From assembly GCA_013115145.1 (NCBI GenBank), contig JAAPAO010000283.1:1-43208 (forward strand): 43,208 nt of DNA, read 5' to 3'. The notes beneath the pieces were generated by a model. That model saw only the letters and a program-made list of their open reading frames with translations. It had not been told where the DNA came from and did not search any database. Below are positions 1-43,208 of the stretch, one piece after another. The DNA comes from Perkinsus chesapeaki ATCC PRA-425. Lineage: Eukaryota > Protista > Perkinsozoa. The translations under genes were made by a program, and so were the position numbers. Position 1 is the stretch's first letter. Each line of letters opens with the position of its first letter.

Positions 1-59
1 ATACTTCATGTGAGACGAGCCTGGAGCCCCTGTAGTATAGTGAGTCACTATTGGTGACC

Positions 60-2165
60 GCTAGTGGCTGGAAGTAGACCCCGTCAACTGGCCCTTGAAG
101 GCCGCAGGACTCTACTTTCCTCGGTTGAATGAGAATGAGCACATTCTAGGGGTGCATCACGAGAATAATGTTGCCGCTATCAGGTACTTCGAACCAGATG
201 AAGAGGCAAGCATTCCGATCCTCCAGCATATAACTAAGAGACTCCATCGAATTGCTAGGATTCCCGATCGGTTTGGAGAAGGCATTATTATTGAGCGAGT
301 GCGTGGGACATATGCTACGTATGCTGGAGCAATCGTCTCCCAAACCACTATTCTTTTTGCAAGGTCACCTTTATTTTACAACGAGTACAGCACTGACGAT
401 AACAGTCCTCGAATAGCCGGAATGTCGGTTTTTTTAAGCCATGTGGGTCCCCTTTGGAGAGTGCCTTTAGCTACTCGGTGGCCAGCCCCTATCTCCAAAT
501 CGCGGTGGTGACACGGTCTACCCGCTGGGGCACATTACAGAGTGTTTAGCGGAAGATATGTGAGGCTTGCTCGACTTTCTACAATTATCTGTACAGGCGA
601 GAGTTTAGGCCTTGTTGCCATTCACGAATTTTCGGGCCACTTCGCATACCGCCGAAGCTTGGGAGGGGTATCTTGCAGTACAACACCGAGCTCGACGGAA
701 CTTCTTCAAAAGGCACTGTACGCCTTATCCTTCTTTATTTTTGTCGCCCTATCGTGGGGTTCAGGAAGTTGGCGATTGTCCACTATCTTCACCCGATGAT
801 GATATGTGGCTCCTACATCGCTACTTCCGAGCGAGCCCCTACTACAACGTATAGTCCTAAGGCATGAGACATACTAGCACACTTGCAGGTCCTCGGGGCG
901 ATGGATCCTCGTCACGATGGGCTTCCCTCGTCTGGTGGCTCTGAAGCAGCTGCTGGTGATTGGAGAGTTATCAGTCAATATCGGCCCCGGATATACGTAG
1001 GGTCATCGATTTCCACGCCAATTAAAATGTGAATACAGATGACTGATAATTTCCTCACACCAGAAGAGTGTCAGCATCTAATTGGGTTGGCGGAGAACAA
1101 TCTCACTTTGGGGCGTATAGGCGGCGGTGGAGGCGGCGTAGCTGATGACGACATACGGAGTAGTTGGCAGTATGTACCCGGGAGGAGGCCCGCACTGCAC
1201 TTGTCGGTCGTCGCCCGCTTGCTTGTGGGCAATAATCCATCTGTTACTCGAGGCACTGATTACTGTGCGAGATATGTTCAGGTTTTACACCGGTGCTAAT
1301 GACAGTCTGACGGATATGACATTGAGAGCAATCCTGAAGCGCTTCCAGCGCGCCGCAAGGATACCGGATAAGTTTGGAGAAACCCTTCAAATTGGAAGAT
1401 ATGAGAAAGGGCAAAAGTAGGGTGACCTTGGATGACCCGAGTTTGTTGGAATGGTTGCCTCCCGTAGATACGAAATTCATCATGACAGCACACCGGGGCG
1501 CGGCTCGGCAATGTGGCGGCCAGCTACTATCATTGTGTATCTCTCCGACGTCGAGGAAGGCGGACACACTATCTTCATACCGTATGTGTTCAAGATCGAT
1601 TACCTGCAAGTTGCTAGTTTAGGTTTAACGATGAGCGGTGTCGGCCTTTGTCGCTTTGTTGTCAAAAAGATGAGGTGCAAGGGACAATAAGAATCCCTCC
1701 TAAACTGGGGAGGGCTGTCTTGTTCTATAGCTACGATCTGGAAGGGAGGCATGATCCAGCCAGCCGCCATGCAGCATGCCCGGTGATCAAAGGTAAGATC
1801 TTATCATCCGTGTGATGATATAGGTATCATCAAGTGTAAATTGCATTCCAGGAACCAAGTGGATCACACAGCGATGGTTTCAAGGCACTGATTTCGAGGA
1901 TCGAGTGCATGAGCTAGATCCCAGGTATGTCAGGGAAAGAAGGAATTCGATCCCCGTCCGCGGAACAGTATCAGTTTTCGGGTATATGAAGTGATCTAAG
2001 GATGGGTATGGGGGTCGTATACAGGTTGAACTCCGGGCCGCTCATGTTTGTTCTGCTATCAGTAGATCTTCCATCATAGCTGTGGTTACCCTCAGACATG
2101 ACGGCTTACCCGGAATGACAGACAGCGAACTGAGGGATTGGGACATGGAGCATGTCAGAACTTGA
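60..2165 (+). CDS. Prolyl 4-hydroxylase (2OG-Fe(II) dioxygenase) with two tandem P4H domains, the first degenerate; 5' end probably outside the window
   Basis: Domain 2 after splicing: PRIY|MTDNFLTPEECQHLI...GETLQIGRYEKGQK|YEIHHDS...RPATIIVYLSDVEEGGHTIF...PPKLGRAVLFY...DPASRHAACPVIKG|TKWITQRWF. This has the intact HxD...H...K signature. Domain 1 (95-848) is homologous (RIARIPDRFGE, RIAGMSVFLSH, GGDTVYP, RIPPKLGRGILQY, GDCPLS). Last exon is 2096-2165. Confidence 0.88.
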
Positions 2166-2886
2166 TTCAGAAGTTTTCTAGTGCTACGGCGTTTAGTTAG
2201 TTGAGATGGAACGTCCATAAATCCGGCAGACATGCCGCGCAGAGCTAATGACGTGAGTTCTTTTAAGAACTGGTTCTAAGTTAGACGGTCTAACTTAGAC
2301 CGCTGATTTCAAACTACAGGGTCTTTGTCTTCGTCTCCCTTTGATCACACACGAACGACATTTTGTTGGAATAGAGCCTCGATTCAACTAAGCATCAGAA
2401 CAGTGTATCGTAGTACTTGTTGTGAACACAGATGGTCGATAGTACGATAATCTGCTAAGGTTATACGGTCTGCTTGCTGCCAAATTATCAGTCTACTACG
2501 GAAGTGTTAGCTCAACCTATGATACTACCGATTAATTCACGTACCTACTGTCTATTTGCAACGGCGGAGTAGTTTCACCGCAGATTCAACCTTGCAACAC
2601 AAGGTAATCTTGGCAAGATTCACACTAGCGGATATCGTGGCCAAAGACTACCGATATGCGGTGATAGGTTCACAGTACGACAGTGCATGAAGGTGCTAAG
2701 ATACGCGCACTAGCTCTTTCGTGCACGATCACACATTGAGTTACACTCGGAAGAAGCGCAACAAGCCCCAAAGGGAAGGAGCCCCCATACAAATCCAAGG
2801 CAGTCACTCCAACCCAGCTCTGACTATCAACGTGGTGAATGGTAGAATCATCGCATGCACAATATACTTGGATACCTCGCTCTAGT

Positions 2887-5800
2887 TTAAAGGTCGTCCG
2901 GTTGCATTGAAGTACCGCATACGCTCCTGAGTAGTGCGAGCTTGACGGCACGAGTCCAACTCTCGTACACACCATCAAACTGTCCATATCCTCGTTGAGC
3001 TGCAATAGTCGCTGCTCCTGGCCATTCGCGTGTTGCCTTGAGCGGAAATCAATCGCATAACCTGAACTCAGTGCAGGAGACCCGATATACTTAAGTGCCA
3101 ACCTCGCTTTCGATACTCCTCGACCTCTGCTCGGAGTTCGAACAACTCGATCAGTGCCCGATCGTGCTCTTCCTCGAGCTCATCGTATCTGCGTGCTTTT
3201 ATCTACAGTGATTTTCTGTATCTCAGTACGCCTCGACGAGCTTCCAATAGCTGGCTGAAGTTTTCTTTTTTTCCGGTAGACCTCCTGAGTTTTCTTGAGT
3301 ACTCTGAGAAATGGCTCTAGCACTATGTAATGCTTCCTTTTCCTCTGCCGAAGGGTAGGCCAGCTCCTTGGTTGAACGAGAATCCCGCCCAACATAAAAT
3401 AAATTGACGCCCGTATAGTCGTGAAGGTCTGTCCCGGTGGCACTCTGGCCTGGGGCCTGATCAAAGTTAGGTGTTCACTTGCCCGGCAAGGGTCCAGCAA
3501 TACGGCCGGTTGAGCAATCGGAGTTAGGGGAAAGATTCCAGACTCATCAGAATAGCCTAACTTTAATAGCTCTTCGCGGACCTAACGGAGGGGTTCAGTT
3601 CCCGCAGGGTCCCGGAAAACTCGTACATCGTGGGTTATGACAAGGTGGCCAGACTGAGCTACTTGGGCGACGGCCACCGCACAGTTCACTGTTTCCCCAC
3701 TGAGCACATATCTAGCAGCATGGCTTGCAAACACCGTGGAGCGTTTAAACCACCTGGGATTCATGGCCGCGATTACCATTCCGTGGGCTGGACCACAGTG
3801 CATGCTCATGCGCAGAGTGAAAAAGTCTTTATGTGTCACTAATGCCTCACCGAGCACACTTTGGCCAAACCTAGTTACCGTGTGATAGCACGGCTACAGA
3901 ATCACAGGGCTTTCACCTAAGCATCCTCTCAACATGTTCGTGCTTCCGGGGGGTCCTGTGTTGGAGAGGTGTGCTCGAAGGATCGTCGATGCCTCCAGCA
4001 GCAAGAAACGTGAGGTTTTGGACAAATGGAGTTGTATAGAGCTGATATTCCCGAGCCTTGACAGATTTCCCTTGTACGGGGCAATAGAGCCACTGAGGTT
4101 TAGGACCTCTTGCTGGATGAAGTTGTATAGGTCATTGACAGCGGCCGTGAAGTCGTATGATTCCTTTTGGGAAGTCTGTGTTGCTGTGATACATATGACC
4201 ATAACCTAAGGATTCAGTAATTCTTGCACCGTACGAGTAAGGGCCAACTTACTGATACCATCGGGTACGCTTGAGTCACGTTATCTTCTCCCTCTTCGAT
4301 ACGGTCACAGATAGAGCTCGGCAGGGATTTTCTCATAAAGTCAAGCCGAGTCTGGGCCTAATTTTTGGACTATGCCGAAACAGATAGAGCACGCTTAGCT
4401 ACTTCTGCGGCCGAAGCTGATAGCTGATGCAAGGCAAACATGCATTCTAATCTGGACAGCAACTGAAACTTGTCGAAAGGCTTGTAAATGAAGTCATTAG
4501 CCCTGCGAGGAACAGAAATATAGTACTCCAGAGCAAGTCGGAGGGCACCACCTGGCTTCAACTGCATCTCGCAGGATCTCACTGCTCTTCCTCGTAGACA
4601 TGCAAAGTATCAGAAGTTTATGCGAAAACCCTTCTCGAAGCTTTTTGATATACCTGACTTACTCTGGAAATCGATTACTAGTTCGTATTACTCGCAGCCA
4701 GCTTTGTCCCCTCTGACGTCCGTATCGACCATGACCAAATCGGGTACCTGAGAGCCGGCCTATACCAACACTCTACATGAGAGCCGACTAGCCGATGGGT
4801 CTGCAACCATTGGTCAGCGGCGTTGGTGGTAGACGCTTGATGAAAAAACCTAAAAATGCCTGAAATAGCTTTCACATTGTCTTGAAGGCTACCATTTATC
4901 TTCTGCGAGTTCGGGGAGATTTTCCAAGATGGCTAGAGTCATTGGATCCTCGTCAACCAGTAGAATATGCCTAGTCTCAGCATGCTGCGACGTATGCTTT
5001 GCTACAGTTCGAGCCGACAGCTGAAGCGCGAGCAGAATCTCCACATGGGTCTTGAGATTGATTTGAGCAGCTTTCAGAGAGATTTTTTTCATTGTCTTGA
5101 GATAATGAACGCATCATTTCTGTCTCCCGATTGTGTATTTCAAGCTCGGCAGACCTGGAGGCAAACCTTGTCTTGGCGCTGTGCAGCCTCGAGCGCCCGC
5201 TTGGCTTGAATTGACGCTGCAGCATCTGCATCTCTTCTGCTGGTTGGTAGACTAATAGTGACGCTGGTACCAAGTCCCTTACCTGGAAGAATAACCGACC
5301 CATCATCATGACGATGATGATCATGGACCACGTCAATATCGCTACCGGTACTCTCAATATGAAACCTTCCACCATGCGCTTTAACAATCCTTTCGACTAA
5401 TGCTAGTCCGAGGCCTATATGAAAGACTTGCAACCTTCAAGTCATTGATATCCACGTACCTAGCCCTTCATACTGTCTTAGCGCATGATCCTCCTCGCCC
5501 TGCTCGAACGGGTGAAGGATGCGGGCAAGGTGCTCCTCTTCTATGCCACAGCCCGTATCAGAAACCTTAGTACCGAAACGTCGGCAAAGCAAAGAGCTTG
5601 AACATACTCGGAAGAATGCGAAGCGGTCTGGCAGCTCCGGATCGACCATGTCGTGAACGGGGTCATGAGGATCGTCGAAATCGGGAACATGCACCTAAGA
5701 CCGATTGATGCGTTTCGGGGCGATGAACTTTCACACTCGGATCGTTCCTTCGTTCGTGAACTTGCACGCATTGCCAAGTACGTGCGACATCACTAGTTTG

Positions 5801-7290
5801 AACTTCTCGATATCAACCCAGACAACCGGAGGATAATCGAGATTGGTTGGGCACTCTTGCACCAAGGAGACCGCTGAAAAGGTTGTTGAAGTGCCAGCTG
5901 ATATCAGGTCACCGTGCCTGGTTTCAGCAAGGGTCGACCGCTCTTATCACAAGCCGTTTTTTGGGCGTGAACGGCCTCCTCGAGTGCATTGTAGAGATCA
6001 ACTGCTCGGGTTCTACATGAACAATCTTCCAGAAGCGCTGAAACTACAGCTTGTACTTCAGGCGCGAATCTTGAGCGAGCATCTTAGACATCTCGGTCAC
6101 GTCCTTGAATACTTCAAGGAGCCTCTTGGCCGACCCTGTCGACACCGTGCACTCTCTTGGAGACATGGAATGTGACACACCTTTCACGAGTTCCAAGTGC
6201 CTCTTGCGACCTGGGTTCGATTCACTTCCAGCTAGCGCATCTGCCAGGCCTATAATAGAAGAGACGGTTTCGCGCGAAAAACACAGTGGTCACCTATTAT
6301 GCCATTTATAGGTGTTCGTAATTCATGGGAGATATTTGCCAGCAGCGTCTCTTTTCTTATCTCATTTAGCTTCCTCTCGGATGTATCCTTCAGGATGAAT
6401 ACGATAAATACGGGCTCACGATCCTCATCTAGTTCTACTTAGCAAGATCAGCTTCCGGCAAACGCTTATGAGCCTACCAGCATGCCCATCATTTCTAACC
6501 TTCATCTCTAAGGTCCTGGACCACGAAAACGTGCGTCCCTCCTGTGTTTCGGGGGCGGATGCTGTCGGAGGGCGAATAAGTTGAGATAGAGCGAAGAGTC
6601 GTCCTTGTACTTCAATTGGAAACGTATGGCCTTGGCGGTGTATCCCATACGCCTGTGGATTAAAGGCAAACATGTTTGAGGATTCACTGGTATTCAGCCA
6701 CAAAAAAATCTTATGAAAGGATGGGCCTACGGACCTGCCTGCACTGCAATCAAGGTAGGCTTTTAGAAATGTTGCATGCGCGTGCATAAGCTGCACTTTG
6801 TTTTAGGACACTCACTTACCTCACGAAAGTGGATGAAGTCGGCCGGCCAAAACCCGTTCTTTTCCTTGCACCGCGCCATGCGTGCAATGAAACGTTCCAG
6901 CTGCGGCATGTGTAGTTCCTGGCTCTCTGGGGCCATGAAAATAGACATCTTCGAAGAGCTTAAGCTGGAGCGAACGGTACTCGGGCCTATTACTCCGAGT
7001 CTGTCGTCTTACTGTGTGTGGTCGAAGCCGAAAAGCTGCACTGTGGCCTGATTTGCTGCGACGATTTCACCCTCCAGATTGGTGATAACCATCGGGTCCA
7101 GCACGCACTCTGTAACTGCTATGAGAGTGAGGGCCGGCCCTTGCTGCGCGGCGGCAACTTGGCTGAGACGTCGCACTCTGCGAAGATGTAAGAATACTTT
7201 GCACTTTCCTTAAGGCGATTACCCTATTGCTGGCGGTTTCTCATCTCGCTGTCTAGGGTTCCTCGGGATAGAGTCTGTTGTATCGCTCAT
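2887..7290 (-). CDS. Soluble hybrid histidine kinase: PAS - HisKA - HATPase_c - REC - degenerate class III nucleotide cyclase - coiled coil
   Basis: Spliced translation gives PAS (DPMVITNLEGEIVAANQATVQLFGF...SIFMAPESQELH...FRE|AYGIHRQGHTFPIEV...VFIVFILKDTSER) and H-box SHELRTPINGIIG (His codon 6325-6327). It continues with N-box LGNACKFT, G1 DTGCGI, F-box PFEQ, G2 GLG|LGL, and receiver ILLVDEDP...PDLVMVD...ILCMST...GANDFIYKPF. Then SLPSSICDRIEEG...YPMVS|VMVIC...LRMSMHCGP...NPR|YVLSGETVN and a coiled coil YDELEEEHDRALIELFELRAEVEEY. Stop codon at 2887-2889. No transmembrane segment seen. Confidence 0.9.
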
Positions 7291-7668
7291 TTCGCATAAA
7301 AAGACAAACCGGCTGCGTGACCCAGAATGAAGGCTTGTTGGCTAAAGCACATCGGTCATCACACAAAGTCTGTCCCGTTAAGGAAGGGCAAGATAGGCGT
7401 GTGTCAGACAATATAGAATGCATTGTGCTTAAGCGTAGATTAAACGATGTTGAGCTACACGCTCAGCCGCGAGAAGCGGAACGTCTGTCTTTGCCTCGTC
7501 CACTAGGCAAGTCAAAATACTCTACAGTGGAGAGCAGTAATACCTGCTGTAGAGCAAGATGCTATACCAATAGCTCCCTCTGATTCAGTTAAGGAATGTA
7601 TCAGTTGTGTTAGATCAATTAACCGGAGTCTCAAGGATAGAAGGTCGAATGAACCTTAGCCGGCTTTC

Positions 7669-8040
7669 TCACGGCTCGTTACCAGAGGAAAGAACTACAA
7701 CCTCATCATATAAACCTCTACAACAGGATGATGAAATACACTGGGGCCAGCGAGCCTTACTGCAGCAGGAGCAAATAAAAGGCATTATACGGCCGCATGA
7801 TGCGGCTGGTATCACACCCACGGATGACGACATCTTTACGAAGTGTCCGCTACTAGTTGTAATTTGACTTTGCAATCCTTTCTGTATCATGAGAATGGTA
7901 ACTCTGATTTTAGAATTTTCGAACTGCAATTCTTGCGATAAAACTTCTCGAATGGCTTTGGCCACGTGAAGAATAAAAGAGTCTGCAGTGTTGACACTTG
8001 TGACGTACAATTGGCAAGGAATGTCTAGATTGGTCGCCAA
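7669..8040 (-). CDS. Possible small hypothetical protein; exon structure unresolved
   Basis: 123-aa ORF, with a plausible GT-AG intron near 7730-7770 joining RIMRPYNAFYLLLLQ to GLYDEVVVLSSGNEP*. No recognisable motif. Confidence 0.25.
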   Translation of the reverse strand: MATNLDIPCQLYVTSVNTADSFILHVAKAIREVLSQELQFENSKIRVTILMIQKGLQSQITTSSGHFVKMSSSVGVIPAASCGRIMPFICSCCSKARWPQCISSSCCRGLYDEVVVLSSGNEP

Positions 8041-8169
8041 GGCGCATCTTTAGGATCTGAAGTTCAGACTTGTTGCAAGCACGAATGAAGCTCAACAATC
8101 CTTTATGCCAGAAATCAGGGTTACTATTCGATCCAACATACACAACATGCGACTCACGCCATCAGTGCG

Positions 8170-9662
8170 TCATCCAGATTTCCCGCCATCTGAGCAGAAG
8201 AGTGTATCAATTCTAGGTCGTATGTGCTTAGACAGCTGTCTAGACACGAGTAGTAAGCGGCGGATACCTACCTGGTATGCTGGGAAGATGAGTCCCATGT
8301 TGCGCTTTGCCATGGTCATGAACTGCTCGTATGATATCTTAACGCTGGCTGGGTCGCTCTTACTAAGCCCTGAAACATCGTTAGGTGTGACAAGCAATGA
8401 CTGAGGAGCACCCCTTCACCCATTGACTCTAATATTGTGTTGGCCTTTTCTTGAATGACACCCGGGGCTGCATCTGGGAAGTTGGCACTGACCAGGAGTT
8501 CAACAGCTCAAGAGCAAAAACTCGGTACCGTAGGATATTGAGGAGTTCGGAGTGATCGATGAAACCGGACTGATCTTCATCGAACATCAAAAACGCAAAC
8601 TGCAGCTTGCTGATCTGGTTGCTTCCAGTGTAATTAGACAAGCCAACCTGGAAAGGAGGCTTTGTCTCTAGACATCAGCTCGGTGGATACGATGAACTCT
8701 TTAAGCTCAATAGAGCCGCTTTTATCGGCATCGAATACGTCAAACATTCGCTTCATGAGGTAGGAGTCCTTCTGCTCCATCACGGCAAGGAATCTGCGTT
8801 AGGCGCCTTCCCTTCATTTCCCGCGCTTTCTCATGTTTACTCGGGATATTCGATTCTACCAGAGCCGTCCTGGTCAACAGCTTGGAATTTCTTGTACACC
8901 TTTTTGATGTAAGCTGGTTTGAGCTTGGTTCCACCAGTGAAGCCTTCCATTATCCTAATAGGTTAATCACCACATCCGATCAAAGTGGTATACTTAGTCA
9001 TGCTATCTAGTCCTTGGGACCCGGCAGTGGGACTGACACCTGAGCCCTCTCTCACAGTGCTGCACAGATTCTACGAGGCTCACCGCCGGCGATGGCACCA
9101 CTTGAAGCTTTCGGTGGTTTCGGTCCAGGGCCTTTTCTTTCAAAGTCTATGTTGTGCGGATCCTCGCTGAATAGGGCGCGGAAAGCTGGAAAGGATGCCT
9201 GACAGATGCTCGAGGCAAGCAGTTCTTTGTTGGAAGTGACCTGGCCATCTCCGTCAGGGTCGCACATCGCTATCATTTCGTCAATTTCAGCATCGGTGGC
9301 GCTCTCTCCAATGAGAGAGAGGACATGACGGAGTTCGCTGGCGCCAACCTAAAAAGGCTTGGACAATGCCAGCTTTGCTCTCTCCCACATAGCCATTTCT
9401 GTCGAGATCGAATGAGTCAAACGCTGCTTTGATTTCATCATCTGCGTAGGTCATATGCTCGGCAGCTACCTGCAAATGCAAGGGCCTTCTTCAACGTTTC
9501 GTGACCATCATTTCGCTTTAGGAACCGGAAGACAAGCCAAAGTGATTGAATCGATTGTGTGACCTTGGCTGCTGGTTTGTGTGGCTTGTCTCGAATAGCC
9601 GTCACGGCACCCGGCAATGATACTACTCCGTTTACCGACTGCTGCACGCTTTCTTCTGCCAT
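8170..9662 (-). CDS. Multi-EF-hand calcium-binding protein (5-6 EF hands; calmodulin-like pair plus calcineurin-B-like lobe)
   Basis: Loops DLDRNGY|VGASE, DPDGDGQ|[29 protein letters not shown] and [12 protein letters not shown], plus a degenerate final hand (ISYEQF). Linker [15 protein letters not shown] is calmodulin-like. Confidence 0.85.
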
Positions 9663-9800
9663 TCCCCGAACGGATGACTTAGGGTCCCTAAGTTAAGGAG
9701 GGTTGCGCCCTTTCGAGAGATCGTTTGCGTCACTCGCAACAAAACAGGTAATTAAGCTCAGAGTAACATCGGTGGTAACTGGTAGTACAGGAGGGGCATG

Positions 9801-11739
9801 CTACCGCGTGCTCGACATGCTGTCGCTCAAGGAGCCACCGCCTTCAGCAGAGACCCCAGAGGAGTTCTCACGGTGGTTGCGGCCACTAGATAACGACGAA
9901 ACGCTCAGACCAGATGTCAATGCTCCAAGCCACTTCTTGCCCCATGAAGAAGAGGAAGAAGAATTAGGCATGCTTTTCGGCGGAGACTGCATGGTCGAGG
10001 ATTTCACTGATTCATGAATCGACTTTTTCGGCGGAATGGTCTCTTCGGCGTCGTCTACTTCATCGTCAGATATATCCCAGTCGTCGTCCTGTCCGCTCGC
10101 GAGAGCCTTATTGTCGGCCTTCGAACCAGCAGACGGTATGTTCAACCGTGGGACTTCCCGCAAAGGGTTCACTGGCACTGTTCGAGCAGGAGCATCTTCT
10201 TCATCGGAAGCGGGGAGCTCCTCTGCCGAGGTCTCACTCTCCTCTTCTTCTCTATTCTGTATAATCATCTGCCCCACGTCGTGGACCAAGTCATGGAATG
10301 CCCCCGCTGCAGTGTACTCTGTCTGCGTCCACCTGAAAGGCATGCTTGGAGTCCTTTTTGTTTTAGCTTGCCTACGCATCAGCTGGCAAGTGCTTCGTGG
10401 GAGCCTTGTACAAAAATGCCGACAAGTTGGGCCACAGCGTGCCGTCACCGCTTTCAGATGCTTCCGTCTGGGTGCTTGCGGGAACGCCGACCGTTGCTCG
10501 TCGACCACACCTGTAGCGGGGTAGACAAGTTACCGTAACCTGACCCTCACGCAGTGCAAAAGCGCTTCCCGGGCTTTGAAGGCGACACTTCCCGCTGCAC
10601 TTCTACTGCTCGTCCAACTAAAATGGCATACCTATATTCTTTCGCCTCATGAATCTACCTCCTTTGTCCTCTAGAAACTGTCCAACCTCAGTGGCCACTT
10701 CATAAGCCAGGCCTTGAGCAAAGGCTGTTATGGAGTGCTCTGTCTGGACGCTTTTTGGTAGGCCTCGGGGAGAGGTCCTAAATACACAGGAATCACTGTA
10801 GGGCCAGTGAGAGGGCCCTTTCAACAGCTATAGGGGCGCGAAGACTACTGTGTTGAGGTATTTGTGTGCGCAACTTCTTCAAAGTCTCCGCCGCTGTTTT
10901 CATCGGCATGTCCGCATCTACAAATAATGTCTAACAAGAAGACTTCAAAGGAAACCTTACAAGAAGCAGCCATTCACGGGGTGTACTTCCTGGGGATCGA
11001 CGCCTGTGTCTACCATCGTGGGCCTTTCTGAAAGTGACATGACATTAGCGAAGCTCCCTCTAATAAGAGGTGTACCATATAGGCTTCGCTGCTGCTGTGA
11101 CGGACCCTCCACACTCGGTGATCTTCGGTTGTTATCTCCGAGGCCAGCAAGCACTTCTTCGTACTGCTCAGTTACAGTCTTGAGCCTGCATCGGAAAGCG
11201 AATGTTTTTAAGAGGAAAAGCCGATGCTGATACGAAGGGTTTGAACGGCAGTAAGCCAGTGAAAGATACGTGTCCTACTTGAGCTACGAAAGATACTAAA
11301 CAGGTTAAGGCTCAGCAGGATATTGGAAACCTGGAGGTTGTAGAAAGGAGCGGTATGATTGACCCACTTATGCTGCAGCTCAATAATGGCTTGTCGATAA
11401 TGACTTATACAACTTCGAGCGACGTCTCGCTTCAACAGCTCCTGGTTAAGCCGACTGAAAATAACGGTCCGTAATCATGGCGACATCAACGAAGTAAGAT
11501 CACCTCTCTAGCTCGCGGCAACGAACACAAGCCGCCTCGGGCACATGCACTGTGGTTGGCTGATCTAGCTCGGCTTCACCCGTATCAGCTTGAATATACG
11601 AGACAGACATGGGGTGAGACCAGACATCACTGCCGAGAGGCCGTATAAGATATTTTTGTATATTCAAGAGGGGTCGGAGTTGACGACACAGTCTAACTAA
11701 TACAGTAGTACCGAGGGATTGCTGTAGGTGGATACGCAT
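9801..11739 (-). CDS. Hypothetical multi-exon protein with acidic low-complexity C-terminus
   Basis: Long ORF 9801-10508 (EEEESETSAEELPASDEED, DDDWDISDDEVDDAEE) plus protein-like upstream exons (LNQELLKRDVARSCISHYRQAIIELQHKW; AFAQGLAYEVATEVGQFLEDKGGRF) separated by GT-AG introns. No family recognised. Confidence 0.55.
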
Positions 11740-12008
11740 TTTTGGGCGAGCGCGCTTGGTCCTGCGCTGCAGTACGATGTGCGCGTCACAGGCCTGCTAA
11801 TGTTTTCGACAGAGCTAACCACATACTAGGTTTGAAGCTGAAGCTTATGTATTACAGAATGTCTCTTAGCAATGTGAAAGATTGCCCCGAATCAGCTCCG
11901 GTCCATTGAACTGTAGAAAAGATTCCAAATAGGTCAATTGAGGTGCATTATTTTTAATCATCAGTTATTGTATTAATTCCACTACAGTTCTCTCACTGGC
12001 TTGAACAG

Positions 12009-12544
12009 ATGCTCCAGTTCCCACGAGTCGCTCTCGCCTTTCTCTGGGTAGCTCTTCCAATGATCAGCATTGTGGCTTCCCTCACTGTAGGCGGGATATG
12101 TGAAGGTAGCATCAACCATGCTTTTTCAAGCTTAGTCCATTTCATTTAGTCTCCTCCTGCAGCCCAGCTGGGCTCTTTGTTGGAGTAATCCTAGGCTGGT
12201 GCGGTCTGGCATCTATACTATCACTGGGACCATTTGTCGTGCTTTACAAGCGTCAGAGTATCCTCCGCGATGACCCGGGTATATTATTGGAGGGCTGTGA
12301 TCCTCATAACGTTGTTGTCAAGTACTTTGACACCCTCTCCCGGGGAGAAGTCAACCTATCTGACACTTGTGCGATTTGTCTCGAGAATCTCGATCTTAGT
12401 GTGGCGGTGAGCCGATCTAAAAGATGCGGCCATTGCTACCATCAAGCTTGCATAGAGGACTTGATTCTCTTTTGCGCCCGAAAATCCCCTTGTGGTGTAG
12501 TGGAGGGCACCACTTGTCCACTATGTCGACGCCGTATGATTTAA
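12009..12544 (+). CDS. Transmembrane RING-H2 (C3H2C3) E3 ubiquitin ligase
   Basis: CAIC-x14-CGHCYHQAC-x18-CPLC, preceded by two hydrophobic segments (VALAFLWVALPMISIVASLTV; GLFVGVILGWCGLASILSLGPFVVL) joined in frame by intron 12106-12149. The start may lie further upstream. Confidence 0.85.
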
Positions 12545-12549
12545 AGAGC

Positions 12550-13327
12550 AGCAGCATCAGCAGCTAACCCCCCTTGTTACATTATCTAGCGAGCTCTATG
12601 CTCATATTGTCCGACGCTCACCATCTGGCAGCGCCACCTGAGTAGCTGCTATGGGCGCTTCTAGTATGCAAGCTCCCGAAGTATCATTGCCTTCTGAACT
12701 TTATATCAAGTGTCTCTGGTGCGTATCTTGAGGTTGAGAAGGATTTGTCCACGAACTTTTTATAGTGTAGCCGTAGCACCCCGTAGTCTGCTTGATCGTC
12801 CCCCTTTCCTTGACACCTTTCAATCAGTCTACTGCTGTTGCGTTTAATAATATAATATCTTCACCAGGATGCTGGTTCGTGTCGCATGCGTAGTGTCTAA
12901 TACTGAGTACGGCAGTGGTGGCTTAAGTAGGCTGCCGAGGAGTAGACGGGCGGGAGAGCAGCTATTGGCCAGATGCAAGAGAGAGGGATATAATGTAATG
13001 CAATCTGGGTGTTGATTAAGACCTGCTCGTGTTCAATAGCGTTTGTACCTTCAAGTTGGGCTCGATTCGTGCCATTCATAGCGGATTAAGCCCTTGTTAG
13101 TTTAGCGCAATAAACTCGGCTAGTTGCCAGCACTGCAGCGGTTTCAGATATGCATGCATCTCGCCGATTTGGTCCGCGAGGATCTTCTTCTCCAATTGAA
13201 GGAGCTGCTTAGAACTCTCCAGCGTGTGGTGGATGGTAGTGACTACTCGGGCATGCAAATCTTGCTGGCATACTGTGGCCATGGCGGAGAGGACGGTATG
13301 GTGGTAATTGGGGGGAAAGGCACCCAA
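12550..13327 (-). CDS. Hypothetical protein
   Basis: Protein-like exons (LHARVVTTIHHTLESSKQLLQLEKKILADQIGEMHAYLK; DQADYGVLRLHYKKFVDKSFSTSRYAPETLDIKFRR). The joins are not resolved. Confidence 0.4.
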
Positions 13328-13634
13328 CGAATCCGGCTTGGTCGTATCTCTGGGTGTCAGTAGCAGTAGTTCAGTTGAATTGGCGACTGATGCCTATTGG
13401 AAAGTATGTCGACTAAAGAACATGTACTAAAACTACGTTGTGGCTGCAGTGTGCTCCGCTTCTCCGCACAGAGTCAGAGGCTGAGTTTGGATAGCCCCGA
13501 GTGGGTACCGGCATTCTGATTAGGAGTGAAGGCATCGAGTGCATAGGAGAGCCATGATTCTCGAGTTTTCCGAATGAGGATTAGATCGTTCAACTTTTCT
13601 TCAGGTAAGGTGTGTTGATGGCGGTGCAGTCAAT

Positions 13635-14111
13635 TTGGCAATGGACTTCTTGCGGCCACTTCGTCGAGTGCTTGTGGGTTGTAACGTCAATCTGCTGATC
13701 GTATGTGACTGTTGTCGGCCGTACAGCAGGGAATCCAAGGTTGATGCGCGGATGAGGCACCTGAGCCGATCGAGGAGCATGCAGCTCTTGCCAAAACTGA
13801 GAGAAGATACTCGAGAGAAAGATACGTTGGAGGTTGACTTGGGTATACTGCGGCGCGCGAGGATTCTCGAAGAGTGCGAGCCCCAGGATGTCAGGATGGC
13901 CTTCGTCTTCGGCAACAATGCTGGCCTGCAATGCTGGGATGCCATTCTATTGCGAGCTTTCGCACTGCTGCCAGCAAACCGACCGTTTCGGAGGGTGGTA
14001 CGCCGATTGGCCACTGAAGTGGCAAGGCTCTCGGTCTACCATCAGAAACTACGGATAGTGGAAAACCCCACTGATGTACGCAGCGATGGCGTTCTAGACA
14101 TGTGTTGGTGA
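13635..14111 (+). CDS. Hypothetical protein
   Basis: 158-aa ORF with protein-like composition in its 3' two thirds. No motif. Confidence 0.4.
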   Translation: MAMDFLRPLRRVLVGCNVNLLIVCDCCRPYSRESKVDARMRHLSRSRSMQLLPKLREDTREKDTLEVDLGILRRARILEECEPQDVRMAFVFGNNAGLQCWDAILLRAFALLPANRPFRRVVRRLATEVARLSVYHQKLRIVENPTDVRSDGVLDMCW

Positions 14112-14420
14112 GGCGGCTTGTAGCACGTCGAGGAGAGTGGTTCAATCGACAGAGGGATTGTGTCGACGGGGACAGCATGGGGAGTATGTCGATTCCTTTT
14201 TCGCCCAACGACGAGGAGCATCAGCGACACCGCTCACACGATGTGTATGCGATAACTTTCCCGAGAATGCCATCGCCAGGGTGTGCAACGTCGCTACTAC
14301 GAAGAGCCGAGCATCACAATTTTTGCCAGTTAGGCTTTCATGCTGTTATTGCTGTTGTCTTTAGTCGTTGTTGTGTTGCAGTGGTTTCATGGAGAGGTTC
14401 AGTTTTATTAGTATCGATTG

Positions 14421-17400
14421 ATGCCTGCAGCTCCAGAGCCAGCCGAGGCCGACCAAGGCGAGATTCGTCTCTGGGCGCCTTTCTATCTTATCAACTATGC
14501 TATATTCGCCGTCATTTGCGCACTGCATTTGACGGTGTATTTCCGAAGTCGAGGGAAGTCTGGTACAGATGGTAAGGAGGGGCCTTCCCACCCCCTGGCG
14601 AGCTTGTCTCAGGGCATCTGGTGGACCTTCCTACTGAGGGAGTAACCCAGCGAGGGTACCGTAGAGATTATTTTGGTAGCGCGGTGAAGTGGCTGGGAAT
14701 ACTGTGGCTGCTGTGGATTGAGGTGGCACTCTTAACGCTTGTCATTGGACAGTAGGTTGGGATCGTAGTCGGTGGATGGAAAAGGTCGTTTTAGATACAA
14801 TGGCAGTTGGCCATTTTACTCGGTGGATTTCGAGCCAACCTGGAATAGCTTTACTAGAGGATTCTTGGCGGCTTGGGTAAGCCATTCCGCTCGGGAATTT
14901 GAGCTAATGGACTAATGGTATTATTCATATTAATAGCAAATAGTTTATTATTACCATTTGCTATCAATTTGGTTATTTAGTTGCAATAACCATTGTGTAC
15001 TGTCACGTGACAGCTGTTATTAGTATTATAAACAAGTAAAAGGTAGACAATCATTTCAAAGGTTATCTTTATACGCTAGTCTTTAGTGCTGGATCCACAT
15101 GGGTGCTATTTGCTGCTAGTTATCAGTGCTGCGGTTGATAGGTTACCAGTACGACAGTGTTGATGCTTTTGAAGAGGTTCAGTAACTTCTTCAACACCCT
15201 CTACCTCCTTCCCTCCGAGCTCCTTCTATCAGAGTAGTAATCGGTCTCCCCCTCCGTGATGTAGAACATGTCTCCCTCAGTTATGTGATGATGTCATCGA
15301 TGTGTGTTGATGAGTGTGGTGGGGTAAATAGGCATTCGGAGTTGTGTCCGGTTGAGGTAATATTAAGCTGGACGCAATTGAGTCGTTTGCGTATTTAAGG
15401 CTGCTTGGGGATATATAATATCATCACCAATGCAGAGGACATTAGAACTAGTTTTTATTGAATCAATATAATAACTGGATTTCCTATCGGCGTCGGCGGC
15501 GCGTAACATGTTTCATAAGGGTTGTATCCATGCATCAAATGCTACGGCTACACCATTCTCACCCTTAGGAAAGATCCTTGAAATTCAAACTAGCTTGCGC
15601 TGGTCGTTCGTATATTATGTCTGGTCATTGGCGGTTGAGCTGTGTAAAATGTGTAAGCTATGTAAGACCGTAAGATATATTGGTCTCGTATCTTCATGTC
15701 GGCTGCAAGCTTAAGTCGGAGTGAAGATACGTTATTCGGGTGTATGAATGTTGTCTGGTGATATTCATTGACCATCTAGATTTAGACGGCATTATTTTTC
15801 GGGAGTGTTGCAATGGCAGGGTTAAGTGACGGACCTCGTGCTCTTTCAGACTGCAATCGGCGCCTCTCGTTGGGTCACATTTCAACTTCGCCGCTACAGT
15901 TGGAGAAGTGCTAGAGACGTCGGGCCACCGGCATTCGAAGCAGCCACTATATACGATCCACGCGGGCCGACCGCTAGAGAGGTGAGGGCGCAGGTTCGAA
16001 TCCCGGCTGGGGTATTTTTGGGTATAGATACACTCCTCAGTGGCGGGTCACGATGCCATTACAGCGCTGAACATGCTGAAGGAGCATGGCAAGAACGAGA
16101 TAGTTATTCCAGTGCCGTCGTTTGTCAGGGCCGCGGTGAGGTGTAGTGGGAAGCGATAAGGTTGGAGCCTTCTTTGTTTAGGGTATAGAATACTTCAACT
16201 ATTTTTATATATATCAGCTGTGTGCTGTATGGCTCACGGTCTACTGGGATTATGTTACCTACGGCCTCCTTTTGGCGGTACTAGCAATAAGCAGCGGTCT
16301 TGTGAAGGTAATTATCCTTTGTGGTCTAATGGTAGAGCAGCTTGCTTCATTTCCGATGGTTGTGGGTTCGAATCTCGTTGACTGTTATTACCATGCAGGT
16401 GTATACGGAACGAAGGCAGCGTTTTGAGCTCCGCAACATGGCGAGGGTGAGCGGCACTGTGTGGGTGAAGCGCGACAGAATATGGATGAGAACAACCAGC
16501 GACCTAGTCGTCCAAGGGGTGCGTGATCCTAATTTTCGATCCTTCGTGAAACGCTTCGCTCCGCTTTTTCAGGATCTGATTGCTCTCATGAACGATGATG
16601 ATACCAGGGAGAGTGCTGGGCTGTTGGCTGTAGATGCGATGGTTGTCCGAGGAAATGCAGTAGTCGACGAGAGCCTGCTCACTGGGGAGACCATGCCAAT
16701 ACAGAAATTCAACGTACGGTGGGGTCTTTACCATATCGCTTAGTCGAGGAAGTATGAGGGGAAATAAATTCATGACATATTTCGGCGGGGTTGCTGAGGT
16801 GAGATATTTCCGGACAAAAAAATGATTACACTTTCCGATAGAGACAAGTACGAGGATTAGATTATTACATTGTAATGCTTGTACTCAGTCAGTTGGTGTT
16901 TATTACCACTGGCAGATTCGTTGAGTGACTTCAGGTTCCTGGTCCATCTGCTGATCCTGATTCGGCGGATATGCCCAGAAGCAAAGACACGGAGAATAAG
17001 AAGCACTACGTCTTTGCTGGCACGAAGCTGTTGTCTGCCACGGGTGCTCCTAAAGAGGACCTTCCCACCGACTCCTCGGGGACGGGTAAGAAGCTGCCAT
17101 TCAAATGAGTTGTATCTTTTGTACAGGCTGTCTGTTGGTCGTCACCCACACTTCAGCAGAGACCCTTCGGGGCAGTCTACTCCGGACGTTGCTATTTGGA
17201 GCACCTCTGAAACTTGCCTGGGCGAGCGAGATTCGTATCGTGCTCTGCATACTTATAGCCTTTGGTCTGGTGGAGTTCTTCATCCTCAACGCTCAATACT
17301 CATTCAGCCTTGGCAGTATCCTTACAGCATGCTTCTCTATAGTGGGCATGATCAACCCACTCCTTAGCATAGCGGTAGGGAACATTCCGTGAACTTGCTG

Positions 17401-20400
17401 GGAAAGGCAGATCATCTCTGGCAGATACTTGGGGGGCAGTTGGCAGCTGCATCGCGATTGCGGGCAGATAAGTCTAAGCGCACCTTCCGACTGATCGGGC
17501 GGAGTGCGAAGGAGAGAGGTGTGGCTGGCTCTGGGGCGCGCTGGAAATCTCCTCCTATTGCGGAGTATTCATCGTGTATTCTGCTGGCTACTGTCTATGC
17601 ACATCACACTGGGGTTACTATCGTATTGCCTATGGCAAAGCCCTTGCATTTTGAGACGGACTATTAAGGAGATCATTAATTACATAGATAGAGATAGAGA
17701 GGCAGCAGCGTCTTCATGAGTTATAACTTATCACTATTGATGGCGCGGGGAAAGAGAGACAGTGTGACCGTGACGCGCTGCTGTCTGCCGGAAGTGTTTC
17801 AGTAGAAGTTATATTCTGGGATTTAGTGGCGATCCCAGTCTCAAGACATGGGATGCGATAGCTGCAGACTTTCTCCCTTTCACTTGGCAACAGAAACTAG
17901 TGGCTGTTTGTGCTGGGCACGTTACTGAGAACATCTGGAGACCCCCGGAACTTCGGGAGCGGAGTCGCTTAGCGAAGCTCCTAAGCTTTCCCTTTCCCCT
18001 ATTCAGACGCCCAAGCGGCCTTTACCAACTGCGATCACGATGGTGACATCGGCGGTAATCTCCGAGTCTACTGTAGAGATGTTGAACGGCTCACTCTAAC
18101 CGGTAGACTGGGGGCGCCTCTGCCGCCGCCCTACATGAATGCTGCTGTTGTTCCTGCTGCTTTGGTGCAGGTCGACTCACCCAGATGTGTTTTGACAAGA
18201 CTGGCACCCTTACGAAGACCGGACTTGACTTCGTTGGTATAGTCAGAATGGATCCACACAAGTCGGCTACGATGGCTGGGCATTTTCATGGACGCTCTTT
18301 CCAGGCCGACAGCACCGCCCAAGCTGCTGTCCTTCACAAGCGGCCCTCCGTCCAATGGTGTTGGCGGCCTTCTTGGGCCGGCCTTGGCTCTGGCGCATAC
18401 CGTCAGCATCGTGGGCAAGAATCAGCGTGTCGGGCATCAAGTAGAGGAGGATAGGCGTTGGTGTGCGATTGTTAGTGGTAGGTGGAGTTGCGGATGGTGG
18501 AGGCAGCCGCGTCTCTGGGGTGGCGATATGATAGGGGAATGAGCAGAGGGGAGGACCCTATTGGTGAGACGATCGTGGCGAAAGTTGGTATGGATGTTTG
18601 GGCAGATGAGGGCAAATGGGAAGTATTGAAACAGCACACGTTTGACCATCACAGCATGACAATGAGCGTGGTGGCTAGGAACATTACGACCGGAAAGACA
18701 TACGTCTTCTGTAAAGGCTCCCATGAGGCTGTGATGGCAAGGTAGGTCACCTGTAGCGGTGTACTATTAACTGGTCATTATTTGCCATGCTAGAATGCTC
18801 TGACCCAGTATCTTTCTGGATTTCTTCAGTTGAGCCGCTAGATTCTCACCGTTCTACACTCCGCTCTCGGGTCTGGAAATCTGACCGAATTTCTTTAAAT
18901 CTGGTTGTGAGCTCACATGTGTAGATGACCATTTGTATTTATACCAAGTGCAGACTGCACTAGTGCTTCCGTTGTAGCTCCCAACAAGCCATTCCCATGG
19001 GGAACGCCGTGGTGGTACTTCCAGGTGCACCCTCCACGGTGGCGAGGAGGGCGGTGGTTCCGATGCCCGTGACATATTCGAAGGTCTTGTCGTATCGGCA
19101 GCGGAGCGGTACGCCAGTGAGGGCTGCTACGTCTTGGCGATAGCGGCTAAGGAGCTGACTAGGGAGATGGAAAGTGAGAAAATAACGTGAAGCGTTCGAA
19201 GTGTACGCATGCGCATGGTCAGCCCGCCTGCCGAGGCACGAGGTGGAGTCCGGCATGTCCCTCTTGGGCCTGCTACTCTTCCGTAACGAGCTCAAACCTG
19301 ACTCTAGTCGCCATATCGACTGTCTGAGGGCCGGTGGTGTCGACAGCGTGATGATCACTGGAGACTCGGTGCTCACCGGGGCTACAGTGGCGAGGAAAGT
19401 TGGTATCATTCCTCGTGGACATAGGTATGGTCGTGCCTTATCTGGAAAGATTGCAGGTGTTTGCTCAGAGTCGTCATCGGTGGCGCCTCCAGCGAGGGTC
19501 CAGAGATTGAATGGCGGGACTTGGATTCCCACGACGTCGTGCCCGAGTCTGTTGTATGCGGGCCGGGATGTCGTCCGACGTCCCTCTGCGTTACTGGAGC
19601 CTGTTTTGCGGCACTGTTGCGATCGGATAAGCTGGTCCCTTTGATGGGGTGCCGAGGGGAGTGCGAGAACAGCACGCTGCCTGCGGGCGTGCGAAGGTGG
19701 GAGCTGCCGCTGGGGAGGGGAGTGTTAGTGTTGATCAGGCCTGGTCTGGTGGATTGTGGTTGCAGTCGTATAAGAGTATTTGGTAGAATGACACCACATC
19801 AGAAGGTTGCTGTTATAACATCATATTCTCGCGCGCCACTTAATTTAATAACAGGAATGTGTGGTGATGGTGGTAATGATAGTGGAGCACTTAGAGCAGC
19901 AGCTGCTGGTAAGTTTTATTATCTTTATTATTTTTAATTATTTATTTTAGGTTTGGCATTGAGTGGTAGAGTCGAGGCCAGTGTAGCAGCACCATTTAGT
20001 ACAGATAGTCCCAGCATTGGCTCATTAGTTTTATTATTAAGAGAAGGTATCAAATAATTCATCATCACTTTAATTATATATTTCAGCTCGGGCATCAATG
20101 TGTACATCCTTTGCCTCATACCGCTTCCTCGTTGTCCGTGGGATTCTCGGAGCCATGGGCAAGGTGAGCTCAGTCATCGGCAGTCTTCTGTTATTGGCCG
20201 GCCTACTTGTAATTATTTGTTAAGGCTTTTTTCTATTATTAATTATAATATATTGATTACTTTTGTATAACGCTACTGTACTACTTCCAAGCATCATAAT
20301 ATATTATAATAATGAGCAGAATCATAGTACTTGTCGAGGACAAGATGTTCGGTATTTTGGCTTATTGCTCTCGGTTTTGGCTGGTGCAGTGACTACATCT

Positions 20401-22246
20401 ACTAGTATAGTATAGCGGTAGCCACCAATAATTAGTCATTATATCCATTCTTATAATGACGGAAGGGCCCCCTGTTATCACTTCGTATCAGATAATCCTG
20501 CTGTCTATGGTCGGTGCCTACTTGGCCCCTCTTGGTTACCTATTTCAAGATCTCATCATGACGCCATTGCTTCTCTGGGCTATATCTATGGTAAGGCACC
20601 AGAGCCTCGCGTCAGTGTGATTGTATCATCTAGGCTCGACCGGCAAGGACGCTGGCAGAAGTGGCGCCAGAAGGCAGCCTCCTTGGGCCAGCCATGATCA
20701 CCGCATCAGTCTTCACTGTGAGTTCTAGGCGCTTTTAGGCTGAACATAAGGCAGTCCTCGGCGCAATAAATATTCCGTGGAGTCAGAATTAAGCGAAACG
20801 GCCAATCGTCATCAATAATCGCTGAATACTCATGCGTCAGTTTGGAGTGTTTTGAGTAGTCCGCCGCTGCCAAATCGGTCACCAATGAGCATAACAGCAT
20901 TTCTGTGTCTATATGATATCTACCGATCATGGCGTCTTGTATCTAATGTTATCGTGAGTCATCTCGAGCCTAGAGTGGAGTGCTCTGTCTTATCCTTGGC
21001 ACATGTCGGGTTTCAGGTTCTCATTTTAACATTCTTCCTCCTGGTAGCTCTCGGTATACTTTATCTTAATGACGGCGAGACATGGTTTGTAGGTCCAGTC
21101 AACCGGGCTTCGCTTCCACACGTTCACTTTGCTAGGGGCGCTTCATCGATGAGAATAGCGACATCCACGAGTGGCAGAAACGTTCCGACAATTTCGAGGC
21201 AGCCCTGACATGGGTGTGGATGTCATGGGCCACAGTCGACACAGCGGTGTGCTACTCCTATGGCCACGTCCACCGCCGAGCAGTGTAGGCGTCGTTGAAG
21301 TTTATCGGACGAGATGTTGTATAGGTACCGTAATTTGGCATTGGTGACATCTGTAGTGGCGCTTGGAGTGCCAATATTAGTACTCCTTTTGAATGGCAGC
21401 TGCTCATACAACTGCGCCTTCAAGGTAAGGCGCCTTCCAGTTGGGGCTCCTTGAGACCATGTTGCGAGATCCTCCGATGGTGGACCCTAGAATGTGGGTA
21501 ATTCGCATATTGCAGGTGCCTCTTTGGTAGCCTTCACGCCACGAGCTGTGTGTATTGGCAGACTCGGCAAATAGCTTTGACTCCATTCGGGGATTATGAA
21601 TAGGTTCCGTTCTGATCGGTGACGTATTCAGGTCAACTGCCACGAGGACGACTATTTTCCCCTTAAGGACAGTTGGTTCAACTATTTCCTCTTCAGCTAC
21701 GAGGAGATCGGCGGCACTGAGTGGTAGGGCCCATCACCGTCCCTAGCGGCAGCACACAAAACTCTGTCCCCTATGGCAGGTACAACAGTGTTCCGTCGAA
21801 TGTGCTCCCCGTTGGGCTACGATGGGGTTTCTTCGCCCTTTTCACGGGCATGACCATCTTCCATCATCTTTCCTATAAAATCATAACACTCGGTCCATGC
21901 GTCCAGAAGGTCCTCCCCAGTTGGGGATGGGGCGCTCGTGACGGTATGACTTGCCGGCGGATTTTCCATCCCGAAAATGCTTCTTCCAGCCTCGGCCGGC
22001 GTCGTCAGTGGCGGCGGTCGCTCGTTCCAGTTGCCGAAGCTTCGGGTTCTGGGAAAGAAATTAAAGAGGAAATTCCGGAGGAGCGGTATGGCTGTAGGCC
22101 TATCAGTGTCGATCATTTCGAGCTCAGGTGGCGGCAAGTCGAAAACATCTCGTCGGGATTCCATCGCTTCGCTTGCCACCGATGCCGACTTCACCGGAAT
22201 GGACTTCGCCGAGGATCGCTTCAGTGATATCCAGCACGTTGCGTAG
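14421..22246 (+). CDS. P5-type (P5B/ATP13A-like) P-type ATPase, paralog 1
   Basis: HGKNEIVIPVP, VDESLLTGETMPIQKF, CFDKTGTLT (Asp codon 18194), FDHHSMTMSVV, KGSHE, LGLLLFRNELKPDS, MITGDS, VFGRMTPHQK, GMCGDGGNDSGAL and ASVAAPF, plus N- and C-terminal TM helices. About 25 introns; last exon ends DIQHVA*. Confidence 0.93.
15984..16019 (+). other. tRNA 3'-half-like sequence (B box, acceptor 3' strand, T5) inside intron 15982-16027
   Basis: GAGGGC GCAGG TTCGAAT CCCGG CTGGGGT A TTTTT. 28/36 ungapped identity to 28796-28831. Confidence 0.6.
16315..16386 (+). pseudogene. Degenerate tRNA or tRNA-derived SINE head inside intron 16308-16398
   Basis: A box TGGTCTAATGG (16322-16332) and B box GGTTCGAATCT (16365-16375) at canonical intronless-tRNA spacing. 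The T stem GTGGG/CTCGT pairs with wobbles, but the acceptor and anticodon stems are largely unpaired. Confidence 0.6.
19729..20129 (+). repeat. 401-bp tract identical to 27770-28170, copy 1
   Basis: Line-by-line comparison shows no mismatch and no indel (constant offset 8041), including intron sequence. Confidence 0.97.
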
Positions 22247-22527
22247 GCAGCCCCGACTAGACCATCAATTTGGCCAAGTTCATTTCAGGTTCCAAGACGA
22301 AATATCTGCTAGTCCTGACGACATTGGCGAGCCGGTGATTCTTGGTCGCAGCCGAGGCAGCGGTAACGCACTTTAATTACCTTATTAACTCGTCCGCACC
22401 GGTCATGATTAACTTCTTCCCCTGCTCTGTTGGGCGGAGGCCTATATTTAAGCTTTTTCCGTTTGTAGTGGTTGTGTTAATTTTGAGCAGCATCTAGCGT
22501 CGTTGCAGCTCCCTAACATATTTTACC

Positions 22528-25500
22528 ATGGCGGAGGAGCAACAGCAGGAGATGGTTGATGTCCCTCTATATGCCCCGTTTTACCTTCTCAACTATGGCC
22601 TCTTTATTCTAATTATTTTATTTCATCTCGCGAAGGCCTTGCTAAACAAGAGAGTGAAACCCTCCAAAGGTAAGGTTGTGGTTTCAGACGACTCGAGTCT
22701 CACTATTGGTTTTGGGCAAGTCCTCGCGGAACGTCAAGTGGTTCTGGAGAGGCTGAAGAGGTTCTTGCACTACATGGTTTTTCCGTCATGAAAAAGTTTT
22801 CAGGACTGACCTATCATATCCCTGTTCCTGAAAATGGCAGCATCGATAGATGAAAATAGACTAGACACTTGACAAATCTTTACTCTTTATATATCTATAT
22901 TGTTATTCTCACAGTACACTATCTCGTATGACAGGTCACACGGCAACAGTAGAAGCGGAGGGCATCACAGAGCTAGGCTACCGGAGAACTGTTTTGGGAA
23001 CTGCCCTTGAAGTTCTGACAGTGGCATGGATGCTTTGGATGGAAACGGGAATGCTCCTCCTGGCAATCGGCAAGTACGCGCTCAAGGTTAAGATATATTC
23101 ACATCTGGCCATATTGTTACGCTACTCACCACCGAGGGGGGCTTCCTTACTTTAACTCTTAGTAATGTGAATTATTATGTTTATAACACCTGTTTTTCAC
23201 CTTCTCGACCCTTGATTATTTATTGGCTTTTCCAACGATACTTCTCTGTCATATCGCTGCGGCTATATTACTGTCGTTGCAGTTACTATGGCTTCTGGCC
23301 GTTTGGTAATGTGACTGCAAGCTGGGATAGCTACACTGCAGGATTCCTGATAGCATGGGTAAGTTACCGAGAGAATACAAGCCATAGCGCAGCTACGACA
23401 AGAAACACTCGTTTACCCGGTTGGATCTCCATCCCTAATATCGCCTCGCGCCGTTGTAGAAGACTCGGTCTCAAATATAGTGCAATAGGCTTGATTTGTT
23501 CGGAGAGGTGCGTTTTCTCGTATCTTCCTCAATCGTTTTGCATCCCCTTCTTCAGGGTGCATCCCCCTGTCTTTGTTGATTGTTGTTGTTCTTCTTCAGG
23601 CAACAAGCACTTGCCTTCTCATGCTCTCGATAAGGTTTTCCAAGCTCTTGTCTCTGCTCTATTTGGAGCCGTGTGAGTTGCGGGATGCAGAGTAAGTCGG
23701 TCGTCTCCACTCCCTTCTTCGCTAGCTCATATCGATCTCTACGAACTTGTTTTCCCTCTATACTTGACTATTGACGGCCCTCTCTTTGGTTCCGTATTCT
23801 TCATTCAGTTATGTCATGATGCGTTCGCATAACACAGACGAGTGCGGTACTGTCATCAGCCATGTCGAGCTCTGCAAAGTTCAGGTATTGCCACCTGTCA
23901 GCCCTTGTCCCATTTTACTTCAGACAACAGCGAGACGCGACGTTAGATGGGTCGCATACCAACTCTCGCGCTACTCCTGGGTGGAAGAGGTTGCTCTGTT
24001 CACCTCAGTGTCAATATTCAATCCCGCGGGTCCGACATCAAAAGAAGTAACCGCCGCCGCTGGAGGCCGCTATCAAAGATGCTCACGTGGTCAGGTTTTC
24101 GCTGGCCGATTGGGCAGGACCTCTGCCGAGGCCGACGACTTCCTCGCGGTGGACGGGAAAAATGAAATCGACGTGCCCGTTTCGCCCTTTTTAACGGCTC
24201 TAGTGAGCACAGTCTTCTTGTAGTGGGAACGGCATTGCCTTTGTTTTTCAGGGAAATGAGCTGTTCAACTATTTCTATGTATATCAGTTGGCCGCGGCCT
24301 GGCTGCCTATATTCTGGGAGTACATCACATACGGCGTTGTCCTTCTGATCCTCTCATTAGGCAGCGCTGTGGCCAAGGTAAGCTCTCCTTCGCTTTCGAA
24401 AGAATAATCTACTGTGTTCAGGTCTTTACTGAAAGACGTCAAAGGTTTGAGCTCCGTGAGATGGCCAGAGTGACCGGAACAGTATGGGTTAAGCGAGACG
24501 GCGACTGGCGGAGGCTTACTAGTGATTTGTTGGTCCAAGGGGTCAGTTGTTGTCAATCTCGGCACGGCTCGTATCTACCTGTTAGGATCTCATCGCTCTC
24601 ATGGACGATGACGCCGATGACTCGGATGAGGTTGGTCAGTTGTCCGTGGATGCCATGATTATCAGCGGCAGCGCGGTGTGTGATGAAAGCCTTCTTACCG
24701 GCGAGACCATGCCCATACAGAAGTTTGAGGTGTGCCGGCTTGAGGCGTCACTGGAATGTCTGTCGCGCAATGTGATAATTGAAGTGTCTGCCGCCACAGT
24801 TTTCCGAACTGTAAAATCATCCTTATATGTTCTTACGTGGGGATTCTTGATTCAGTGGCGATCATGGTACTTGGTTCCGTCGTCGCGGCGAAGTTGGCAT
24901 CGCTGGCCAACAAGAGTCAGCATGTGAACGTTACAACTTTAATTTCATACGGTTAGTATCGACCATGTTCCACATCGGGCTGTTGGCAGTCGAACCAAAA
25001 TATCCGGTCCACAAGTCAGCTGCTTTTTCTCTTCGCGTTCTGGGCTTTCGTCGCTTACAGAGTACTGCACAGTGACGTGGTCTTAGCTGAGCTATAGTCT
25101 CGACTGCTAGCTCCCTTCACAGGTGTCGTCACCGGAGGATGAGCCTGATGTTATGAACGTGCCACGAGATCCGAGAACGGAGAATAAGAAGCATTACGTG
25201 TTCGCTGGCACTAAGCTGCTGTCAGCATCAGGGGCCCCGGAGGCGGAGTTGCCGAGAGATCCGGATTCGGGCGGGAAAGGTGGGCCTCTCCTCAACTATG
25301 CACATGCGAACTTGCTCAAAGCTCTCTGTTGAGCTGCTGCGCCTCGGGACATACGCTCTATCACACTTGCGCAGCTTCCTTCCAAAAGATACTTCCAATC
25401 TCAAGTTTCGCGAGCTAGATGCTCTGCTTGTGATTTTTCATATAACCTAACTGCTCTGCATGCCTCCTGGACAACAGTTACGATCACCCAACTTCAGCGA

Positions 25501-28500
25501 TCTACGCTCTGCATTCGTACAGGGCGCGGCTCCGCGATGACTATTTTATCTGCGTTAATTTCTCCTTCTCAGGATGCCTCCTTATTGTAACTCACCGAGC
25601 ATCCGACAGTCTCCGAGGCCGTCTTCTCCGAACGCTACTTTTCGGCGCGCCAGTTGCAGCGACCTGGATTCGCGAGATCTGGACGGTCCTCGGCATCCTC
25701 TTCGTGTTGGGTATAATCGATTTCATAATCCTCAATGCGAAGTATGCCTTCAACTTGGGAAGCATCCTAAACGCGTGCACCGCGGTGATCGGTATGATCA
25801 GCCCGCTGCTTTCGATTGCGGTAAGTGCTACGGCGAGCATGGCCTCGCGCAGCTATCGGTGTTAGATTCTCGGAGGTCAACTTGCATCAGCTGCAAGATT
25901 GAGGGCTAGTAGCCGCAAGACGAGAAGGTTGCCTCTTGTTTGGCGGTGCCGGTCTAAGAAGATAGGTCAGCTCAGAATGGTGGTGTCGTTAACGAGCGGC
26001 GGCACTTCAGAGACGGAAGAGGCGTTCAAGTCATGTGATGATGAGATCGAGGGGGATGTCGGGGGCAATTTGAGAGTTTATTGCAGAGACGTGGCAAGGC
26101 TGACGCTAACTGGTAAGGTGGGTATGGTGTATGTGGAATATGAGTGTAATACAATTTCAGGGCGAGTGACGCAGATGTGCTTCGATAAGACGGGGACGCT
26201 GACAAAGACAGGTTTGGATTTCCTCGGAGTTTGCCAGTTTGAAGAACTCGAGTAAGCACTTTTGCAGCGGAGCGAAGTTTATTCTCTTGTTCAGTTCTTC
26301 CGCGGTGAGGTCACGCTTGGTTTACTTTGGACGCCGCAATCAAAAGGAACCCATTTCTGGGACGATCGCGGCTGGCTTGGCTCTCACTCATACAGTCAGC
26401 GTCCTTTCGTCTGGGGAACTGGTGGGCAGCCAGGTGAGCTTACGCGTATCTTGCGCGCATCTTTGAGGATACCACTGGGTAGGTTGAACTGAGGATGATC
26501 GAGGCTGCCAAGGCCCTTGGCTGGGAGTACGGTGACGACCTTAAAACGGTTCGGGAGCCAAACAGTAATTTCAACTAGATTGGCAACCTTAATGGTGGCC
26601 TTTCAGATGGTCCGCGCTGGCGGGTTGAGAAGCAGTATACCTTCGACCATCACAGCATGACGATGAGCGCTGTTGTGACCGATGAAAGCAGGGGAGAGTC
26701 TTATGTGTTCTGCAAGGGATCTCATGAAGCTATCCTGGAGAGGTAGGGGTTTGTGGCACTTCGCTGTTATACCCCTTTCTAAGGTGCATTAGTACCAGTG
26801 ATGAGATGAGGGATAAGGCTGTGATGATGGCTGAGAAATATGCCTCTGAGGGATGCTACGTGTTGGCGATAGCCTCTCGCTCCGTTACAGCTGCTGAAGG
26901 TAAGCTGCGGTCGGGTATGCCGCAATAGTGAGCGGCATGGTATCTGCTATATTAACATGGTTTGAAATTATTTTGTTTCTTTAATGTAATATATTACTGC
27001 AATCGACAGGGCGAAGTCGGCTATGCTATGCTGGTATCAACTCAGCGAGCTGTCGCCAAATGCCTTTCGATTTATTCCTGCTTCCCCTGAACAACTTCAA
27101 GTCGTTGCCTCGGATAAGCGAAACGAATCAAACGACGTTTTGCTATCGTTATGTTAGAGTATCATATATAATTATAATAAGCCAGCTAAATATGATTGCT
27201 GTGTACTTCCCATTCCTCTACGGAAATCCGCCAAAATTATGCAGTGTCCCACAGGTGCAACGCTCCCGAGACACGAGCTAGAGGATGACTTGGAGCTACT
27301 TGGTTTGCTGCTCTTCCGTAACGAGGTTAAGCCCGACTCGGCTCGATACATTGACGTGTTGAAGACCGGCGGTGTAGACAGTGTGATGATCACCGGTGAC
27401 TCGGTTTATAATGGCGCTGCAGTCGCCAGAAAAGTGGGCATCATCCCTCCAAGCTACCGGTAGGTCTGAGCTGCTGCAGAGCGCTGTGGTATTCGAGGCT
27501 CTTTAGAGTGATCATCGGGGATGTGATTGGAGAAGGCTGCATTCAGTGGACGGATTTGGATACCCATGAGGAAGTCGACGAGGCTATCTTTTGTGGGAAG
27601 GGCGGAGAGACAGAGCCTGCTTGCCTGTGTGTGACGGGAGCGTGCTTCTCTGAGTTGACCAGAGAGAGCCAGCTTATCCCCTTGATGGGTTGCAGAGGGA
27701 CGTGCCGCAATGGTCAGCTGGGCCCTGGCGTTAGAAGGTCAGAAGGTGCTTGGAATGCGTTCCTGTTACTGTTGATCAGGCCTGGTCTGGTGGATTGTGG
27801 TTGCAGTCGTATAAGAGTATTTGGTAGAATGACACCACATCAGAAGGTTGCTGTTATAACATCATATTCTCGCGCGCCACTTAATTTAATAACAGGAATG
27901 TGTGGTGATGGTGGTAATGATAGTGGAGCACTTAGAGCAGCAGCTGCTGGTAAGTTTTATTATCTTTATTATTTTTAATTATTTATTTTAGGTTTGGCAT
28001 TGAGTGGTAGAGTCGAGGCCAGTGTAGCAGCACCATTTAGTACAGATAGTCCCAGCATTGGCTCATTAGTTTTATTATTAAGAGAAGGTATCAAATAATT
28101 CATCATCACTTTAATTATATATTTCAGCTCGGGCATCAATGTGTACATCCTTTGCCTCATACCGCTTCCTTGTTGTCCGTGGTGTGATTGGCTCCATCGG
28201 CAAGGTATCGTCCGCCTCCCCTGAATGCTGCACACCCCATGTTTAGATGATATTAATGCTGTACGCTGGTGCGTATCTTACCCCCTTCGGTTTCATTTAC
28301 CAAGACTTGATCATGAACCCGTTGCTGCTCTGGGCTTTATCCATGGTACTCACCAGATCACCACTGTCAATGCACCTTCTCTTCAGCCTAAACCAGCGCG
28401 TACTCTGGCCCGAGTTCCACCGGAAGGAAGCCTACTAGGCCCTATGATGGTCATGGCTGCCTCTCTCACTGTACAGCTTGCCTTATACGGTTCCTTTTCA

Positions 28501-29520
28501 TACCGCATTTCCTTCAGATGATAATCGGTGTTATCTTTCTTATGGTAGCATTCTATATTCTATTCAGCAATGAGGGGGAGAGCTGGTTTGTAAGAACTAG
28601 GCCGTACTACTGCGATGATCTCTTAAAATCGAATACTCTCAGGGTCGCTTCGACGGGTCGGCGAGCGAGGTTCACGAGTGGCAGAAGCGATCGGATAACT
28701 TCGAGGCCGCCCTAACCTGGCTTTGGCTTTCGTGGATAACCTTCGATACTGCAGTGTGCTACTCTTATGGCGATGTCCATCGGCGCCCAGTGTAGGAGGG
28801 CCCGGGTTCGATTCCTGGTGGAGGCATTTTTATTTTTTTTAGATATCGGAACCTTCCATTGATATTTGTAGTCCTATTAACTGGTATCCCTCTCATTGTG
28901 CTTCTTGTTGGTCCAAGCAGCGAGTTCAGCTGTGCATTCAAGGTACCTTGCTCGTTTCCCTGTTTTTCTATCAGTTTCTTCTCCCCAGGTTAACTGCAGC
29001 TTACCCGATTTCCAAGCGGTCCAGTACAGTTGGGTCAACTGGCTTTTATTTTCCTACGAGCGAGTGGGCGGTGACGTCTGGTAACCAACCCTCCTCATCA
29101 CTACTTTCACCGTTGCCCCACAGGTACGGAACGGTATCGGGTAATGTGATGCCAGCGTGGCTTCGATGGACTTATTTTGGTCTCTTCTGTGGTATGACTC
29201 TCATCCATCATCTCTCCTATAAGATAATAACCCTTGGTTCGTTCGTCAAAAGGACACTGCCGAGGCTGGGCTGGGGCGCGCAGGAGGGTAAGGCGGGCCT
29301 GGAGGAAGCCGAGCTCACGTGGCTCGAATGACTTAGTCGAATTCGCTTGTACATTTTTGCGCATTCAATTCGGGCAGTTTATCGTTCCGTGATGTGGTGT
29401 CTCGTTGATGTAGCCTTTAATGATGAGGATCTTCTTTCTACAGGGCTGCTCTCGGTAACAGCGTCGTCTCGGATTGATAAGGTTGCGGAGTCGCTGCGGG
29501 CCCCGCTCCTGGTTGGCTAG
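22528..29520 (+). CDS. P5-type (P5B/ATP13A-like) P-type ATPase, paralog 2
   Basis: Same motif series and intron positions as paralog 1: DGKNEIDVPV, CDESLLTGETMPIQKF, CFDKTGTLT (26184), FDHHSMTMSAV, KGSHE, LFRNEVKPDS, MITGDS, GDGGND. The exact 3' end is uncertain (29331 or 29520). Confidence 0.92.
27770..28170 (+). repeat. 401-bp tract identical to 19729-20129, copy 2
   Basis: Direct comparison, as for copy 1. Confidence 0.97.
28796..28831 (+). other. tRNA 3'-half-like sequence inside intron 28792-28842
   Basis: GAGGGC CCGGG TTCGATT CCTGG TGGAGGC A TTTTT: fully pairing T stem, canonical T loop, 7-nt acceptor strand, discriminator and T-run. No 5' half upstream, where the sequence is coding exon. 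Confidence 0.7.
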
Positions 29521-29569
29521 ATGATTAACTTTTTCATCGCTGTACCATGGGCTCGAGCTCCAGTGCTTC

Positions 29570-30010
29570 ACCACTCCATGCCTGGCGTGATACGGCGTCT
29601 CATGAACTTATCGATGTGGTTTCATTCTGTATAGTAATTATTTCCCTAATGTAGGGGAGGCTGATGGCTACGGGGGTTATCGTTTACAACTTTCATAAAC
29701 CCTCCTTCCTTTTCGTGTGGAAGCCAGTTGGAGCTTTCCCCGCATCAAATGCCAATTTCAGTCTCGCCGGGATTCGTCCATCCTTACCCGTCCCCGGGCC
29801 CCTTTGGAAGATTGTCTAGGAGCTGCTCGGCTTGTAGCGCAGCTCTCCGTAGGTTGTTCCACGGTGAGCTCACGTCCTGCGTGTTACCGCATATTTTCAA
29901 GTCAGGTCGGCAGCCTTAGCTGCCGCGGTTGAGAGCTTCCGTTGAATCCTTGTACGTTAGCATTTCACAAAGGTATTCACTTCTATTCGACCCTGTAACG
30001 ATCCTTTTCT
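29570..30010 (-). CDS. Possible small spliced hypothetical gene divergent from RPC34
   Basis: Protein-like segment DVSSPWNNLRRAALQAEQLLDNLPKGPGDG flanked by AG and GT. The rest is unresolved. Confidence 0.25.
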
Positions 30011-30116
30011 CGTTGGGATCTACTTAACCTTTCTGTCATCGGGTCCAGGGCTCTTGCGTTCAGTTTCATAGAGTGCGCATCTTGAGAGAGCTGCAATCAG
30101 GATATCGGTGACACGC

Positions 30117-31844
30117 ATGGCCCGAGCTGCCGATGTCGAGGAGCTTCTGCAGCTCCTTACAGACAATCCCGACGGACTTACCAACGAGGATCTGGAAAAG
30201 ACAGGCTGGGAGAAGCAGAAGCTTCTACAGTGCTTGAACCCGCTGCTGCAGGTTGGCAGGAAATCCTGCTTGTTGGGCTGGCATCCTACTTGCAGGCGGG
30301 ACGAGTGGACATTTCGAAGACACCGGGCGGGAAGCTGCTTTATACAGCAGTGCCTGCGGAGATCGCCCAGAAGCTCAGAGGGTTGGATCAGACTTTCCGG
30401 ATGATTTACAAGCTTATTAAGATGGCAGGGACGCAGGGGATATGGAATAAGTAGTAGTGGGCCAGCAGGTGGATGGGTAGGGTGCCCTACTGCAAGGGTT
30501 ACCTCTTCTGTGGGCATTCATAGAGCCGCGTGAACGCGTTATAGCTTAAAGGCTGTCTTATGTCAAAGAACGTAGCTGGAGGCAAACAGGGAACCTACTA
30601 GTGTTCAAGGCCACGCCGGACCGATAGAGGAGCTCGAGGTGTGTGTTCACTATTAGCGAACGTTTGCCTATCTTGGCGAGGTCATTATTCTGATCCCGGC
30701 TACCACCTGGCTTTACCGTTCATACAAGGCTGAGCCCAGTATCCTTACTTTTACACGGTTTGATAGGCTGATTCAGCGTCATGCGGTATGGTATGTAGTG
30801 CAAGCATGAATAGCCTCATCGCATTACGAACCCGCTACCATCTCACAAACGCCGGCTGAAGTGCTCTGTGTGTGCGTTTCTATATGGCACTTGTCGAAGA
30901 AATCCTTTTCAATGCTCCTTCACCAGCTGCTTGGCAGCGCTAGGCCTCGAAGATTGATACTTACTCAGCCTCGTAGGGGTTTTACCGGGCAAACCGGGTG
31001 TATGCCTCACGGCTTAGGGTCGTTGCAAAAGGGGTATTTTTAGGGACTTGGCAACGCGGGCTAACATGGAGCACAGGATAGCATCGGGTAGTGTGACGAA
31101 GATATGCTCACAGCTGGAGGCACGGCGGTTGATAAAGAAGGTCACCTCCGTTCAACATAAATCCAGGAAGGTAATCGCCAGGGGAGGCTGCTGCTGCTGC
31201 CGGGACTGGCCTGGTGACAATGCCTTGGCCAGGTCTGGATGCTGTACGAATTAGAGCCCAGTAAGGAGGTTAGCGGCGGAAATTGGTACCGAGATGGCCG
31301 GTTGGATACGGATCTCATCGAAAGGCTTCGGCAGTGCTGTTTGGACTACATCACCAATCAGAACCGGTAATACAGTGGGGGGCTGGTGGCTGGCTCTAAT
31401 GAAAGTGTCAGTGCTGTGACATGCGAGGATGTCCACCGATACGTGGTGTCACAAGGCGTGTCACACATAACCCACAGCGTCGAGGAGATCGGAGACGTTT
31501 TACGGAGCCTCGAGCTGGACAGAGTAATTATGGTGGTGCCGTCGACAGCCGGGGAAGCAATAGCGAAGTAGGTGGAGTTCCGATCGTCACAATTGTATTC
31601 CCGTTGGTTCAGGCAGTGCTACGTGGCCCGGCCGGCTAACCTTGGCCTCGACTACACGACTCGTATAATAGACGTACCTTGTATTGCTTGCCCAGTCTCG
31701 GCGGAGTGTATGATTGGTGGGCGAGTAAACCCAGAGGAGTGCCTGTTCCTTTCCAAGTGGCTGCGGCTCACCGGTCAAAGCAGCGCCGAAGACAGTGGCG
31801 GCGCCACTGTGGGCGCTGATGAATCCGCGAAGGCCTCCGTATAG
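30117..31844 (+). CDS. RPC34: RNA polymerase III subunit RPC34/RPC6 (POLR3F)
   Basis: Winged-helix motifs IYKLIKMAGTQGIWNK|DLATRANM, LEARRLIKKVTSVQHKSRK|VWMLYELEPSKEVSGGNWY. C-terminal CIACPVSAECMIGGRVNPEECLFLSKWL matches the RPC6 Fe-S motif. Confidence 0.93.
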
Positions 31845-31938
31845 TTTACTGCTAATAACGTCGTTTCTACTGTCACCTTCCTTAGCTTGTCTCGTTGTTA
31901 CTGGTATATGCTCATCGGATCTTTCAGCAGTGTGCCGT

Positions 31939-33250
31939 ATGTCTCTCTCGGCCTTCATTGCCGATACGGGTCGGGCAGCGCCGGGCCAGGTAATTGGGGG
32001 TAACGTTGGTAACATCATTATCCTGCTATTAGAACGCCCCGAAGGTTGCCGGAGCAGTGGTACGGCCTGTGCAGGAAAATCCGGCCTTGAGAGCGAGACA
32101 GCAGGAGTTCTTCAACTGCGATCCTAAAGAGGTTTGGTTTCCGCTACTAAGCGACAGTACGGGTTTACTATATTTCGTTGTTTACAGGTTTTGGGCGGCA
32201 TCTCGAAAGCATTCAGAAATGCGTATGAAGGGGCGGTGGAGGAGTTCGAGGTGGCGACGAAGGAAATGAACCCGCAGGTTGGGCGATTCTACCGTTACCC
32301 CTCACTTGGGTAGATTTTCATGCGGATGCGTTGTTGGACTGTACCGTTTGATGAAGGAAATTTGGTAGGAAAGATGCTATGTTCTGATATGCTACGGGGT
32401 AGTTTGGAGGAACTAGATACGGTGGAATGTAGATATATTCTCAACACGACAGTTAGCCGCTTGAACATAGTATTGTAATGAGCGAACCTGGGCAACTCGC
32501 TGGGGGTTGAGTGGCGTACTCGGGGTTATCTCTTTGTAACCGCCTCTTATTATTCTGGTTCGTCATCTAATCTGAGGTCTTTCAGCCGAGTCGGGCTACG
32601 CTGGAGAGGCTGAAAGTACAGACTGAAGTGTCTGCAAGTCTGCTCTCTGATGTGCTTCTAAATGTAGCAGTAGCTCCTGCTGCTCCTCCTACGGTCATAC
32701 AGGCATCTCATCAGGCACTCATGTACGTAGAGGAAAAGGACGTAGCGAAGCCGCAAGCGACTGGTAAGGTTGGTACGTCAATTGATGGTTGACTCAACCA
32801 GGTTGAGTGTTGCCTTCAGATGCTGCGGCAGAGACGCGGGAGCTACAGGCGCTTGAGGAGGAATATGCACGACTAATTGAAGAGACGGCGAAGGTGGGGC
32901 CATTAACTTAATCCCACCTGCTAGAAAGTTTACAAATGGCGATGCTGATTAAAAGCGGCGCTGCTAGTATGAATAATGATGCGCCTCAAATAACAGGCAT
33001 CTCTCTTGGAATCGGGAGGAATGGACTTAGCCAGTGTCTACAATAGGAATATGAACCTTCCAAGTCCATTTGTCAACGTGTTGCTTGGCGGGTAGTGTTA
33101 CTTCAGACTGAATTGAGATATCGAACGAAGAAGGAGCGAGAAGAGAAGCTAAGGGAGTACGTGAAGATGGAGCACGTTGTGGTGGATAAGCTTGAGCACA
33201 TCGGCCAGAGGCTATCTGGCCAACAACCACAACAACATTCCCAGCAATAG
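31939..33250 (+). CDS. Coiled-coil protein, possibly kinetochore Mis12-like
   Basis: QEFFNCDPKE|VLGGISKAFRNAYEGAVEEFE, then LEELDTVECRYILN, EEKDVAKP, ETRELQALEEEYARLIEETAK, and a last exon ending QQHSQQ*. The resemblance to Mis12 is by eye only. Confidence 0.4.
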
Positions 33251-33331
33251 GTTACCAATTAACATGAGTCTCTAGCAAGGATTTGGCGTTGTCTTGCCGG
33301 TTGCCGGAATTTCGCGGCACAGAATTTTTAA

Positions 33332-35656
33332 ATGGCGTCAAGTTCAAGCAGGGAAACCTCGCCTTTGCCGTCAGTTCTACCGCCGGTGATCGGCCCACCC
33401 GTGTCTGATTTCGAGTCGGTATGTCGAAAAATGGCAACCGAACACGCAGAGGAGGCCGAGTGCGCTGCGAGACGAATGGACGAGGTGAGAGGCTCTTCAA
33501 TTGATTTATCAGGACGTGTTTCAGTTACGATCTCCGAACACGGAAGGATCCTTGTTTCACAGGAGCTGCCTGGAGCTCGCCGGCTCCAACCGTGAACTGG
33601 CTGCGCGCATGGAGAAGTTGGGGGAGATGCTCAGACTGGAGTCCGGGTGAGAGTCGATATCCAACCTTCCTTATATAATGAGAGATGTCCGCTTACCGTG
33701 GCTAAGCCGGTATTGGTTAAATAAATTATGCCACTGGAAATATATCCTATCGGCAGAGTTTGTGAGTCCTGGAATTAGTCTACGGCACCAGGAGTCCTTA
33801 GTCGCCGTGAGCATTTTGGCGCCGCGGCCTCAATGTGCAACCTTCAGGGAGCCCCCTTCGAAGGACCCCATAGCAGCATCGGCATTGGCAAGTTTCTGTT
33901 ACGTTGCCTGCACCACTTCTCAAGGCGGCTCACTGAAGCAGCCACTTCCTTTATCTCTGATATACTTGACCACATTGAGGCTAGCGAAAACGTAACTTTG
34001 TAAAGCTTGTCGTTTTTGCACACCAGGGGCAGGTATAATCCAGGCCTTCTACGGCCCGACTTCACCGACCATCTCGGGCCTCTATTCGAGAGCCTTGTAA
34101 GATTCCACGACCCTCTGCTGTGGTGGCACGTCACACAAGGCGGCAAGAAGTCGTGGTCGCTGGGCGAGTCTCCAGACTTCCTTCACAGCCTCCTGGCTGG
34201 TCCTCTGAGTCGTCGAGGTCGTCCTGAGCTCTGCCGTACATTCTGGGCTAGACTGGCCCGGAATTGGGACCCTGTCGATGTTGTGTTCTTCGCCCTGGGA
34301 TGGGTGTTGAGGCACTCCGAGGACATCCGTAAAGTGGAAGATGCTAGATCGTAAGTCAGTGTCACCGAATCTGATGGCACATTGGTCCGTAGGCGCGGAC
34401 ATGCTGTCCTATCCATGGAGGCATCCTCGGATATTGAGGAGGTCGCGAAGCGCGCGGCTTGCTTAAAAGCCTTCACACCAAAAAGCGTGCTGCGCACTCT
34501 ACAGACGGCAATATGTGGCGCTCAACGTAGGAATGCGGCGCCCAGCTTCTGGGAATGATAGGAAGCTGTTAGATGCTACAGCGAAGCAGGATGCTCCTCC
34601 TTGTTTGCTCGTGGGGCCCGATGACGCCTTGGCAGCCAGCGATGGCCTTAACACAGGGCAGCTCTGCGTAGGCCAGTTTATGCTTGAGAGTTCACGAACT
34701 TCCGTAAGGTTCTCATTGACGTGCGGCCTCCTCGAGCTCGTACAATGCAACCGTCATTGCGGGGGTCCATGGAATTTGACGTGGAGGCTGCGGGCTCAGC
34801 TGAGATAGCCACCCTCGTTAATAGATCTATCGCCACGCAGAAGACCTATGCCACGAGAGAGCTCCCCGATGGGAAGCGAGGATGCGTAAGAGCTCGCATG
34901 TGAAGTTCGACAATTTACCGTCATTAGGTCGCGCTGCTTCTGTACAACTCCGACGGCTTCTGCCCGCGAGGTTGCTCCCTCTACACCGTTATAGCCCTCT
35001 TGATCGAAGCTGGAGTAGCTGGTGTATGCCTGTTGGACCGAGGGTGAGTTTTACTAGTGATCGCTGCCGATTCAGACCACAGCCCGACCTCAGATACGCA
35101 TCTGTGGCGGAGCTTCGAGGGGATCAGCCCCTCCCGTCCCAGAAGGAGATCCTGCTGGGTCAAGTCAGTAACACTCTAGCGTCCTTACAGGAAACGGCGA
35201 ACCAGAGCTTGAGGCTGGCAGGAGAGAGGCTTCAAGGGTCACGTAGGCTTACGCGCTCGCCGGAGCCTGGAATATTTCCATCATTCAGGATCCCAAACCG
35301 CCACTAAGCTGGAAGAGGTTCGAATAAGGCTCGGCGACGTATCCTCTACAGCAGCCGCTAGCGTGAAGACCCAGTCGGCTGCGCTTGCCGAGACAGCTAA
35401 TGCAACCCTCGAGAAGTTCCGCGAGGGCGCAGCTGATCCCAATGGCTGGTGGGGTCAGGCGTCCTCGGGCTTCAAGTCGATGGCTGCCCGTATGCAACAA
35501 GCGGTGGCTTCTCCGAGCTTCAACGGGGCCGGCCAGCCCGTTCCCGAAGCGCCGAGTGAGTACGCAGTTAGACCACCGCCGAGCCTGAGCTTTGACCGAG
35601 CTCCAAGCCCACCTGATTACACCCCTCCTTGTGATGGAGGGGAAGCTAAGCATTGA
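33332..35656 (+). CDS. TBC (Rab-GAP fold) plus rhodanese-like domain protein, TBC1D23-like architecture
   Basis: LFESLVRFHDPLLWWHV and FWARL...VVFFALGWVLRHSEDI (TBC C-terminal half); LIDVRP and VIALLIEAGVAGVCLLDRG (rhodanese-like); low-complexity tail. Confidence 0.7.
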
Positions 35657-35925
35657 GATTCATCCGTGTTTTCATTGAGAAAAGTTTTGTTGTGTTCGGT
35701 CAATTGTAGCATTCCGAGATTCAACCGCAGAAGCTTTGCCTTACCCTTTGAAAATCTGGTCGAGTGTTCATGTAGATCTCAGCTTAAACAGGGAGTAGCC
35801 TGTGTCTTAGCTACTCGATCACGTTGCTACATTGTGATATAGACACGAAGTAGTGTGGTAGTTGTGAATTACTAGGTAGTGGCCCGCCGCTGGTGGGTGA
35901 GTTGTAGTGATATTCTTTGCCGTAT

Positions 35926-38900
35926 ATGCTACACGATCTGCTTACGTCTCTACTGGGTCTGGAGGGGGACTTCATAAGGAAGGTCGAACATGCTACCGAC
36001 TCCGACGATAAGGTGAGCATCATTTCCTTACATAACAGAGCAGTCCTGCATGACCACCACATGACTGCAGTACACTTTATAGGGTAGAGAGTGCGCGATT
36101 TCTTCTCTTCAGACGTCCTGTGTCCCTCTGTCCTTCGAGCTGTCGCCGCTAGCTTCGAGCAGGTTGTCGGACTCACAAGTGCTATCCATAAAGCCCCTTC
36201 TAGAGCTGGCCAGGTGGGCAAACTCCTAGCCTCAAATTCTCTTTGCTTTACTAGCAAATTACTTCGTCACCGGACGAGAATTTGGTGTGATGATTCCTGC
36301 TTTTGGAGAGCTATTGTTGGCCACAAACTATCATTTATCAGGGCTGGCCATTAATGTTGATAACCAATGGCGTTTGTGTTTCAGATTGTACCACAAGGTA
36401 TCCGCCGCTGTTGAGAATGTTCTAACCTCGGCCCCCGAGCCTCAGCCAAAACCTTACCACTTCACACTGGCTGATACCATTAACTCGGCGGTCCTTGAGC
36501 CGTACAGAGACAGGGTCTGCGATATCGAAGGCACGCTGCTTCAACACGACGGACTAATGCCAGTTACTTACTTGGTGGCCCAACTCCGAGACCAGCTCGA
36601 AATCTTGAACTTTTTCTCAAGTCTGCTCGACGACACTCGTGACGTCAGAGGGTGCCTCCTCCTCGATCATCTCTGGTCCCGGTACCACAACCTGCCTAGT
36701 GGCTCCGCAGCCCGTGTCCCACTCGGGCTTTGTCTAGATGCTGTTGGAGATCTATTCCTATCCATGCTGTCGAAGTGGGTGTCCTTCGGTCAAGGGCCAA
36801 TGCTGCCTGACGTTTTCTTCATCGCCCCATCGAGCAAGGATCTCTCAACTGTTGAGACGGAATCGGCCACCAGCAGCGCTATCGAACTTGCCAGAGATCT
36901 GGTGCCGAGGAGCATCATCAGTATGGCGCTCGCTGAAAAGGTCCTCTTATGCGGCTCAGCAGTAAGAGTGTTGGGATTGTGTATCGTCACGGATGATTCA
37001 AGCAAGAACGCTGAGAATCTTGGCCGACTTCGCCAATTGAAAGTTCTGTTCGACAATGAGGCCGATGAGTTTAAGATGACCGCCAACGGCTGCGTTCGTT
37101 ACCTGGAAGCTAGTGTAGAGCGAGCTAGAAATCTTCTCAATGGCTGGCTGCGTGGTGCAGTGTCGCCTACCCTTCTCGAGCATCTATCCGCTATCAGAGG
37201 CCTTTACCTGCTAGGGGACGGTGCTTTCTGGCAGACCTTCTTGGAGGAGTGTATGGAACTCACAACCACCCGTAGGGGTAATGTTACCGAGTAAGAACTA
37301 CTTCACCTGGTTGACCTACGAAGCTGCCTGAGTTGCCATATTAGGTATGATCTTGCAGCAGGGCCGTGGCAACTTGCTCTAGCAGAGCACTACGCGGACC
37401 AAAGCCACCAAGTTGGCTTTGCCACTATCCGCCTCATGCCGTTGGGATTCTCCTTCTCAAGCAAATCCCTCTTCAACAGTAACCCGATGAACGTCACTCA
37501 TGTCGAATTCGGTGAACATTTATGAGCTTACAATCGGTATATCTTTTCATTCAATGAAACTTCGTCGTGAAGGTTTCGCTTTATGCCTGAGAAGTCGTGG
37601 ACTCTTTGTCAGTTACGAGGCACCAGCACACAGGATCTGTCCCTATCATTGACTGGGAGCTCGCGTGTAAATCAAGCCTGAGTCTTGCCGGCACTGCAAG
37701 GCTCGGCGGTCAGGGTAAGGTTTCACTTCTCTTGTTCGACGTAGACTGAAGGCTGCTTCTTCACAGGTGCCGCCGAGCTCCTTCGCTTGGGGAGCAGCGG
37801 GCAGTGTTGGGTGACTAGTCGGCAGCTAGTTGGCCGCGGAAGGTTCGGCACAGAGCTCGAATTCATCGCGCCGGAACGATCTTCCTCCTCATCTCCTGGA
37901 GATAGTTCTATGAGGTAAGTCCGTGTTTTTCTAATGCCTCTGCAAAACCGGTACAGCCTGTACACGGTGACTCTGACGTTTATATATTTCATTCTCAGCT
38001 TCGTCCTTCTTTACCAAAACATCCATTCCCCTTCTGAGATTGCCGTGGGCTCTGCTGGGTGGTCTGCCCAGCCAAAAGGAAAACCTTGGTAAGCCGCCGT
38101 GCCTACTTTTCGTGTTGTGTCATGGCTATCAACTTTTTCCGCGTCTCTGGGATTTCCGCTCCTGCTCCCTGGGATGTTGCCTCATGTACTCCGCATTCCC
38201 AACTTCACTGGGCATCGAAGCGCGTGCCACTCCGTCAGTTTCCGGGTCAACAGTAACTACAGAATTTGAGATCAGGGTCGTTCTGACCAGCGAGGGTGGG
38301 ATTCCTGCGTCGGCTGTTCTCTAAATTGTCTCGGTTAGGGAATCGCTTACCAAGCACTTTGGCTTCGGGGAAAGTCGTGAGTCCTGGCTATCGAACTACC
38401 GTAGACGACTCCTCTCGAACCCACACGTTGGTTGTATCGACTGAGACTATAAAAATCGACGAAGTTCTCGTATGCGAGTTGCGTCTACCCTCCTCAACTG
38501 CAGCATCACCGAACTCGCAGGGAGGGTGGAAGCTAGATGGTCTAGGATGCTGTTTTGTCGGAGTGTGTACGACAGATTCGTCAAATGGGAACACCTATCT
38601 AGAAATCCTCAAGTGGTCCCATTCTCAACCAGAAGCTCGGGCCGGCCCCGCCACTGTGTCGTGGCTTGACCGCGTCGTCGTTGTGTATGATGTCCCATGG
38701 CCTTTACCTCTTGTGATTGGTGCCGAGGAGTTCACAAAGTACTCAGTGATATTCCGCGCCCTCCTCTCATTGAGGCACTCTGCTCTGGGATTGGACAACC
38801 TATGGCAAACATTAACCAGTGTTGCGAGGAAACGTCGCGAACCGACGGCGCTGCCTTGGATCAGTCAAATCCTAGCTCTTCGGGCGAGAATGGCCTCCTG

Positions 38901-39665
38901 GCTCTCCACCATAATACAGTATTTCACAATAGACGTTATTAGCGTACGGTACGCCGAACTAGTGAAGAGGGTGTCGATCTCAACTACTGACTTCGATGGG
39001 ATAGTCCAGGCCCATCGAGCATTCTTGGACGATGTTACTTCCAAGTGCTTCCTCGAACCGAGCGGGCGTTCTCGAAAGATACGCTCGTCCATCGATAAGC
39101 TGAGCAAAGCATGCATGAAACTCTCCGCTCTTGGAAAGCAAGGAATATTCGACGATACCGTTCCCAGTGAGCGGCTGGGTAGAGCACTTAAGTCTTTGGA
39201 GGACAAGTTTGTGGTTGGTGTCCGAGACTTGATATCTCTCCTGGATGATATGCATCTGACTAGCAGCGAGAGGGCTCATTCGCTGGCGCAGCTGTTGCTG
39301 AGGTTGGACTATAACGAGTAAGCTTGGAGGTTTTTTTCCTGTTTATCGCAAAACTCCTTGGCAGAACCTACTCCAACCCGCACCAACAATGTAGCGGAGA
39401 AGCAGAAGTTGAAACCCCAACTGTGGACGCCCGCGATCAAAGCACCGAGCGTGGTAAAGAGCAGCTGGCTGCACGAATGTATGATCTCGCTGTTCCAGTG
39501 GTCCGATATCGCCAAGCATCAAGCACGGCAGGCGCAGGCTTCAAGGATGGCGAGCGAAAGTCACAGCAGTTGAGATCGACGCCAGCCGAGATTGGTAGCC
39601 ATTCGCAGCTTGAACTGAAATGTGTTTTATTGGATCAAGCATCAAGATACCATAGCATCCACTGA
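35926..39665 (+). CDS. TUBGCP4: Gamma-tubulin complex component 4 (GCP4/Spc97-98 family) with a large internal insertion
   Basis: MLHDLLTSLLGLEGDFI start, NSAVLEPYRDRVCDIE, LSKWVSFG, LAEKVLLCGSAVRVL, LLEHLSAIRGLYLLGDGAFWQTF, YDVPWPLPLVI...YSVIFRALL, IIQYFTIDVISVRY, AHRAFLDDV, LAQLLLRLDYN. Confidence 0.88.
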
Positions 39666-39805
39666 GCAAGAAAGTGTTCGCCATACAAGGCAGGTGACGA
39701 GTGATACGGTAGGGCTACGATAGGCACCCATCACCGGCCGATCAAATTCGTCATAGTCTGTTGTTTGCATAGACTCACTTGGACTACACAGCGGGGCCTC
39801 ACAAT

Positions 39806-40055
39806 ATGCCTCCTAATATTTCTGCGGTAAGCTCCTTGGTAAGGGCGGAAACTTCGGACGAAGATGCAAGCGTCGTCCAAGCGGAGACGTCGAAGGTAAC
39901 GTTCCCCTCTATGAGAGGAGACAGCAAGTTTTCAGGTTCTATCAGCATACGAGAAATCAAAAGCCCTCCTGGAGAGCATCCGTAGGCGGAAGCTTCTTCG
40001 ATCAGTTGAAGAAACAGAGGAGCAACAACAGCGACCCAACAAGGCGGCACTCTAG
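39806..40055 (+). CDS. Small hypothetical protein (about 69 aa)
   Basis: Intron 39896-39935 joins ...VVQAETSK to VLSAYEKSKALLESIRRRKLLRSVEETEEQQQRPNKAAL* in frame. Confidence 0.4.
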
Positions 40056-41003
40056 AAAATATTGACTTTGCATGAATACTCTCATCAGTTTCAACAATGC
40101 CAAAGTTTTTCGTTTGTCCAGCACTGAATCAGCGGCTGCCTGTGCTACCAAGCACTAGAGACCCGAGTTACCCTTCGTATGTGCCGCCACGTGACTTGGC
40201 AAAAGCAGTAGTTGTCCGCGGCGTTGGAGTGAGACGTGCTAAGTGCATAGATAGATTTCAAGGAAGGGTAACCACATTTAACTGGTAATTTTGTGGGTGA
40301 CCGTGCCGCTGGGGAGCTGAATAGCTGAACAGGGCATGCGATAGATTAAGTGTTTGTCTGTGGCCTTTGCGCAGTCACCACTACTGAGATGGGCCCCCAT
40401 GTTCGCTTTTAATACACCTCCGTTTGACCAAATCGATCAGTAGTTTGTAAATAAGTACATTAAGGCACTGCGACCCATTATGTGGGCTAATTACTATTGA
40501 ATATAGAGGGAAGTCAGGTACTAACCGTTTGGACCACCGGGGAGGGCGCCTAACGTAGTCGAATTCGTCAGAGCCTCTGTCAAGGATAACTGTGGGCGTA
40601 ACAATTGTTGAGTGTTTCCATCTGATGTCCTGTTCGTGGATGATGGAAGACTTTAGCCCACAATGTGTGGGAATGTCAACTGTGATACAGGACCAGCACA
40701 AATGTAACAGCAAGGACAATCAAGTGCGGACACTTCGATATAATCCCGATTCTCTGTGGTTACAAATTAGAACCTGTGTTGCTGAGGTTTTGGTGCCGAT
40801 CAAACGCAACAATTACTAAGCGATTATTGGAGAAGACAAGTGATGTCGAGCTATATAGCAAGAAAGCTTATGAATGATGAGTCACGACTGTAGCTACGTT
40901 AAGTAGAAATCGTCGCCGCATAACTCCTTTTTTAAGGCTATGTTCTTAAGGCGAATATCGAACCCGTCATCGCACTGTTTCTCTGTCAGGGTAATCTTGG
41001 AAT

Positions 41004-41423
41004 CTAGTTGACTGCTTCATCGCACTTCTCCGGTGTTAGGGTAATATTTCCCAACGATGTAATGGCTGTAATCTGATCGTTGGCGAAGTAAAGCCATTCC
41101 AACTCGCTCTTATTGATCGGCAGCTTTAGATCATCCAATGCTTTGGCAAGGTCGGTATTATTGTTGACAGGAAGCCAGATATATGGATTTCGTGTATCTA
41201 TGTCGGGGTTGACGTCCACGCGCCGAGCCGATGCTTCATTGGTCAAGTACTTCCCATGGAACCAGACCCAAAACAAAACGAAGTGCAGGCTGACGTCGTA
41301 CAGGCCCTCGGACTTAGCGCAGTACTTCCCCACCGCGTACTCTATATCAGCATGGACCGGGATTTCACAAACCAGTTGCATAACCACCAGAATACCGTAG
41401 ATTAAAGTTGTGGGGGTTCTCAT
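41004..41423 (-). CDS. Putative secreted lineage-specific protein (139 aa, single exon)
   Basis: N-terminal hydrophobic signal (LIYGILVVMQLVC...VHA), GKYC near the mature start, a late Cys (EKC), and N-glycosylation sequons NNT, NKS and NIT. Confidence 0.65.
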   Translation of the reverse strand: MRTPTTLIYGILVVMQLVCEIPVHADIEYAVGKYCAKSEGLYDVSLHFVLFWVWFHGKYLTNEASARRVDVNPDIDTRNPYIWLPVNNNTDLAKALDDLKLPINKSELEWLYFANDQITAITSLGNITLTPEKCDEAVN

Positions 41424-42269
41424 TATGAGCTTGATGCGAAGCTATGTAATATCTTCAGAAGGTGAACATATTAGCGCAACCGGCCCGACAACACGACACT
41501 AACTTCAGTCAAATGATATAGCATAATTCGAGTCGCTTCCTCATTTGACAAAAGCCAAATCATTTAGAAAAGCGTAGAGATCGGTATAAAAGAAGACCCC
41601 TTTTACCATAATCACACAGCCCGTTATCCGTTGGGATACCACCTTGGTGATCTCTAAGACCTTGCTACAAGATGGTCGATCTGTTGAGTTAACTGCAGCT
41701 TAGAGGGCGAGTAGAAGGTCAAAGCTTAGGCGACAGGGAACTCCCTGTAGGAAAATAAGATGCATGAGAGGGTGCTCCAGTAGGGACCTCTTCCAGAAGT
41801 AAAGTATTTTCGATATAGAACTCGTCGGCGTGAAAGCCGTACAATGCTCAGTGATGCGGGGGAACTCTGAAGGACTACAGAGCGTTTGTTATTGCAAAGG
41901 CTTGGCACTGCTAAGTTGGCGGCACGCAAACGGGTAAAAGTATGCTGGCTGCATGCGCTGAGCATACCTGAACTATGGCGTATTTCTAGAGATCGAGTTC
42001 TAACTTTCATCGGCACCAAACAAACAACACCACCTTTGCTTATGGTGCCGTTGGTAGCTGACAATGGCAATACTCAGTATTGAATATTGTTAAGTAGCAT
42101 ACAAAATAATCTCGCCACTATTCCTTAGCTATATCATACATTGGAGTTTCACCTGTTTCACGTGTAAAACTGTTTTTCGCGTTGTGTAAAGCCAGCAAGA
42201 CGAGATGTGTTATGTAGGAATGACACATCGCGTGATAACGCCTGCGTCTTGTCCACATGGCCTGTGTCT

Positions 42270-43106
42270 GTCCCGCTCTATATGTGTGTCGACGCTAGCG
42301 CTTGGCACATAGCTTGGGGCTCGGAGCTAACTGCTAGCAACCTGCATAGGCAGGCCTGGCAGCGTGGTGAGTCACTCGTGGATTGGTGCCTGGACAAAGG
42401 CGTTCGGATTCTGAATGATGACGAATCCTTACCAACCTTTGAGTCCGAAAGGTATCATTCCTGGGTGGATCTCACCTTATTGTACGGTACTCCCAGAGAT
42501 GGCGCCTGGCCTCGATGGGAGCTAGTGGATGACCTCTGCGGGTCAGACCACAGGCTGCTCTACGTTGAGGTGGACAGTCAAGGTGGCAATCTTGCGCCGC
42601 CGCGACTGGCTCATCGCCTCGTAGATACAGCCAAGGTAATTGACGGTGCTTCTCGGATTCCCTCTGATACTCCTGACTGCGTAGAGGTGCGGCTCCAGGT
42701 GAGGATGACATCACCAATGGCGTCATTCTCGATACTCTCGAGGTGCTGAAGGACAACTGGTGCGTCCAGTTTACTAAGGCCCTTGAGAATGGTGTATATC
42801 CCGACGGATGGAAGTCATCCAAAGGGATTTCTATTCACAAGGCCGGCAGAGACCCCACCAAGCCTAACGGCTGGAGGCCTATCTGCCTGGTCGGTTCTGG
42901 TAGCAAGCTTTTCGAACGTGCCATCGTCGAACGGCTTGCCTCGTGCCCGCAGATCCGGGAACGGTTGGACTCTCCGATCGTCCACGGATTCTGCAAGAGC
43001 AAATCGGTAGACTCTGCTGTCCTGCGCGTGGTTCAGGGCAGGCAGAGAAAGGAGGAAACGCGCACCCATTGCACTTGTGCAATTGGACGTGCAGAACGCG
43101 TTTTAG
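42270..43106 (+). mobile_element. Degenerate non-LTR retrotransposon (APE-type LINE, R1-like) fragment: endonuclease C-terminus plus N-terminal half of RT
   Basis: EN: DASAWHIAWGS...GESLVDW...ILND...PTF...SWVDLTL...GSDH. RT (another frame): APGEDDI...YPDGWK...IHKAGRDPTKPNGWRPICL...KLFERAIVERL...HGFCKSKSVDSA. A further frameshift leads to QLDVQNAF*. Confidence 0.9.
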
Positions 43107-43206
43107 ATGAGACCGAGAGCGTCGGGATCTCTGTGGGGGAGGAAGATGAGCTCACAAGCAGGACGATCAGCTGGGCAGATGAGACCGAGAGCGTCGGGAT
43201 CTCTGT
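43105..43206 (+). repeat. 30-bp direct repeat with 72-bp period, running off the window end
   Basis: AGATGAGACCGAGAGCGTCGGGATCTCTGT at 43105-43134 and 43177-43206. Confidence 0.9.
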
Positions 43207-43208
43207 CC

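Follow-up and report, generated by a model that had tools for sequence, protein, structure and literature searches.

The window analysed here, 43,208 nucleotides long, is from contig JAAPAO010000283.1 of Perkinsus chesapeaki, a perkinsid. Its minus strand, to which all coordinates below refer, carries the gene FOL47_005040 at 2882..7290. Mapping the exons of the public protein onto the window and refining the result gave 28 exons and a coding sequence without internal stop, encoding 986 aa, or 994 aa when an alternative intron of 41 nt (5938-5898) is used. The public GenBank model, P0001, has 954 aa. The first-pass annotation had correctly placed a minus-strand gene reaching 7290 but ended it at 2887; the stop codon lies at 2884-2882, after a last intron of 46 nt. 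Most introns are short (38-51 nt in 23/27), and 22 of the 27 intron positions occur at the same column and phase in P. olseni. Bacterial contamination of the locus is ruled out because the gene has 27 spliceosomal introns and shares its neighbour, an EF-hand gene, between two species.

The protein is arranged as PAS, HisKA, HATPase_c, receiver, class III cyclase-homology domain (CHD) and coiled coil. Pfam recognises HisKA (6e-14), HATPase_c (1.2e-12), Response_reg (1.2e-12), Guanylate_cyc (1e-8) and PAS_4 (3.3e-5) in P0001. That a single gene encodes this whole series, as proposed from the first inspection, is supported by the public model, the Pfam matches and the splice comparison with P. 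olseni. The accompanying proposal of a soluble, rhodopsin-less protein also stands: we found no transmembrane-like segment (no 19-residue hydropathy window >1.53), and the N-terminus is a PAS domain.

Sensor, kinase and receiver

The PAS sensor domain (aa 39-205; 6373..7131) is encoded by four exons. It is matched by Pfam PAS_4, PAS_9 and PAS_8 and by an Atlas structure (TM 0.57-0.60 to PAS-containing proteins), and a PDB profile search returned the haem-PAS domain of RmFixL (PDB 1d06) as the top solved match (E 4.4e-5). The HMMER alignment with FixL spans the first 64 residues only and stops before G-beta, with Arg125 (6825-6823, in HFRE) placed by hand as a candidate at a FixL-like position. 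His96 (6912-6910), also kept in P. olseni, aligns with the His of 'RHEHDG' in RmFixL (LMPEPYRHEHDGYLQRY versus FMAPESQELHMPQLERF), which we take to be the haem ligand His194, the proximal His on the F-alpha helix. The Perkinsus domain differs from that of FixL in a longer FG loop and a 17-residue extra loop; moreover, FixL is not a hybrid kinase and has no cyclase domain. Gas sensing, also put forward at the first inspection, would be a plausible role for the PAS domain on this alignment. If the domain binds haem, the protein would be a candidate for sensing hypoxia in a parasite living in the tissues of periodically anoxic hosts.

The HisKA (DHp) domain occupies 5949..6378, and alignment with bacterial hybrid kinases places its phospho-acceptor, His221, in SHELRTP (6327-6325). 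The HATPase_c catalytic domain (5245..5853) is incomplete in the public model, which skips the N-box exon (…HVLGNACKFT…, 5737..5873) by calling 5912-5695 a 218-nt intron and also cuts out the last strand of the domain, GKGLGTSVTISLP. A tblastn search of the window with P. olseni P0005 located the missing exon, and the refined coding sequence stays open through it. The HATPase_c domain of P0005 itself is full length (Pfam 3.3e-19). In the refined P. chesapeaki protein the N box (LGNACKF, with Asn340 at 5772-5770), the G1 box (DTGCGI, with D383), the F box (HPFEQG), the G2 box (GLGLGLA) and the closing strand are all present.

The receiver domain (4421..4972) is 91% identical in amino acids to that of P. 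olseni (pN 0.055). Alignment with bacterial receivers identifies the acidic pair in VDED (Asp504), the phospho-acceptor Asp552 (4726-4724), Ser582 and Lys604 (4483-4481). The earlier claim that the phosphorelay residues are intact is thereby confirmed for H221, D504, D552, S582 and K604, and N340 and D383 are present as well. At the sequence level, the protein has the H box, the full ATP-binding domain and the receiver residues of a hybrid histidine kinase.

The cyclase-homology domain and its constraint

A linker (4259..4420, …TRLDFMRKSLPSSICDRIEEG…), predicted to be helical in a low-confidence structure model, follows the receiver and aligns with the YxRFVPxEFL segment found ahead of bacterial cyclase domains. 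The CHD itself lies at 3516..4258. Its Guanylate_cyc match covers profile positions 4-156 of 183, phmmer against the PDB retrieves the AC2 C2 domain (8e-7), and the Atlas comparison gives a TM of 0.76. An AlphaFold2 model built from an 11-row alignment (pLDDT only 46) served to rank folds, not to judge the geometry of residues; the best 50 Foldseek matches of this model are all class III cyclases. Cyanobacterial CyaC is a kinase-receiver-linker helix-cyclase protein, and the first-pass annotation had named it as an established HK-REC-cyclase fusion and described a cyclase fold in the Perkinsus protein. The fold is borne out, but the metal Asp, Arg and substrate residues are lost.

Downstream of the CHD, a poorly conserved tail (3188..3515; 31% identity between species) shows a dN/dS of about 0.9 between two P. 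olseni copies. It is followed by a helical, coiled-coil-like C-terminal region (2885..3187, YDELEEEHDRALIELFELRAEVEEYRKRG…LLQLNEDMDSLMERMRYF…) that is kept in all three Perkinsus sequences (dN/dS 0.19) and forms long helices in a low-confidence structure model. Among the folded domains the CHD evolves fastest: between species its pN is 0.30 (pS 0.83), versus 0.055-0.08 for the receiver and the histidine kinase. Its rate is about five times that of the receiver, and part of the CHD may therefore simply be decaying. Such a rate would be expected if the protein were an ordinary hybrid kinase with an external HPt and response regulator as its output, the CHD and coiled coil being left over, without function, from an HK-REC-cyclase ancestor of bacterial type. 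The loss of every catalytic residue of the CHD would also fit, as would the fact that eukaryotic hybrid kinases usually signal via HPt (Kabbara et al. 2018, Genome Biol Evol 11:86, PMC6324907). However, comparison of the P. olseni copies gives the CHD a dN/dS of 0.31, the value for the coiled coil is low as well, the frames are open in three copies, and blocks including MHCGPAHG, AGGIDD and KLGYSDxSGIFPLTP are invariant. Together these argue for retained function, and we consider a functionless remnant unlikely. The open frames and the dN/dS of the CHD also rule out its exons being a pseudogene.

We next consider an active cyclase run by phosphotransfer, as in CyaC or 2c-Cyclop, in which receiver phosphorylation would drive cAMP or cGMP production by a C-terminal homodimer. 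Kinase, receiver, linker helix and cyclase fold follow one another as in the characterised examples, and Kabbara et al. (PMC6324907) concluded as much for HK-CYCc proteins across alveolates. The residues of the CHD (those past the HMMER alignment were counted by hand) speak against it. At the first metal site FADIxxFT is replaced by VICITA in P. chesapeaki, with Cys670 (4193-4191) in place of metal Asp 1, and by LISVTS in P. olseni; any D or E is more than about 8 residues away from the beta1 position. No acidic residue is found at metal Asp 2 (the GD position), which instead holds Q/N/L or A/R/L. None of the three Perkinsus sequences has an acidic residue at either metal-Asp position, and the replacements differ between species. 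NxxxR has become NCAVA in P. chesapeaki (GETVNCAVA) or DEAVA, so that the transition-state Arg is Ala (Ala797, 3674-3672); in P. olseni, Asp also takes the place of the Asn. The substrate-specifying Lys and Asp are absent too, Val being aligned with AC2 D1018 and Phe or Leu with K938. Given this degeneracy, the protein should not be a phosphorylation-controlled cyclase like CyaC or 2c-Cyclop, and we regard an active enzyme as very unlikely. The CHD is most likely a catalytically dead pseudo-cyclase under purifying selection.

The junction between receiver and cyclase-homology domain

A stop-free frame running from 4609 to 4373 ends in '...SAAEVAKRALSVSA' and meets a stop codon at 4372-4370; the same frame picks up at 4357 with 'AQTRLDFMRKSLPSSICDRIEEGEDNVTQAYPMVSV'. 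The stop lies in frame within a 45-nt, phase 0, GT-AG intron (4358..4402, ends GTAGCT...AATTAG), a length typical of the introns of this gene. The first reading of the sequence had proposed that this intron carries the receiver into the cyclase-like part, and the exact junction 4402-4358 is indeed used in P0001. In two P. olseni copies the counterpart intron has the same column and phase and GT-AG ends, while its sequence is unconserved. Its length there is 44 nt; hence, the conserved downstream frame is reachable only by splicing. In-frame conservation already covers residues that precede the first Met of the downstream part (AQTRLDF and VQTTVEF). The only RNA runs listed under the same species label, two small ones, contained none of the sequence words sampled and yielded zero reads on the locus.

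From this comparison we infer that the receiver and the CHD are joined by splicing at 4402-4358. The in-frame stop could instead end a kinase-receiver gene at 4372-4370, with the cyclase-like part forming its own gene downstream or arising through intron retention, and a retained intron would yield a receiver-terminated isoform, but this is very improbable: the two frames are only 45 nt apart, a gap into which a terminator plus a promoter would not fit, in-frame conservation begins ahead of the first downstream Met, the two frames differ across the 44-nt P. olseni segment, and independent gene models from three assemblies join the parts.

Proposed signalling route and known relatives

Overall, we suggest, with a probability of about 0.6, that FOL47_005040 is a single nuclear gene with spliceosomal introns encoding a soluble hybrid kinase with a non-catalytic pseudo-cyclase as its output or scaffold module. 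The N-terminal PAS domain, possibly a haem or gas sensor of the FixL type, would control autophosphorylation of His221 by the complete HATPase_c domain, and the phosphoryl group would then move to Asp552 in the protein's own receiver. A helix resembling those found ahead of cyclase domains links the receiver to the CHD and the C-terminal coiled coil. Lacking both metal Asp residues, the transition-state Arg and the substrate residues, the CHD is predicted to make no cAMP or cGMP. It is kept under purifying selection though its catalytic residues are lost, and therefore most likely acts as a non-catalytic dimeric output or scaffold, whose conformation or partners might follow the phosphorylation state of the receiver. 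Control of a fused cyclase by phosphotransfer has a precedent in 2c-Cyclop (PMC6284317).

A more specific version, which we hold to be doubtful, is that the FixL-like PAS hybrid kinase senses oxygen or another haem ligand and that its receiver switches the dead cyclase dimer and coiled coil as a phosphorylation-dependent scaffold or regulator, for example of bona fide cyclases. If such a dead-cyclase switch exists, a eukaryotic two-component system would have a pseudo-enzyme as its output.

To our knowledge, two-component signalling is missing from apicomplexans and persists in their perkinsid and chromerid relatives. The first-pass annotation had set the gene against the apicomplexan absence, but the host is a perkinsid, in which histidine kinases have been counted before. 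Within Perkinsus, whose infections of oysters and clams matter economically, the gene is a conserved example of a two-component system.

Its layout is not a new system. Both GenBank and UniRef already list FOL47_005040, annotated with each of the four Pfam domains, and Kabbara et al. (PMC6324907) reported PmariHK1, a P. marinus kinase with a C-terminal cyclase (CYCc) domain, as well as VbrasHK1 of Vitrella brassicaformis (HK-REC-REC-cyclase). The initial impression that the architecture was undescribed in this lineage is thus mistaken, and its ranking as the best new-system candidate also falls, as the identical domain order is common in bacteria. Both published proteins are, like ours, alveolate hybrid histidine kinases with a C-terminal CYCc, PmariHK1 coming from the same genus; VbrasHK1 differs in having two receivers. 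That study listed the kinases from domain scans only, leaving catalytic residues unexamined, and inferred that they are coupled to cyclase activity; the sequences from P. chesapeaki and P. olseni contradict this. For the FOL47_005040 protein the published coupling of alveolate kinase-cyclase fusions to cAMP/cGMP production fails because the cyclase half appears to be a pseudo-enzyme, and the annotation of the protein should be corrected in this respect. What is new here is modest: an apparently intact kinase and receiver coupled to a cyclase that, judged by its residues, is dead. We retrieved no P. marinus protein: whether P0002 or residues 596-830 of P0001 served as query, word-index searches gave only P. 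chesapeaki and P. olseni. An exhaustive phmmer search with the 103-aa cyclase-like exon found two Perkinsus clusters, two spurious repeat proteins and nothing else.

Bacterial sensor-HisKA-HATPase_c-REC-Guanylate_cyc proteins (e.g. P0021, P0025, P0032, P0049, P0087) place kinase, receiver, linker helix and cyclase domain in the same succession, and are 26-29% identical to the Perkinsus protein over the kinase-receiver core. They retain the FxDIxxFT, GD and NxxxR motifs, whereas the Perkinsus cyclase is probably dead. Their sensors are mostly membrane or Cache/HAMP/CHASE2 modules and not a cytosolic PAS domain, and the Perkinsus gene additionally has its 27 introns and an extra coiled coil. In a quick maximum-likelihood tree of the HisKA-to-REC core (27 rows), the Perkinsus pair has a very long branch, with a weak link to a kinase from Prorocentrum and a long-branch warning. 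This tree does not resolve where the protein came from and supports no conclusion on bacterial transfer.

Among eukaryotes, 2c-Cyclop of Chlamydomonas and Volvox likewise combines kinase, receiver and cyclase in one chain, and its guanylyl cyclase activity needs ATP and His-to-Asp phosphotransfer (Tian et al. 2018, PMC6284317). Its sensor is an 8-TM rhodopsin, whereas the Perkinsus protein has a PAS domain and no membrane segment; its guanylyl cyclase is active, whereas the Perkinsus cyclase has lost its catalytic residues. Dictyostelium ACR (Chen et al. 2010, PMC3009899) is also a fusion of kinase, receiver(s) and class III cyclase in which one defunct module is kept structurally, although it contains two receivers and 7 TM helices. 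ACR lacks the phosphoacceptor His but has an active cyclase, whereas in Perkinsus the kinase and receiver appear intact and the cyclase dead. The Perkinsus protein may thus offer a tractable case of pseudo-cyclase output, the mirror image of ACR.

Locus identity and gene structure

Stop-to-stop translation of the minus strand from 7300 to 2880 yields a chain of short open frames. Recognisable in these are fragments of PAS, receiver and cyclase-like domains, together with an H box (SHELRTP) and the N, G1, F and G2 boxes; several single exon pieces are recognised by Pfam individually. An exhaustive phmmer search of 1.84 billion representative proteins with the 103-aa cyclase-like exon returned four proteins, the top one (954 aa, 97% identity across the matched part) being encoded on the same contig (GCA_013115145.1, JAAPAO010000283.1). 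Its source name is hypothetical protein FOL47_005040 of Perkinsus chesapeaki and its UniRef name is 'histidine kinase'. Precomputed and recomputed Pfam matches on it comprise HisKA (6e-14), HATPase_c (1.2e-12), Response_reg (1.2e-12), Guanylate_cyc (1e-8; 35 bits, cut-off 21.9) and, more weakly, PAS families. Since FOL47_005040 belongs to P. chesapeaki, the host is a perkinsid; these alveolates have dinoflagellates and apicomplexans as relatives but are not apicomplexans themselves. The framing of the first-pass annotation around apicomplexans was therefore misplaced.

The receiver-end frame meets a stop at 4372-4370 and is open again from 4357, where it reads AQTRLDFMRKSLPSSICDRIEEGEDNVTQAYPMVSV, in full agreement with the first-pass annotation. 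The minus-strand segment 4402-4358 (45 nt, GT at its start and AG at its end) is exactly one of the 26 introns obtained when FOL47_005040 is mapped on the window (27 exons; 22 of the 26 introns are 38-51 nt long). Hence, it is typical of the introns here, and the public model already includes it. In P. olseni there are two counterparts: at locus L003 the ortholog P0005 (912 aa), and at locus L002 a further copy, P0002 (458 aa, interrupted by the contig end). Both read ...HQLSASAAE up to the junction point and VQ(T/S)T(V/I)EFMRRSLPKS... beyond it. At both loci the parts are separated by 44 nt (GTAACG...TGTAG), and because the flanking coding frames differ, the conserved downstream protein joins the receiver only if these are removed. 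In the protein alignment, intron column and phase coincide between species at 22 of 27 positions, the receiver-cyclase intron among them, and residues ahead of the first downstream methionine are conserved and in frame. Sequence comparison thus bears out the proposed 45-nt intron, with public model and P. olseni in agreement, and at this level confirms that the receiver and the cyclase-like part form one spliced gene.

FOL47_005040 is wrong in two places (5695-5912 and 5251-5299). It takes 5912-5695 as a single 218-nt intron and so skips the intact exon 5873-5737, which carries the N box and shows 80% identity with the protein of P. olseni; it also splices out the final HATPase_c strand, GKGLGTSVTISLP. 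In P. olseni, model FOZ60_006160 lacks part of the DHp helix as well as the exon for the PAS beta sheet, which the DNA does contain (L003 about 3626-3788). The protein is more intact than either annotation suggests. The 3' end placed at 2887 by the first-pass annotation has to be moved, as the last, 46-nt intron was missed: the conserved C-terminus ...DSLMERMRYFNATGRPLN is followed by a stop at 2884-2882. The refined P. chesapeaki coding sequence comprises 28 exons and 986 codons, free of internal stops, or 994 codons with a 41-nt instead of a 65-nt intron at 5938. Within the ATP-binding domain, a stop-free, in-frame GT-AG segment of 63 nt (5283-5345) encodes the His/Asp-rich SDIDVVHDHHRHDDGSVILP; P. 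olseni has an in-frame 45-nt segment of unrelated sequence at the same place. This segment may be spliced out as an intron or kept as a variable loop.

P. olseni synteny was compared within 3 kb. In both species the kinase gene has a gene for an EF-hand protein upstream of it (8154-10290, minus strand, in the window; 1546-2834 in L003), so the neighbourhood is syntenic. The L002 and L003 copies have diverged: across the C-terminal 421 residues, amino-acid identity is 88% and dS about 0.17. As they come from different strain assemblies, they may be paralogs or else reflect allelic or strain variation. Some P. olseni models, of 1274 and 1664 aa, have probably been merged with adjacent genes.

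Kinase, receiver and PAS sensor

Residue integrity was judged by alignment with bacterial hybrid kinases. The phospho-acceptor His221, Asn340 of the N box, the G1 (DTGCGI), F (HPFEQG) and G2 (GLGLGLA) boxes and, in the receiver, the acidic cluster VDED, phospho-acceptor Asp552, Ser582 and Lys604 are all present and aligned, upholding the claim of intact phosphorelay residues. Between P. chesapeaki and P. olseni the receiver is 91% and the kinase domains are 84-86% identical, with synonymous sites saturated (pS about 0.83). No sign of a membrane segment was found, no 19-residue Kyte-Doolittle window exceeding a mean of 1.53, in line with the soluble protein proposed earlier.

A profile built from the PAS region of both species was searched against all solved structures. 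Ranked first is Rhizobium FixL with its haem-PAS domain (1d06; E-value 4.4e-5, thousandfold better than the next PAS domain). This match spans the first 64 residues only; the remainder was aligned by eye. His96 is aligned to the FixL histidine that we take to be the haem ligand there. Gas sensing by this domain is a reasonable if tentative hypothesis, somewhat short of even odds. The gene adjoining the kinase 3' end (184-2165, plus strand) codes for 426 aa that include a prolyl-hydroxylase-like 2OG-Fe(II) oxygenase domain (PF13640). An oxygen-dependent enzyme family thus adjoins a kinase with a FixL-like PAS domain, which may be coincidence.

The cyclase-like domain

A cyclase fold of the class III cyclase-homology domain (CHD) is supported by Pfam, by phmmer against solved structures (mammalian type II adenylyl cyclase ranks first through its C2 domain, at 8e-7, and fungal rhodopsin-guanylyl cyclases come next) and by structure comparison: an Atlas model reaches TM 0.76 to cyclase clusters, and the first 50 Foldseek matches of our own, low-confidence model (pLDDT 46) are all class III cyclases. 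The catalytic machinery, as far as alignment can tell, is gone. The beta1 site reads MVICITAT in P. chesapeaki and MLISVTSK in P. olseni versus MFADIRSFT in bacterial kinase-receiver-cyclase proteins; the acidic residue at the GD site of the second metal ligand is absent; the NxxxR motif is NCAVA in P. chesapeaki and DEAVA in P. olseni; and the position of the substrate-binding Lys of AC2 is Phe or Leu, that of the Asp Val. Because the metal-donor and the complementary set are both absent, the CHD is predicted to be unable to supply either active-site half, in a heterodimer included.

Against a decaying relic speak a reading frame open in three copies, a dN/dS of 0.31 (two P. olseni copies), a pN of 0.30, far below the saturated pS, and invariant blocks. 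The C-terminal helical region is constrained too (dN/dS 0.19). The tail between CHD and coiled coil (3188-3515) is nearly unconstrained (31% between-species identity, dN/dS about 0.9 within P. olseni), and the parts flanking it are conserved.

Proposed mechanism and known relatives

One gene encodes a soluble protein whose kinase and receiver are complete and whose cyclase fold, conserved though dead, is followed by a conserved helical tail. A PAS-domain signal would modulate autophosphorylation of His221, and the phosphoryl group would pass to Asp552. The phosphorylated receiver might then alter the helix-CHD-coiled-coil dimer, which would act through binding and not catalysis. Alternatively or in parallel, the phosphoryl group could travel onward to an HPt protein.

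The earlier interpretation was partly right about structure and wrong in its lineage framing and its claim of novelty. As an architecture this is not new: it is published for P. marinus (PmariHK1, a kinase with a C-terminal cyclase domain; Kabbara et al. 2018, PMC6324907), its order is common in bacterial relatives, and the FOL47_005040 gene is already annotated with all domains. The same study put the number of P. marinus histidine kinases at three and reported apicomplexans to be without them (PMC6324907). Exhaustive phmmer with the cyclase-like exon and protein similarity searches retrieved no P. marinus relative, and the origin of the Perkinsus protein was not settled by a quick tree built on the kinase-receiver core. 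Kinase, receiver and cyclase domains occur together in at least eight bacterial proteins out of the 120 best database relatives, and the seven that were rescanned have the same domain order with catalytic motifs intact. The bacterial proteins hence share the Perkinsus order but keep the motifs that the Perkinsus CHD has lost. Within the literature searched, we know of no earlier description of a Perkinsus pseudo-enzyme cyclase on an intact kinase and receiver. Such a status is at odds with the published conclusion that there is coupling to cyclase activity (Kabbara et al. 2018, PMC6324907). The nearest functional precedent is the algal two-component cyclase opsin 2c-Cyclop, in which phosphotransfer controls a fused cyclase domain (PMC6284317); the nearest precedent for a defunct module retained structurally is Dictyostelium adenylate cyclase ACR, where, however, the dead part is the kinase (PMC3009899).

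What the first reader, a model, noticed from the sequence alone, without database searches (positions are those of the whole stretch)
6370..7130. PAS domain retains the FixL/EcDOS heme ligands: putative O2 sensor
Seen: SIFMAPESQELHMPQLERF has His (codon 6912-6910) eight residues after the conserved Met, as in FixL NILMPEPDRSRHDSYISRY. Removing intron 6819-6653 gives FRE|AYGIHRQGHTFPIEV, which matches FixL GRIVTGKRRDGTTFPMHL, including the Arg four residues before Gly. The domain ends EPVFIVFILKDTSE, like EPYFTGFVRDLTE. Established: that His is the proximal heme ligand and that Arg the distal O2 ligand in FixL. FixL sequences were recalled, not searched. Inference: a heme-based O2/NO/CO sensor kinase, plausible for an organism facing hypoxia.
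Basis: partly seen in the sequence, partly recalled or inferred. Interest (0 to 1): 0.82.

Follow-up and report, generated by a model that had tools for sequence, protein, structure and literature searches.

The report
FixL-like PAS domain, heme unproven
The sensor (PAS) domain of a Perkinsus chesapeaki histidine kinase does carry a histidine and two arginines in the columns where the bacterial oxygen sensor FixL binds heme, but the histidine is a tyrosine in the sister species P. marinus and the rest of the heme pocket signature is missing, so a heme-based oxygen sensor is possible but not the most likely reading.

Summary
The window is a Perkinsus chesapeaki contig. The finding lies in the PAS domain of a minus-strand, intron-split hybrid histidine kinase (PAS-HisKA-HATPase-receiver-cyclase homology; KAF4664617.1).

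The peptides, the His codon (6912-6910) and the intron 6819-6653 are as described. The intron is used in the deposited model and keeps its position and phase in P. marinus and P. olseni. HMMER, hhalign and MAFFT all place His96, Arg102 and Arg125 on RmFixL His194, Arg200 and Arg214. RmFixL is the best solved-structure match (E 7.6e-5).

The heme interpretation is weakened:
- P. marinus has Tyr for the His in both haplotypes and Cys for the Arg in one, although the domain is under strong purifying selection.
- The residues that FixL and DosP share around the heme (Asn181, Pro187, Tyr197, Gly211, small residue at 245) are not kept.
- The domain scores 31-35 bits against a FixL-family profile. 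That is the range of LOV and other non-heme PAS domains (26-43), far below DosP (80-88).

My estimate is about 0.25-0.3 that it binds heme.

The parts
7222..7290 (-). First coding exon (MSDTTDSIPRNPRQRDEKPPAIG). No transmembrane segment, so the protein is soluble.
   Evidence: P0001 N-terminus matches the window translation.
7013..7177 (-). PAS exon 1: N-cap, A-beta, B-beta, C-alpha and D-alpha (VRRLSQ...VQLFGFDHT).
   Evidence: Pfam PAS_8/PAS_9/PAS on this piece. This is the best-conserved block against FixL.
6965..7012 (-). Intron 1, 48 nt, GT..AG, phase 2.
   Evidence: Equivalent short introns occur in P. marinus and P. olseni.
6820..6964 (-). PAS exon 2: E-alpha, a long F-alpha helix and the FG loop. 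It holds His96 (6912-6910), Arg102 (6894-6892), His123 (6831-6829) and Arg125 (6825-6823).
   Evidence: Codons verified. Columns assigned. The AF2 model gives a 25-residue helix for P0001 residues 90-114.
6653..6819 (-). Intron 2, 167 nt, phase 0.
   Evidence: GT..AG. Used in P0001. Position and phase are conserved in two other species, the sequence is not conserved, and there are in-frame stops.
6478..6652 (-). PAS exon 3: rest of G-beta, H-beta (AYGIHRQGHTFPIEVQGRLFAL), then a long variable H-I loop.
   Evidence: 77% identical as protein in P. marinus and also conserved in P. olseni. The loop has pLDDT below 50 in the model.
6435..6477 (-). Intron 3, 43 nt, as in the deposited model. This stretch is open reading frame without an intron in P. 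olseni.
6294..6434 (-). PAS exon 4: I-beta (EPVFIVFILKD), the D-T-S-E motif, a 20-residue helical linker and the H-box (ISHELRTPINGIIG).
   Evidence: Pfam HisKA on this piece. The distance from Asp201 to His221 is 20 residues.
2700..6293 (-). Rest of the gene: DHp, HATPase_c (N-box exon about 5737-5877, G1/G2 about 5143-5694), receiver and cyclase-homology domain.
   Evidence: Pfam on P0001. tblastn of the P. olseni protein on the window.

Best explanation
The region encodes the PAS input domain of a soluble hybrid histidine kinase of Perkinsus chesapeaki. The domain order is PAS, HisKA, HATPase_c, receiver, then a cyclase-homology domain.

The PAS domain belongs to, or sits next to, the FixL/DosP branch of PAS domains. 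In P. chesapeaki and P. olseni it keeps His, Arg and Arg in the columns of FixL His194, Arg200 and Arg214.

It is otherwise a strongly diverged, Perkinsus-specific PAS domain. The F-alpha helix and FG loop are nine residues longer than in FixL, the H-I loop carries a 40-60 residue disordered insertion, and the FixL/DosP pocket signature is absent.

The candidate ligand His is replaced by Tyr in P. marinus while the domain stays under strong purifying selection. I therefore infer that the conserved job of this domain does not depend on a His-ligated heme. It most likely senses another, unknown, small ligand or a protein partner.

The signal would pass through the conserved D-x-S-E motif and a 20-residue helical linker to the DHp histidine. 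From there it would go by phosphorelay to the protein's own receiver, which gates the C-terminal cyclase-like domain.

Shown: domain identity, gene structure, residue alignment and conservation pattern. Inferred: the absence of heme and the signalling route.
For: - Domain architecture comes from Pfam. PAS_4 scores 28.5 bits against a cut-off of 23.1.
- His to Tyr occurs in both P. marinus haplotypes and Arg to Cys in one.
- Purifying selection: pN 0.12-0.15 against pS 0.68-0.86 across 193 codons.
- The FixL-family profile gives 31-35 bits for the Perkinsus PAS, 85 bits for the DosP heme PAS and 15 bits for DosP PAS-B.
- The same kind of profile against the PDB gives FixL 170-200 bits, DosP 80-88, the FG214 heme PAS 55, and LOV and other non-heme PAS domains 26-43.
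- Of 40 columns that are at least 90% conserved in 243 FixL-type domains, Perkinsus keeps 12-14. Non-heme controls keep 11-16 and DosP keeps 16. Asn181, Pro187, Pro189, Tyr190, Asp195, Tyr197, Thr204, Gly205, Gly211 and Gly213 are lost. Gly245 is replaced by a bulky residue (Val or Phe, depending on the aligner) in the local HMMER and MAFFT alignments.
- Foldseek on the model mixes FixL, LOV, NifL and uncharacterised PAS domains at the same E-values.
- ESM Atlas look-alikes are generic PAS clusters.
Against: - The triad His96/Arg102/Arg125 is anchored by ungapped blocks and reproduced by three aligners.
- None of the six non-heme-type control PAS domains that aligned across these columns had both His and Arg in the His194 and Arg214 columns.
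- The two best solved-structure matches of the Perkinsus profile are both heme-binding PAS domains: RmFixL (E 7.6e-5) and FG214, PDB 10jx (E 0.032).
- The nearest metagenomic relatives found (L005-L008) carry the His and score 60-70 bits on the FixL profile.
- Xing et al. 2023 (PMC10468136) argue that one His can suffice for heme binding in this PAS cluster.
- His is the ancestral state. It is shared by P. chesapeaki and P. olseni across saturated synonymous divergence.
Confidence: 0.5

Rival explanations
1. The PAS domain binds heme b through His96 on F-alpha and acts as an O2/NO/CO sensor that switches the kinase. Arg125 would be the distal hydrogen-bond donor, as with FixL Arg214/220 and DosP Arg97, and Arg102 would hold a propionate. 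P. marinus would have lost or changed the cofactor.
For: - The His, Arg and Arg columns match in three alignments.
- FixL is the top PDB sequence hit and a second heme PAS (FG214) is next.
- Hydrophobic residues Phe121 and Ile122 fall on FixL Ile209/Ile210 in hhalign.
- Met88 falls on Met186, Phe103 on Tyr201, and Gly129 and Gly134 on Gly218 and Gly223.
- His and Arg are conserved in all P. olseni isolates seen.
- Cluster-3 (FixL/DosP-type) PAS domains fused to guanylate cyclases are listed for Naegleria in Xing et al. Data S3.
Against: - P. marinus has Tyr for the His in both haplotypes and Cys for the Arg in one, under strong purifying selection on the domain.
- The pocket residues shared by FixL and DosP are lost.
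- Phe or Val replaces the invariant Gly245 (Ala in DosP) under the heme.
- A 9-residue insertion lies in the regulatory FG region.
- The profile score is in the non-heme range.
- BjFixL and DosP are not retrieved by the Perkinsus profile, and hhalign against DosP gives probability 4.8%.
Confidence: 0.28
2. The residue matches are coincidence within a generic PAS fold. The domain binds nothing and serves only as a dimerisation and scaffold module for the kinase.
For: - The overall score to FixL is generic.
- Arg in the Arg200 column is common in non-heme controls, 2 of 4.
- The I-beta strand (VFIVFIL) has no glycine, which suggests a well-filled core.
- No homologues outside Perkinsus were found by two database searches.
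Against: - The domain is under strong purifying selection, including the F-alpha helix and the strands that line the pocket.
- The chance of His plus Arg in both anchored columns is low. None of the six control domains that aligned across these columns had both.
- Exon 2, which forms the pocket, evolves faster in P. marinus and by unusual changes: His to Tyr, two Phe to Cys and one Arg to Cys. That looks like a change at a functional site rather than drift in a scaffold.
Confidence: 0.2

Closest known systems
FixL heme-PAS domain (Sinorhizobium meliloti, PDB 1d06; Bradyrhizobium, PDB 1drm/1dp6)
   Same: Both have a PAS fold directly upstream of a HisKA/HATPase kinase. His, Arg and Arg occupy the columns of His194, Arg200 and Arg214. 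The G-x-x-F-P motif in G-beta/H-beta and the C-terminal D-x-(T/S)-E motif are shared. FixL is the best PDB sequence hit.
   Different: The Perkinsus domain scores only 31-35 bits on a FixL profile, against 170-200 for FixL. It keeps 12-14 of 40 family-conserved columns. F-alpha/FG is nine residues longer and the H-I loop carries a 40-60 residue insertion. The His is not conserved among orthologues. It is eukaryotic, intron-split and fused to a receiver and a cyclase-like domain.
E. coli DosP (EcDOS) heme-PAS, PDB 1v9y/9cdr
   Same: His77 and Arg97 correspond to His96 and Arg125. The distal-ligand column (Met95) is occupied by a residue able to ligate iron, His123.
   Different: Met95 itself is not kept. 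DosP scores 85 bits on the FixL profile and keeps Asn181, Pro187, Tyr197, Gly211 and a small residue at 245, none of which Perkinsus keeps. hhalign of the Perkinsus profile against the DosP PAS gives probability 4.8%.
FG214 heme-PAS one-component regulator (PDB 10jx; bioRxiv 10.64898/2026.03.15.711900)
   Same: It is the second-best PDB sequence hit of the Perkinsus profile. It is a precedent for a proximal His on F-alpha plus a distal His or Met about 16-19 residues later, which is analogous to His96 and His123.
   Different: The match is weak (E 0.032) and limited to the N-terminal half. The output domain (HTH) is different, and no evidence for hexacoordination exists here.
PmariHK1, the Perkinsus marinus hybrid HK with a C-terminal CYCc domain (Kabbara et al. 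2018, PMC6324907)
   Same: It has the same architecture class (HK-REC-cyclase in Perkinsea), which was described as unusual in eukaryotes. The P. marinus orthologue of this gene is syntenic.
   Different: That paper does not discuss the PAS domain or a cofactor. I could not confirm that PmariHK1 is the orthologue rather than one of the paralogues.

Membership tests
PAS domain | Match to curated PAS profiles and the five-stranded PAS fold | tested here: met
   PAS_4 scores 28.5 bits against a cut-off of 23.1. The AF2 model has a PAS core with pLDDT above 90 and the strand/helix order A-B-C-D-E-F-G-H-I. Foldseek gives 290 PDB matches at E up to 0.001, and all 50 listed are PAS domains.
FixL/DosP-type heme-PAS | Proximal His on F-alpha in the FixL His194 (Bj His200) / DosP His77 column | tested here: met
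   His96 aligns there in HMMER, hhalign and MAFFT. This holds for P. chesapeaki and P. olseni only.
FixL/DosP-type heme-PAS | The ligand His is conserved among orthologues | tested here: not met
   P. marinus has Tyr (TAT) in both haplotypes, while the domain has pN 0.12-0.15 against pS 0.68-0.86. The His is invariant in 243 of 243 FixL-type domains.
FixL/DosP-type heme-PAS | Distal Arg at the start of G-beta (Rm Arg214 / Bj Arg220 / DosP Arg97) | tested here: met
   Arg125 aligns there. It lies 9 residues before the Gly of the G-x-T-F-P block, as in FixL. It is polymorphic (Cys or Arg) in P. marinus.
FixL/DosP-type heme-PAS | Pocket signature shared by FixL and DosP: Asn181, Pro187, Tyr197, Gly211 and a small residue at 245 | tested here: not met
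   Perkinsus has Lys/Arg at 181, Ala/Thr at 187 and Gln at 197 (the P. marinus rows at 189-201 are shifted by the aligner). Column 211 is Trp, His or Ile depending on the aligner, and column 245 is Val or Phe.
FixL/DosP-type heme-PAS | Profile score in the range of proven heme-PAS domains | tested here: not met
   The Perkinsus PAS scores 31-35 bits. Proven heme PAS domains score 55-200 bits, and LOV, WalK, CitA and other non-heme PAS domains score 26-43 bits.
FixL/DosP-type heme-PAS | Binds heme b (Soret band) and changes output on gas binding | not testable with these tools
   This needs protein expression and spectroscopy.
Hybrid histidine kinase (two-component) | H-box His, N/G1/G2 boxes of HATPase_c, and a receiver with the phospho-accepting Asp | tested here: met
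   HisKA 52 bits, HATPase_c 49 bits and Response_reg 48 bits. SHELRTP, LGNACKFT, SDTGCGI, GLGLGLALV, the MVDTD aspartate and the receiver Lys (KPF) can be read in the window translation.

The most novel reading that the evidence does not exclude
This would be a eukaryotic, FixL/DosP-derived heme-PAS kinase-cyclase. In P. chesapeaki and P. olseni the domain would bind heme through His96. The conserved His123, which sits in the column of the DosP distal ligand Met95, could make it a six-coordinate bis-His sensor like FG214. Arg125 would stabilise bound O2. The output would be a phosphorelay to a cyclase-like domain.

P. marinus would then represent a recent cofactor change. The His became Tyr, and the FG loop gained three cysteines (RCKEKHGCWLPDCIHFCE), which recalls PAS domains of this cluster that bind Fe-S instead of heme.
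Probability: 0.2. Interest if true: 0.75.

Novelty: new member of a known kind. Interest (0 to 1): 0.38.

Why it matters
Direct heme-based gas sensors of the FixL/DosP type are well established in bacteria but have not been shown biochemically in alveolates. Apicomplexans and the dinoflagellate sampled by Kabbara et al. have no histidine kinases at all, and Perkinsus has only a few (PMC6324907).

A FixL-like O2 sensor wired to a cyclase-like output in a shellfish parasite that lives in periodically hypoxic hosts would be a testable link between oxygen and second-messenger signalling. The three Perkinsus species would offer a natural His/Tyr comparison.

As it stands, the sequence evidence does not carry that claim. 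What it does provide is a well-defined construct and a short list of mutants.

Tried and rejected
- Pfam and PDB searches on single exon pieces gave only weak PAS_8 and HisKA hits and nothing for exons 2 and 3.
- AlphaFold2 with only the three Perkinsus sequences failed (mean pLDDT 35).
- The second model (pLDDT 82) used an alignment dominated by FixL-type rows, so it is biased towards FixL. Even so, Foldseek did not separate heme PAS from LOV or FAD PAS. I give it no weight for the cofactor question.
- Searches for further relatives found only Perkinsus orthologues: a phmmer scan of 1.8 billion representatives with exon 2 and two word-index searches.
- One metagenome scan found nothing. The second found five bacterial PAS domains at 33-38% identity over the N-terminal half.
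- The Perkinsus sheet of Xing et al. Data S3, which would give the PAS cluster number, is cut off in the stored supplement.
- A rough comparison by eye of side-chain sizes at pocket-facing strand positions was inconclusive. Val216 to Ala and Val232 to Gly make room, while Gly245 to Phe or Val fills it.
- I considered and rejected the idea that exon 3 is not coding, as in the P. olseni model P0009, which skips it. It is conserved as protein in all three genomes and supplies the G-beta and H-beta strands.

Full report
**What is there.** The window is a 43,208-bp contig of Perkinsus chesapeaki. A phmmer scan of 1.8 billion representative proteins with the His-bearing exon returned a 954-aa protein that is 100% identical (P0001). 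This protein is KAF4664617.1, 'hypothetical protein FOL47_005040', whose only contig has the length of this window. Pfam on P0001 gives PAS_4/PAS_9, HisKA, HATPase_c, Response_reg and Guanylate_cyc, in that order. The finding therefore lies in the input domain of a soluble hybrid histidine kinase on the minus strand. The same architecture in P. marinus has been noted in the literature (PmariHK1; Kabbara et al. 2018, PMC6324907).

**Check of the observation.** The His codon is CAC at 6912-6910. The proposed intron 6819-6653 has GT..AG ends and phase 0, and the deposited model uses it.

I fetched the syntenic loci of P. marinus (L003) and P. olseni (L004). In both, an intron of different length (130 and 159 nt) sits at exactly the same codon boundary. 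These introns have in-frame stops and no alignable sequence, while the downstream exon (A[YS]GI.RQG..FPIEVQGRLFALSQ...) is conserved as protein. This makes the junction FRE|AYG solid and a hidden exon unlikely.

**Does the alignment to FixL hold?** I took the real S. meliloti FixL from pSymA (L001). Its 505-aa ORF has His194, Arg200, Arg214, Ile209/210, Leu230 and Val232 at the published numbers. I took E. coli DosP from K-12 (L002). I then collected 120 FixL-type proteins and built a profile from their 243 heme-PAS domains.

HMMER, hhalign of a Perkinsus alignment against a FixL alignment (probability 96.4%, E 1.2e-9) and MAFFT all give the same placement:
- His96 falls on His194.
- Arg102 falls on Arg200.
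- Arg125 falls on Arg214.

The His and Arg102 are tied without gaps to the conserved FG(Y/F)...(I/L)(L/F)M block. Arg125 lies nine residues before the Gly of G-x-T-F-P, exactly as in FixL.

The best solved-structure match by sequence is the RmFixL heme domain (E 0.016 with one sequence; E 7.6e-5 with the three-species profile).

**Is it a heme-PAS?** Here the evidence turns. There are five points.

First, conservation. P. olseni (several isolates) keeps His and Arg. P. marinus has Tyr (TAT) in both haplotypes, and Cys (TGT) for the Arg in one of them. Across 193 PAS codons, synonymous sites are saturated (pS 0.68-0.86) while pN is 0.12-0.15. The domain is thus under strong purifying selection in all three lineages, yet the supposed iron ligand is one of the sites that changed. 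In 243 FixL-type domains the His and Arg214 are invariant.

Second, the pocket. Of 40 columns conserved at 90% or more in the FixL family, Perkinsus keeps 12-14. Non-heme PAS domains from the same bacterial proteins keep 11-16, and DosP keeps 16. The residues that FixL and DosP share around the heme are all different: Asn181, Pro187, Tyr197, Gly211 and a small residue at 245. Position 245 is Val or Phe.

Third, overall similarity. The Perkinsus PAS scores 31-35 bits on the FixL profile, against 85 for the DosP heme PAS and 15 for DosP PAS-B. A FixL profile run against the PDB gives FixL 170-200, DosP 80-88, FG214 55, and LOV, WalK, CitA and other non-heme PAS domains 26-43. The Perkinsus domain sits in the generic range.

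Fourth, the Perkinsus profile does not retrieve BjFixL or DosP at E up to 10, and hhalign against DosP gives probability 4.8%. The match to RmFixL rests mainly on the N-terminal, cofactor-independent half.

Fifth, structure. With only Perkinsus sequences AlphaFold2 failed (pLDDT 35). With FixL-type and metagenomic rows added it gave a confident PAS core. That model has a 25-residue F-alpha helix, so the nine extra residues lengthen the helix and FG region, and a disordered H-I loop. Even with that bias, Foldseek ranks FixL, LOV, NifL-FAD and uncharacterised PAS domains together at E of about 1e-6. ESM Atlas neighbours are generic PAS clusters.

**What still speaks for heme.**
- Of the six non-heme-type PAS domains that aligned across these columns, one had His in the His194 column and one had Arg in the Arg214 column. 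None had both.
- The bacterial metagenomic relatives found with Perkinsus peptide patterns (L005-L008) carry the His and score 60-70 bits on the FixL profile.
- Xing et al. 2023 place FixL and DosP in one PAS cluster. In that cluster 60% of members have the His, and the authors argue that a single His can suffice for heme binding. They also list cluster-3 PAS-guanylate cyclase fusions in Naegleria.
- His123, invariant in the three Perkinsus species, falls in the column of the DosP distal ligand Met95. FG214 shows that a bis-His heme PAS exists.
- A rough comparison by eye of side-chain sizes at pocket-facing positions neither excludes nor supports a heme-sized cavity.

**Verdict.** The step from 'residues align' to 'heme-based O2 sensor' is not carried by the comparative data. 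I put the heme reading at about 0.25-0.3. About 0.5 goes to a diverged FixL/DosP-related PAS sensor whose conserved function does not need His-ligated heme. About 0.2 goes to coincidence in a ligand-free scaffold domain.

In all readings the domain should act on the kinase through its conserved D-x-S-E motif and a 20-residue helical linker to the H-box His221. This is analogous to FixL, where the same motif precedes a 36-residue linker (counted by me in the sequence).

The P. marinus changes cluster in the pocket-forming exon: His to Tyr, two Phe to Cys and one Arg to Cys, giving C-x5-C-x4-C-x3-C in one haplotype. Xing et al. mention Fe-S binding variants in the FixL cluster. That is a lead, not a finding.

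**Limits.** There was no RNA evidence, no coordinates from the model, a small control set, only three species, and the stored supplement that would give the published PAS cluster number is truncated.

Noticed in passing
window 5737-5877 (-) and 5143-5436 (-): The deposited model P0001 skips the exon that carries the N-box (ECPTNLDYPPVVWVDIEKFKLVMSHVLGNACKFTNEGTIRV) and splices out part of the G2/lid end (SVILPGKGLGTSVTIS). Both stretches are open in the window, and the first is present in the P. olseni protein. The real kinase core is therefore probably more complete than the annotation shows.
   Followed up: partly
L003 6323-6466 (P. marinus exon 2); P0004 and P0007: The P. marinus FG region reads RCKEKHGCWLPDCIHF(C/R)E. 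This gives four cysteines spaced C-x5-C-x4-C-x3-C in one haplotype and three in the other, where P. chesapeaki and P. olseni have one. Together with His to Tyr, this looks like remodelling of the pocket.
   Followed up: partly
L004 3626-3934 (P. olseni) against window 6435-6477: P. olseni has no intron between PAS exons 3 and 4. The stretch is one open frame and the H-I loop is about 17 residues longer. P. chesapeaki needs a 43-nt intron there. The P. olseni model P0009 skips exon 3 altogether, and the P. marinus models skip its first 38 codons.
   Followed up: partly
window 8429-9662 (-); L003 2040-5137; L004 1546-2834: An EF-hand protein gene lies directly upstream of the kinase in all three species. 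Two P. olseni models (P0134, 1274 aa; P0135, 1664 aa) include the kinase, and the first 400 residues of P0134 carry that EF-hand sequence fused upstream. Whether they are ever co-transcribed is open.
   Followed up: no
window 6965-7012, 6435-6477 and about 6248-6293: This gene has very short introns (43-48 nt) next to one of 167 nt.
   Followed up: no
L005-L008 (peat/soil metagenome contigs): These bacterial PAS domains have the motif LIPARLRDRH.QH and His in the FixL His194 column, but no Arg in the Arg214 column. They score 60-70 bits on the FixL profile and are probably uncharacterised heme-PAS proteins.
   Followed up: no
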